A stretch of 64,000 bases of DNA from an uncultured Clostridia bacterium (GTDB lineage: Bacteria > Bacillota > Clostridia > TANB77 > CAG-508). The stretch is from positions 14,596-78,595 of the forward strand of contig CAKOVU010000005.1 of the NCBI GenBank assembly GCA_934122115.1, in the 5' to 3' direction. The notes under the pieces were generated by a model. It was not told the origin of the DNA and ran no database searches. It saw nothing but the letters and a program-made list of their open reading frames with translations. Shown here piece after piece: positions 1 to 64,000 of the stretch. A program made the translations under genes and the position numbers. How positions within the stretch are numbered: position 1 is the first letter of the stretch; every line of letters begins with the position of its first letter.

Positions 1-503
1 CAAAATATGTTGCTATGGTTGCAAATGGAGGAAAGAAGATAGATGTAACCATTGTAAAATCAATTGTTAATGCTGATGGCAGTGAAGTGCCAAGGAATGA
101 ATATGAAAGTTATGTAAATGGAAAATTAGGCTTAACAGAAGATGATACAGAAGAACTTAATTTCAGCCAAGAAAATATTAATGCTGTTCTAGAAGGTATG
201 AGAGGTGTTACCAGTGAATCTGGAGGAACTGCCTATAGCACATTTAAAGATTTCAACATAGAGGTTGGAGGAAAAACTGGCTCTGCTCAAACAGGAATTG
301 AAGGAAAAACAAATGCATGGTTTGTAGGTTTTGCTCCATTTGATGATCCAGAAATAGCAATAGTGGTATTTGTAAGAAATGGTGGCCATGGAGGCTATAC
401 AGCCGAAGTTGCAAAGGAAATAATAGCACAATATTTTGGAATGAATACAACCCAAGTTACAGAAGATACAACAGCTATACCAAGCGTAGAAATTATAAAC
501 TAG
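1..503 (+). CDS. Penicillin-binding protein 2-type transpeptidase, C-terminal fragment (5' end lies outside the window)
   Basis: Open from the window edge in frame 3. KTG box (GGKTGSAQ) and NAWFVGFAP motif. Lies directly upstream of minC, as in mre-pbp-min clusters. Confidence 0.8.
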   Translation, partial: KYVAMVANGGKKIDVTIVKSIVNADGSEVPRNEYESYVNGKLGLTEDDTEELNFSQENINAVLEGMRGVTSESGGTAYSTFKDFNIEVGGKTGSAQTGIEGKTNAWFVGFAPFDDPEIAIVVFVRNGGHGGYTAEVAKEIIAQYFGMNTTQVTEDTTAIPSVEIIN

Positions 504-518
504 AAAAGGGGTTAAAAA

Positions 519-1136
519 ATGAAGAACTGTATTACAATTAACACAAAGAAAGATAGCATAGTAATAAAGATTGATGAGAACGCAGAACAAGACGAGATAA
601 TGCAAGAGCTTAATCAGAAACTGATAGAATTAAAAAAATTGTATAAGGAAGATGATACTCCAATTACTGTAACAGGTAAGGTTTTGAAGAACAAAGAAAT
701 TGACCAAATACAGGAGGAAATTAAGAAAAATATAAATGTAAAAGTATTTTTTGACAGTCCTAGAATATTAGGATTACATGGAATTAAAAAAACTTTTAAT
801 AAAGATATAGCAACTTCAGAAACAAAGTTTCATAAAGGAGCATTAAGATCTGGCCAAAGAATTGAATTTGAAGGAAGCCTTGTAATACTTGGAGATGTAA
901 ATGACGGAGCAGAAGTAATAGCAAGTGAAAATATTGTTGTGCTAGGAGCACTAAGGGGGCTAGCGCATGCTGGAGCAAAAGGAAATAACGATGCTATGAT
1001 TGCAGCATCTTCTATAGAATCCCAACAAATAAGAATATCAAATGTAGTAAAAGAAATTGAAAGAGACGAGATAAACAAAGAAGAAATAAAAACATATGCA
1101 TACTTGGATAAGGACTGTAATATGGTTATAGAATAA
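519..1136 (+). CDS. minC: Septum site-determining protein MinC
   Basis: 205 aa. C-terminal beta-helix motif GSLVILGDVNDGAEVIASENIVVLGALRGLAHAG. RBS AAAGGGG upstream. Confidence 0.85.
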   Translation: MKNCITINTKKDSIVIKIDENAEQDEIMQELNQKLIELKKLYKEDDTPITVTGKVLKNKEIDQIQEEIKKNINVKVFFDSPRILGLHGIKKTFNKDIATSETKFHKGALRSGQRIEFEGSLVILGDVNDGAEVIASENIVVLGALRGLAHAGAKGNNDAMIAASSIESQQIRISNVVKEIERDEINKEEIKTYAYLDKDCNMVIE

Positions 1137-1140
1137 AAAT

Positions 1141-1175
1141 AAACTGAATTGAATAAATACTCAATTCAGTTTTTT
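1141..1175 (+). terminator. Rho-independent terminator after minC
   Basis: AAACTGAATTGA / TCAATTCAGTTT 12-bp stem followed by a T-run. Confidence 0.75.
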
Positions 1176-1185
1176 AAGTATATGT

Positions 1186-1509
1186 TTAACTTAGTAATAG
1201 CAAAACAAGTGCAAGAAGCAAATAAGTATCATCAATCTTTTCGTTATACAAGAAAAAGATTAAACAAATTAATAATATGTCATCAAAATATAAGTTTATA
1301 CCAAAAAGATTAAAGAATGGTTTTTGTTCGTTTTTAGGAGATGTAAGATTGTGTTGAGCTTTTGGAATGAAATGATTTGGTGATGGCTTGGGTTTGAAAC
1401 CATATCCACTATTTGGAGTGTTTTTACGAGGAATAGGTTTTGGAGGTGGAGGAGAACCCATATGCTGCATATAACTAGGAAATCCAAAGTATGGGTAGTT
1501 ATAAATCAT
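1186..1509 (-). CDS. Hypothetical proline-rich protein with hydrophobic C-terminal anchor
   Basis: 107 aa. The start overlaps the upstream stop (ATGA), suggesting translational coupling. PPPPKPIP tract and a C-terminal LLLALVLLLLS segment. Confidence 0.5.
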   Translation of the reverse strand: MIYNYPYFGFPSYMQHMGSPPPPKPIPRKNTPNSGYGFKPKPSPNHFIPKAQHNLTSPKNEQKPFFNLFGINLYFDDILLICLIFFLYNEKIDDTYLLLALVLLLLS

Positions 1510-1877
1510 TTCTTCCCACCACCGTCATGATTCATCATTTCAAAAACTTTCTCCATGTTAAATAGCTGAATATATTGTTCTACTTTATCTTGTCTACTAG
1601 GATTTAAATAGGGTTTTAATGAACGGAGCAAATTAACACGAGAACTTGATTGTTCACTATTAATGCTTTTCATTATTTGCTGCATCTTTAAAATTGTATT
1701 TATATCTATATTGGAAAAATCATTATTATTGGTGTTGGCAGATGAATCAGCATTTGAGGTAGACTTAGAAGAATTATTTATCACACTATTAAGCATATCT
1801 TTAACATTATCAGGTATTTCCTTACCACCAAGCATACTACTTAAATTTTTCATCATATCAGACATGTTATCTTCCAT
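1506..1877 (-). CDS. Hypothetical Ser/Asn-rich protein
   Basis: 123 aa. RBS GGTGGGGA 5 nt before the ATG. Coupled to the downstream ORF. Confidence 0.55.
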   Translation of the reverse strand: MEDNMSDMMKNLSSMLGGKEIPDNVKDMLNSVINNSSKSTSNADSSANTNNNDFSNIDINTILKMQQIMKSINSEQSSSRVNLLRSLKPYLNPSRQDKVEQYIQLFNMEKVFEMMNHDGGGKK

Positions 1878-1910
1878 AAAATCCCCACCATTCTAAAAAG
1901 ATTTGTATAA

Positions 1911-2063
1911 TTAGTTAGATTGATTTTTCTTTATTTGATTAATTATTTCATCTGCTTTAGGCGAATTTAATATTTTTGAAGCTTGTGATAAACCTTTTTC
2001 TAAATCTTTCTTATCCATTTTAGATAATAATTTCATAAGTTCAGACATATCCATATTTTCCAT
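1911..2063 (-). CDS. Small hypothetical protein (50 aa, below the ORF-track cutoff)
   Basis: Hand-translated: MENMDMSELMKLLSKMDKKDLEKGLSQASKILNSPKADEIINQIKKNQSN. Same strand as, and just upstream of, the 123-aa gene. Only a weak RBS (AAAGGA). Confidence 0.35.
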   Translation of the reverse strand: MENMDMSELMKLLSKMDKKDLEKGLSQASKILNSPKADEIINQIKKNQSN

Positions 2064-2188
2064 ATTAATAAAAATCCTTTCATTTTCTATATTGAAATAT
2101 ATTCAAAAATAAAGTATTTAATACTTGAAGAATAAATAAAATACTATATGTAATGATATAGTATTTTATAATAATATATGAATCACAT

Positions 2189-3436
2189 CTAAAAATGTGA
2201 ATGTTTTTTATTTAAGTATAAGTCTAATGCTGTTTCTGGAGTAGCATTACCGCTAAAAGATTTTATAGGAGCAAACTCATCGTTAGCATTAACTTCAAGC
2301 AAAGTAAAGTTATCAAAAAACTTAAAAGCGTCGAAAATAAATTTCTCGAACTTGAATGAATTTGGAGAAGATGGAACAACTTTCATTCCCTCGCCATTTA
2401 TAAAATCATTTTTCTTAAAAGCTCTGTGGTAAGGTAGGTCTACATTTATCATTTTTATAAAAGCATCTGTGCTAAATAAATGAGCAAGTATATTTATTTG
2501 ATTATAACAATAGTTACCATTATTATCTTGCAGTTGCTTCATTTCATCAGTTAAATTACTCGGAGAAATAATGCAAGGTCTATTATCAACATTAGCAAAA
2601 ATCCACTCTGATGAATTAATATCTGCCTTTCTAATAGATTTACTAGCCACACTACTTTCATTTGAAATAGTTAACCCTAGAAATAGAGGGTCAATAATAT
2701 CTAAAATAATATTGTCGATTCCGGCAATGGAAATCCATTTTATATTTTGATATAACAGAGTTTCAACTAAATGATATGTATTAAATGATTTAAAAACATC
2801 TCCATTGCCATTTGAAGCTTCTTTTATGGTGTAGATATTATCTAATATTACTTTACCATTTACATCTATAATTGGCAAAACATTTTGCTTGAAGAAGAAT
2901 ATTTTGTTACTTGGATATCCAAAATAATTTTTCATTTCAAAGAATGCTTTTGTTTGTTTATCATTAGAAGGGCTAGTCATTATGTACCAAGGAATGTAGC
3001 TACTATACTTTTTAGAAGCTTCAATTAGCTTATCACAAGTAAATTCAAATAACGATTTTTTTGGAGGTACATCAATTTCGTAAGAGCCTTTGGGACCTTT
3101 ATATCCTAGTCTAGTACCTTGCCCACCAGCTAAAGTTATTACTGCAACCTCACCTTTTCTTAGTGCTTTTTCACCTATAGAACAAAAATTAGAAACCGCT
3201 GTATTAGTGAAGTTCGCCTTTATAGAATAAGGAATAGGCGATATACGGGTAGGATTTATAGAATCATCTTTTTTCGAATTTTCTAGTAATAAATTCATCT
3301 TATTAAAATCAGTAGAAATAATCTGCTGAATAAGAGACTTTTTCTCTAAGTCTGTAAGTTCATCATAAAAATCAAGTAGATGTTCTTGACCATTATTTTT
3401 TAGTATATCAGAAGCAATTCTCAGTTCTTCTTCCAT
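2189..3436 (-). CDS. UDP-N-acetylhexosamine / UDP-sugar pyrophosphorylase (UAP family)
   Basis: LAGGQGTRLG nucleotidyltransferase loop and PNSFKFEKFIFD motif. Start moved to the second ATG (3436), which lies 5 nt after GGAGG; the track start at 3448 contains that RBS. Confidence 0.8.
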   Translation of the reverse strand: MEEELRIASDILKNNGQEHLLDFYDELTDLEKKSLIQQIISTDFNKMNLLLENSKKDDSINPTRISPIPYSIKANFTNTAVSNFCSIGEKALRKGEVAVITLAGGQGTRLGYKGPKGSYEIDVPPKKSLFEFTCDKLIEASKKYSSYIPWYIMTSPSNDKQTKAFFEMKNYFGYPSNKIFFFKQNVLPIIDVNGKVILDNIYTIKEASNGNGDVFKSFNTYHLVETLLYQNIKWISIAGIDNIILDIIDPLFLGLTISNESSVASKSIRKADINSSEWIFANVDNRPCIISPSNLTDEMKQLQDNNGNYCYNQINILAHLFSTDAFIKMINVDLPYHRAFKKNDFINGEGMKVVPSSPNSFKFEKFIFDAFKFFDNFTLLEVNANDEFAPIKSFSGNATPETALDLYLNKKHSHF

Positions 3437-3461
3437 AAAAACCTCCATTTGTTTTACTAGT

Positions 3462-4265
3462 CTAACAATTGGGACTAGCTGTCTTTAAGTGAAAAATAAT
3501 TTTATCTTTGCTAGGCATATCAGAATTTTGCAAATCTTTAATTTCTTTTTCAATATTGTAAGGAACTCTAACAAGAGTGATAGAAAAAGGAGCTAAAGAC
3601 TTAGAATTAAACTCACCTTCTAGTATATTATATGATGCTGGAGTAGAAAAGCGATTAGTTTTGTCATTTATGTCACCCATATTTTCCATTTCGATTGGAA
3701 CACCAACACTTCCAGGATTAAATATAGTTTTGTTCTTAAATCTAACTATATTAGGAGTGTGAATATGACCATATCCTACAACATCAGGAATAGGATCTTC
3801 AGAAGTTCTACCAATAAAGCTGGTGTTTGCAAATAAATCCATTGGGCTAAAAAGTTCATATGAAGAATATCTTGTTTCGGAATTAGAAAACATAGGATTA
3901 TATATGTAAGATAGCTCATATGGAGAAGCGTGAAATAAACGCACAAGCCTACCACTTAAATAAAATTCATGCATAACTGGAAGAGATTGCAAATAGGCTG
4001 CTCTTTCTTCGCCAATTTTTAATCTGGTCCATAAGCGCTTATCTAAGCCGTTTTTACAAGAAATTGCTTCATCACAATTACCTTTGATAATCACTTCACA
4101 ATTATTTCTTAATATATCAACTACTACGTCAGGGTTAGCACATTTTGTCACACTGTCACCAAGACAAAAAATTCTAGAGATACCTCTAGCTTTAATATCT
4201 GCTAATACAGTTTCTAATGCTGTTTTATTTCCATGAACATCACTTATAATTGCTATTCTTTCCAT
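3462..4265 (-). CDS. Calcineurin-like metallophosphoesterase
   Basis: Motifs DVHGN, GD, GNCD and GHIH in the canonical order. Confidence 0.8.
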   Translation of the reverse strand: MERIAIISDVHGNKTALETVLADIKARGISRIFCLGDSVTKCANPDVVVDILRNNCEVIIKGNCDEAISCKNGLDKRLWTRLKIGEERAAYLQSLPVMHEFYLSGRLVRLFHASPYELSYIYNPMFSNSETRYSSYELFSPMDLFANTSFIGRTSEDPIPDVVGYGHIHTPNIVRFKNKTIFNPGSVGVPIEMENMGDINDKTNRFSTPASYNILEGEFNSKSLAPFSITLVRVPYNIEKEIKDLQNSDMPSKDKIIFHLKTASPNC

Positions 4266-4424
4266 ATTTTATACTCTCTTTCTAACTAATGAATACATTA
4301 TATAATAAAAAACAAAAATAAGCAATATTTTAGATCAACAGCAAGAAATGACGTATTTTTATAAATAAGCAAAAGAAATAAATAAAAATAAGGAATAATG
4401 TAAAACTTTTGATTACGAAAAAGC

Positions 4425-4453
4425 TTGAAATAGAGGCACTTACATGCTAATAT
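4425..4453 (+). promoter_or_regulatory. Candidate sigma-A promoter for the ABC-transporter leader
   Basis: TTGAAA, 17-nt spacer, TGcTAATAT (extended -10). Confidence 0.35.
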
Positions 4454-4521
4454 AGTTATAGTTTTATAAAACACATATCAAAGAAATTTGTACAAGTTTC
4501 AAAAAATTTAATTTCTTATTT

Positions 4522-4547
4522 TGTACAATAATTCTCACAATTGTACA
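4522..4547. promoter_or_regulatory. Candidate operator palindrome TGTACAAT-N10-ATTGTACA
   Basis: 8-bp inverted repeat. A third TGTACA lies at 4489-4494. All three are downstream of the candidate promoter. Confidence 0.3.
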
Positions 4548-4765
4548 TAAAAATATTATTTTGCGTCTAAAAATTTCCCATAAGATAAACATAATTTTAA
4601 ATAAACACTTTAAAAAAGTGGCAGGTACGAAAGCTGCCCAATTAATCCCATATTAATTTAAAATGGCAAAAGGAGGTGGGAATTGATTAGTAAAATATAA
4701 AAAACATGCCCTATTTAATGATAAAAATATATAATATGCTAAACTTATAGCTAGTAGTTTGAATC

Positions 4766-4794
4766 AAAAGGTTGCCCGTAAAGGACAACCTTTT
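4766..4794 (+). terminator. Leader terminator/attenuator hairpin upstream of the ABC operon
   Basis: AAAAGGTTGCC...GGACAACCTTTT stem with a T-run, about 85 nt before the first transporter gene. Confidence 0.5.
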
Positions 4795-4878
4795 ATGGTT
4801 ACATAAAATCGCAATAGCATACACCAAATTTTAAAATATACATAAAATATATTATATAAATTAGCAAAGTTTATAAAT

Positions 4879-5655
4879 ATGAACATTATTGGGGTGAAAA
4901 ATATTGTGAAGGATACCGTTTTACAAGTAAAAAATATAAATAAAATATATCAAGCTAAAAATGGGGAAATACAAGCATTAAATAATATTAATTTTGAAAT
5001 AAAAAATGGTGAATTTGTTAGCATAATAGGACCAAGCGGATGTGGAAAATCTACATTATTATCTATTATTTCAGGATTAGAGGAAAAAACATCAGGAGAA
5101 ATATACATAGATAAAAAGGTAGGATATATGCTGCAAAAAGACAATTTATTAGAATGGAGAACTATTTTTAGTAATGTTTTATTTGGACTAGAAATTCAAA
5201 ACGCAAAAACTAAAGAGAATAAAGAATATGCAATTGAACTATTAAAAAAATATGAATTATATGAATTCAGGGACAAATTTCCAACACAGTTATCAGGAGG
5301 CATGAGGCAAAGAGTTGCATTAATACGTACATTAGCAATTAAACCAAAAATATTATTACTGGATGAAGCCTTTTCAGCTTTAGATTATCAAACCAGATTA
5401 ATGGTAACAGAAGATATATACAAAATATTAAAAAATGAAAAGATTACTGCAGTAATGGTAACACATGATATATCTGAAGCGATTAGTATGTCTGACAGAA
5501 TAATAGTATTAACTAAAAGACCTGCAACTGTAAAATGTATACATGATATTGACTTTGAAATGGATAACAGAACTCCTTTAAACTGTAGAGAAAGTCCTAA
5601 ATTTAGTAAATATTTCAATTTGCTATGGAAGGAGCTGAATGATGAAAAAAAGTAA
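4879..5655 (+). CDS. ABC transporter ATP-binding protein (NitT/TauT family)
   Basis: Walker A GPSGCGKST, signature LSGGMRQR, Walker B LLLDEA. The real start may be GTG at 4906, preceded by GGGGTGA. Confidence 0.9.
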   Translation: MNIIGVKNIVKDTVLQVKNINKIYQAKNGEIQALNNINFEIKNGEFVSIIGPSGCGKSTLLSIISGLEEKTSGEIYIDKKVGYMLQKDNLLEWRTIFSNVLFGLEIQNAKTKENKEYAIELLKKYELYEFRDKFPTQLSGGMRQRVALIRTLAIKPKILLLDEAFSALDYQTRLMVTEDIYKILKNEKITAVMVTHDISEAISMSDRIIVLTKRPATVKCIHDIDFEMDNRTPLNCRESPKFSKYFNLLWKELNDEKK

Positions 5656-6445
5656 TATCAAAGAGGTTTCAACAAGTAGAAGAAAATATTTAAAAGATAT
5701 TAGATTAAACAAAATAAAAATAATATTTACACAAGTAATGATAGTAGTAGTACTCATAGGATTATGGGAAATGATGGCACGACTAGGAAAAATAGATAGC
5801 TTTATTACCAGCCAGCCCTCTAGAATAGTAAAAACATTTGCTAATTTATCTTCTAACAATTTATTAGAGCATTTAAAAATAACATGTATTGAAACATTAG
5901 TAGGATTTATATTAGGAAGCCTGATGGGAACAATTATAGCAATGATTTTATGGTGGTTCCCATTTATTTCAAAAGTTTCTGAACCATTTTTGGTAATATT
6001 AAACAGCCTTCCAAAAGTAGCTTTAGGACCAATAATTATAATATGGGTAGGAGCTGGAATGCCTGCTATTATAGTAATGGCGTTAGCAATTTCCTTAATA
6101 GTAACAATATTAGATATACTAAACGGATTTATCAATACAGACAAAGAAAAAATAAAAATGGCTCAAACTTTTAATGCAAATAGATGGCAGATATTAACAA
6201 AAATAATAATACCAGCAAACTTACAAACATTTTTTAATACATTAAAGGTAAATATAGGATTATCATTAGTAGGAGTTATATCAGGAGAATTCTTGGTTTC
6301 AAAAGGAGGCCTTGGCTATTTAATAGTATATGGTGGGCAGGTATTTCAATTAGATTTAGTAATGACTAGTGTAATTATTTTAGCAATAGTAGCAGCTATA
6401 ATGTACGAAAGCATAGTGTTGTTAGAAAAAATTGTAATTAAATAA
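5639..6445 (+). CDS. ABC transporter permease (NitT/TauT family)
   Basis: Multi-TM BPD-type permease. Overlaps the ATPase gene stop. Confidence 0.9.
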   Translation: MMKKSNIKEVSTSRRKYLKDIRLNKIKIIFTQVMIVVVLIGLWEMMARLGKIDSFITSQPSRIVKTFANLSSNNLLEHLKITCIETLVGFILGSLMGTIIAMILWWFPFISKVSEPFLVILNSLPKVALGPIIIIWVGAGMPAIIVMALAISLIVTILDILNGFINTDKEKIKMAQTFNANRWQILTKIIIPANLQTFFNTLKVNIGLSLVGVISGEFLVSKGGLGYLIVYGGQVFQLDLVMTSVIILAIVAAIMYESIVLLEKIVIK

Positions 6446-6459
6446 AGGAAGGTAGATTT

Positions 6460-7470
6460 ATGAAAAAAATTATTATTGGCATAATATGTGTGGTACTTAT
6501 AATAACAGGTATAGTAGTTTATATGGTAAACAGTAATAAAGGTGAAGAAGTAGCACGAACAAAGAAAATTCAATTAAACGAAGTAACACGTTCTGTATTT
6601 TATGCACCTCAATATTTAGCAATTGCAAACGGGTACTTTGCAGATGAAAACATGGAAATAGAAATTACAACAGGTCAAGGAGCAGATAAAGTAATGACTG
6701 CTATATTAGCAGGTCAAAGTGATATAGGTCTTTGTGGACCAGAAGCAGCTATATACGTGTATAATGAGGGAAAAGAAGATTATGTAGAAGTATTTGCACA
6801 ATTAACAAAAAGAGATGGATCATTTTTAGTAAGTAAAAACCCAACTGATAATTTTTCATGGAAAGATTTGATTGGAAAAACAGTAATACCAGGGAGAAAA
6901 GGCGGAGTGCCATACATGACTTTTGAATATGTGCTTAAACAAAATGGAATAAACCCACAAACAGATTTAGTTTTAGATGATAGCATTAAATTCGACTTGA
7001 TGGCAGGAGCTTTCACAGGAGGTACAGCAGAATATGTAACCCTATTTGAACCAACAGCATCAATGACAGAAGCAGCAGGAAAAGGCTATGTAGTAGCATC
7101 AGTAGGAAAAGAAGCTGGAGAAATACCATATACAGCATATTGTGCAAAGAAAAGTTATATACAAAACAATAAAGATACAGTGGAAGGATTTACTAGAGCT
7201 ATTTACAGAGGTCAAAAATGGGTAAAAGAGCATACTGCACAAGAAATAGCAGAAAAAATAAAAGATTTCTTCCCAAGCACAACTGTAGAAGCACTAGCAG
7301 AATCAGTTCAATCTTACAAAGATATAGATGCTTGGAATGAAACACCATATCTAAAAAAAGAAGCGCTTGATAAATTACAAGAAGTAATGAAAGAAGCAGG
7401 AGAACTAGAGAAAGAAGCGCCATATGAAAAAATAGTAAACAATTCTTTTGCAGAAAAAGTAACAAAATAA
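6460..7470 (+). CDS. ABC substrate-binding protein, NMT1/THI5-like
   Basis: N-terminal anchor, then an SBP fold typical of sulfonate/nitrate/HMP binders. Operon position supports the call. Confidence 0.75.
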   Translation: MKKIIIGIICVVLIITGIVVYMVNSNKGEEVARTKKIQLNEVTRSVFYAPQYLAIANGYFADENMEIEITTGQGADKVMTAILAGQSDIGLCGPEAAIYVYNEGKEDYVEVFAQLTKRDGSFLVSKNPTDNFSWKDLIGKTVIPGRKGGVPYMTFEYVLKQNGINPQTDLVLDDSIKFDLMAGAFTGGTAEYVTLFEPTASMTEAAGKGYVVASVGKEAGEIPYTAYCAKKSYIQNNKDTVEGFTRAIYRGQKWVKEHTAQEIAEKIKDFFPSTTVEALAESVQSYKDIDAWNETPYLKKEALDKLQEVMKEAGELEKEAPYEKIVNNSFAEKVTK

Positions 7471-7474
7471 ATTT

Positions 7475-7510
7475 AAAAGCATGCACTGATTAAAGAAAGT
7501 GCATGCTTTT
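7475..7510 (+). terminator. Rho-independent terminator after the ABC operon
   Basis: AAAAGCATGCAC / GTGCATGCTTTT stem. Confidence 0.8.
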
Positions 7511-7748
7511 ACCGCAATTTATTGCTTTTCGTATTGTAATTTATAACAAAATAAGATAAAATAAGCTAGATAATTTGTTATATGAAAAGAAATTAAATAA
7601 AAATAAATAAAATATAATAAAAATATATCACAAGATGTAAAAAACTTTTTTAAATTTTGTATTTAAAACGACAAATAAATTAAATCAAATGTATTAAAAT
7701 GTGAAGCAGTTTTAAAGAACAAAAGTAAAAAAGTAAGAGGTGGTAAGG

Positions 7749-10262
7749 ATGTTTCAAAATATATCAAAAAACACACAAGATGTTTTTGAAGAAGGAGTTG
7801 AATACACACAAGATAAAAAGGGTTTTGATAAGAGAGAATTTTTAAAAAGAACATTTAGTTTACAAAATTGCATAATATATGTGATTAGTTTTATGGTTGC
7901 AATGGCTGGAGGGGATTCAACATTGCTTACAATTGCACCATTTGGATTTGCAATGATTGCGGCAGCAGTTGGCGCAGAGGTGCCTGTAATGATGGTTTGT
8001 GTATCATCTTTATTAGGTGCAACAATAAAATTTGGTGGCAGTAGTTTATTAACATATTTATTTACAATATTAGTATTTTTAGCATGTATTCTTATAAAAA
8101 GGCCGGCTGAAGCAATGGAAGATTACGAGCTAAACGAGAAGAAAAAAGTTGGAGCTCATATCGCAATTTCTGTATTTATAGTACAAGCCGTTCAGATGCT
8201 ATTTAAAACATTTTATGTTTACGATTTGCTATACAGCATTATGCTTGCTATATCTACATTTATAATGTACAAAGTATTTGTGAATTCTTTGATTGTATTT
8301 AAAGAATTTACAGTAAAAAAAGTATTCTCAATAGAGGAAGTTATAGGAGCAAGTATACTTGCAATAATAGCAATAAGTGCATTTGGAAATTTAAGCATTC
8401 TAGGTTTTTCGATAAGAAATGTACTTAGCATATTGGTTGTTCTAGTATTAGGATGGAAAAACGGAATGCTAGTTGGAGCCACAGGCGGATTAACGGTAGG
8501 CCTTACACTAGGAATTATAATTGGTGAAAATCCAACATTTATTGCAGCATATGCGTTATCTGGATTGATAGCAGGAATATTAAATAAATTAGGAAAAGTT
8601 GGGGTAATATTTGGTTTCATAATAGGAAACATAATATTATCATACATATCAAACGGAAATACAATTGAAATAATAAGATTTCAAGAGATTCTAATAGCTT
8701 CACTTGGTTTACTAGCATTACCTAAAAACGTGGGAATAAAGGCATATAATTACAATGAGGATTACAAGTTATTGCCAGAAACTACAGGCAGAACTTTAGA
8801 AGAAAACAAAGAAACAATAAACAAATTAAATAATATGTCTGACACTATATCTCAAATTGCAAAGGAATATCAAACAGCAGCAACAGCAGCTGTTACAGCA
8901 GAAGAGGTTGAATCACAAGAAAAAATAAACCAAGATATTTTTGAAGATGAGTTAAGAAATAATTTAGAAGGACAAGAAGAAAACTTATTATACGATGACA
9001 TATACAATAACGAAAATAATGTATTATCAGATATTTTCGAAGTTTTGTTACAAAAAGAAGTTATAACAAGAAAAGATTTATTAAAAATATTTGCAAATCA
9101 TAACAGTTATATTATTGGCTATTCAAAAGATCAAGATAATGATGATTTTGCAGTAAAAACAGATATAGATTCAATAATAAGAATATTAAATTCATCTTAT
9201 AGGGTTAGCAAATTAAACTTTATATGGAAGAAAAAGTTAGAAGAAAATAGAAAAAATGTATCGACGCAATTATCTGGCGTGTCAGAAGCAATATCAAATT
9301 TAGCAGAGCAAATAAGTGTTGATAAAGAAAATCCATATGCAAAGCAAAAAGAAGAAATTAAGCTTTTATTAAAAGAAAAAGATATAATTTTAAAAGACAT
9401 AACTATTAAACAAGAAGAAAGCAAAAGATATATAATAAACTTATACACAAATGTGTGTGAAACTGTGGATGGTAAGCAGTGTATTTCAAAGAAAGTTGCA
9501 AGAATATTAAACAAAGTTATGAACGAAAAGATGGTATTACAAAAACAAAAATGTGGTTTAAGAGAAGATGACGACACATGCATGTTTATGTTTACATCAG
9601 AAGATAATTTTACAATGCAAGTTGGTATTGCAAAAACTAAAAAAGCTGGCTCAGTAATTTCTGGAGACACAACGATACAAACAAGACTAGAAGATGGTAA
9701 ATATTTGCTAGCCTTGAGTGATGGAATGGGATCTGGCCCAGAGGCTAGAAAAAGTAGCAAAATAGCAATAAAAATGCTGGAAAGATTGCTAGAAACAGGA
9801 TTTAACAAAGATGTAGCTTTAAAGCTAATTAATTCAATAATATCAAACAATACAGAAGAAGACATGTATGCAACTTTGGATGTTAGCATATTAGATTTAT
9901 ATAATGGAAAAATGGAATTCTTTAAGAATGGCGCTTGCCCAACTTACATAAAGAGGAATGGCAACACAGAAATACTGAAATCAATCTCATTACCAACAGG
10001 AATATTAAGCAATATAGATTTAGTAGAGTACGATTATGAGCTACAAGACGGTGACATAATTGTAATGTGCACTGATGGAGTAATTGAATCTAGCAATGAA
10101 TTTACAAATAAGGAATTATGGATTAAATACTTGCTAGAAGATTTAAGCACAGACGATGCACAAAGAATAGCCGACATAATTTTAAATGAATCTAGAGACA
10201 ACGATTATGGAAACGAAAAAGATGATATGAGCGTAATTGTATTTAGAGTGAATAAGAAATAA
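7749..10262 (+). CDS. spoIIE: Stage II sporulation protein E (PP2C phosphatase)
   Basis: About 10 N-terminal TM segments and a C-terminal PP2C domain (LALSDGMGSG ... CTDGV). ATG at 7749 lies 5 nt after GAGGTGG. Confidence 0.9.
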   Translation: MFQNISKNTQDVFEEGVEYTQDKKGFDKREFLKRTFSLQNCIIYVISFMVAMAGGDSTLLTIAPFGFAMIAAAVGAEVPVMMVCVSSLLGATIKFGGSSLLTYLFTILVFLACILIKRPAEAMEDYELNEKKKVGAHIAISVFIVQAVQMLFKTFYVYDLLYSIMLAISTFIMYKVFVNSLIVFKEFTVKKVFSIEEVIGASILAIIAISAFGNLSILGFSIRNVLSILVVLVLGWKNGMLVGATGGLTVGLTLGIIIGENPTFIAAYALSGLIAGILNKLGKVGVIFGFIIGNIILSYISNGNTIEIIRFQEILIASLGLLALPKNVGIKAYNYNEDYKLLPETTGRTLEENKETINKLNNMSDTISQIAKEYQTAATAAVTAEEVESQEKINQDIFEDELRNNLEGQEENLLYDDIYNNENNVLSDIFEVLLQKEVITRKDLLKIFANHNSYIIGYSKDQDNDDFAVKTDIDSIIRILNSSYRVSKLNFIWKKKLEENRKNVSTQLSGVSEAISNLAEQISVDKENPYAKQKEEIKLLLKEKDIILKDITIKQEESKRYIINLYTNVCETVDGKQCISKKVARILNKVMNEKMVLQKQKCGLREDDDTCMFMFTSEDNFTMQVGIAKTKKAGSVISGDTTIQTRLEDGKYLLALSDGMGSGPEARKSSKIAIKMLERLLETGFNKDVALKLINSIISNNTEEDMYATLDVSILDLYNGKMEFFKNGACPTYIKRNGNTEILKSISLPTGILSNIDLVEYDYELQDGDIIVMCTDGVIESSNEFTNKELWIKYLLEDLSTDDAQRIADIILNESRDNDYGNEKDDMSVIVFRVNKK

Positions 10263-10272
10263 AAATAATAAA

Positions 10273-10305
10273 AGAGTAAATCTTTACAGGATTTATTCTT
10301 TTTTC
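10273..10305 (+). terminator. Terminator after spoIIE
   Basis: AGAGTAAATC / GATTTATTCT stem plus TTTTT. Confidence 0.65.
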
Positions 10306-10375
10306 TTGTAATTTTACTTTGTTTTATGATATATTATAATTGCAAAAAAATAATTTATAAGAGAGGTAAAATTTT

Positions 10376-11899
10376 ATGAGCAAAGGCAGAAGATATAATG
10401 GAGATAGTACTCATAAACTAAACATAAAAAAAGTAATTGCAACAATAATTGCAATATTGGTAATAATAATGTTTATTATTATTGTAGTTAAAGTTGTAAA
10501 TACAGATCAAAAAACGACAGGAAAAAATGTAACATTAGCATATTATACAACATATCAAGATGGAAAATGGGGAGTAATTGATTCAAAGGGGAAAGACATT
10601 ATAACTCCTGTATATGATGAAATAATTGTGATTCCAAATCAAGAAAAGGATGTATTTGTTGTTACTTATGATGTTGATTACGATAACGAAACTTATAAAT
10701 CAAAGGCAATAGATAAAAATGGAAAAACTTTGTTTTCAGAATACGAAAATGTAGAAGCAATACAAAATCAAGATTCACAAAATAGTGTATGGTATTCTAC
10801 AAGTTGCTTAAAAGTAGAAAAAGATGGCTTATACGGATTAATTGATTTTTCAGGAAAGCTATTATTAAGCTGCCAATATGATTCTATAGAACCACTATTA
10901 AATGTGAAAAATACATTAATTACAACTAAAGATAGCAAAAAAGGATTGGTAAGTGAAACTGGTACTGTAATAATAAATAATGAATATGAAGATATAACAT
11001 CATTAACTTCTCAATATGAGGATGGTTACATAGTAAAGAATTCTGAAGGAAAAGTTGGCGTAATTGGTACAAACAAAAAAACATTAGTGCCAGTAGAATA
11101 TGACAAAATTTTAAATGTAAAAGAAGAAAATACATATATCACAAAGAAAGAAAATAAATTAATGATATATGATTCAGAAAAAAATAGTGAGACACCAATA
11201 AGTTCAGATGATGTTACAAGTATAAATAACAACAAAATAATAGTAGAAAATAATGGAAAATTCGGAATAATAAATAATGCGGGGGAGACTGTATTAGAGC
11301 CTAAATACCAGAGCTTGGAATATGTTTTCTCAGATTATTACATTGCAAAAGAAAATGATAAATATGGGGTTATAAACTCACAAGGTGAAACAAAATTAGA
11401 TTTTAAATATGACTCTTTAACATACAGAAAAGATGCAGATTTTATAGAAGGAAATACATCAGAGAAAATAGATAGTGACATAATAAACAGAAATTTAGAA
11501 GTTAAAATATCAGGAATAATATCAGAAGTAAATGTAGATAAAGGATACATGAAAGTAAGGCAAGGAAACGAATATAAATACTATAATTTTAAATTTGAGG
11601 AAAAGAAAAATACTCAAATATTAACAAATAATACATTATTCTTATCAAAAAAAGACGGCAAATATGGATATGTAAATAAAGATGGAGTAGTTGTAGTAAA
11701 CTATATTTATGACGATGCTACAGAACAAAATGATTCTGGATATGCTGCAATAAAGAAAGACGGAAAATGGGGAGCAATAGATGAAAATGGCAATATTGTG
11801 GTAGAGCCGAGCTTAACACTAGATAATAATACGGTTATAAATTTCATTGGAACTTGGCATTTATCAGAAGATACAAACGCTAGATATTATACCAAATGA
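10376..11899 (+). CDS. Membrane-anchored WG-repeat (KWG) protein
   Basis: At least 8 copies of the D/NGKWG-x-I/V-D/N-x-x-G motif after one TM helix. Confidence 0.8.
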   Translation: MSKGRRYNGDSTHKLNIKKVIATIIAILVIIMFIIIVVKVVNTDQKTTGKNVTLAYYTTYQDGKWGVIDSKGKDIITPVYDEIIVIPNQEKDVFVVTYDVDYDNETYKSKAIDKNGKTLFSEYENVEAIQNQDSQNSVWYSTSCLKVEKDGLYGLIDFSGKLLLSCQYDSIEPLLNVKNTLITTKDSKKGLVSETGTVIINNEYEDITSLTSQYEDGYIVKNSEGKVGVIGTNKKTLVPVEYDKILNVKEENTYITKKENKLMIYDSEKNSETPISSDDVTSINNNKIIVENNGKFGIINNAGETVLEPKYQSLEYVFSDYYIAKENDKYGVINSQGETKLDFKYDSLTYRKDADFIEGNTSEKIDSDIINRNLEVKISGIISEVNVDKGYMKVRQGNEYKYYNFKFEEKKNTQILTNNTLFLSKKDGKYGYVNKDGVVVVNYIYDDATEQNDSGYAAIKKDGKWGAIDENGNIVVEPSLTLDNNTVINFIGTWHLSEDTNARYYTK

Positions 11900-11917
11900 T
11901 AAACAAAAGGAGAAAAA

Positions 11918-13147
11918 ATGGAAATAAAAACAAAATATCAATATACATATTTTATATACCCATATGTAGTAAATGAAAAAAAATATGATAAGTACTTGTT
12001 AAAACTTTTGCACAATAAAAATTGCGAGTTGAAAATGTTTGAACAAGAAAAAAATCTTGATTTATATACATATTTTTTACCTAAAATAAGAAATTATATG
12101 TTTTGGTCTTTTGATTTTAATAACAAAAAAATGAAACAATTGGAACAATTTGATGACAATATGAAATCTGTATTGCTAGCAAAATATCCATGTGTAATGT
12201 TTGAATATAAAATAAAAAAAGATATTCAAGGAAAAACAAAAAATGATGGAATATTTTTCAATATTAGAAAAATAGAAATAATTTGTTTCAATACAGGAAT
12301 ATGCTTTTTAAATATAAAAACCACTTTGGATGAAGATAGCACATTAGAAGATTTATGTAACTTTAATTATAAGTTTAGAAATATAAATTCCAGCATTGCA
12401 AAATTAAAAGAATATGAAAATATAAAAATTCAAACCGATGCGTATAAAAATATAAAAGGAATTTCCCAGCTAATAAAAGAAATAGCTGGAAATAATGCAG
12501 AAGCAAAGGAACTAAATATAGATATAGATAAATTTGTAATTTATTCATATGCATGTATAGGGCAAGAATGCTGGGAAAATAGCACAAATGTTGAACTGCT
12601 GGAAAAAGAATTATATAAATATTCAAATGTATACCCAGTGGATTATAATTCTAGTATTAATACAGATTTAATTTATGAATTAGAGCAAGGAAAACATACA
12701 AAATTCGCATTTAATAGCACATCTACAGTACTACTTACGTCAGATGCAAATACTGATAATTATACTAAATTACCACATATATATGAAACACAGTATTTGT
12801 ATAACTATATTTATGAATTGCACAAAAAAATATTTTTAAATAAGCTAGATAAAGAAGCAAAGAATTATAATAAATTCAATAATATAAAAGAGCAATTTAT
12901 ACAATTTGTGCAAAATGTGTGGATAGAAGAGACCACAAATAATAATATGGGGAATGAAATAACTAAATATTGGAAAAAAGCTTTAAAAACGGATAAGGTA
13001 TTTGAAAAAGTAAAGCAAAAATATGACATAATATACAAAAATGCAAATATAGAAAAAAGTGAAAAATCAAACAAGTGGATTATTATAAGTTTAATAGTAC
13101 TTGCACTAATAAATATAGCAAATTATATTTCTATATTACACAAATAA
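11918..13147 (+). CDS. Hypothetical protein with a single C-terminal TM helix
   Basis: 409 aa. RBS AAAGGAG. I did not recognise any family. Confidence 0.6.
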   Translation: MEIKTKYQYTYFIYPYVVNEKKYDKYLLKLLHNKNCELKMFEQEKNLDLYTYFLPKIRNYMFWSFDFNNKKMKQLEQFDDNMKSVLLAKYPCVMFEYKIKKDIQGKTKNDGIFFNIRKIEIICFNTGICFLNIKTTLDEDSTLEDLCNFNYKFRNINSSIAKLKEYENIKIQTDAYKNIKGISQLIKEIAGNNAEAKELNIDIDKFVIYSYACIGQECWENSTNVELLEKELYKYSNVYPVDYNSSINTDLIYELEQGKHTKFAFNSTSTVLLTSDANTDNYTKLPHIYETQYLYNYIYELHKKIFLNKLDKEAKNYNKFNNIKEQFIQFVQNVWIEETTNNNMGNEITKYWKKALKTDKVFEKVKQKYDIIYKNANIEKSEKSNKWIIISLIVLALINIANYISILHK

Positions 13148-13158
13148 AGGAGAGCACA

Positions 13159-13551
13159 ATGCAAATAAAAGTAGGTACTGATATTATAGAAGTAAGCAGA
13201 ATACAGGAATCAATAGAAAATTTAGGACAAAGTTTTCTAAATAAAATATACACAGAAGAAGAAATAAAATACTGCCAAGGTAAGAAAAAAGCGATGTATC
13301 AACACTTTGCTGCTAGGTTTGCTGCAAAAGAGGCAGCTTTTAAAGCAGTATCTACATTGCTAGATGATAAGTACAGCATATCTTGGAAAAATGCACAAAC
13401 GGTAGATGATGAAAATGGTAAGCCACACCTTGAGTTTGTGTCTTTAAGTAAAGATGTTGAAAAAATGCTAAAAAGAATAAGTAGCATAGATGTGAGTATA
13501 TCTCATTTAAAAGAATATGCTATTGCTACAGTAACAATATTAGTAGATTAG
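13159..13551 (+). CDS. acpS: Holo-[acyl-carrier-protein] synthase
   Basis: GTDIIEVSRI and FAAKEAAFKA motifs. ATG at 13159 follows AGGAG. The track's N-terminal extension overlaps the previous gene. Confidence 0.9.
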   Translation: MQIKVGTDIIEVSRIQESIENLGQSFLNKIYTEEEIKYCQGKKKAMYQHFAARFAAKEAAFKAVSTLLDDKYSISWKNAQTVDDENGKPHLEFVSLSKDVEKMLKRISSIDVSISHLKEYAIATVTILVD

Positions 13552-13558
13552 AGGTATT

Positions 13559-14356
13559 ATGGAAACAGAATTTTTTGATTCACATGCGCATTATAATGAT
13601 GAAAAATTTGCAGAAGATAGAGAAGATGTAATAGAAAGAATATATGAATCTGGAGTTACCAAGTTTGTAAGTGCAGGCTATGATGTGGAGTCATCTATTT
13701 ATGGCTTGAAATTGGCTTATGAAAAAGAATATATTTATACTACGGTTGGAGTATCACCCAACGATGTAAAAGAAAGCATAGAAGAGACTGAAATTGAAAT
13801 AAAAAAGATAGAAGAAATTCTTAAATCAGAAATAGAAAATAAGAAAATAGTTGCGATAGGAGAAATCGGATTAGATTATTATTGGAACAAAGAAAATAAA
13901 GAAATCCAAAAGTATGCATTTATAGAGCAAATAAAATTAGCTAATAAATATAATTTGCCGATAGTAATTCATACAAGAGAAGCTGTTATGGATACACTAG
14001 ATATTTTAAAAAATGTTCAAGCAGCCAATAAGAAAGGCATTTTTCATTGTTGCCCGCTAAATAGGGAATTAGTAAAAGAAGCTCTAAAATTAGATTTCTA
14101 TATTTCTTTTGCTGGACCTGTTACTTTTAAAAATGCTAAAAATGCAGAAGAAATAGTACAAATGGTTCCACTGGAAAAAGCATTAATAGAAACAGATAGC
14201 CCATATCTTACACCAGAACCTAAAAGAGGGACAAGAAATGATTCTAGAAATGTAAAGCTAATAGCCCAGAAAATAGCTGATTTCAAAGGGATTACGATAG
14301 AAGAAGTTGCAAAAGCTACTTACAAAAATGCAATGAAAATATTTAATATAAAATAA
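13559..14356 (+). CDS. tatD: TatD-family metal-dependent hydrolase (YabD-like)
   Basis: DSHAH, HTRE and ETDSPYL motifs. Confidence 0.9.
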   Translation: METEFFDSHAHYNDEKFAEDREDVIERIYESGVTKFVSAGYDVESSIYGLKLAYEKEYIYTTVGVSPNDVKESIEETEIEIKKIEEILKSEIENKKIVAIGEIGLDYYWNKENKEIQKYAFIEQIKLANKYNLPIVIHTREAVMDTLDILKNVQAANKKGIFHCCPLNRELVKEALKLDFYISFAGPVTFKNAKNAEEIVQMVPLEKALIETDSPYLTPEPKRGTRNDSRNVKLIAQKIADFKGITIEEVAKATYKNAMKIFNIK

Positions 14357-14480
14357 AGAAAAAGTGAGAATATTTGAGTACAAGCATGCATATAATATAG
14401 TATTGGAATATGTAAAATTTGACAGAGATTCCGAAAAATGGTATAATAAACATGTTGTTTCAAAGGAGGAACTAAAAAAT

Positions 14481-15470
14481 ATGAAAAAAGCAAAATTACC
14501 AGTTAAGAAAATAATTGGCCTATGCTTAATACTATTATTGATAATGGGAGTTGGAGTTGCAGCTTCTAATGTCAAATTGAACAATGTAAAAATTATACTT
14601 TCAAATGGGTATGAAATGGATGTACTTACATCTAAAACAAAAATTGCAGATATATTAGAAGAAAATCATATTATATTATTACCAGAAGAAAATGTAATTC
14701 CAAATAAAGAAAAAGAATTATCTGATAATAATACAATAAGGATTACAAAATTTGAAGAAAGCGAAACAGAAATTGCAGATGTAGCAGAAACTTCTGCAGA
14801 TATTACAGTAGATAATTTATTACAATCTTATGATAAGATAATAGAAAAAATAGAAACTGTTCAAGAAGAAATACCATACGAGACAATTACAAAGGATGTT
14901 TCAGATGGCAGCGATAATAAAAAAGATAGAGTTATCCAAGAAGGAAAAAACGGATTAAAAGAGGTAACCTATAAAGTAAAATATCAAAATGATACAGAAA
15001 TAGAAAGAACAGAAATATATTCAACAATAATTACAGAGCCAGTAAACAAAGTAATAGAAGTAAGAAAACAATATGTAACTTCAAGAAGCTCTGGAGCTAG
15101 AGTTTCATATAGCAATGGTGTATGGAGCTATTCAAATGCGGAATTCGATTTACTATGTGCAATAACAGCACAAGAATGTAGTTCAAGCTATGAAGGTGCG
15201 TTAGCTGTTATTACAACTGCATGTAATAGAGCTGAAAGTGCAAAATGGGCTAAAAATGGTTCGGATCCATTAAGCCAATATAAAGCCAAAGGTCAATTCT
15301 GTTATTCAATAGACAGCCATTGGAGAAGAAGATTAAATGGAAATTATGCTTCATACGTAGCAGAAGCCGTATCTGATGCATTAAATGGAAAAAGAAATCA
15401 CAATTATTTATCATTCAGATCAGCAGGTTATGCATCTGGTGAATATATAGGTGGAAACGTATATTTTTAA
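14481..15470 (+). CDS. YabE-like cell-wall protein (DUF348 - G5 - SleB/CwlJ-type hydrolase domain)
   Basis: Signal anchor. G5 segment QEGKNGLKEVTYKV. C-terminal segment EFDLLCAITAQEC...ACNR. ATG at 14481 follows AAGGAGG. Sits downstream of tatD, as yabD-yabE does in Bacillus. Confidence 0.7.
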   Translation: MKKAKLPVKKIIGLCLILLLIMGVGVAASNVKLNNVKIILSNGYEMDVLTSKTKIADILEENHIILLPEENVIPNKEKELSDNNTIRITKFEESETEIADVAETSADITVDNLLQSYDKIIEKIETVQEEIPYETITKDVSDGSDNKKDRVIQEGKNGLKEVTYKVKYQNDTEIERTEIYSTIITEPVNKVIEVRKQYVTSRSSGARVSYSNGVWSYSNAEFDLLCAITAQECSSSYEGALAVITTACNRAESAKWAKNGSDPLSQYKAKGQFCYSIDSHWRRRLNGNYASYVAEAVSDALNGKRNHNYLSFRSAGYASGEYIGGNVYF

Positions 15471-15488
15471 AAAGTATTAAGTATAAAA

Positions 15489-15525
15489 ATAGTAAGTCAA
15501 GAGTAATCTGACTTGCTATTTTTTG
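15489..15525 (+). terminator. Terminator after the yabE-like gene
   Basis: ATAGTAAGTCA / TGACTTGCTAT stem plus TTTTT. Confidence 0.7.
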
Positions 15526-15571
15526 TTTTATATAGTAATATTAAAACCAACAAATATTTAAGAGGTGAACA

Positions 15572-16327
15572 ATGAAATTAATATCTTGGAATGTAAATGG
15601 CTTAAGAGCAGTAATGAATAAAGGATTTATGGATTTTTTTAATTCTATAAATGCAGATGCTTTTTGCGTACAGGAAACAAAATTGCAAGAAGGACAAATA
15701 GAATTTGCGCCAGAAAACTACTATGTATATTTCAATAGCGCAATAAAGAAAGGATATTCTGGCACAGCGCTAATATCAAAAATTAAACCGATAAATGTTG
15801 CATATGGAATAAATATGGAAGAGCACGACTCCGAAGGAAGAGTAATAACTGCAGAATATGAAAAGTTTTATTTAGTGAACTGCTATACTCCAAATTCACA
15901 AAGAGAGTTGACCAGATTAGACTACAGAATGCAATGGGAGGATGATTTTAGAGCGTATTTATGCATGCTACAGAATAAAAAGCCAGTAATATTATGCGGA
16001 GATTTAAATGTGGCACATAATGAAATAGATTTAAAAAATCCTTCAACTAATAGACATAATGCAGGTTTTACTGATGAAGAAAGAGGCAAGATGACAGCAC
16101 TTTTAAATGCAGGCTTTATAGATACATTCAGATATATGTATCCAGATAAAAAAGAATGTTATTCGTGGTGGTCGTATATGTTTCATGCAAGAGAGAAAAA
16201 CGCTGGTTGGAGAATAGACTATTTTATAACATCAGAAAATTTAAAGAATAAAATAAAAGATAGTAAGATTCATACAGAAGTGTTTGGCAGTGACCATTGC
16301 CCAGTTGAATTAGATATAGAAATATAA
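15572..16327 (+). CDS. xth: Exodeoxyribonuclease III
   Basis: [12 protein letters not shown] and SDHCPV motifs. Confidence 0.9.
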
Positions 16328-16339
16328 AGGGGAAAAATT

Positions 16340-17491
16340 ATGAAAAAAGACAATTTTAAGAAATGGATATTTTATTTTTCCATAATTGCTACTGCAATTA
16401 TTTTGGATAAAGTTTTACAAAATTTTACTAACATAACAAATTGGATAGTTCAATTAATATCAATACTTGCGCCGTTTGTAGGCGGAATATTAATAGCATA
16501 TATATTATATATGCCTTGCAAAAAAATAGAGAATGCTTATAAAAATACAAGCAAAAAACGTTTTTTAAATAAGCATGCAAGAGGATTAAGTGTTGCAACT
16601 GTATATATAATGACATTCATAATATTATTTATATTGTTTAATTGTATACTTCCTATTTTATTCCAAAGTTTCTCTGATTTGATTAGCAATATACCAGGAT
16701 ATTATGAAGAAGCAGTAATTAAAATAAATGAATTACCAGAAGACCACTTTTTAAGAGGAGAGCAAGTAACAGAAGTGGTAAATAGAATGAAATCAATAGA
16801 TTTGCAAAGCTTTTTAAATCCAGAAAAAATAATGGGATATGTGAAAAGTGTAATAAGTGCAGTAAGCAGCGTGTTTAGTGCTTTTGTTGCAATCGTGGTA
16901 TCTATTTACATATTGCTACAAAGAAAAGGAATAATAAAATTCTGGAGTCGATTATTTAGGTGTGTGTTCAAAGAGGGAACATGCTCAAAATTGGGTAAAT
17001 ATTTTAGAAATGGAAATGAAATATTTTTTAAGTTTCTAACAAGCCAAATGATAGATGCTTTAATAGTTGGAATAGTAGTTTCAATTGCAATGCTAATTTT
17101 AAACGTAAAATATGCAGTGCTACTAGGCTTCTTAATAGGATTATTCAACTTGATTCCATTCTTTGGAGCTATAATAGCTGTAGGAATAGCTATTTTGGTA
17201 ACACTATTAACAGATGGAATTGGCAAAGCAATTGCAATGGCAATTGTTGTAATAATATTACAACAAATTGATGCAAATATAATAAACCCTAAAATAGTTG
17301 GAAATTCATTAGAAATAAGTCAATTGCTAGTAATATTTGCTGTAACAATAGGCGGAGCATATTTTGGAGTTTTAGGAATGTTCTTGGCAGTACCAGTGAT
17401 GACAGTAATAAAGATGGTGATTGAAGATTCAATGGAAGAGAAAGAAAAATGTTCAAATTGTATTGACAATAATAACCAAATTAGTTTATAA
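16340..17491 (+). CDS. AI-2E family transporter (PerM/YtvI-like)
   Basis: About 8 TM segments with family-typical spacing and a C-terminal FLAVP motif. Confidence 0.75.
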   Translation: MKKDNFKKWIFYFSIIATAIILDKVLQNFTNITNWIVQLISILAPFVGGILIAYILYMPCKKIENAYKNTSKKRFLNKHARGLSVATVYIMTFIILFILFNCILPILFQSFSDLISNIPGYYEEAVIKINELPEDHFLRGEQVTEVVNRMKSIDLQSFLNPEKIMGYVKSVISAVSSVFSAFVAIVVSIYILLQRKGIIKFWSRLFRCVFKEGTCSKLGKYFRNGNEIFFKFLTSQMIDALIVGIVVSIAMLILNVKYAVLLGFLIGLFNLIPFFGAIIAVGIAILVTLLTDGIGKAIAMAIVVIILQQIDANIINPKIVGNSLEISQLLVIFAVTIGGAYFGVLGMFLAVPVMTVIKMVIEDSMEEKEKCSNCIDNNNQISL

Positions 17492-17577
17492 TATTAAACA
17501 TGTGAAGGCAATTTCGTATTAAGAAGTTGAAAATCCCATGCGAAAGCATTTGATGCAGCGGAAGGAGGGGAATATTA

Positions 17578-17748
17578 ATGTCAGAAGTAAAAGTAAATAA
17601 TGGAAATATAGAAGAAGCCCTAAAAAGATTTAAAAGACAATGCGCAAGAAATGGGGTATTACAAGAGGTTCGTAAAAGGGAACACTATGAGAAACCAAGC
17701 GTAAAGAGAAAGAAAAAATCAGAGGCAGCTAGAAAAAGAAAATTTTAA
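17578..17748 (+). CDS. rpsU: 30S ribosomal protein S21 (56 aa, missing from the ORF track)
   Basis: Hand-translated: [66 protein letters not shown]. Confidence 0.9.
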
Positions 17749-17761
17749 AAATATATAGAAA

Positions 17762-17807
17762 AGAGGCGTTTTCAAAATCTAATTAGATAGAATTTGAAAG
17801 CGCCTTT
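17762..17807 (+). terminator. Hairpin after rpsU
   Basis: 15-bp stem AGAGGCGTTTTCAAA / TTTGAAAGCGCCTTT with a short T-run. Confidence 0.5.
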
Positions 17808-17832
17808 AAAAATATAAAAAGGAGAGATTAAT

Positions 17833-18273
17833 ATGTTAAAAGAAAAATTATTAGAAGACTTAAAACAATCAATGAAGGAGAAAAACACAAATAGAAAAAA
17901 TGTAGTGCAAATGGTAAGAGCAGGAATTTTGCAAGTGGAAAAAGATAAAGGAATCCAATTGGAAGATGCACAAGTGCTAGAGATAATTGCAAAGGAACTA
18001 AAAAAGAGAAAAGATTCATTAGCAGATTTTGAAAAAGCAAATAGAGAAGATTTAATAAATCAAGTAAATGAAGAAATAAGCGTATTAGAAGAATATTTAC
18101 CAAAACAATTATCAGATGAGGAATTAGAATTAAAAATTCAGGAAATAATAACAAAGGTAGGAGCAACAACAATAAAAGATTTAGGAATGGTAATGAAAGA
18201 AGCAAAAACAGAAATTGGAGCACAAGCAGATGGCAAAAGAATAAACGAGGTTGTAAGAAAATTATTAAATTAG
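17833..18273 (+). CDS. yqeY: GatB/YqeY domain protein
   Basis: Family-typical LKEDLKQSMKEKN start. rpsU-yqeY pairing as in Bacillus. Confidence 0.85.
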   Translation: MLKEKLLEDLKQSMKEKNTNRKNVVQMVRAGILQVEKDKGIQLEDAQVLEIIAKELKKRKDSLADFEKANREDLINQVNEEISVLEEYLPKQLSDEELELKIQEIITKVGATTIKDLGMVMKEAKTEIGAQADGKRINEVVRKLLN

Positions 18274-18285
18274 GAGGAAATGCTA

Positions 18286-19548
18286 ATGAATTATAGCCCA
18301 ATTAAGATAAATGAAGGAATAAACCTTCACCTTATAAACACAAATAAATTTAAAACAAATATTATATCTGTATTTTTAACTAAAAAATTAACAAGAGAAA
18401 ATGTTACGAAAGAAGCGCTAATACCAGCAGTTTTAAGGCTTGGAACGGCAAATATAAAAACACAAGAAGAATTAAATAAAAAACTAGAGGATATGTATGG
18501 AGCAGATTTTAATTGCGGAATAGAAAAAAGAGGTGATAATCACGTACTTAAATTCTATATAGAGGCGATAGAAGATGAATACGCACTTAATGGTGAAAAC
18601 ATACAAAAAGAAGTGATTAATTTATTATTAGATATAGTATTTAATCCATTAGTAGAAAACTCTAGCTTTAAGAAAGAATATGTAGATGGAGAAAAGGAAA
18701 ATCTAAAGAGAATTATTGAATCTAAAATAGATAATAAATCAAATTATGCATATGTAAGATGCATAGAAGAAATGTATAAAAATGAGCCGTTTGGATTATA
18801 TGAATATGGTTATATAGAAGATTTGAACAATATAAATGAAAATAATTTGTATGAATATTATGAAGAGTTTATAAACAATTGTAAAATAGATATTTTTGTA
18901 TCAGGAAATATAAAAGAGAAAGAAATAGAAGATATTGTTAAGAGCAATAGTAACATAAACAAACTATTGCCAAGAAATCCAGAATTTATTTTAGATAGTA
19001 AGCAAGATGTAAATAATATAAAAGACCAAACAGCAGAAGAAAAAATGGATGTATCACAAGGAAAAATTGTGATAGGAATGAGTATAAAAAATAATATAGA
19101 TGATGCAGTATTGAATGTGTATAATGCAATCTTAGGAGGCGGAGCAAATTCAAAATTGTTCCAGAATGTAAGGGAAAAGGCTAGTTTAGCATACACAGCT
19201 GGCTCTAGATATATAAAAAGCAAAAACAATATATTTATTAGATGTGGAATAGAAATAAAAAATTACGAAAAAACAATAGAAATAATAAAAGAGCAATTGG
19301 AAGATATGAAAAAAGGAGAATTTTCAGAGGTTGATATTAAAAATGCAAAAGAATTGTTGATTGCTAGCTTTATTAGCATACAAGATGAGCAACCAAGAGA
19401 AATATCATATTATATGTCACAGCAATTATCTAAAGATACTAGTGATATAGAAACAGCTTGCAAGAAGATAGAATCTGTAAATAAAGAACAGATAATAGAA
19501 GCTGCTGAAAATATTATGATAAATACAATATTCTTTTTAAGAAATTAA
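18286..19548 (+). CDS. M16-family peptidase, non-catalytic subunit (no HxxEH)
   Basis: Insulinase fold pattern but no zinc motif. ATG at 18286 has proper spacing from AGGAGG. Confidence 0.75.
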   Translation: MNYSPIKINEGINLHLINTNKFKTNIISVFLTKKLTRENVTKEALIPAVLRLGTANIKTQEELNKKLEDMYGADFNCGIEKRGDNHVLKFYIEAIEDEYALNGENIQKEVINLLLDIVFNPLVENSSFKKEYVDGEKENLKRIIESKIDNKSNYAYVRCIEEMYKNEPFGLYEYGYIEDLNNINENNLYEYYEEFINNCKIDIFVSGNIKEKEIEDIVKSNSNINKLLPRNPEFILDSKQDVNNIKDQTAEEKMDVSQGKIVIGMSIKNNIDDAVLNVYNAILGGGANSKLFQNVREKASLAYTAGSRYIKSKNNIFIRCGIEIKNYEKTIEIIKEQLEDMKKGEFSEVDIKNAKELLIASFISIQDEQPREISYYMSQQLSKDTSDIETACKKIESVNKEQIIEAAENIMINTIFFLRN

Positions 19549-19568
19549 TAAAAGATTGCGAGGTTATT

Positions 19569-20852
19569 ATGAAAGAAATTAATTGTGAAAAGATAAAAGA
19601 AAAAGCATATTGGGAAAAGCTAGAGAATGGTTTGGAAGTAATAATTATTCCAAAGAAAAATATAAATAAAAAATACATCATGTATGGTACAAGATTTGGC
19701 TCTATCGATAATAGATTTATAATGCCTAAAACACACGAAGAGGTGTTTATTCCAGATGGTGTAGCTCACTTCTTAGAGCACAAAATGTTTGAACAACCAA
19801 ACGGAACAAACAGCTTAGATACATTGATGGCTTTAGGAATAGATGCAAATGCATATACAACAACAGACCACACAGCATATTTATTTGAGTGCACTAATCA
19901 CTTTGAAGAGGGATTAGACGAACTTATGGATTATGTGCAACATCCATATTTCACAGATCAAAATGTGGAAAAAGAAAAGGGCATAATTGGACAAGAAATA
20001 ACGATGTATGATGATGATCCAGGTTGGCAATTGTATTTGGGAGCAATGGATTGCATATATAAGAACAATCCTATAAAAATAGATATTGCGGGTAGCATCG
20101 AATCAATAAGCAAAATAACTCCAGATGTGCTTAATAAATGTTATAATACATTCTATAATCCATCAAACATGGTTATTGTGGCAAGCGGAGATTTCGAACC
20201 AGAAGAGCTAATGGCTAAGATTAAACAGAGATTAATAAAAAAAGAGGGACAAGAAGATATAAAAAGAATATATTCAGAACAAGAAGAGAAAATCAATAAA
20301 AAAACAAGTGAAAAAGAAATGCAAATTAGCATGCCAATTTTTATGATTGGATACAAAGATAAGATAGTTCAAGATAGAAAAGAAGCAGTAAAAAGACATA
20401 TTGCAATAGAAATTTTATTAAATATGCTTTTAGGCGAAAGCTCAAGCTTATATTCTAAGCTATATAAAAATGGAGATTTATCAATAGTTCCAGACTTTGA
20501 TTATGAATTTTCAGGCCAATATTCGCATATATTAATTTCAGGACGTGCAAAAGAGCCAGAAAAAATAAAAGAAGAGTTGGCAAAGGAAGTAAAAAATATA
20601 ATTGCAAATGGAATAAATGAAGAAAGCTTAGAAAGAACAAAGAAAAAGATATATGGACAATATGTTACAGAATATAATAATGTGGCAGATATAGCTAGAA
20701 TGTTTTTATCTGATTGGATGAAGGGAATCAACAGCTTTGAATATATAGAAGCATTTGAAAAAATAAACGCGGAATTTGTAAAAAATATATTAAAAGAGGC
20801 GTTTGATGAAGAAAATATGATATTGTCTGTTGTTAAAGGTAAAAATAAGTAG
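19569..20852 (+). CDS. M16-family zinc peptidase, catalytic subunit
   Basis: HFLEH zinc-binding motif. Paired with the upstream M16 gene. Confidence 0.85.
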   Translation: MKEINCEKIKEKAYWEKLENGLEVIIIPKKNINKKYIMYGTRFGSIDNRFIMPKTHEEVFIPDGVAHFLEHKMFEQPNGTNSLDTLMALGIDANAYTTTDHTAYLFECTNHFEEGLDELMDYVQHPYFTDQNVEKEKGIIGQEITMYDDDPGWQLYLGAMDCIYKNNPIKIDIAGSIESISKITPDVLNKCYNTFYNPSNMVIVASGDFEPEELMAKIKQRLIKKEGQEDIKRIYSEQEEKINKKTSEKEMQISMPIFMIGYKDKIVQDRKEAVKRHIAIEILLNMLLGESSSLYSKLYKNGDLSIVPDFDYEFSGQYSHILISGRAKEPEKIKEELAKEVKNIIANGINEESLERTKKKIYGQYVTEYNNVADIARMFLSDWMKGINSFEYIEAFEKINAEFVKNILKEAFDEENMILSVVKGKNK

Positions 20853-20883
20853 AAAAATCAAGCATTTTATAAGATGAAAAATA

Positions 20884-20912
20884 TTGACTAACTGCGAATT
20901 ATGTGATATTTT
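20884..20912 (+). promoter_or_regulatory. Candidate sigma-A promoter upstream of the spo0E-like and pilin-like genes
   Basis: TTGACT, 17-nt spacer, TGaTATTTT. Confidence 0.4.
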
Positions 20913-20943
20913 TAGATAAACGAAGGAGAAAAAGGAGGAAAAA

Positions 20944-21093
20944 ATGCTTGACGAGAAAATTTGTAAATTAAGGGAAGAACTTAATAACAGCATACTAGAA
21001 AATAAAGACTATAAAATTATATACAAAATAAGCACAGACTTAGATGAACTAATTTACGAATATTATAAAAGCAAAAACATGATACATTGTTAA
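20944..21093 (+). CDS. Spo0E-like aspartyl-phosphate phosphatase (49 aa, missing from the ORF track)
   Basis: Hand-translated: MLDEKICKLREELNNSILENKDYKIIYKISTDLDELIYEYYKSKNMIHC. Helical hairpin with an S-x-x-LD-x-LI motif. RBS AAGGAGG. Confidence 0.6.
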   Translation: MLDEKICKLREELNNSILENKDYKIIYKISTDLDELIYEYYKSKNMIHC

Positions 21094-21116
21094 ATAAAGA
21101 AAAATTAGGAGAAAGA

Positions 21117-21503
21117 ATGAACAAAACAAAAATTAATAAAATTGGTAAAATAGTAATACCATTGTTGCTAATACTTCTTTCAGTAACAATGATAGCTAGC
21201 ACTTCAATGGCAGTAGATGATAGCGTTGTAAATACTGGAAAATATAATCCGAGTGCAAGCATTGGAGGAAATTCAAGCGAATTCAGAAGCCTAGTAGGAA
21301 ATATACTATTCTTCATTAGGCTAATAGGCTCAATAGTCTCTGTAGTAGCATTAATAGTAATAGGAATTAAGTTTATGCTAGGAGGCGTTGAACAAAAAGC
21401 AGAGTATAAAAAACGTATGCTCCCATATGTAGTAGGAATGATATTGCTTTTTGGTGGAGTAAATTTATTGTCTATAATATATGGTGTTGTAAGCAAAATG
21501 TAG
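21117..21503 (+). CDS. VirB2/TrbC-like pilin candidate, paralogue 1
   Basis: Signal peptide, TM1, charged loop (GIKFMLGGVEQKAEYKKRMLPY), TM2. ATG at 21117 follows AGGAGAA. Confidence 0.55.
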   Translation: MNKTKINKIGKIVIPLLLILLSVTMIASTSMAVDDSVVNTGKYNPSASIGGNSSEFRSLVGNILFFIRLIGSIVSVVALIVIGIKFMLGGVEQKAEYKKRMLPYVVGMILLFGGVNLLSIIYGVVSKM

Positions 21504-21570
21504 CATAAATGTTGAAAAAAGATAAAAAATGATGTATAATAAGATAAATATGTATTGTAAAGGAACAAAA

Positions 21571-22029
21571 ATGAAGAAAAAAACCATAGTAATATTATTT
21601 TTATTCACTATATTATTTTTACAAATGTTTTTGTGTGGAAATAATGTGGAGGCTAAAGAAGTAGATATAGATGAAGGCAAACCAAGTACAGCTGCTACTC
21701 CTTCAAAAGGAACATCTAGTTCCGTAACAGGTATTGATGGGGTAATAAATGGTGGAAAGGGTTTTTTGGATAGTGCAAATGGAATGCCAATAAGCGAACC
21801 TAACTTGCAATCTACGTCTAATACTTTAGTAAGTATATTAACTACTGTAGGTGTGGGTGCAGCAGTATTAGTAGTAACAATACTCGGAATAAAATACATA
21901 ACAGGAGCAGCTGCAGAACAGGCAGAGATAAAGCAGACATTAGTACCACTAATATTTGGATGCATACTAGTGTTTGGGGCTTATCTAATATGGAAAATAG
22001 TAGTATCAATAATACAAGGTGCTATGTAA
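21571..22029 (+). CDS. VirB2/TrbC-like pilin candidate, paralogue 2
   Basis: Same topology as paralogue 1. Loop GIKYITGAAAEQAEIKQTLVPL. Confidence 0.55.
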   Translation: MKKKTIVILFLFTILFLQMFLCGNNVEAKEVDIDEGKPSTAATPSKGTSSSVTGIDGVINGGKGFLDSANGMPISEPNLQSTSNTLVSILTTVGVGAAVLVVTILGIKYITGAAAEQAEIKQTLVPLIFGCILVFGAYLIWKIVVSIIQGAM

Positions 22030-22098
22030 ATTAGGTTTTAATATTCTCAGTTATGAGATTAATTATAAAAACAAATAAAAAAAAAGGAGGAACAAAAT

Positions 22099-22464
22099 AT
22101 GAAAAAAACAGTTAAAATAATAAGCACAATACTAATTGCATTATTTGTAGTTTGCGCTGTAGCTAATGTGGTATTAGCTGATGATGTTGATCCAAGTAAA
22201 TTTACAGGTTCTCAAGGAAATATGAATACAGATAATATCAATAAAGTTGGAAATCAAGTTATATATCTTATTAGATTAATAGGAACTATGATATCAGTTG
22301 GTGTATTAGTTATATTAGGTGTTAAATATATGACAGCTAGCCCAGAAGGAAAAGCAGATTTTAAATCAACAATGATACCATATTTAGTTGGTGCTGTTTT
22401 GGTGTTTGCTGCAACATGGGTAGCAAGTGCAATTTATGGTTTTGCAACAGGAATTGGAAAATAA
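22099..22464 (+). CDS. VirB2/TrbC-like pilin candidate, paralogue 3
   Basis: Same topology as paralogue 1. Loop GVKYMTASPEGKADFKSTMIPY. Strong RBS AAGGAGG. Confidence 0.55.
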   Translation: MKKTVKIISTILIALFVVCAVANVVLADDVDPSKFTGSQGNMNTDNINKVGNQVIYLIRLIGTMISVGVLVILGVKYMTASPEGKADFKSTMIPYLVGAVLVFAATWVASAIYGFATGIGK

Positions 22465-22504
22465 TAATATTACAACAAAATTACATAAAGATTACAATAA
22501 AATT

Positions 22505-22532
22505 AAAAAGTGCATTTATTTGCACTTTTTTT
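22505..22532 (+). terminator. Rho-independent terminator after the pilin-like genes
   Basis: AAAAAGTGCA / TGCACTTTTT stem followed by a long T-run. Confidence 0.75.
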
Positions 22533-22541
22533 ATTTTTTTG

Positions 22542-22570
22542 TTACTTTTTATAGCTTTATATGTTATAAT
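22542..22570 (+). promoter_or_regulatory. Candidate promoter for the T4SS machinery operon
   Basis: Extended -10 TGtTATAAT (22562-22570) with a weak -35 TTACTT. Confidence 0.4.
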
Positions 22571-22609
22571 TATTTATGATAGGATATTATGGGGTGTATT
22601 GGAGGAAGT

Positions 22610-22957
22610 ATGGGAGCATATAATTTACCAAGGAATGTAAAGGGTGAAGGAAGAATATTATTTATATTTACCAAAAAAAGTATGATATATACAGCTATAG
22701 CTGGAGTAATAGGAGTAGGGCTAGCATTTTTGCTCTCTACACTGGGAATGACGGTCGTAGGTATTGTATTACTTGTAATTTGTGCTTTAATAGGATTTTC
22801 AATAGGTACATTTAAAGTTCCAGATTTAAAAAATATTTCATGGGCAAGAGTAAATGCAGGCGAAAATATAGATGCTGTAATAATGAGAGCAATAAAGTTT
22901 AAACATAAGGGAAATAAAGTATATATATACAAGGAGGAAGAAACTGATGACAAGTAA
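22610..22957 (+). CDS. PrgI/ConD/VirB3-like small two-TM protein
   Basis: 115 aa with a two-TM hairpin, just upstream of VirB4 as in Gram-positive T4SSs. ATG at 22610 follows GGAGG. Confidence 0.55.
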   Translation: MGAYNLPRNVKGEGRILFIFTKKSMIYTAIAGVIGVGLAFLLSTLGMTVVGIVLLVICALIGFSIGTFKVPDLKNISWARVNAGENIDAVIMRAIKFKHKGNKVYIYKEEETDDK

Positions 22958-24164
22958 AATAACTATATTAACTTCAATTTTAACAGTGGTAGCTACTGTA
23001 ATAGTAATTTTGTTGATAGTATTAGCTTTTGTGTATTTTAGAATGGAAGCTAGGGATAAAAAAGGAAAAGATAGTAAGGAATTAAAAGACAGAGAAAATA
23101 CTCCTAAAAAACCAAGCAAAAATAAACAATATACTGTTGATTCAATAATGAATTTTATGGAATTCGATAAAATCGAAGATAATATGATTGTACAAAATAA
23201 TGGCAAGAAATATGTTATGGTTGTAGAATGCCAAGGAGTAAACTACGATTTAATGTCAGAAGAAGAAAAAGTTTCAGTAGAAGAAGGGTTTTTACAATTC
23301 TTAAATACATTAACAGGTCCTGTACAAATATATACACAAACCAGAACAATTAACATGAGTAGCAGTATACAGAGCTACAAAGAAAAGGTTGATGAAATAG
23401 AAGCTGCATATAATAAACAAAAAGCTAAATATGAAGAGCTAGTAAAACGTGGCAATGTGCCAAATGACCAATTGAAAAAAGAATATTATGAACTAGTAAA
23501 ACAAAGAAACTTATGTGAATATGGAAAAGATATTATATTTAATACAGAGAAAATGAGTTTAAACAGAAATATTTTAAACAAAAAATATTATGTAGCATTA
23601 GCATATTACACATCTGAGTTAGGACAAGAAAACTATGATAAAAATGAAATACAAGAATTAGTTTTCTCAGAGTTATATACAAAAGCTCAAGCAATAATAA
23701 GGTCGCTAGCAATATCTGGAGTAATTGGAAAAGTAATGTCTTCTATAGAATTGGCTGATTTACTATATGTTGCATATAACAGAGATGAATCAGAAACATA
23801 TGGAATGGATAGAGCATTAAAAGCTGGATATGATGAATTGTATTCTACAGCTCCTGATTACATGGATAAGAAAATTAAATTACTAAACGAAGAAATAGAA
23901 AATAAAGCTTATGAAAAAGCTAACGAGAAAGTAATCGAAGCCCAAACAGAAAAACAAAAACAATATAATCAAACAGTAGATGATATTGATACAATAATAG
24001 ATAATTTAGCAACATTAATGATAGATGAAAATGCAAGTATGATTGGTGAAGATGTGGCAGAGAGTGCAAGAGAAAAGATAAAAGAAGGAAACAAGAGAAA
24101 GGAGAAAGATAAAGATGTTCAAAAAGAAACAAAGAGAACAAGAAGAGTTTCAAGCAGAGCGTAA
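22947..24164 (+). CDS. Membrane-anchored protein resembling a VirB4 N-terminal (non-ATPase) domain plus coiled coil
   Basis: N-terminal TM helix. The segment KYVMVVECQGVNYDLMSEEEKVSVEEGFLQFLNTL..VQIYTQ follows the VirB4 N-domain pattern. No Walker motifs. Confidence 0.4.
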   Translation: MTSKITILTSILTVVATVIVILLIVLAFVYFRMEARDKKGKDSKELKDRENTPKKPSKNKQYTVDSIMNFMEFDKIEDNMIVQNNGKKYVMVVECQGVNYDLMSEEEKVSVEEGFLQFLNTLTGPVQIYTQTRTINMSSSIQSYKEKVDEIEAAYNKQKAKYEELVKRGNVPNDQLKKEYYELVKQRNLCEYGKDIIFNTEKMSLNRNILNKKYYVALAYYTSELGQENYDKNEIQELVFSELYTKAQAIIRSLAISGVIGKVMSSIELADLLYVAYNRDESETYGMDRALKAGYDELYSTAPDYMDKKIKLLNEEIENKAYEKANEKVIEAQTEKQKQYNQTVDDIDTIIDNLATLMIDENASMIGEDVAESAREKIKEGNKRKEKDKDVQKETKRTRRVSSRA

Positions 24165-26073
24165 TGATTATACAAGCAATGAAGAAGTAAGGATATTACA
24201 TAAAAAGACAATAAAAGAATTAATAGCTCCAGCAGGAATAGATGCAAGTAGTATAGATCACTTAGAAATAATTTCAAGTGTAAAAAGATATGCTAGAAGT
24301 TTCTTTGTATCTACATTGCCAAGAATGTGTACATTCCCAGAACTATTTAGAGATATGTATATGTTTGGAGATATAAATACATCAGTATATATAAATCCAA
24401 TACCAGAATCAAGGTCGCAAAATGAATTAAATAGAACAATAAATGAGATAGAAACAGAAAGAATCGTGGCAGCTGATAGAGGAAATATCAACAGAGAAAG
24501 CACATTAACTCAAAAAAGATTTGAAGCAGAGCAATTAAGAGATGAAATTGCAGCAGGATACAATAAATTATACGAAGCATCAGTTGTGGCAACACTTTTT
24601 GCATATAGCTTAGAAGATTTAGAGAGACTTACAAAATTATTATCAGCAGAAATGTCTAAATCACTAGTTGGAATAAAAAGCGCTTGGGGAAGACAAGAAG
24701 AAGCTTTTAAATCAAATTTGCCATTTGTAGATAATCAAATAAATAATACACACACATTCGACCGTAGATCTATGGGAACAGTATTCCCATTTACAACATC
24801 TGAAGTTGGACATCCAACAGGTATTCCTCTAGGATTTAATAAACAAACTGGGGTACCAATTTTGTTTGATAATTTCCATAACTCTTTAACAAACTATAAC
24901 ATGGTTATATTTGCTAAATCTGGTGCTGGTAAATCTGTAACAATGAAAACATTGATATCAAGATCAGCTGTGCTTATGGGAATCCAAAGTTTGGCACTAG
25001 ATGCTGAAGGCGAGTATAGTATAGTTGCTGAAAGCTTGGGAGGAGTAAATGTAGTACTTAGCCCAAATTCACAAACAGTTATCAACTTATTTGATATAGA
25101 AACAGAAATGGTTAAAGATGAAATAACAGGAAGAGAAAAAACTGTATTAAATGTAGAAAATAAAGTAGAGGACGTTACTCAAGCTTTATTAACAATGGCA
25201 AGAGGAAGTACAAGAAGCCAAGAGGTAAACGAGTTAACAAAACAGATAATTGCAGAATCTGTTGCGGAAGAATATGCTGCATATGGAATAAACAGCAATC
25301 CAGCAAGCTTATATGAAGCAAACATGGAAAATTCTTCCGATGTATTAGGAAAAAGAAGAAAGAAAATGCCAACAGTTGGCTCTTGGTATAAACGTTTAGC
25401 TAAAAAAGCTGAGGAAAACAATAACCCAGATTATAGATTTCATTATAGTTACTTGCTAAAAGTAATGAAGCAATACATAAGAGAATATGATGGACAGATG
25501 GCATACTTTGATGGACAATCAACATTTGATTTATTAGATGGAACATTATTTATAAACTTGGATATTTCTCAATTGGAGGAAAGATTTGCAAGACCACTTG
25601 CACAACAAATATTACTTTCTTGGATTTGGGAAAAATATGTTAAGAAAAATAGTGAAGATAGAAGAAAAGCTTATAAAAAGAGAGTTTTAGTAGACGAAGC
25701 GTGGATGCTTTTACCATATCCAGAAGCTGTAGACTTCTTAAACACAATGGCAAGACGTGCAAGAAAGAGAAACGTTTCTTTAGCTATTATTTCACAAAGA
25801 TTCCAAGATTTCTATGAAAAACCAGAAGTACAAGCTGTTTTAACATCATCTGATACAAAATTACTACTAGCGCAAGATAAATCTGAAATACAATATTTAA
25901 AAGAAGTATTTAAACTAAGCGAAGGAGAAGCCGGATTCTTAGTAACATGTGGAAGAGGAGAAGGCTTGCTAAAAGTAGGAGGAGATACAGCAATATTACA
26001 AATTACTCCAACTGCCAAGGAATTTGAATTCGTAGAGACAAACATAAATAAATTGGCACAAAAGAATCAATAA
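24115..26073 (+). CDS. VirB4-family T4SS ATPase (TcpF/ConE/PrgJ-like)
   Basis: Walker A KSGAGKSV and Walker B VLVDEAW. N-domain segment IAPAGID...RSFFVSTLPR. Overlaps the upstream ORF by 50 nt. Confidence 0.85.
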   Translation: MFKKKQREQEEFQAERNDYTSNEEVRILHKKTIKELIAPAGIDASSIDHLEIISSVKRYARSFFVSTLPRMCTFPELFRDMYMFGDINTSVYINPIPESRSQNELNRTINEIETERIVAADRGNINRESTLTQKRFEAEQLRDEIAAGYNKLYEASVVATLFAYSLEDLERLTKLLSAEMSKSLVGIKSAWGRQEEAFKSNLPFVDNQINNTHTFDRRSMGTVFPFTTSEVGHPTGIPLGFNKQTGVPILFDNFHNSLTNYNMVIFAKSGAGKSVTMKTLISRSAVLMGIQSLALDAEGEYSIVAESLGGVNVVLSPNSQTVINLFDIETEMVKDEITGREKTVLNVENKVEDVTQALLTMARGSTRSQEVNELTKQIIAESVAEEYAAYGINSNPASLYEANMENSSDVLGKRRKKMPTVGSWYKRLAKKAEENNNPDYRFHYSYLLKVMKQYIREYDGQMAYFDGQSTFDLLDGTLFINLDISQLEERFARPLAQQILLSWIWEKYVKKNSEDRRKAYKKRVLVDEAWMLLPYPEAVDFLNTMARRARKRNVSLAIISQRFQDFYEKPEVQAVLTSSDTKLLLAQDKSEIQYLKEVFKLSEGEAGFLVTCGRGEGLLKVGGDTAILQITPTAKEFEFVETNINKLAQKNQ

Positions 26074-26100
26074 ACAAAACGGACATTAAAAGGAGATAGT

Positions 26101-34788: not shown

Positions 34789-36045
34789 GTGACTAAAATA
34801 GTAAAGAAGATTTTTATATTTTTATTGATTATAGTAACTTTGAATGGAGCTTTTATAAATCTGTGTTATGCTGATGATGTGGAAGAAGATGAAACAGAGG
34901 ACATTACAGAAACTGAAATTAATGAAGTAAATGAGGTTTCAAAAAATGCAGCTGAAGTACCAATATTAAACTCTAGAAGATGTGTAATATTTGACAGAAC
35001 ATCTAAAACTGTAATGTACGGTAAAAACGAAGAATTAAGATCCGCTATGGCCTCGACAACAAAGATAATGACTGCAACTATAGCTCTTGAAAATGGCAAT
35101 TTGCAAGATGAAATAACAATAGATAGAAAAGCAGCGGGTACAGGTGGATCTAGGTTAGGTTTAAAAAGAGGAGACAAAATAACATTAAATGATTTACTTT
35201 ATGGACTAATGCTTAGGTCTGGCAATGATGCAGCAGTAGCAATTGCAGAACATATAGGAGGAAGTGTAGAAGGTTTTGCAGAACTGATGAACCAAAAAGC
35301 GACAGAGCTAGGATTAAAAGACACTCATTTTGTAACACCACATGGTTTGGATAGCAGCGAACATTATACAACAGCGTTGGAACTAGCGAAATTAACAGAT
35401 TATGCATTAAAAAATGAAAAGTTTGCTAAAATAGTTGCAACAAAGAGTACAACAATAAGCATAAATGGCAATCCGCGACAATTATCTAATACAAACGAGT
35501 TATTAGGAGTTTTAAATGGGGTAATAGGAGTAAAAACTGGTTTTACAAATGGTGCAGGCAGATGCTTAGTTACAGAAACAAAAAGAGGAGATACAGATAT
35601 AATAGTGGTTGTACTTGGGGCCGATACAAAGAAAGATAGAACCAAAGATAGCATAAAATTAATAGAATACGCATTTGCAAACTTTACAAAAGTTAACATA
35701 AAAGAAAAAGCTATAGAGGAATTTGAAAAATGGGAAAGAATAAATAGAAATAGAATTTTAATAATAAAAGGTCAAAAAGATACAATAAGTTTAGACATTG
35801 GTAAAATTAATACCGAAACAATACCAGTAAAGGAAACAGACAAATTAGAAATAACAATTAACACTATAAATCAACTGAAAGCCCCTGTTGAGAAAAACAC
35901 AAAAGTAGGAACTATTATAATAAAACTAAATGATAATATAATAGATTCGATTGATATAGTGTGTGGCGAAAAGATAGAGCGAAAAACATGGCTAGATTAC
36001 TTTAAAGAAAATTTACAAATTTGTCGAACGATTTTTGAGATTTAA
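34789..36045 (+). CDS. D-alanyl-D-alanine carboxypeptidase (PBP5 family)
   Basis: Signal peptide. SxxK (ASTTK), SGN and KTG boxes. GTG start. Confidence 0.85.
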   Translation: MTKIVKKIFIFLLIIVTLNGAFINLCYADDVEEDETEDITETEINEVNEVSKNAAEVPILNSRRCVIFDRTSKTVMYGKNEELRSAMASTTKIMTATIALENGNLQDEITIDRKAAGTGGSRLGLKRGDKITLNDLLYGLMLRSGNDAAVAIAEHIGGSVEGFAELMNQKATELGLKDTHFVTPHGLDSSEHYTTALELAKLTDYALKNEKFAKIVATKSTTISINGNPRQLSNTNELLGVLNGVIGVKTGFTNGAGRCLVTETKRGDTDIIVVVLGADTKKDRTKDSIKLIEYAFANFTKVNIKEKAIEEFEKWERINRNRILIIKGQKDTISLDIGKINTETIPVKETDKLEITINTINQLKAPVEKNTKVGTIIIKLNDNIIDSIDIVCGEKIERKTWLDYFKENLQICRTIFEI

Positions 36046-36057
36046 TTTGAGTAATTA

Positions 36058-36086
36058 TTGACTTTTTTGTTTATATGGTTTATTAT
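36058..36086 (+). promoter_or_regulatory. Candidate promoter of a small RNA
   Basis: TTGACT, 17-nt spacer, TATTAT. Confidence 0.45.
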
Positions 36087-36092
36087 ATATTC

Positions 36093-36169
36093 ATACGAAT
36101 AACAGCAAAAAAATTCGTTTATGTTACTTAAAAACAACACCCACATCTGCGAATGTGGGTGTTTCTCTT
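36093..36169 (+). ncRNA. Candidate ~77-nt small RNA (antitoxin-like)
   Basis: Bounded by the promoter at 36058-36086 and the hairpin at 36137-36162. Has a 5' hairpin ACGAAT/ATTCGT. Its 5' part is a diverged copy of the antisense of the peptide gene at 36185-36247. Confidence 0.4.
36137..36162. terminator. GC-rich bidirectional terminator hairpin
   Basis: ACACCCACAT / ATGTGGGTGT 10-bp stem. U-rich tracts on both strands (TTTCTCTT on plus, TGTTTTT on minus). Confidence 0.65.
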
Positions 36170-36174
36170 ATGTA

Positions 36175-36202
36175 TTGACACTTATTAAAATAGTTTTAAA
36201 AT
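36175..36202 (+). promoter_or_regulatory. Candidate plus-strand promoter antisense to the peptide gene
   Basis: TTGACA, 16-nt spacer, TAAAAT. Confidence 0.35.
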
Positions 36203-36247
36203 TAAGTATATAAGTATCAATACGCATAACAGCAAAAAACTTTTCAT
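36185..36247 (-). CDS. 20-aa hydrophobic peptide, type-I-toxin-like candidate
   Basis: Hand-translated: MKSFLLLCVLILIYLILKLF. GGAGG lies 9 nt upstream of the ATG. The terminator hairpin lies about 25 nt downstream on the same strand. Confidence 0.4.
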   Translation of the reverse strand: MKSFLLLCVLILIYLILKLF

Positions 36248-36388
36248 TTTATGCTACCTCCTCTCAATATAGACTCTCTATAAAAGAGGTAAAATAAGTA
36301 TACAACATAATAGAACTAAAATAAAGAAAAATCGTATATGAAAAATCGACAAAAGCTTACGGAAACTTAAAAAAATCAAAATAATACA

Positions 36389-36417
36389 TTGACTTTACTG
36401 GCATGATATGGTAAAAT
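36389..36417 (+). promoter_or_regulatory. Candidate rpsL (str operon) promoter
   Basis: TTGACT, 17-nt spacer, TGgTAAAAT (extended -10). Confidence 0.5.
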
Positions 36418-36482
36418 AAAAAAGCTAGTGTGAAAGTATTTTGTTTATACTAGCAATAAGAAAATCAGGAGGTGAATTTTAA

Positions 36483-36896
36483 GTGCCAACAATTAATCAA
36501 TTAGTAAGAAAAGGAAGAAAAACAACTACAACAAAATCTACATCACCAGCTCTTCAACATGGATTTAACTCTATGAAGAAGAAGGTAACAGATAGGAGAG
36601 CTCCACAAAAAAGAGGAGTTTGTACTGTTGTTAAAACTGTTACACCTAAGAAGCCAAACTCAGCATTAAGAAAAGTTGCCAGAGTTAAGCTTTCAAACGG
36701 ATATGAAGTAACTTCTTATATTCCAGGAATCGGACACAACTTACAAGAGCATAGTGTTGTTCTAATAAGAGGAGGAAGAGTAAAAGACCTTCCAGGTGTT
36801 AGATACCACATCATAAGAGGAACTTTAGATACAGCAGGTGTTAAAGACAGAATGCAAGGTAGATCTAAGTACGGAGCTAAAAAGCCTAAAAAATAA
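36483..36896 (+). CDS. rpsL: 30S ribosomal protein S12
   Basis: [11 protein letters not shown] and [10 protein letters not shown] motifs. GTG start after AGGAGGTG. Confidence 0.97.
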
Positions 36897-37067
36897 AGCT
36901 TAGACAATTTATGGTGCGTATAACTTACTAATTTAAGGTACTTAAATTTAGCATAGATTATAAGCACTAAACTGAAAAAGTTTCGAGAAGTATTAGTATT
37001 GAACTTTTTAGAGTACCTGTGATACTAGGTAAATATTAGTATCAAATTTAAAAAGGAGGGAAGAATA

Positions 37068-37538
37068 GTGCCAAGAAAAGGATATATAGCAAAAAGAGAA
37101 GTTTTACCAGACCCAATGTATAATAGCAAAGTTGTTACAAAATTAATCAACAATGTTATGTTAGATGGTAAGAAAACAGTTGCTCAAACAATCGTTTATG
37201 ATGCATTTGATATTATAAAAGAAAAAGAGCAAAAAAATCCATTAGAGGTATTTGAAGAAGCACTAAACAATGTAATGCCAGTTCTAGAAGTTAAAGCAAG
37301 AAGAATTGGTGGTGCAACATACCAAGTACCACTAGAAATTAGACCAGAAAGAAGACAAACTTTAGGTTTAAGATGGTTAGTAACATATGCAAGAAACAGA
37401 CATGAAAAAACAATGGCTGAAAAACTTGCAGCTGAAATAATGGATGCAGTAAGCGGTAATGGTGGAGCATTCAAGAAGAAAGAAGATATGCATAAAATGG
37501 CTGAAGCTAATAAGGCTTTTGCTCATTACAAATTCTAA
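37068..37538 (+). CDS. rpsG: 30S ribosomal protein S7
   Basis: [12 protein letters not shown] motif. GTG start after AGGAGGG. Confidence 0.97.
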
Positions 37539-37579
37539 GATTAGATATTAAAATATCCTAAAAGAAGGAGGAAAAATAA

Positions 37580-39670
37580 ATGGCTGAAACTAAAAGAGAT
37601 ATGCCTTTAGAGAAAGTTAGAAATATAGGAATTATGGCTCACATTGATGCTGGTAAAACAACAACAACAGAGAGAATACTTTTCTATACAGGAAAAACAC
37701 ACAAAATAGGCGAAGTTCATGAAGGCGAAGCTACTATGGACTGGATGGTTCAAGAGCAAGAAAGAGGTATAACAATTACTTCTGCTGCTACAACTTGCCA
37801 TTGGTTAGGACATAGAATAAATATAATAGATACTCCTGGTCACGTTGACTTCACAGTAGAAGTTGAAAGATCATTAAGAGTTCTAGATAGTGCTATACTT
37901 GTACTTGCAGCTAAAGGTGGAGTTCAACCACAATCAGAAACAGTTTGGAGACAAGCTGATAAATATGAAGTACCTAGAATGGTATATGTAAACAAAATGG
38001 ACATTACAGGTGCTGATTTTTATGGCTGTGTAGACCAAATAAAAAATAGATTAGGAGCTCATCCTGTTCCAATTCAATTACCAATAGGAGCAGAAGACAA
38101 TTTCCAAGGAATTGTAGACCTAATCAAAATGAGAGCATTTATTCATAAAGACGATTTAGGAAAAGAAATCGAAGAGACAGAAATTCCTGAAGATATGAAG
38201 GCAGATGCTGAAAAATATAGATCAGAAATGATTGAAGCAGCAGCAGAACAAGATGATGAATTAATGATGAAATATCTTGAAGGTGAAGAACTAACTGCTG
38301 AAGAAATCAAAAAAGGTTTAAGAAAAGGAACTATATCTAACAGCTTAATATTAGTAACTTGTGGATCATCTTACAAAAACAAAGGTGTTCAAGAGTTATT
38401 AAATGCTGTAGTAGATTACCTACCATCACCATTAGATATTCCAAATATTAAGGGTGTAGATGAAGATGGAAATGAAGTTGAAAGAGTAACTTCAGATTCA
38501 GAACCTTTTTCAGCTTTAGCATTTAAGATTGCAACAGATCCTTTCGTAGGAAAATTATGCTTCTTCAGAGTATACTCTGGAACATTAGAAGCAGGTTCAA
38601 CAATATTAAATGCAAACAAAGATAAAAAAGACAGAATTGGAAGAATTTTGTTAATGCACGCAAACCATAGAGAAGATATAACAAAAGTATATGCAGGAGA
38701 TATAGCTGCAGCAGTTGGTTTAAAAGAAGTATCAACTGGTGATACACTATGTGATCCAGCACATCCAGTAATATTAGAATCTATGGAATTCCCAGAGCCG
38801 GTTATCGATATAGCTATTGAGCCAAAAGATAAGGCTAACAGCGAAAAAATGGGAATAGCTTTAGCAAAACTTGCCGAAGAAGATCCAACATTCAAAACAT
38901 GGACAGATCAAGAAAGTGGTCAAACAATTATAGCTGGTATGGGTGAGTTACACTTAGACATTATAGTTGATAGATTAAAAAGAGAGTTCAAAGTTGAATG
39001 TACTGTAGGTAAGCCACAAGTTTCTTATAAAGAAACAATTAGAAATAAAGTTAAAGTTCAAGGAAAATTCATTCGTCAATCAGGTGGTCGTGGACAATAT
39101 GGTGATGTTTGGTTAGAAATGGAACCATTAGAGCCAGGAAAAGGTATTGAATTTGAGAGCAAAATCGTTGGTGGTGCTGTTCCAAAGGAATATATCAAAC
39201 CTATTGAAGATGGTGTAAGAGAAGCCGCATTAAGTGGTATCTTAGCTGGATATCCAGTAATAGATTTCAAAGCAACTTTAGTTGATGGTTCTTACCACGA
39301 AGTTGACTCTTCAGAAATGGCGTTCAAAATAGCAGGTTCTATGGCATTCAAAGAAGGATGTAAACAAGGTAAATCTGTATTATTAGAGCCTATCATGAAG
39401 GTTGAAGTTACAGTCCCAGAAGAATACATGGGAGACGTTATTGGAGATATAAACTCTAGACGTGGAAGAATGGAAGGAATGGAAGCAAGATCTGGTAACC
39501 AAATAATTAGAGGATTTATTCCACTATCAGAAATGTTTGGTTATGCAACAGACTTACGTTCTAAGACACAAGGAAGAGGAACATACTCAATGGAACCAAG
39601 CCATTATGAAGAAGTTCCAAAATCAGTATTAGAACAAATAGTTTCTTCAAGAGCAAAAAAATCTGAATAA
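37580..39670 (+). CDS. fusA: Elongation factor G
   Basis: [17 protein letters not shown] and NKMD motifs. Confidence 0.97.
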
Positions 39671-39714
39671 GATTAATATTTATAATAGTTAAAACACAAA
39701 AAAGTGTAAAACTA

Positions 39715-39743
39715 TTGCAAAATTTATAAAAATATTATAAAAT
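39715..39743 (+). promoter_or_regulatory. Candidate internal promoter for tuf
   Basis: TTGCAA, 17-nt spacer, TAAAAT. Confidence 0.35.
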
Positions 39744-39801
39744 GCTTATGCATGGTAGAAGTAAGAAGGTAGACTTCTAAAATATAAAGGAGGAATTTAA
39801 A

Positions 39802-41001
39802 ATGGCAAAGGAAAAATTTGTTAGATCAAAGCCACACGTTAACATTGGTACAATCGGACACGTTGACCATGGTAAAACAACAACAACAGCAGCTATTACA
39901 AAATACTTAAGCTTATTAGGAAAAGCTAAATATGAAGCATACGATCAAATCGATGGTGCTCCAGAAGAAAAAGCAAGAGGAATCACAATCAACACAGCAC
40001 ACGTTGAATATGAAACAGATAACAGACATTATGCACACGTTGACTGCCCAGGACACGCTGATTATGTTAAAAACATGATTACAGGTGCAGCTCAAATGGA
40101 TGGAGCAATATTAGTTGTTTCTGCAGCTGATGGACCAATGCCTCAAACAAGAGAGCATATACTATTAGCAAGACAAGTTGGTGTTAAATATATCGTTGTT
40201 TACTTAAACAAATGCGATATGGTTGACGATCCAGAATTATTAGAATTAGTTGAAATGGAAGTTAGAGACCTATTAACAGAATACGGTTTCCCAGGAGATG
40301 AAATTCCAGTAATAAAAGGATCTTCATTAAAAGTTCTAGAAAGCACATCAACAGATCCAAATGCACCAGAATATCAATGCATGAAAGAATTAATGGATGC
40401 AGTTGATAACTATATCCCAACACCAGAAAGACCAGTTGACCAACCATTCTTAATGCCTATAGAAGACGTTATGACAATTACAGGTCGTGGAACAGTTGTT
40501 ACTGGTAGAGTTGAAAGAGGACAAGTAAAATTACAAGACGAAGTTGAAATAGTTGGTATTAAACCATCTACAAAAACTGTAGTAACAGGTGTTGAAATGT
40601 TTAGAAAATTGTTAGATCAAGCAGAAGCTGGAGATAACATCGGTGTTCTATTAAGAGGTGTACAAAGAACAGACGTTGAAAGAGGTCAAGTTCTTGCAAA
40701 ACCTGGAACAATACATCCACACACAAAATTCAAAGCTCAAGTATACGTTCTTACAAAAGAAGAAGGTGGACGTCATACACCATTCTTCAATGGATACAGA
40801 CCACAATTCTACTTCAGAACTACAGACGTTACAGGTGTAATCGATCTAGAAGCTGGAACAGAAATGGTTATGCCAGGTGATAACGTAAACATGACAATCG
40901 AATTAATCACACCAATCGCTATAGAAAAAGGACTAAGATTCGCTATCCGTGAAGGTGGTAGAACAGTAGGTTCAGGTGTTGTTGCTGATATAATCGAGTA
41001 A
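39802..41001 (+). CDS. tuf: Elongation factor Tu
   Basis: [17 protein letters not shown] and NKCD motifs. Confidence 0.97.
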
Positions 41002-41020
41002 TAATCAAAATAATATATAA

Positions 41021-41061
41021 ATAACAAGGAATACGAGAAATCGTAAACCTTGTTATTTTTT
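41021..41061 (+). terminator. Terminator after tuf
   Basis: ATAACAAGG / CCTTGTTAT outer stem with an inner TACGA/TCGTA pairing, followed by a T-run. Confidence 0.8.
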
Positions 41062-41062
41062 C

Positions 41063-41091
41063 TTGACTTTTATAGTGTTTCATTATATACT
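41063..41091 (+). promoter_or_regulatory. Candidate promoter for the SH3/NlpC-P60 gene
   Basis: TTGACT, 17-nt spacer, TATACT. Confidence 0.4.
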
Positions 41092-41122
41092 GATACCGAA
41101 AATATCAAAAGGAGTATTATAT

Positions 41123-42379
41123 ATGAAACATAAATTACTATATATAATAGCAATATTAATTACACTAATGATAATGTTTTCAGCCAATATATATGCCGAT
41201 ACAGCAACAGTAAATACAGAAACCTTAAATCTAAGAAAAGAAGCTTCAACAAGTTCGAGTATAGTAGAATTATTAAATATGAATACAGAACTAGAAATTA
41301 TAGAAGAATCTGGAGACTGGTATAAAGTAAAGCATGGCAACAATACTGGATATGTAAAAAAAGAATATGTAAAAGTTAAAGAAACTACAGAAAATAACAC
41401 AAACCCTACTACTGAAGAAGTTAACAATACAGTAACTGAAGAAACAACAGGGAAATCTATTACTAAAGTAAAATCAAAATTAAGATTGACTCCATCAATG
41501 AATGCAAATATTATTGAAAACATTGAAGCAAATGAAGAGATAACAATAATATCAAAAACAAATAAATGGGCTTTTATAGATTACAAAGATGTAACAGGGT
41601 GGGTTCCACTAAATAATATTGGCCAATCTACTGGAGCAGAACAAATAAAAGAAGATACACCTAGTGAAATGCCAGAAGAGAATAAAGAAGATAATAACGA
41701 TACTAGCAATGTAGAAAATACAGAAACCAAAGATACTTCTGTAACATATGAAAAAACATCAACAAAATATGTAAATACAACTTCTGTATATGTAAGAGAA
41801 AAAGCAACAACAGATTCTAAAATAATTACTACTCTTATAAAAAATACAGATGTAATAGTAACTGGGGAAGAAAACGATTGGTACAAAGTAAAATATGATA
41901 CAATAACAGGATACATCAGAAAAGATTTACTATCAGATAGTAAGCAAGAAGCAACTTCTAGAAGCAGCCTTCCAAGAGAAACAACAGAAACTGAAACTAC
42001 TAGTATGGGTCAAGAAATTGTAGACTATGCAAAACAATATTTAGGCTATCCATATGTATATGGAGGTTCAGGAAGCAGTTCGTTTGACTGCTCAGGATTT
42101 ACAATGTATGTATACAAAAAATTTGGATATAATCTAAGCCATTCTGCAACAGCACAATCAAAATGTGGAGAATATGTTGCAAAAGAAGATTTACAGGCTG
42201 GTGATTTAGTATTCTTCTTAGATTATGAAACAATGGATGGAATAGGCCATTGTGGAATATACATAGGAGATGGTAATTTTATACATGCATCATCAGGAAC
42301 AGGATATTGTGTAAAGATATCAACACTACTATCAGGAAGCTATAATAAAAGATATGCTACAGCAAGAAGGCTAATATAA
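41123..42379 (+). CDS. Secreted cell-wall endopeptidase, 3x SH3b plus NlpC/P60
   Basis: Signal peptide. Three copies of the SH3b pattern (WYKVK..GYV/I.K.Y). C-terminal FDCSGF ... GHCGIY. ATG at 41123 follows AAAGGAG. Confidence 0.85.
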   Translation: MKHKLLYIIAILITLMIMFSANIYADTATVNTETLNLRKEASTSSSIVELLNMNTELEIIEESGDWYKVKHGNNTGYVKKEYVKVKETTENNTNPTTEEVNNTVTEETTGKSITKVKSKLRLTPSMNANIIENIEANEEITIISKTNKWAFIDYKDVTGWVPLNNIGQSTGAEQIKEDTPSEMPEENKEDNNDTSNVENTETKDTSVTYEKTSTKYVNTTSVYVREKATTDSKIITTLIKNTDVIVTGEENDWYKVKYDTITGYIRKDLLSDSKQEATSRSSLPRETTETETTSMGQEIVDYAKQYLGYPYVYGGSGSSSFDCSGFTMYVYKKFGYNLSHSATAQSKCGEYVAKEDLQAGDLVFFLDYETMDGIGHCGIYIGDGNFIHASSGTGYCVKISTLLSGSYNKRYATARRLI

Positions 42380-42410
42380 ATTTTAAATAGGGCAATAGAA
42401 AGAGAGGATA

Positions 42411-44726
42411 ATGAAAAGACCACTACTTATTGCCGCTATTGCATATATAAATGGAATATTAATAGGGGTATACTTAAGTAAAAGTATACCTTTATTTGTT
42501 ATATTATCTATAATCGTAAGCTTAATTACATCTTTTAAAAAGAATACATATAGAAACGCAATTTGTATGTATTTAATAGTTATGTGTATTTCTTCTATAT
42601 ATGTGTATAATAAAAATTTGAATTATGAAAGCAAATATAAAAAATATGATAATAAAAACATTTCTATAGAAGGAACTATTATAAGTGATATTGAAGAAAA
42701 GGAGTATAATTATACATTTACAATAAGAACGAAAGACGATTATTTTCTTGTGAATCTGAAGAAAAATAAAGAAGAGGTAAATTTAGAATATGGTAACAAA
42801 CTGCAGATTTTGGGAGAATACCAAGAACCAAACAAGGCTAGAAATTACCAAGGGTTTGATTATAAAAACTATTTAAAAACAAATAAAATTTATGGAATTA
42901 TAAGAGTCGATTCATATGCAAATATAATAATAAAACAGAAGAAAAATTTATCAAATTTTAAATTATTTATACATAAAATTAGGGAAATGCTAAAACAGAA
43001 TATACAAGAATTACTAACAAAAAAAACATATGCATTAGGGATTGGAATATTAATTGGAGATAATAGTAGAATTGATGAGCAAATAGTGGAAGATTTTAAA
43101 AATAGCAATTTATCGCATATGCTTGCAGTATCAGGAGCACATATAAATTATGTAGTGTTAACCGTTAGTATTTTGTTCACTAAAAAACGAGCGGGAATAA
43201 AAGCTCAAAGAGTAGTAACTATTATGATGATGCTATTTTTTATGGAACTTACACAAATGACTCCATCTGTTGTTAGGGCTGGAATTTCATGCATAATATA
43301 CATGCTCGCAAGTTTGCTATATAGAAAAGCAGATGTTATAAATGCAATGGCTATTTCTACTTTATTGATATTATTAAACAATCCATTTAACTTGTTTAAT
43401 ATTGGCTTTCAATTATCATATGCAGGCACATTAGGAATAATTTTATTTTGTAAATTGATAGACATTCCCATAAAAAATAAGTTGTTAAAATATTTAAAAG
43501 ACAGCATTATAATAAGCCTAAGTGCCAACATATTTATTATACCAATTATGATGTATCAATTTAACACAATTTCACTCACATTTATTTTATCAAATTTATT
43601 GGCAGGTCCATTGCTAGGAATATCTATAATATTAGAAATTATAGTTCTTTTAATCTCTTTTATATCTATAAATATTGCGGCTATTCCAGCCAAAGTCTTA
43701 AACATTTTATTAATTCTTATAATAAATATTGCAAATTGGTTTAGCAATATAGAAATCTCAAAAATATATGTAATTACTCCCCAAATAATATCAATAGTAG
43801 CATATTATTTAATTTGTGCTGCAATAATTTTAAAGCAGAAAAATAGAAAAGTAATAGTGATTATAATGTTAACAGTATTAATAGTTAATTTTTTTCCAAC
43901 ACCAAAGAAACTAAGAATTAATTTTATAGATGTTGGGCAAGGGGATAGCACATTAATACGAACCGAAACTAACAAAGTGATATTAATAGATAGTGGAGGA
44001 AGCACTGCGGCAAGTAGTTTTGATGTTGGAAACAAGGTTTTACTGCCATATTTATTGGACAGAAGAATTAAAAAAATCGATTTTATAATAGTATCACACT
44101 TTGATGCTGACCATTGCCAAGCTTTTGAAACTGTAATAGATAATATTAATGTAGAAAAGGTTGTGGTTTGCAAACAATCAATGATTACACAAGAATATTT
44201 AAATATTATAAATAAGTGCAGAGAGAAAAATATAAAGGTAATTGTTGTAGAGAGAGGAGACAAGCTAAAAATAGATAAGAAAACAGAATTTGAGATATTA
44301 CATCCAGGAGAAAGATTTCTGGATGACGGAAAAGGTGGATTAAATGCGAATGCTATAGTGTGCAAAATGAATTACAAATTAAATAATGGCAAAACTTTTT
44401 CAATTTTATTTACAGGAGATATAGAAGTGGAAGCGGAAAAGGAGTTAGAGCAAGTGTATGGAAAAAAGTTGAAAGCAGATATATTAAAAATAGCACATCA
44501 TGGATCAAAAACATCATCTAGAGAAGAATTTATTAAGTTAGTATCACCTAAAATTGCTTTAATTGGAGTAGGAGAGAATAATAAATTTGGGCATCCGGCG
44601 GATATTACACTTGAAAGATTAGAAAAAGAAAATGTAAAGGTATATAGAACTGACAAGATGGGAGAAGTGAGTATCACAGTAAACAAAAATGGAAGAATAA
44701 AAGTAAAAACACAAATCGATTATTGA
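42411..44726 (+). CDS. comEC: DNA internalisation competence protein ComEC/Rec2
   Basis: Polytopic competence domain plus a C-terminal metallo-beta-lactamase domain (HFDADH). Confidence 0.85.
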   Translation: MKRPLLIAAIAYINGILIGVYLSKSIPLFVILSIIVSLITSFKKNTYRNAICMYLIVMCISSIYVYNKNLNYESKYKKYDNKNISIEGTIISDIEEKEYNYTFTIRTKDDYFLVNLKKNKEEVNLEYGNKLQILGEYQEPNKARNYQGFDYKNYLKTNKIYGIIRVDSYANIIIKQKKNLSNFKLFIHKIREMLKQNIQELLTKKTYALGIGILIGDNSRIDEQIVEDFKNSNLSHMLAVSGAHINYVVLTVSILFTKKRAGIKAQRVVTIMMMLFFMELTQMTPSVVRAGISCIIYMLASLLYRKADVINAMAISTLLILLNNPFNLFNIGFQLSYAGTLGIILFCKLIDIPIKNKLLKYLKDSIIISLSANIFIIPIMMYQFNTISLTFILSNLLAGPLLGISIILEIIVLLISFISINIAAIPAKVLNILLILIINIANWFSNIEISKIYVITPQIISIVAYYLICAAIILKQKNRKVIVIIMLTVLIVNFFPTPKKLRINFIDVGQGDSTLIRTETNKVILIDSGGSTAASSFDVGNKVLLPYLLDRRIKKIDFIIVSHFDADHCQAFETVIDNINVEKVVVCKQSMITQEYLNIINKCREKNIKVIVVERGDKLKIDKKTEFEILHPGERFLDDGKGGLNANAIVCKMNYKLNNGKTFSILFTGDIEVEAEKELEQVYGKKLKADILKIAHHGSKTSSREEFIKLVSPKIALIGVGENNKFGHPADITLERLEKENVKVYRTDKMGEVSITVNKNGRIKVKTQIDY

Positions 44727-44792
44727 TTGTATAAAATATTAAAAATGGTAAATAATAGTAGTATAAAAAATTAAAAGAAAGAAGTACAAGTT

Positions 44793-45383
44793 ATGAAAAA
44801 GTATTATTATGCAATAATAGTAGGAATTGCAGTGATTATTATAGTGCTACTTGCAACAGTGGTGTTATTTAATATAAGAAAAGCTAATGTGAAATATGGG
44901 AATCAAACTTTGGAGAATACACCAGTAGAAGAAAATAATACAATTGAAAGAAATAATGAGGTAGTGCGTACGAATTCATGGTCGGAAAAGATTTCTCCAA
45001 ATGCCATTATTATTTTTAATAAATATTACAAAAAATGTGATCACACAAGTGTAACTAGAGAAAATGTGGCCAATGAAATGGTGAATTTAACAGTAGATGA
45101 ATTTATGGATTTATATAGTGATTGGACTTTAAAGAGTTTTACGAGTGATGAAGTTATATTGTATAAAGAGATAGATGATGAATGTGGAGAGCATTATGTT
45201 GTAAAAACATTAGATGGCAATATAGCAATATACAAAATTAATAATGAGAATAACTTAGATTTGATAGAAAAAACGGAAATATCTATTAAATATTTGCCGC
45301 AAATAGATGTGGAAAATTTAGAACGCGGAGTAAGTTTAGTTGGAAAAGAAGAACTAAATGCATATATAGAAAATTTTGAATAA
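44793..45383 (+). CDS. Membrane-anchored BofC C-terminal-domain-like protein
   Basis: TM anchor. The segment LDGNIAIYK ... LERGVSLVGKEELNAYIENFE resembles the BofC_C pattern. Confidence 0.45.
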   Translation: MKKYYYAIIVGIAVIIIVLLATVVLFNIRKANVKYGNQTLENTPVEENNTIERNNEVVRTNSWSEKISPNAIIIFNKYYKKCDHTSVTRENVANEMVNLTVDEFMDLYSDWTLKSFTSDEVILYKEIDDECGEHYVVKTLDGNIAIYKINNENNLDLIEKTEISIKYLPQIDVENLERGVSLVGKEELNAYIENFE

Positions 45384-45422
45384 AAAATACCTTGAAGATT
45401 AAATCTCTTCAAGGTGAGTTTT
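45382..45422. terminator. Bidirectional terminator between convergent genes
   Basis: ACCTTGAAGA / TCTTCAAGGT stem flanked by an A-run and a T-run. Confidence 0.75.
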
Positions 45423-45990
45423 ATTTTTCTATAATTTCTTTATCTTTTGTGCTCAATTCTTTTTTGTTTACGTATCCTTTAGTATAGAAATCTTTATAAT
45501 ACATTATCAAAGCAAATATTGTTAAAGCTAAAGCAATGTAGTATATATAAATATCAAAATGATATGTAATATTGAAGTAATTTATAATTAATGAGCAAAC
45601 TATTGCTATATAAAATATCACAGTTGCTAGCTTTCCATACCATCTGCTAGATACTACTAGCTTTTTTCCATATAGGAAAGAAGCTCCAGCTATCATTATA
45701 GTTTCTTTTACAAATACTGCAATTAAAAACCAATAAGGTATTATATTTATAAATGTTAAAGCTATTAAAGTTGCAATTTGTGTAGCTTTATCTGCAAGTG
45801 GGTCAATTAATTTTCCAAAATTGGTAATGCAATTAAACTTTCTTGCAATAAAACCATCTAATACATCTGTTAAACCAGATAAAGTTAAAAATATAAATGC
45901 TAATAAATAGTTTTGGTTTAATATTGAAGTGAATATGAATGGTATAAGTATAAATCTACATATAGTTAATATATTTGGTACGTGTTTCAT
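45421..45990 (-). CDS. pgsA: CDP-diacylglycerol--glycerol-3-phosphate 3-phosphatidyltransferase
   Basis: DGxxAR-x8-G-x3-D-x3-D motif (DGFIARKFNCITNFGKLIDPLADK). ATG at 45990 lies 5 nt after GGAGG. Confidence 0.85.
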   Translation of the reverse strand: MKHVPNILTICRFILIPFIFTSILNQNYLLAFIFLTLSGLTDVLDGFIARKFNCITNFGKLIDPLADKATQIATLIALTFINIIPYWFLIAVFVKETIMIAGASFLYGKKLVVSSRWYGKLATVIFYIAIVCSLIINYFNITYHFDIYIYYIALALTIFALIMYYKDFYTKGYVNKKELSTKDKEIIEK

Positions 45991-46013
45991 TTTTTCCTCC
46001 ATGTGACTAATGA

Positions 46014-48323
46014 TTAGTCAACTTTAAAAATCAATTTTGGGTTATTTTTATCTAATTCTACAAAAACTTTTTGTCCATATTGTAATTCTGATCTTAATAG
46101 CATATCTGCTAATTCATCTTCAATATAGTGTTGTATAGCTCTTCTTAAAGGTCTAGCTCCATATTTTAAATCTGTTCCTTTTTCTAATAGATACTTTTTA
46201 GCTTCCTCAGATACAACTAATTGAATATTTTTATCATTTAGTACCGTTTGAGTATCAGAAAGCATTAAGCTAACTATCTGTAATAATTGTTCGTTTGTTA
46301 ATGGGTTAAACGCTACTATTTCATCAATTCTATTTAAGAATTCTGGTCTGAATATGTCTTTTAAAGCGTCAAGCATTTTGTTTTTTGAAGCTTCAGAATT
46401 ACCGAAACCAATTGAATTTGTATTTAAAGTAGAACCTGCATTAGATGTCATTATTATTATAGTATTTTCAAAGTTTACTACATTTCCCTGTGAATCTGTA
46501 AGCCTTCCATCATCAAGAACTTGTAATAATATATTGAATATATCTGGATGAGCTTTTTCTATTTCGTCGAAAAGTAGGATAGAATAAGGATTTCTCTTTA
46601 CTTTTTCTGTTAATTGACCAGCATCATCGTAACCAACATATCCTGGAGGTGCACCGATTAATTTTGCTGTAGAGTGACTTTCCATATATTCAGACATATC
46701 GAAGCGGATGATTGAGTTTTCATTTCCAAACATTTCAAATGCTAGTGCTTTTGAAAGCTCTGTTTTTCCGACACCTGTAGGACCAACGAATATAAATGAA
46801 GGTGGTCTTTTAGTGCTTTGAAGCCCAACTCTATTTCTTCTAATTGCCCTAGCTACTGCTGATACAGCTTCATCCTGACCAATTATTCTTTTATGAAGAT
46901 TACTTTCTAGGTTTATTAGCTTTTGAGTTTCTGCTTCTGTTATTTTATTAACTGGTATTTTGGTCCAGCTTTCGACAACATTTGCAATATCTTGTACAGT
47001 TAAAACACTTGGTTTCATTTCTTTCTTAATTTTGTCTATTTGTTCCAATAAAGAACATTCTTGGCTTTTTAGCTCTGCTGCTTTTTGATAATCTTCTGTT
47101 GAATCGGCTTGTGCAGCTTCTTCTTTCTGCTCTTGAACATCTTTTAATTTATTATTCAATACTTCTAAATCATACAATTTTTTATCACTTAGATTTATTT
47201 TTGAACAAGCCTCATCAAGGATATCAATAGCTTTATCTGGTAAAAATCTATCATGAATATATTTTTCAGACATATATACTATTTTTTCAATTATATCATT
47301 ATATATAATTACATGATGGTAGTCTTCATAATATTTCTTTATACCTTTTAAGATTAAAATAGAATCTTCAACAGTTGGCTCTTCTACTTTAATTGGCTGG
47401 AATCTTCTTTCTAAAGCTGAATCTTTTTCTATGTATTTTCTGTATTCCTTTAAAGTAGTAGTTCCGATTAATTGAATTTCACCATTTGAAAGAGATGGTT
47501 TTAAAATGTTGGCTGCATTCATAGAATGCTCTGCATCGCCTGCTCCAATTATATTGTGTATCTCATCAATTACTAAAATTATATTGCCGGCACTTTTACA
47601 TTCATCTATCAAAGCTTTCATTCTAGCTTCAAATTGACCTCTAAACTGAGTTCCTGCAATCATAGCTGTCATATCTAGTAAATATACTTCTTTGTTTAAT
47701 AATTTAGCTGGTACATTGCCATTTGCAATTCTTATTGCTAGACCTTGTGCAATAGCTGTTTTACCAACTCCAGGTTCACCAATTAAGCAAGGATTATTTT
47801 TAGAACGCCTATTTAAAATTTGTATCATTCTTTCAATTTCTTTATCTCTGCCGATTACTAAATCAAGTTGATTATTCTTAGCTTTGTAAGTTAAATTGGT
47901 TCCGTAAGTATCTAAAAAATTTCTCTTTTTATTCTTAGATTTACTTTTTTCTTTTACTTTTTGTGTATTATTTGAAGTATTAGTATTATCGGAACCGCCA
48001 AGGTTAAATATTCCAGAGAAAATTGACCCCAAAGGAATTCCATCTGGAGAATCAATTTCAGAACTTTCATTTATAACATTATTAAGTGCTTCATCTTCAT
48101 CAATATTTCCAGATAGATTAGAAAATAAGTTTTCTAATTGAGCAGTCATATTTGAGATATCTTTATCAGATAAATTAGCTTGTTTTGCTAAAGAATCTAT
48201 TGGATTTACTCCCATTTTTGAAGCACAACTATAGCAAAGCCCTTGCAATTCAGACTTATTATCTTGCCCTTGTTTATTTATAAAAATTACTGCAGTATTT
48301 TTCTTACATACTGAACATAACAT
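46014..48323 (-). CDS. clpE: Clp ATPase with N-terminal zinc ribbon (ClpE-type)
   Basis: N-terminal CxxC-x23-CxxC. Two AAA modules (GEPGVGKT and GPTGVGKT). IGF ClpP-docking loop. Confidence 0.75.
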   Translation of the reverse strand: MLCSVCKKNTAVIFINKQGQDNKSELQGLCYSCASKMGVNPIDSLAKQANLSDKDISNMTAQLENLFSNLSGNIDEDEALNNVINESSEIDSPDGIPLGSIFSGIFNLGGSDNTNTSNNTQKVKEKSKSKNKKRNFLDTYGTNLTYKAKNNQLDLVIGRDKEIERMIQILNRRSKNNPCLIGEPGVGKTAIAQGLAIRIANGNVPAKLLNKEVYLLDMTAMIAGTQFRGQFEARMKALIDECKSAGNIILVIDEIHNIIGAGDAEHSMNAANILKPSLSNGEIQLIGTTTLKEYRKYIEKDSALERRFQPIKVEEPTVEDSILILKGIKKYYEDYHHVIIYNDIIEKIVYMSEKYIHDRFLPDKAIDILDEACSKINLSDKKLYDLEVLNNKLKDVQEQKEEAAQADSTEDYQKAAELKSQECSLLEQIDKIKKEMKPSVLTVQDIANVVESWTKIPVNKITEAETQKLINLESNLHKRIIGQDEAVSAVARAIRRNRVGLQSTKRPPSFIFVGPTGVGKTELSKALAFEMFGNENSIIRFDMSEYMESHSTAKLIGAPPGYVGYDDAGQLTEKVKRNPYSILLFDEIEKAHPDIFNILLQVLDDGRLTDSQGNVVNFENTIIIMTSNAGSTLNTNSIGFGNSEASKNKMLDALKDIFRPEFLNRIDEIVAFNPLTNEQLLQIVSLMLSDTQTVLNDKNIQLVVSEEAKKYLLEKGTDLKYGARPLRRAIQHYIEDELADMLLRSELQYGQKVFVELDKNNPKLIFKVD

Positions 48324-48364
48324 AAATTTCTTACTCCTAACTTTTTGTATAAAATTACTTTTAT

Positions 48365-48393
48365 ATTCTACTATAAAATAGATAAATAGTCAA
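48365..48393 (-). promoter_or_regulatory. Candidate clpE promoter
   Basis: Minus strand: TTGACT, 17-nt spacer, TAGAAT. Confidence 0.45.
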
Positions 48394-48561
48394 TGAGGGG
48401 AGTTTGATACATTGGCTCCTGTAAGAATTGATATATTTGGCTTTAATGAGAGAATAAGTGAAAGAAATTATAAAGATGTAAAAATTTAATTGAGGATAAA
48501 AATTTGAATAAAATTGTAAATTTGCAGAATTATAATAAAATAATAAATAATGAAATAATAC

Positions 48562-48590
48562 TTGCAATGAATAAAACGAATTGTTATAAT
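48562..48590 (+). promoter_or_regulatory. Candidate fixed promoter outside the left inverted repeat
   Basis: TTGCAA, 17-nt spacer, TGtTATAAT. Confidence 0.4.
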
Positions 48591-48625
48591 AAAAGCAAAA
48601 TAAAAAATAACATAACGTTTTATTA

Positions 48626-48652
48626 TTTCCTTAAGTTATATACTTAACGAAG
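48626..48652. repeat. Left arm of a 27-nt inverted repeat (candidate inverton boundary)
   Basis: TTTCCTTAAGTTATATACTTAACGAAG matches the reverse complement of 48814-48840 at 26 of 27 positions. Confidence 0.8.
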
Positions 48653-48665
48653 CTATATATCGAAA

Positions 48666-48694
48666 ATTATATTACTAAAGTCCTTATATTTCAA
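48666..48694 (-). promoter_or_regulatory. Near-consensus promoter inside the repeat-flanked segment, currently pointing away from the downstream gene
   Basis: Minus strand: TTGAAA (48694-48689), 17-nt spacer, TATAAT (48671-48666). Confidence 0.5.
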
Positions 48695-48813
48695 GCAAAA
48701 ATCGAAAAAGTAATTTTTTCATTTTTACTTAATGAAAACACTTTTGAAAAAGTGCTAAATCTTTGGAAGTTAGTTGTTTCAAAAGCTAGGACAATATTTT
48801 TTTAGAAAATTTA

Positions 48814-48840
48814 CTTCGTTAAGTATATAACTTAAAGAAA
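48814..48840. repeat. Right arm of the 27-nt inverted repeat
   Basis: CTTCGTTAAGTATATAACTTAAAGAAA. 161 bp separate the two arms. The arm ends 54 nt before the ATG at 48895. Confidence 0.8.
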
Positions 48841-48894
48841 AGTGGAATAATAAAATAAATCCTAGAAACAAAGGAGAAAGAAAGGAGAAAATAT

Positions 48895-50187
48895 ATGGAA
48901 AAAGAAAAAAATAAAAAGTATGAGGGAGGTATAACATTAGTTGCTTTAGTAGTAACAATAGTCATATTATTAATTCTAGCAGGAGTAAGTTTGAATCTAG
49001 TAATAGGCAATGAAGGAATTTTAAAAAGAAGTAAAGAAGCAGCAGACAAATATGGAAAACAAGCAGAAAATGAGCAACAAGTATTAAATAATGTAGAAAA
49101 CTGGATGGATGAACAATTTGGCGGAATGCAGAAAGTAGCAGTAAATACAAAAGCCACAAAAAATGGAACGATAAACGGTAAAGAACCAAATATAAATAAT
49201 CCAATAATACCAAAAGGCTATACACCAATAAACGCAGGAAGTGCAACATGGGGAGATGGAAACAGTAGCCCAGCCCAAAGTTCAGTAGACAATGGATTGG
49301 TAATAAAAGATGATAATAATAATGAATGGGTGTGGATTCCAGTGGAAGCAAGTACATTATCAAGCATGTACGTAACTTCAAATGATGGAATAACAATATC
49401 AGGAGACGTTGGAGTAACAACAAAAATGTATACAAAAACAACAACGATAGGAAGAACTGGAGATATATACACTATATCAAGAGGTATACCCAATACAACA
49501 GATTATAGAGAGCCAGATTTAGTAGTGGGAAGTGATAGTACAAGTTACGATAAAAATGAGTCTTACTATAAAACGATATTAGGATATGATACTCCAAAAG
49601 CAATGGCAGAAGAATTTACAAATGATTATGCCAATATGATAGCAAGTATTCAAAAATATGGAGGATTTTATATAGGAAGGTATGAGCTTTCAAATGATGG
49701 TGTACAAAAGGGAAAAGCAACACTAACAAATACAAATTGGTACAATTTATATAAGAAATGCGCAACATTAAATGCAAGTGATAAAGTAGAAAGTAAAATG
49801 ATATGGGGAATACAGTGGGATTTAGTATGTGATTTCATTTCTAAAAAAGGAGAGCAAAAAAGTATAACAAATTCTACAACATGGGGAAATCATAGCAATA
49901 GCACCGGAAATGCAGCTGTAATGGACGGAATAACCCAAAAATACGGAAGTAAACAAGTAACAGGATATAGTGAATATTGGAAAGCAAATAATATATACGA
50001 TCTAGCTGGCAATTGCTATGAATGGACCCGAGAAGCGAACAGTACCGACGACCGTGCTTACAGAGGAGGCGGTTATAACTTCGATGGCTCGAGCAATCCA
50101 GCCTCTAGCCGTTACATCAGCAATGCGGACAGCAGCTACAGCAGCATACGGTTCTCGTCCCACTTTAATAATAAAGTAGCATTCTAG
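48895..50187 (+). CDS. Pseudopilin-like N-terminus fused to a formylglycine-generating-enzyme (SUMF1/FGE-sulfatase) type domain
   Basis: N-terminal segment KYEGG-ITLVALVVTIVILLILAGVSL. FGE-type motifs GGFYIGRYE, GNCYEWT and YRGGGY. Confidence 0.6.
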   Translation: MEKEKNKKYEGGITLVALVVTIVILLILAGVSLNLVIGNEGILKRSKEAADKYGKQAENEQQVLNNVENWMDEQFGGMQKVAVNTKATKNGTINGKEPNINNPIIPKGYTPINAGSATWGDGNSSPAQSSVDNGLVIKDDNNNEWVWIPVEASTLSSMYVTSNDGITISGDVGVTTKMYTKTTTIGRTGDIYTISRGIPNTTDYREPDLVVGSDSTSYDKNESYYKTILGYDTPKAMAEEFTNDYANMIASIQKYGGFYIGRYELSNDGVQKGKATLTNTNWYNLYKKCATLNASDKVESKMIWGIQWDLVCDFISKKGEQKSITNSTTWGNHSNSTGNAAVMDGITQKYGSKQVTGYSEYWKANNIYDLAGNCYEWTREANSTDDRAYRGGGYNFDGSSNPASSRYISNADSSYSSIRFSSHFNNKVAF

Positions 50188-50241
50188 TAGATTGTAAATT
50201 ACAGCACATGAAATTACAAATATAGCATGTAAATAAAAATC

Positions 50242-50294
50242 AAGACCTTTAAGATCTCATATGAAGAGTAATATCATATGACCTTGAAGGTCTT
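50242..50294 (+). terminator. Long hairpin after the pilin-like/FGE gene
   Basis: AAGACCTT / AAGGTCTT outer stem, TCATATGA / TCATATGA inner stem, then TCTTTCTT. Confidence 0.5.
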
Positions 50295-50402
50295 TCTTGA
50301 GAAAAATATTAGAAAGAATACTAATACAAGTGTATGCTATAACATTGAATTTTAAATTTTATCATGTTATAATTACAAAGAAAATGAATTTAGGAGTAGA
50401 AA

Positions 50403-51242
50403 ATGAAAGCAAGAAAATTAATATATATATCAATCTCGGTTATTTGTGCAGCTTGCATAATTATAGGAATATTTACACAAGTAAAAAAATCATTCAAACC
50501 AAGGAATGTAATTAATACAGAAAATATAATACAAACAGAAGAGAAAACAAATACATTAAAAACGGCTGAGGATATAAAAAAAGAATTTAATGATATATTT
50601 GATAATAAATTTCATATAGATAATTATGATTCAAGCAGTATAAATAAAATTGATAGCACAAAAGAAATTGTGTATACATTTTTTGAATTGCAAGAAACGA
50701 AAGAAAATTATGATATAAATATTGCGTTGCCAATGATAAATATAGCAGATAATGTGGCAAGTGATTTTAATACAAATACCCAAAATGTTTTTGCAAATAA
50801 AGCAAATGAAATATTTGAAAATGCTAAGGAAAATACAGTTTATACTATAGAATACACAGGCTATATAAATGGAGATATAATGTCTGTAATAATAAAATCA
50901 ACTCTGAAAGAAGCTTCAAATGCACAAAGAACAATTGTACAAACATACAATTATAATTTGAAAACAGGTAAAGAAGCAACAATAGAAGATGCAATAGAAC
51001 AAAGAGGAACCACAAAGGATGATGTAAGTAAAAAAATAAACAATCAAATAAATCAAGCAATAAAAGAAGCAAATGATATCCAAGTTTCTGGCTACGAAGT
51101 TTTTGCAAGAGACATAAATGATGAAAGATATAAAGTAGAAAATACAGATACTTTCTATATGGGTGAAGATGGAACTTTGTACATTATATACGCATATGGT
51201 AATAACGAATTTACATCTGAAATGGATATTATTGTAATATAA
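50403..51242 (+). CDS. Membrane-anchored protein resembling DUF4163/DUF3298 (RsiV/PdaC C-terminal-like)
   Basis: Single TM helix. Pattern similarity only. Confidence 0.45.
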   Translation: MKARKLIYISISVICAACIIIGIFTQVKKSFKPRNVINTENIIQTEEKTNTLKTAEDIKKEFNDIFDNKFHIDNYDSSSINKIDSTKEIVYTFFELQETKENYDINIALPMINIADNVASDFNTNTQNVFANKANEIFENAKENTVYTIEYTGYINGDIMSVIIKSTLKEASNAQRTIVQTYNYNLKTGKEATIEDAIEQRGTTKDDVSKKINNQINQAIKEANDIQVSGYEVFARDINDERYKVENTDTFYMGEDGTLYIIYAYGNNEFTSEMDIIVI

Positions 51243-51252
51243 GAGGAGAATT

Positions 51253-53199
51253 ATGCCAAAGAAAATATTAATAACAGAGAAACCATCTGTAGCAATGGAA
51301 TTCGCAAAAGTATTAAATGCAAATGGAACAAGAAGAGATGGATATATAGAGGCAGAAAATTGGATTATAACATGGTGCGTTGGTCATTTAGTAACAATGA
51401 GTTATCCAGAAAAGTATGATGAGAAATTAAAATTCTGGAGATTGGATACATTGCCTTTTATACCAAAAGAATACAAATATGAAGTTATTGCTAATGTAGA
51501 AAAGCAATTTAATGTGATAAAAGGATTATTACAAAGAGAAGATGTAGACCAAATTTATGTGGCTACCGACTCGGGAAGAGAAGGAGAATACATATATAGA
51601 TTAGTGGAGGCTAAGATAGGAGTCTCGGGAAAAGAAAGAAAAAGAGTGTGGATTGATTCACAAACTGAAGAAGAAATAAAAAGAGGAATTAAAGAGGCTA
51701 AATCGCTAGAAGAGTACGATAGCTTATCAGATAGTGCGTATTTAAGAGCAAAAGAAGATTATTTAATAGGAATTAATTTTTCGAGGTTGTTATCAATAAT
51801 ATATGGTAAAAGAGTGGCTAAAGATTTAGGAGAAGATAAAATAACTGTTTCAGTAGGAAGGGTTATGACTTGTGTTCTAGGAATGGTTGTTTCAAGAGAA
51901 AGAGAAATCAGAAACTTTGTAAAAACGCCATATTATAAAGTTGTGGGAAATTTTAAAAATAATGATAAAAATTTTGAAGCGGAATGGAAAGTGACTTCAA
52001 ACTCAAAAATGAATGAATCAATTAAATTGTATAATGAAAGTGGATTCAAAAAAGAAAACGATGCAAAAGAGTTTATATTATCATTGCAGGGAAAGAAAGC
52101 AAGTGTAAAAGAAATAAAAAAATCGAAAGTGAAAGAAAATGCACCATTGCTATTTAATCTTGCTGAAATCCAGAATGAGTGCACTAAAAGATTCAAGATA
52201 AAGCCAGACGAGACATTGGATATTATCCAGAATTTATATGAAAAGAAATTAGTAACATATCCAAGAACTGATGCAAGAGTCATTTCAACTGCTGTTGCAA
52301 AAGTAATAAATAAAAACTTAAATGGAATTACAAAAGGATACAAGGATGAAGAAGTAGGATACTTACTGAAAAAAATGATAGATGAAAAATATTCTACTGA
52401 TTTAATAAAAACTAAATATGTAAATGATAGCAAAATAACGGATCATTATGCAATAATACCAACTGGGCAAGGATATGAAAATTACGAAAAATTGCCAGAG
52501 CTTCAAAAGCAAGTTTATAAAATTATAGTAAAAAGATTTTTAGCTATTTTCTATCCACCAGCAGAGTTTAGCAAAGTTTCTGTAGTGGTAAGAGTAGAAA
52601 ATGATAAAAACGAAGAAGAGTTTAGCACTTCTGGAAAAATATGTACAAAGCAAGGATATTTAGAAGTATTAAAACCTGCAAAAGAAAATAAGTTATTAAC
52701 AAATGACGAACAAAATGTGGAAAACAGCAATGGCTTAGAGATATTGAATGAATTGAAAAGAGGACAAGAACTAGAAGTTGAAAATTATTCAATAAAAGAA
52801 GCACAAACAAATCCACCTACCAGATATAATTCTGGTTCAATAATTCTAGCTATGGAGAATGCCGGAAAATTGATAGAAGATGAGGAACTTAGAGAGCAAA
52901 TAAAAGGGGCTGGAATAGGAACAAGTGCAACAAGAGGAGAAATAATAAAAAAGCTAGAAAAGATTCAGTATATACAAATTAACAACAAAACCCAAATAGT
53001 TACACCTACAGAAAAGGGAGAAGCAATATATGATGTAGTAAATAATTCTATGCCAGATATGCTAAACCCTAAATTAACTGCAAGCTGGGAAAAGGGCTTA
53101 GATATGGTTGCTAAAAAAGAAATAAAATCTGATGAATTTATGAAAAAATTAGAAACTTATATAAACTCTAAATTTAATAAATTAGTAATAAAATATTAA
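51253..53199 (+). CDS. topB: Type IA DNA topoisomerase (topoisomerase III-like)
   Basis: Toprim segments LITEKPS and DSGREGE. Topo IA core with a tyrosine region (TYPRTD). Confidence 0.85.
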   Translation: MPKKILITEKPSVAMEFAKVLNANGTRRDGYIEAENWIITWCVGHLVTMSYPEKYDEKLKFWRLDTLPFIPKEYKYEVIANVEKQFNVIKGLLQREDVDQIYVATDSGREGEYIYRLVEAKIGVSGKERKRVWIDSQTEEEIKRGIKEAKSLEEYDSLSDSAYLRAKEDYLIGINFSRLLSIIYGKRVAKDLGEDKITVSVGRVMTCVLGMVVSREREIRNFVKTPYYKVVGNFKNNDKNFEAEWKVTSNSKMNESIKLYNESGFKKENDAKEFILSLQGKKASVKEIKKSKVKENAPLLFNLAEIQNECTKRFKIKPDETLDIIQNLYEKKLVTYPRTDARVISTAVAKVINKNLNGITKGYKDEEVGYLLKKMIDEKYSTDLIKTKYVNDSKITDHYAIIPTGQGYENYEKLPELQKQVYKIIVKRFLAIFYPPAEFSKVSVVVRVENDKNEEEFSTSGKICTKQGYLEVLKPAKENKLLTNDEQNVENSNGLEILNELKRGQELEVENYSIKEAQTNPPTRYNSGSIILAMENAGKLIEDEELREQIKGAGIGTSATRGEIIKKLEKIQYIQINNKTQIVTPTEKGEAIYDVVNNSMPDMLNPKLTASWEKGLDMVAKKEIKSDEFMKKLETYINSKFNKLVIKY

Positions 53200-53222
53200 G
53201 ATTGTGTTGTGAGGAGGAAAAT

Positions 53223-54062
53223 ATGAAGATAGGATTAGCATTAGCAGGTGGAGGAGTAAAAGGAGCAGGACATATAGGAGTAATTAAAGCTTTAGAAGAA
53301 AATGGAATAGAAATTGAATACATTGGTGGAACAAGTATCGGGAGCATAGTTGCAGCTTTGTATGCAATGGGATATTCTACAGATGAAATGTTAAAATTGT
53401 TTAAATATTTTGCGAAAGATATTATGAAAGTTAGCCCAAAGTATTATTGGTCAAATGTAAAAAGCAAAAAGAATCTTATTGGAGAAGGAATTGTATCTGG
53501 TGAAAATATAGAGCTTGCAATTAATGAATGTGCTACTTTAAAGCATATGAAAAAAATTACCGATTTAAAAATGCCAGTAGTAATGCCCACAGTTGATATT
53601 AAAAACAATAGAAAATACGTTTTTACTAATCATGCATTCGATGATAATTTCAGCAGTGAAAGCTATATTAATGATGTATCAATAGGTAAAGCGGTTCGTG
53701 CAAGTGCTAGCTACCCAGGAATGTTTGCTCCAACAATAATTGGTGAGCATAAATTTGTGGATGGTGGAATTATAGATAATTTACCTACTCATGAAGTAAG
53801 AAAACTAGGAGCAGAAAAAGTTTTGTCTGTAAGGTTTAGCTCAGAAAACACAACAGACCCTAAAAGTCTAATAGAAGTGGTAGTAAAATCAATTGATTTA
53901 TTATTTGATCAGAGAACTGCATATGAAGTACAGAGTAGTGATTATGCCTTAACATTGGATTTAGCAGAGGCTAGTGTGTTTAATATAAAGAAAATTGATT
54001 ATTGCTATGAGCAGGGATATATTGCAGCAATAACTAATATAGACAAAATTAAGAAGATGTGA
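53223..54062 (+). CDS. Patatin-like phospholipase
   Basis: GGGVKGAGHIG, GTSIGS and DGG motifs. ATG at 53223 follows GAGGAGG. Confidence 0.85.
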   Translation: MKIGLALAGGGVKGAGHIGVIKALEENGIEIEYIGGTSIGSIVAALYAMGYSTDEMLKLFKYFAKDIMKVSPKYYWSNVKSKKNLIGEGIVSGENIELAINECATLKHMKKITDLKMPVVMPTVDIKNNRKYVFTNHAFDDNFSSESYINDVSIGKAVRASASYPGMFAPTIIGEHKFVDGGIIDNLPTHEVRKLGAEKVLSVRFSSENTTDPKSLIEVVVKSIDLLFDQRTAYEVQSSDYALTLDLAEASVFNIKKIDYCYEQGYIAAITNIDKIKKM

Positions 54063-54114
54063 TAGAATACGGTTATCCTAAAACATAAAAAATTAATTAT
54101 GGGAGGAAAGCATT

Positions 54115-64000: not shown

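Follow-up and report, generated by a model that had tools for sequence, protein, structure and literature searches.

A candidate type I toxin-antitoxin-like module with par-type layout between dac and rpsL in an uncultured gut Clostridium

We analyzed a 64,000-nt stretch of DNA (hereafter the window) from an uncultured gut Clostridium, in which the gap between dac, a cell-wall enzyme gene, and rpsL holds two short, convergent predicted transcription units. The first is a toxin-candidate ORF of 20 codons on the minus strand (36185-36247, stop codon included; MKSFLLLCVLILIYLILKLF), with a Shine-Dalgarno (SD) sequence GGAGG (36257-36261, minus strand), read from the sequence, 9 nt before its ATG and invariant in all haplotypes. 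The second is a predicted antitoxin sRNA of ~78 nt on the plus strand (RNA A, 36093-36170), whose ends were placed from its promoter, P_A (TTGACT-17-TATTAT, 36058-36086, plus strand; score 10/12), and from its terminator. The predicted fold of RNA A consists of a 5′ hairpin and this terminator, a bidirectional intrinsic terminator with its stem at 36136-36163 and T-rich tails on either side, which serves the two convergent RNAs on both strands. Terminator-like matches numbered four in the region against 0.2 expected. The predicted RNAs overlap at their 3′ ends (roughly 36128-36170), and since both end in the same bidirectional terminator they would carry complementary 3′ stem-loops. A direct repeat, with extents including flanks of 36088-36130 and 36215-36261, links the 5′ end of RNA A to the start of the ORF. 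The repeat, the promoters, the terminator and the SD-ATG-ORF arrangement all lie where the earlier note on this DNA had placed them; the GC-rich hairpin and U-run that it had seen after the peptide ORF, and had proposed also to end the plus-strand RNA, are confirmed as the bidirectional terminator. The gene rpsL has a promoter of its own (36389-36417, plus strand; promoter scan), and there are no prophage genes near the locus.

The promoter on the peptide side, which the earlier note had found unclear, we propose to lie at 36325-36297. This proposed toxin promoter (TTTATT-17-TATACT, 36297-36325, minus strand) was read from the sequence, has a poor -35 element (3/6) and, in the window, does not reach the scan threshold; its position and spacing are conserved in the alignment with the relative L091, and its position is borne out by the homologous site in the relative L288, TTTACA-17-TATAAT (11/12). 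The toxin mRNA would probably start near 36290 and run to 36128 (~163 nt). In a stem-loop predicted in its 5′-UTR (36254-36292, minus strand), CCUCU is paired with AGAGG, so that the SD is partly occluded; this SD-occluding hairpin was predicted in every haplotype although the sequences differ. Another minus-strand match, TTTACC-16-TATATT (36293-36266), was not accepted as the toxin promoter, since transcription from it would begin within the SD.

L288 and the L091 clade, two further clades at species level, have homologous modules in the same dac-rpsL gap, and the Dac proteins of the three module-bearing clades are 56-63% identical. Conserved across these clades are the antitoxin promoter (the hexamers and spacing of P_A are identical in L091 and L288), the weaker toxin promoter, the SD-sequestering 5′ hairpin and the common terminator, which has an equivalent hairpin with another stem sequence in L091 and L288. 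Convergent promoters with a common bidirectional intrinsic terminator were thus found in the window, L091 and L288 alike. The regulatory parts are kept better than the neighboring dac: between the window and L091, identity is 83% for P_A and 77% for the toxin promoter plus 5′-UTR, compared with 71% for dac. Our searches turned up the module in one narrow lineage only, and in single copy. Loci with an identical S12 all come from the same species and are nearly invariant, and among the 80 loci listed by a Dac-based scan of genome contigs, rpsL lay downstream only in L001 (same species). BLASTN of the 261-nt locus in distant mode against phage and plasmid collections returned no match, and Rfam searches, run on the region with E up to 10 and on the whole window with gathering thresholds, returned no family, only sub-threshold, terminator-driven matches.

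Three equidistant relatives have something else in the gap. L097 has ToxN with ToxI-like repeats, L101 has only an sRNA-like remnant (an RNA-A-like stretch with terminator and no toxin), and L287 is empty there; the rpsL promoter and leader are intact in all three. Judged from these sequences, the dac-rpsL gap is behaving like a toxin-antitoxin or accessory slot.

The second plus-strand promoter of the earlier note, P_B, is a promoter-like site inside the toxin ORF (TTGACA-16-TAAAAT, 36175-36202, plus strand). The site itself is there and, at 11/12, is the best promoter match of the region; conservation does not extend to the sister clades. No equivalent was reported in L091 or L288, its -35 element lies in a GTGTCAA segment missing from L091, and P_B is specific to the clade of the window. 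The main antitoxin might still be a true cis-antisense RNA made from P_B, in the manner of Ibs/Sib, with RNA A a decayed duplicate; such a transcript would be perfectly complementary to the toxin 5′-UTR and codons 1-12. We consider this highly unlikely, however, given the absence of P_B from the reported sister-clade sequences and the lack of any terminator between P_B and rpsL, whereas P_A, the 5′ complementarity of RNA A and the terminator are conserved and co-vary in three clades. Since the sister clades do not share P_B, any true cis-antisense RNA would be no more than an accessory of the window's clade.

All three clades keep an in-frame ORF of 20-23 codons, preceded by GGAGG and opened by ATG; in the window it is present as first described. 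Its product is MKSFLLLCVLILIYLILKLF in the window, MKSFILLIVLILIYLILKQF in L288 and MKPL[I/V]GLIVLLLIYLILKLF[L/F]GQ in the L091 clade, so that the C-terminal half, LIYLILK[L/Q]F, is conserved and the N-terminal half variable. Across the three clades dN/dS (NG86) is 0.13-0.23 for the ORF and at most 0.1 for codons 10-20, with pS of 0.5-0.78. Within the L091 clade, eight of nine changes in the ORF are at third codon positions (binomial P ~ 1e-3): six are synonymous, one turns TAA into TAG, and the only replacements are I5V and L21F. In one strain ATG has become GTG, the start codon thereby being kept. These comparisons indicate that the 20-codon ORF is a coding gene under purifying selection. 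They also bear on the pattern that the earlier note had set against its own proposal, an ORF lost in relatives that keep the repeat: the ORF was found conserved in the three clades. In L086 the start codon is lost (ATG to GCG) and L084 carries F4S, from which it follows that the peptide is dispensable in at least some strains.

The same data decide against another explanation, which the earlier note had itself raised, namely that the repeats are duplicated pieces of the promoter and leader of the rpsL (str) operon and the minus-strand ORF a chance frame in AT-rich DNA. Both repeat copies do follow plus-strand promoters aimed at rpsL, and by our own estimate, from base composition alone, an open frame of 20 codons is not rare in DNA of ~28% GC; third-position bias and a dN/dS well below 1, however, cannot arise in a noncoding frame. 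RNA A, moreover, ends in a strong terminator, Rfam gave no leader match, and the same rpsL promoter and CTTACGGAAAC box occur where the module is missing (L287 and L101) or where ToxIN stands instead (L097). Comparative sequence data already contradict the duplicated-leader explanation, to which we give next to no credence.

The peptide is almost purely hydrophobic, of membrane type, and lacks a charged C-terminal tail. Searched at E up to 10, it matched no toxin family in Pfam (only DUF3377, sub-threshold) or in NCBIfam. A degenerate peptide pattern run against viral contigs gave, among the matches listed, chance ones only and no Met-initiated small ORF; metagenome matches to the pattern in L277 (MKALFLLSYFIYLILKNYF), L233, L236 and L246 lack the surrounding architecture and were treated as chance. 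On the plus strand, a 30-codon ORF (36121-36213) was set aside as not conserved, L091 lacking its ATG.

The direct repeat is 86% identical over 28 nt without gaps (36088-36115 vs. 36215-36242) and ~81% over ~42 columns when gapped, then reaching TTTATG[T/C]TAC, in keeping with the ~80% first estimated between the 5′ part of the RNA and the region from the RBS to codon 10 of the peptide. The 20-mer ATACGMATAACAGCAAAAAA, with at most three mismatches, occurs only at these two sites in the 64 kb, compared with 0.09 expected, and two matches were reached in 1 of 100 shuffles. As copy 1 lies in the 5′ recognition region of RNA A (36093-36130, plus strand; followed by the terminator hairpin) and copy 2 in the target region of the toxin mRNA (36219-36260, minus strand), the first 38 nt of the plus-strand RNA are predicted to pair with the mRNA over a stretch that opens at the 3′ end of the SD, crosses the spacer and the AUG, and extends over codons 2 to 9-10, at -35.8 kcal/mol. 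The 14-bp perfect block of the earlier note is present within this duplex, with flanking pairs. Mononucleotide shuffles of the window duplex gave a mean of -12.8 kcal/mol (SD 2.9). The best of 6368 other 43-mers in the window, an ordinary coding sequence near 62.7-63.2 kb, reached -32.6 kcal/mol, ~3 kcal/mol short of the RNA A duplex; the energy alone is thus only modestly beyond the genomic tail, and because this tail is heavy we did not use duplex energy alone as an argument. That the module is more than chance follows from the comparative data instead.

Each clade has a different sequence at the sRNA 5′ end, and in every one this end is complementary to the cognate toxin mRNA over the span between the SD and about codon 9; L091 and L288 have equivalent direct repeats, again of different sequence. 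A comparison of the window with L091 gave no more than 46% identity for the sRNA 5′ region and 58% for ORF codons 1-11. Cognate duplexes were predicted at -35.8 (window), -32.7 (L288), -26.0 (L091) and -29.8 kcal/mol (L228), noncognate duplexes at -9 to -18.6 kcal/mol, and shuffles at -11 to -13 kcal/mol. Five positions between the window and L288, and at least four between the window and L091, have changed on both sides with Watson-Crick pairs kept, and within the L091 clade one G:C pair has become A:U. The predicted sRNA-mRNA complementarity is hence both clade-specific and co-varying. Together with the retention of the ORF in three diverged clades, this co-variation supports the toxin-antitoxin-like interpretation of the earlier note.

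The two repeat copies could be held alike by gene conversion and not by selection for RNA pairing. In its full form, this alternative holds that there is no RNA-RNA regulation, that the upstream copy is just the 3′-UTR and terminator of dac, and that the peptide is expressed independently. It is true that dac lacks its own terminator before 36136 and the RNA A sequence is therefore also part of the dac 3′-UTR, that L101 keeps the RNA-A-like stretch and terminator in the absence of a toxin, and that the changes in L086 bring copy 2 closer to copy 1. Against this, a consensus promoter whose hexamers and spacing are conserved in three clades stands one transcript-start distance before copy 1, the repeat always spans the SD, the AUG and early codons and not arbitrary sequence, and three lineages would each have had to undergo conversion between copies 20-40 nt long and set apart by indels. 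We regard an absence of RNA-RNA regulation as very improbable.

Taken as a whole, the locus most probably (at roughly 65%) represents a type I toxin-antitoxin-like module on the chromosome, organized in the same way as par of Enterococcus faecalis pAD1. In the mechanism that we propose, the weak minus-strand promoter (36325-36297) would yield the ~163-nt mRNA, which would encode the 20-residue, almost purely hydrophobic peptide and whose 5′ hairpin would partly occlude the GGAGG, while the strong convergent promoter at 36058-36086 would yield the ~78-nt sRNA. The first ~38 nt of the latter, which are complementary to the toxin mRNA over the SD, the AUG and the codons up to 9-10, would block ribosome binding on pairing and probably also create a double-stranded RNase substrate. 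Should the sRNA fall, the peptide would be made and enter the membrane, with depolarization or growth arrest as the expected outcome. From the sequence we infer that both RNAs are made with these ends and that the sRNA represses translation of the toxin; the toxicity of the peptide is assumed from its composition and context.

At the sequence level, both features of a type I system are found: a selected small (<60 aa) hydrophobic ORF and, adjacent to it, a predicted gene for a complementary antisense RNA. The earlier note had drawn its comparisons with Ibs/Sib, ShoB/OhsC and Zor/Orz; a short hydrophobic peptide with an adjacent RNA is indeed shared with these, and the layout fits par (Fst RNA I/RNA II), the closest known architecture, better than any of them. 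By definition, par has promoters that converge on a common bidirectional terminator, with direct repeats spanning the translation start and a 5′ stem-loop covering the SD (PMC7472228). We find the same convergent promoters and single bidirectional intrinsic terminator with complementary 3′ stem-loops, the same direct repeat transcribed in opposite directions, which brings the sRNA 5′ end over the toxin SD and start codon, and, as predicted, an SD-sequestering 5′ stem-loop (PMC7472228). The clade-specific duplexes correspond to the interaction sequences of par paralogues, which are poorly conserved and thereby prevent cross-talk (PMC7472228).

The locus also differs from par. The peptide has 20-23 aa compared with 33 aa in Fst, and the Fst/Ldr features, i.e., a PXXXG(C) motif in the hydrophobic domain, a conserved Trp and a charged C-terminal tail (PMC7472228), are lacking, the L091 clade having only PLIG; nor did any Pfam or NCBIfam toxin model place the peptide in the Fst/Ldr family at E up to 10. 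The complementarity forms a single, almost unbroken block of ~38 nt where par has two separate repeats, and the predicted sRNA is ~78 nt long compared with ~40 nt in par. A YUNR loop motif is not consistently present: the loop of the toxin-strand terminator in the window contains UUCG, and no YUNR was seen in the L091 terminator loop (both read by eye). The terminator loop is inverted in many strains, and YUNR is not found in all par homologues either (PMC7472228). The predicted layout is that of an RNA-controlled pair of par type, with a new, unusually short toxin candidate.

In size and character the peptide resembles IbsC of E. coli, the Ibs/Sib example cited here, which has 19 aa, is almost wholly hydrophobic and carries no charged tail; the conserved C-terminal and variable N-terminal halves parallel the dependence of IbsC toxicity on C-terminal and central residues and not on the N-terminus (PMC8309996). 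The conserved antisense RNA here is a separate convergent gene that matches the toxin mRNA only through a diverged repeat, and only the clade-specific P_B could give an antitoxin opposite the ORF. Sib, in contrast, lies directly opposite ibs, with full complementarity. Pfam includes an Ibs model, and since the peptide matched no Pfam family, there is no detectable relationship to Ibs. With ShoB/OhsC and Zor/Orz the locus shares a short hydrophobic peptide, of 26 aa in ShoB and 29 aa in ZorO (PMC8309996), and an adjacent, separately encoded sRNA that is complementary to the toxin mRNA only in part. In those pairs transcription is divergent and the RNAs pair over ~18-20 nt in the 5′-UTR, whereas the genes here are convergent with a common terminator and pair over the SD, the AUG and early codons. 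Firmicute type I loci such as C. difficile CD2517.1/RCd8, bsrG/SR4 and txpA/RatA are, like this one, chromosomal, with convergent genes overlapping at their 3′ ends (PMC6563280). Clostridial and Bacillus toxins, however, have 28-60 aa with lysine-rich or charged C-termini, and their antitoxins act via long 3′ overlaps and are mostly prophage-borne (PMC6563280), as opposed to 20-23 aa, no tail, main complementarity at the translation start and a dac-rpsL location free of prophage genes.

It is less likely, though worth weighing, that the gene encodes a genuine small membrane protein that is antisense-regulated and not a toxin, for example a benign regulator or complex subunit whose level the sRNA tunes. 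Purifying selection and co-variation point to a functional peptide under RNA control and not to toxicity as such, the charged C-terminus typical of Gram-positive type I toxins (PMC6563280) is missing, and the strains with a lost start or F4S fit any dispensable gene. Yet IbsC is toxic at 19 aa without a charged tail (PMC8309996), a strong antisense promoter facing a weak, occluded mRNA is so far known from toxin control, and patchy presence with replacement by ToxIN in the same slot is typical of toxin-antitoxin or accessory modules and not of a housekeeping subunit. A nontoxic role for the peptide is on balance unlikely. Should it not be toxic, the locus would still encode a conserved micro-protein that is unannotated and controlled by antisense RNA.

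In a wider context the result is incremental and not surprising. Type I systems have hardly been catalogued in Clostridia other than C. difficile (PMC6563280), and those of uncultured gut lineages are not known to have been catalogued. The locus suggests that par-type control is not tied to Fst-type toxins, and membrane-active toxins would gain a minimal model in a 20-residue peptide whose LIYLILK[L/Q]F half is conserved. We put forward, tentatively and at somewhat worse than even odds, that the peptide founds a new toxin family, the shortest Firmicutes type I toxin so far (20-23 aa), that its par-type control was acquired independently of Fst, and that the dac-rpsL gap is an exchange slot for RNA-antitoxin modules, with a type I module here and a type III module, ToxIN, in a sister species; a role in phage defense or competition, and not in housekeeping, would then be expected. 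The peptide, the promoters and the terminator are retained in all three diverged versions, and both sides of the RNA-RNA interface have been rewritten in each; in this natural experiment, such clade-specific interfaces predict no cross-protection between versions.

The AT-rich DNA of the window comes from an uncultured human-gut 'Clostridium sp.', and its Dac is 95% identical to that of MAG UMGS1650, the closest record. The locus occupies the 437-nt gap between dac (PBP5-type D-Ala-D-Ala carboxypeptidase gene; 34789-36045, plus strand) and rpsL (36483-36896, plus strand; promoter at 36389-36417, plus strand); rpsG, fusA, and tuf come after rpsL. The repeat, plus-strand promoters, bidirectional terminator, and SD-ATG ORF reported in the earlier note are all present as described. 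Aligned without gaps, the two copies of the direct repeat (36088-36115 and 36215-36242) share 86% identity, and with gaps ~81% over ~42 columns; the repeat's 20-nt core has no further occurrence in 64 kb (0.09 expected). Two sigma-70-type promoters lie on the plus strand: P_A, assigned to the predicted antitoxin sRNA (TTGACT-17-TATTAT, 36058-36086; 10/12), and P_B, inside the toxin-candidate ORF (36175-36202; 11/12). This ORF (MKSFLLLCVLILIYLILKLF; 36247-36185, minus strand) has GGAGG upstream with a 9-nt spacer, and the terminator (36136-36163) serves both strands. Rfam gave no family match for the locus region, and no family reached its gathering score on either strand of the whole 64-kb window, which takes in rpsL-rpsG-fusA-tuf, a plausible place for ribosomal-protein leaders. 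Ahead of the shared terminator, dac lacks one of its own (36046-36170); a read-through dac mRNA 3'-UTR would therefore contain the entire antitoxin sequence, which could couple dac transcription to antitoxin supply.

S12 homologues (95-97% identity) pointed to further species that share the dac-rpsL synteny, and a metagenome pattern scan, built to leave out the window's own species, added 10 loci (one other-species clade). Between lineages, Dac identity is 56-63% and dac nucleotide identity 71%. The full module fills the gap in the window's clade and in two other-species clades (L288/L289 and the 11 loci of the L091 clade), and the gap of another relative, L287, holds 92 nt only. Whatever the gap contains, the rpsL promoter is retained, as is a conserved CTTACGGAAAC box on its upstream side; the module therefore does not belong to the rpsL leader. 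The box (window 36354-36364, L091 2350-2360, L097 2373-2383) precedes the rpsL -35 by ~25-30 nt and is shared by species whose flanking sequence has otherwise diverged; it may have a regulatory role at the str operon promoter. L097 belongs to a sister species, with S12 identity of 95% and Dac identity of 58%. Its gap carries a ToxN-family toxin gene (PF13958; 1575-2096, minus strand) with a 39-nt ToxI-like repeat, in 3.1 copies, ahead of it (2145-2264), so that a type III toxin-antitoxin system occupies the place of the window's type I-like module. In another sister species (L101, 2170-2300; L102, 130-260), dac is followed by sequence similar to the sRNA 5' region (ATAATAGCAAAAGA...TTTATGCTTAAAAA) and by a terminator, with no peptide ORF, SD, or second repeat copy; this could be an orphan antitoxin or merely the dac 3'-UTR.

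The minus-strand ORF, proposed earlier as a 20-codon peptide gene, is kept in all three clades, with GGAGG 7-9 nt ahead of ATG and the products MKSFLLLCVLILIYLILKLF (window), MKSFILLIVLILIYLILKQF (L288), and MKPL[I/V]GLIVLLLIYLILKLF[L/F]GQ (L091 clade). Pairwise dN/dS between clades (NG86) is 0.13-0.23, and <=0.1 in codons 10-20; the ORF's synonymous sites approach saturation between lineages (pS 0.5-0.78). Members of the L091 clade differ by GTA->GTG, TTG->TTA, TAC->TAT, ATC->GTT (I5V and a silent change of the third base), TTG/TTT/TTC in codon 21, CAG->CAA, and TAA->TAG, with 8 of 9 changes at third positions (binomial P ~1e-3 by our calculation). Variation is almost absent from the C-terminal half, LIYLILK[L/Q]F, and the N-terminal half is variable yet hydrophobic throughout. 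No Pfam or NCBIfam model matches the peptides. The conservation, dN/dS below 1, and third-position bias show that this ORF is genuinely coding.

In the predicted duplex with the toxin mRNA, the initial 38 nt of the sRNA pair almost without interruption with the stretch that begins at the SD 3' end and runs to codon 9-10 (-35.8 kcal/mol). This duplex is 8 SD below mononucleotide shuffles, but the best unrelated 43-mer of the window comes within ~3 kcal/mol of it, and its energy by itself would not be convincing. Between the window and L091, identity is only 46% in the plus-strand RNA 5' region and 58% over ORF codons 1-11; in each genome, the sRNA 5' region and the toxin mRNA start form a direct repeat: ATACG[A/C]ATAACAGCAAAAAA (window), ATAC[A/T]ATTAGCAGTATGAAA (L288), and CCGAT..A.GGTTTCAT (L091). 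Cognate duplexes have predicted energies of -35.8, -32.7, -26.0, and -29.8 kcal/mol, and all cross-clade combinations fall at shuffle level (-9 to -18.6 kcal/mol). Five pairs changed on both sides between window and L288 are still Watson-Crick (mRNA +11, +12, +14, +18, and +21), as are at least four between window and L091 (+12, +14, +15, and +16); within the L091 clade, the I5V codon change goes with replacement of one G:C pair by A:U, and one A·A mismatch has given way to a pair. The complementarity claimed in the earlier note is thus cognate-specific in each clade, and the alignments indicate that the sRNA 5' region and its mRNA target co-vary. Gene conversion between the repeat copies could contribute to this pattern, but would leave unexplained why the repeat always lies over the SD, AUG, and early codons, and always directly after a conserved promoter.

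That promoter, P_A, has identical hexamers and spacing in all clades. The terminator is bidirectional in every clade, with differing stems, and a toxin mRNA 5' hairpin in which CCUCU pairs with the region of AGAGG or GGAGG is predicted in all. The toxin promoter, previously unclear, is best placed on the minus strand at TTTATT (36325-36320), 17 nt, TATACT (36302-36297), with homologous sites in L091 (TTTATT-17-TATAGT) and L288 (TTTACA-17-TATAAT, 11/12). A weak toxin promoter opposing a strong antitoxin promoter is usual in type I systems, and the predicted sites here are arranged likewise. P_B exists as a site but was not found in the other clades, its -35 segment being absent from L091, and we regard it as coincidental or as an accessory of this clade.

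Ibs/Sib, ShoB/OhsC, and Zor/Orz had been named in the earlier note as known examples. Sib lies opposite its ORF, whereas the conserved antisense RNA here does not, and the peptide has no match to any Pfam family. The par locus (fst RNA I/RNA II) has convergent promoters, a bidirectional terminator, DRa/DRb direct repeats over the initiation site, a 5'-SL covering the SD, and paralogue-specific interaction sequences that avoid cross-talk (PMC7472228). The layout here agrees with that description feature for feature at the sequence level, and par is the nearest architecture. The peptide itself is no Fst, lacking the PXXXG(C) motif, Trp, charged tail, and a profile match. It is similar in size and character to IbsC, a 19-aa peptide that lacks a charged tail and whose toxicity depends on its C-terminal and central residues (PMC8309996). 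The type I toxins known from clostridia have 34-59 aa and charged tails, and are mostly prophage-borne (PMC6563280).

Beyond the parts, complementarity, and selection evident in the sequences, we infer transcription, repression, and toxicity. The two convergent RNAs would end at the common terminator with complementary 3' stem-loops; the sRNA 5' end would anneal across the toxin ribosome-binding region and block initiation, the mRNA 5' hairpin would slow translation of free mRNA, and without the sRNA a membrane-inserting peptide could be made. We put the probability of an antisense-controlled toxic peptide module at roughly two in three; the main rival, a non-toxic micro-protein under the same antisense control, seems unlikely. 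The type I-like reading is thus supported with three corrections (par as nearest architecture, P_B unconserved, toxin promoter located), and we file the module as type I-like, with par-type control and a putative new ultra-short toxin family. Type I systems themselves are well known; the new family is well supported, its three-way co-variation being unusually clean.

Within the species (L001 and L081-L090), the module is almost invariant despite two haplotypes of the adjoining rpsL promoter and leader. In the leader hairpin (GCTAGT...ACTAGC, 36421-36462), one haplotype (L001, L083, L085, and L088) has a 15-nt deletion and several substitutions, linked in three of the four loci (not L088) to a different promoter-proximal sequence. 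ORF variants are few: ATG->GTG (L088, start kept), F4S (L084), and ATG->GCG (L086, start lost). In L086, a C-to-T in the spacer accompanies the lost start (equivalent of 36245-36253) and brings the toxin-side repeat copy closer to the sRNA copy, which suggests a short gene-conversion tract from the latter, or toxin inactivation. The 6-nt terminator loop (36147-36152; stem 36136-36163) occurs in two orientations, CTGCGA in the window, L082, and L086, and its reverse complement TCGCAG in L001 and L083, with TTGCAG in most other same-species loci. This looks like a hairpin-loop inversion polymorphism, and such an inversion exchanges loop sequences between the two convergent RNAs.

Follow-up and report, generated by a model that had tools for sequence, protein, structure and literature searches.

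A probable promoter inverton upstream of a pilin-like gene and its multi-locus family in uncultured gut Clostridia

Relation to known promoter switches

In the mpl (P35) gene family of Mycoplasma penetrans, every gene has an invertible promoter (Horino et al. 2003, as summarised in PMC2268961). Many paralogous surface-protein genes, scattered or clustered, each possess their own short invertible promoter, flanked by inverted repeats, and are switched ON and OFF independently, with recombinases that act in trans on many loci (PMC2268961). In the Mpi regulon of Bacteroides fragilis, a gut commensal, a single repeat consensus marks at least 10 promoter invertons across the genome; the serine recombinase is unlinked to most of the sites, the targets are polysaccharide operons, and the outcome is combinatorial surface variation (cited in PMC5903667). 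In the class Clostridia, the RecV switches of C. difficile, including cwpV (Cdi1) and flgB (Cdi4), are short invertible segments located 5' of surface-structure genes; the tyrosine recombinase is encoded elsewhere, and the repeats are mostly unrelated to each other (PMC5903667). In Escherichia coli, the inverting promoter segment fimS, the substrate of FimB and FimE, toggles a pilus-type gene; there is one such locus, its repeats measure 9 bp, and the recombinase genes lie next to it. For both cwpV and flgB, transcription begins at a promoter that lies upstream of the switch, and regulation takes place after initiation.

The switch described here, a 161-bp segment (48653-48813) within a 64-kb stretch of DNA (hereafter, the window), appears by analogy to belong to this already known kind of element, the mpl promoters and the Mpi regulon being the closest analogues. 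As with mpl, paralogous genes each have a short invertible promoter, and a recombinase would presumably act in trans; unlike mpl, the hosts are spore-forming gut Clostridia, the gene products carry a pilin-like N-terminal helix instead of being lipoproteins, each repeat measures 27 bp and has a 10-7-10 palindromic core, and the modules of close relatives include a terminator-like hairpin. As in the Mpi regulon, one repeat consensus recurs at 10 or more sites in a gut bacterium, but that consensus is different and the targets are single protein genes. Unlike the C. difficile sites, those of this family all share one core, and, in contrast to cwpV and flgB, the conserved payload is a promoter within the switch. 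With fimS it has in common an inverting, promoter-bearing segment and a pilus-type target. Taken together, the observations below make it very probable that the 161-bp element is a genuine promoter inverton, captured in the window in the OFF orientation, with the promoter facing away from the gene.

Repeat architecture and natural orientations

The segment is bounded by a left repeat (IRL; 48626-48652, plus strand; TTTCCTTAAGTTATATACTTAACGAAG) and a right repeat (IRR; 48814-48840, minus strand), 27 nt each, which are reverse complementary at 26 of 27 positions. This repeat had been reported in a preliminary description of the window, and its arms are confirmed: the 24-nt repeat core, with up to three mismatches allowed, occurs at two sites only across the 64 kb, namely, in the two arms, against a shuffle expectation of 0.00. 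IRL is itself nearly palindromic, with 10-bp arms nTTCnTTAAG and CTTAAnGAAn flanking an asymmetric 7-bp spacer, TTATATA, so that the repeat core can be written as TTAAG-N7-CTTAA within palindromic arms of 10-11 bp. A lack of conservation of the repeat had been named as an argument against inversion; the core is present in all 39 complete modules that we identified.

The most direct evidence of inversion comes from four independent metagenome contigs (L041-L044) that encode the identical downstream protein. One of these, L041, matches the window exactly in the forward orientation, whereas the other three carry 48653-48813 as an exact reverse complement, with the offset unchanged. When the interior is flipped back, only 2 of 7,293 nt distinguish L042 from the window, and only 1 distinguishes L043. 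Other switches of the family, paralogous or orthologous, show the same behavior: L011 is inverted relative to L005, L020 and L025, and L029 together with L035 is inverted relative to L030-L036, with 217 bp that are 97% identical in reverse. Thus, the inverton reading of the preliminary description is borne out by a single locus found in both orientations in near-identical strains from different metagenomes, and likewise by additional loci.

Sequence polymorphisms within the repeats delimit the crossover. The single C/T mismatch, at repeat position 5, remains attached to the flank upon inversion, whereas the polymorphic positions 23 and 27 move together with the interior, which places strand exchange within positions 6-22. 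This behavior of the inner-arm polymorphisms is what strand exchange predicts, and it argues against a static inverted repeat (an RNA stem, a relic, or paired operators bound by a looping repressor), for which the opposite orientations would be assembly artefacts. Each arm is palindromic, as operators often are, and no recombinase is found nearby, both of which would fit a static element. However, the exact reverse complement appears in three independent assemblies from different studies with virtually identical flanks. Moreover, the assembly k-mers, read off contig names such as k141_..., range from 55 to 141 and hence exceed the 27-nt repeat, so that each junction should be supported by reads. 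There is also no Rfam match, and we consider a static repeat extremely improbable. A riboswitch or leader RNA was rejected as well, given that an Rfam scan in E-value mode of 48200-49100 returned no family.

The internal promoter and the left flank

The preliminary description had placed a sigma-70-type promoter, TTGAAA-17-TATAAT, inside the segment, on the minus strand. A promoter scan recovers this motif at 48666-48694 with 11 of 12 consensus positions. In the window it points away from the gene and, once inverted, towards it: the -10 of the flipped promoter would end at 48800, 94 nt 5' of the ATG at 48895 (the distance had been given as about 95 nt), in agreement with the flipped natural alleles. 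Nearly all of the 39 modules have a motif of the form TTGAAA/TTGACA-17-(TA...T, -10-like) close to one of the two ends of the interior, the TTGACA variant of the -35 occurring in a distant genome; in diverged paralogues, the -35 and -10 hexamers are retained but not the sequence of the spacer. There is also a natural relic, locked ON, in which TTGAAG-17-TATAAT faces the gene and adjoins a degenerate right repeat, whereas the left repeat and the left flank are absent. Judging from this pattern, the internal promoter is the apparent conserved payload of the switch, retained in nearly all copies, and the sequence supports its predicted role of driving the neighbouring gene in just one of the two orientations.

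We propose that a site-specific recombinase encoded elsewhere in the genome would exchange strands in the central TTAAG-TTATATA-CTTAA of the two 27-bp repeats, flipping the 161-bp segment together with its presumably strong sigma-70-type promoter. In the OFF state, as in the window, a leftward transcript would be stopped after roughly 90 nt at the hairpin and T-run of the left flank, leaving the pilin-like gene without a promoter of its own. In the ON state, the promoter would lie 94 nt 5' of the ATG, and transcription would cross the right repeat, then the leader, and enter the gene.

The left flank of the switch (48532-48625; about 94 nt) is conserved beside paralogous switches and contains a hairpin whose arms span 48570-48587 and 48607-48624. 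Preceded by an A-tract and followed by a T-tract, this hairpin is terminator-like on either strand; its predicted folding energies on the two strands are -10 and -11 kcal/mol (z = -2.3 and -2.6), 4 of its 15 pairs are changed on both sides, and its covariation score exceeds that of all 500 shuffles. Close relatives possess a putative bidirectional terminator just 5' of each switch.

Overlapping the hairpin is a plus-strand promoter-like motif, TTGCAA-17-TGtTATAAT (48562-48590; -35 at 48562-48567), which the preliminary description had presented as a fixed promoter. The motif itself stands: the scan finds TTGCAA-17-TGTTATAAT with 10 of 12 consensus positions and an extended -10, and, of 13 closely related left flanks, 12 have both hexamers nearly unchanged. 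If this promoter is active, the orientation seen in the window is perhaps a 'low' rather than a fully OFF state. Its designation as a fixed promoter is weakened by the overlap with a covarying terminator-like hairpin and by its absence from distant copies. Indeed, the entire left-flank module, the outside promoter included, is missing from the switches of the distant MAG CAMJYG01 and from L012b, L019 and L003/L008, all of which retain the repeats and the internal promoter; the outside promoter is therefore not part of the core of the mechanism.

These observations bear on the possibility of a post-initiation switch in the manner of cwpV and flgB, whereby the outside promoter would drive transcription and the segment would serve as an orientation-dependent terminator or leader RNA structure. 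The near-invariance of the outside motif fits such a switch, as does the expectation that a transcript from this promoter would start in the loop of the hairpin, at about 48597, and so evade that terminator. Nevertheless, part of the conservation of the -10 is due to its overlap with the covarying stem, the copies devoid of the left-flank module still have the repeats with the internal promoter, and the locked-ON relic has kept the internal promoter and not the outside one. The orientation-dependent terminator that would be required is not apparent either. A hairpin with a T-run inside the segment (48731-48754) had been proposed for this role, but it folds no better than shuffled sequences (z = -1.07), is missed by the terminator scan and is unconserved in diverged paralogous switches, so this candidate was rejected. 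With the internal terminator insignificant and the outside promoter missing from distant copies, termination set by orientation downstream of an outside promoter is improbable at this locus, and the invertible promoter remains our preferred reading.

A multi-locus family and its recombinase

The switch in the window is not a lone element but one copy of a multi-locus family in an uncultured lineage of gut Clostridia. A search for further copies of the repeat, suggested in the preliminary description, revealed many paralogous pairs: at least 10 paired sites in the MAG CAMJYG01, 3 in CAKPDZ01 and 4 switches on a single 342-kb scaffold, with the same repeat present on several contigs per metagenome sample. 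UQOS01 and a 784-kb scaffold contain the sites as well. The pairs stand upstream of paralogous genes, and each encloses the conserved promoter, in a recurrent order of putative terminator, repeat, promoter, repeat, leader and conserved N-terminus. Among the 39 complete modules, 8 are ON, 26 OFF and 5 ambiguous. Since the module precedes many paralogous genes of one genome, a clonal population could display differing combinations of the proteins. A literature search on the repeat sequence and on invertons in the host lineage found nothing specific.

No recombinase gene was found in the window or in the related loci. The preliminary description had noted none in the window, and we arrive at the same result with several approaches: regular-expression motifs of tyrosine and serine recombinases find no match in any ORF; phmmer searches of 949 ORFs, later extended to more, detect no recombinase with FimB, FimE and PinE of E. 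coli as queries; and Pfam annotation detects none among 40 proteins of the window or in 13 neighbourhoods. The related loci covered amount to about 0.5 Mb. The single weak phmmer match was discarded as a polysaccharide deacetylase. The architecture of the site, in particular the odd-length 7-bp spacer, suggests a tyrosine recombinase, one that would act in trans. The site also has a variant, TTAAAT-ATATA-ATTTAA, for which a cognate variant of the enzyme would be expected.

It seems possible, although we hold this view with somewhat less than even confidence, that these abundant uncultured Clostridia of the human and animal gut employ genome-wide combinatorial phase variation, in which at least 10 per-gene invertons that share one 10-7-10 site are operated by a single trans-acting recombinase, probably of the tyrosine type, to vary a pilin-like protein family, and in which sites may also recombine between loci. 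The multi-locus family itself indicates that a widespread uncultured gut lineage shares with Bacteroides and mycoplasmas a population-level strategy in which many promoters, each flipping independently, precede the genes of a variable family. The system lends itself to direct testing, since the recombination site is defined, alleles in the ON, OFF and locked-ON states exist in nature, and the proteins are candidate adhesins. The common site provides a handle on the cognate recombinase through phylogenetic co-occurrence, and metagenomes already available would allow the orientation of each switch to be compared with, for example, host, diet or phage pressure.

Recombination between modules could be an additional, non-exclusive function of the sites, giving rise to large inversions through which flanks, promoters and genes would be combined anew, as in a shufflon or in the vsa/vpma systems of Mycoplasma. 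The same right-hand genes occur in three upstream contexts (L029/L035, L030-36 and L037), which part from one another at the left repeat, and L022 and L024 link the flank of another paralogue to an interior of the main type. In addition, at the end of L005 the interior and a repeat are followed by the left flank of the clpE side in reverse complement, but this is a contig end at 1.6x coverage that offers 37 nt of evidence only. Ordinary strain-level rearrangement or divergence of paralogues could account for such joins, and the reciprocal junction was not recovered; this further function is therefore rather doubtful.

The controlled gene and its protein family

The left neighbour of the switch, previously described as clpE, encodes a double-AAA+ protein of the ClpB/ClpE type according to Pfam. 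To the right, a 5' leader (48841-48894, plus strand), conserved in paralogous modules, contains a ribosome-binding site, AAGGAG (48882-48887), 7 nt 5' of the ATG of the controlled gene (48895-50187, plus strand). The gene codes for a protein of 430 aa whose N-terminus, KYEGGITLVALVVTIVILLILAGVSLNLVIGNEGIL..., is conserved and whose C-terminal region is variable, and all modules with an identifiable gene precede a protein with the N-terminus ...GITLVALVVT.... Members of the family share this pilin-like N-terminus, whereas the C-termini vary and show weak FGE-sulfatase-like signals.

The preliminary description had called this neighbour pseudopilin-like. Weak matches to the Pfam N_methyl domain are found in 26 of 27 family members (best E = 0.0031). 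The match of the 430-aa protein itself is below the threshold (16.4 bits for a cut-off of 21.2), and one paralogue reaches 17.7 bits for GspG, with a threshold of 88.85. The canonical pilin motif places a conserved Glu at +5, counted from the cleaved Gly; here, the position is occupied by Ala (G-ITLVAL), so the resemblance to pilins falls short of the full motif. Presumably, the proteins are located at the surface. A profile search of the 430-aa protein against PDB sequences gave no match, an NCBIfam search yielded sub-threshold matches only, and the AlphaFold2 model, with a mean pLDDT of 32, is unusable for fold comparison.

Weak FGE-sulfatase matches were obtained for 16 of the 27 members, and the family of pilin-like proteins with putative lectin-type (FGE-sulfatase-like) domains would be very large, with more than 6,500 database proteins. 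At distant homologue loci, the TTAAG-N7-CTTAA pair is present upstream in 1 of 80 only, which indicates that the switch is lineage-restricted within the protein family. A generic repeat search at such loci detected inverted repeats in 10 of 46.

Inversion of the switch at the window locus

The region between a double-AAA+ Clp ATPase gene on the minus strand (46014-48323) and the gene for a 430-aa protein with no Pfam match at the default threshold (48895-50187) contains a 27-nt inverted repeat. Its arms, read from the sequence of 48300-49200, are TTTCCTTAAGTTATATACTTAACGAAG (48626-48652) and CTTCGTTAAGTATATAACTTAAAGAAA (48814-48840); they are complementary at 26 of the 27 positions and are spaced by 161 bp. 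Both the repeat and the clp-type neighbor are as reported in the preliminary description. Within the 64-kb window, the 24-nt core, with up to three mismatches allowed, occurs only at the two arm positions (0.00 matches expected from shuffled sequences). A repeat finder extends the arm pair to 48 nt (81%), the added part being AT-rich and weak. Each arm is itself a near-palindrome, nTTCnTTAAG-TTATATA-CTTAAnGAAn, in which an asymmetric 7-bp spacer separates two inverted half-sites of 10 bp, a structure that is new relative to the preliminary description. The sole mismatch between the arms, at position 5 (C in the left arm, T in the right one), remains with the flanks when the interior flips. This C/T difference is found in opposite arms in the window (48630, 48836) and in UMGS484 (contig L001, 262 and 474), with the same orientation of the interior.

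An exact-sequence lookup of the 430-aa protein retrieved four independent metagenome contigs with a common gene order: clp, switch, gene, a 279-aa ORF and topoisomerase. One of these (L041, ERZ28615210) carries the 161 bp in the forward orientation and is identical to the window over 7,293 nt, with no flip required. In the other three contigs, the 161 bp are the exact reverse complement at the same offset, and after flipping the segment back, 2 of the 7,293 positions differ in L042 (ERZ28614928), 1 of 7,293 in L043 (ERZ4566954, a Hadza sample) and 70 of 6,138 in L044 (ERZ27287073). Thus, both orientations of the window switch occur in essentially the same strain. Mechanistically, the switch is very probably a classical promoter inverton, as originally proposed. 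Because the contig names (e.g., k141_...) point to final assembly k-mers well above 27 nt, every orientation junction appears to be spanned by real reads.

Internal promoter and left flank

Inside the segment, a promoter scan recovers the near-consensus minus-strand promoter noted previously, TTGAAA-17-TATAAT (48694-48666; 11/12). An alignment of 24 modules and a later census agree on this promoter as the one conserved internal feature. It lies at a distance of about 13-20 nt from one of the repeats and consists of TTGAAA (TTGACA in a distant MAG), 17 nt of variable sequence and a TA...T hexamer, which in most close relatives is TATAAT. Fixed hexamers combined with a variable spacer are the pattern that would be expected of a real promoter. 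In naturally flipped alleles, the -10 element ends 94 nt before the ATG, matching the prediction of about 95 nt. With the promoter directed towards the gene (ON), transcription would begin immediately ahead of the right repeat and continue across it to the AAGGAG ribosome-binding site; in the window, the promoter is directed away (OFF). A locked-ON relic, the same in ten contigs (L029-L038, about 9860-9950; e.g., 9878-9945 in L031), supports the reading of the ON state in which the promoter is inside the segment. Here, upstream of the P0039 gene, TTGAAG-17-TATAAT is directed towards the gene and adjoins a degenerate right repeat, GTTAAGTATATAACCTAGCG; at this relic, none of the ten contigs has a left repeat or left-flank module. 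The internal hairpin with a T-run that had been taken for a terminator did not hold up: it folds no better than shuffled sequences (z = -1.07), is not conserved in the diverged paralogues and was not picked up by the scan, which detected no terminator-like site.

In the close relatives of the window, the repeated module also takes in about 94 nt on the left side of the switch. This flank contains a hairpin (48570-48587 paired with 48607-48624), with an A-tract before and a T-tract after it; its folding energies are -10 kcal/mol on one strand and -11 kcal/mol on the other (z = -2.3 and -2.6). Across 13 variants, 4 of the 15 pairs are changed on both sides, and the covariation score exceeds those of all 500 shuffles (500/500) and all slid registers. 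The hairpin appears to act as an intrinsic terminator in both directions and would have two roles, shielding the gene from upstream read-through and halting the leftward OFF-state transcript from the internal promoter. The fixed plus-strand promoter proposed previously, TTGCAA-17-TATAAT with a TG extension, is found by the promoter scan at 48562-48590, overlaps the 5' arm of the hairpin and is retained in 12 of the 13 variants; some activity of this candidate is possible. A core role for it did not stand, because the entire left-flank module is absent from the CAMJYG01 switches and several paralogues, where the repeats and the internal promoter are still present.

A family of switches with a shared site

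The search for further copies of the repeat that had been suggested along with the inverton proposal was productive. Metagenomes scanned with the 22-mer TTAAGTTATATACTTAACGAAG yielded 27 human-gut contigs, often several per sample, and a two-armed pattern scan over species-representative genomes found up to 10 paired sites per MAG: 10 in CAMJYG01 ("uncultured Clostridium sp."), 3 in CAKPDZ01, and 1 each in CAKPHD01 and UMGS484. In all contigs long enough to show it, the 22-mer is partnered by an inverted copy 185-197 bp away. Each pair has, on one of its sides, a 54-66-nt leader and then a gene whose product starts with ...K(G)GITLVALVVTIVVLLILAGVSLNLVIGNEGILTRSKE... and diverges afterwards (207-648 aa in complete copies). 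Tandem pairs of modules are present on some contigs (L020, L012), and four switches lie on a single 342-kb scaffold. The CAMJYG01 site is a perfect 10-7-10 palindrome, TATCTTTAAG-ATATATA-CTTAAAGATA.

Further flips were detected. In contig L011, both flanks are on one strand and the interior is on the other; its upstream flank shares 99% identity with the one in contig L005, where the interior has the window orientation. The switch preceding the gene for a 431-aa paralogue in a related species is reversed in L029/L035 versus L030-L036, with 217 bp being 97% identical in reverse. Of the polymorphic arm positions there, the inner ones (23 and 27) travelled with the interior and the outer one (5) did not, which places strand exchange within positions 6-22, that is, TTAAG-N7-CTTAA. 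In a census of 39 complete modules, the promoter is directed towards the gene in 8, away from it in 26 and is ambiguous in 5. In one module of L012 (6761-6963), the 7-bp spacer is reversed in both arms relative to the flank and interior (TTAAG-TATACAA-CTTAA); the inverted pair and internal promoter are retained, and in the left flank, a perfect 11-bp terminator hairpin is preserved and the -35 element of the 'fixed promoter' is missing.

In the wider protein family, upstream inverted repeats were found at 10 of 46 loci versus 0 of 46 coding controls, some with the variant core TTAAAT-ATATA-ATTTAA. Upstream of family genes in L064, L065 and L068 (MAGs CAVFFR01 and CAKPGM01), 23-29-nt inverted repeats with the core ATTAAAT-ATATA-ATTTAAT surround 125-128 bp. 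By their sequence, these resemble the switch described here in a diverged form; the variant core suggests that site and recombinase are co-evolving.

Several junctions hint, from their sequence, that sites at different loci also recombine with each other. The 431-aa paralogue, P0039 and dnaE are joined to three upstream gene sets (L029/L035, L030-L036 and L037), the context changing at the left repeat, around locus positions 7600-8400; L029/L035 have a flipped interior and a left flank derived from another module. At a low-coverage end of L005 (4804-4867), interior and repeat run into the left flank of the clpE side in reverse complement, and the 37 nt of this flank are 100% identical to the window. 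At the repeat in L022 and L024, a main-type interior is joined to the gene flank of a different paralogue. The joins in L005, L022 and L024 may reflect either large inversions between modules or chimeric assembly at low coverage. In L030, UPF0236 transposase genes are inserted between switch and gene (6320-8206), and on the 342-kb scaffold, a fragmented Transposase_mut (IS256-type) gene lies between two convergent family genes (L060/L061, 11419-13523).

Recombinase, controlled protein and hosts

Tyrosine recombinase core sites contain a 6-8-bp overlap region, and serine invertase sites a central dinucleotide. We lean slightly towards a tyrosine recombinase as the better fit to a 10-7-10 site with an odd-length asymmetric spacer. 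In agreement with the preliminary description, no recombinase was detected by motif regular expressions in all ORFs of the window and related loci, by phmmer searches of all ORFs with E. coli FimB, FimE and PinE, by Pfam search of 40 window proteins, or in precomputed Pfam annotations of 13 neighborhoods. One weak phmmer match was rejected as a polysaccharide deacetylase. Given that these searches found no local recombinase, the enzyme presumably acts in trans, like Mpi in Bacteroides and RecV in C. difficile (PMC5903667).

In genome-wide organization, the closest system is the mpl family of Mycoplasma penetrans, where, in the account of Horino 2003 relayed by PMC2268961, most of the 38 genes have their own invertible promoter. 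The present system also resembles the Bacteroides Mpi regulon (PMC5903667). Unlike the C. difficile cwpV and flgB switches, those described here hold the promoter inside the segment and share one site over all loci. Full-text literature searches gave no specific result for the repeat sequence or for invertons in this lineage; such sites may be listed, without a description, in existing large computational inverton surveys (PMC11602134). The value of the system is the combination of validated natural ON, OFF and locked alleles with a shared site and a large controlled family.

This protein family accounts for 6,553 database matches among 8,000 scored candidates, nearly all unnamed. Among the 27 members scanned, weak matches to N_methyl (26; best E = 0.0031) and FGE-sulfatase (16; best E = 7e-4) were detected. 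The canonical type IV pilin Glu+5 is absent, the AlphaFold2 model of the 430-aa protein has no reliable fold (pLDDT 32), and a PDB profile search with this protein gave no match; hence the cautious label 'pilin-like'. From its sequence, the product would be pilin-like and anchored by its N-terminus, probably with a lectin-type domain, and is presumably displayed on the cell surface. Directly downstream, the 279-aa ORF (50403-51242, plus strand), with no significant family match, was not found beside other modules and is conserved at the window locus (L041-L044).

Species-representative genomes contain at least 543 family loci. The 80 loci listed in the host survey come almost entirely from human, Hadza, chicken and rabbit gut MAGs of uncultured Clostridia or Clostridium sp., among them Clostridium sp. 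CAG:780 and CAG:273; the exceptions by label are one MAG (Bacillota) and one isolate (Bacteroidaceae). One family homologue is labelled Christensenellales by NCBI. The neighboring genes include SpoIID, SpoIIR, the sigF operon, SpoIIGA and sigE, which identifies the switch-bearing organisms as spore-formers. The 'Tenericutes' label of UMGS484 is probably a misnomer.

The window, in which no integrase or relaxase was seen, also carries a plus-strand gene block (21087-34682) resembling a conjugative type IV secretion (ICE-like) module; it encodes large proteins without a Pfam match, several small membrane proteins, an 805-aa polytopic membrane protein and a VirB4/TraG P-loop ATPase (24115-26073; PF19044, E = 1.8e-16).
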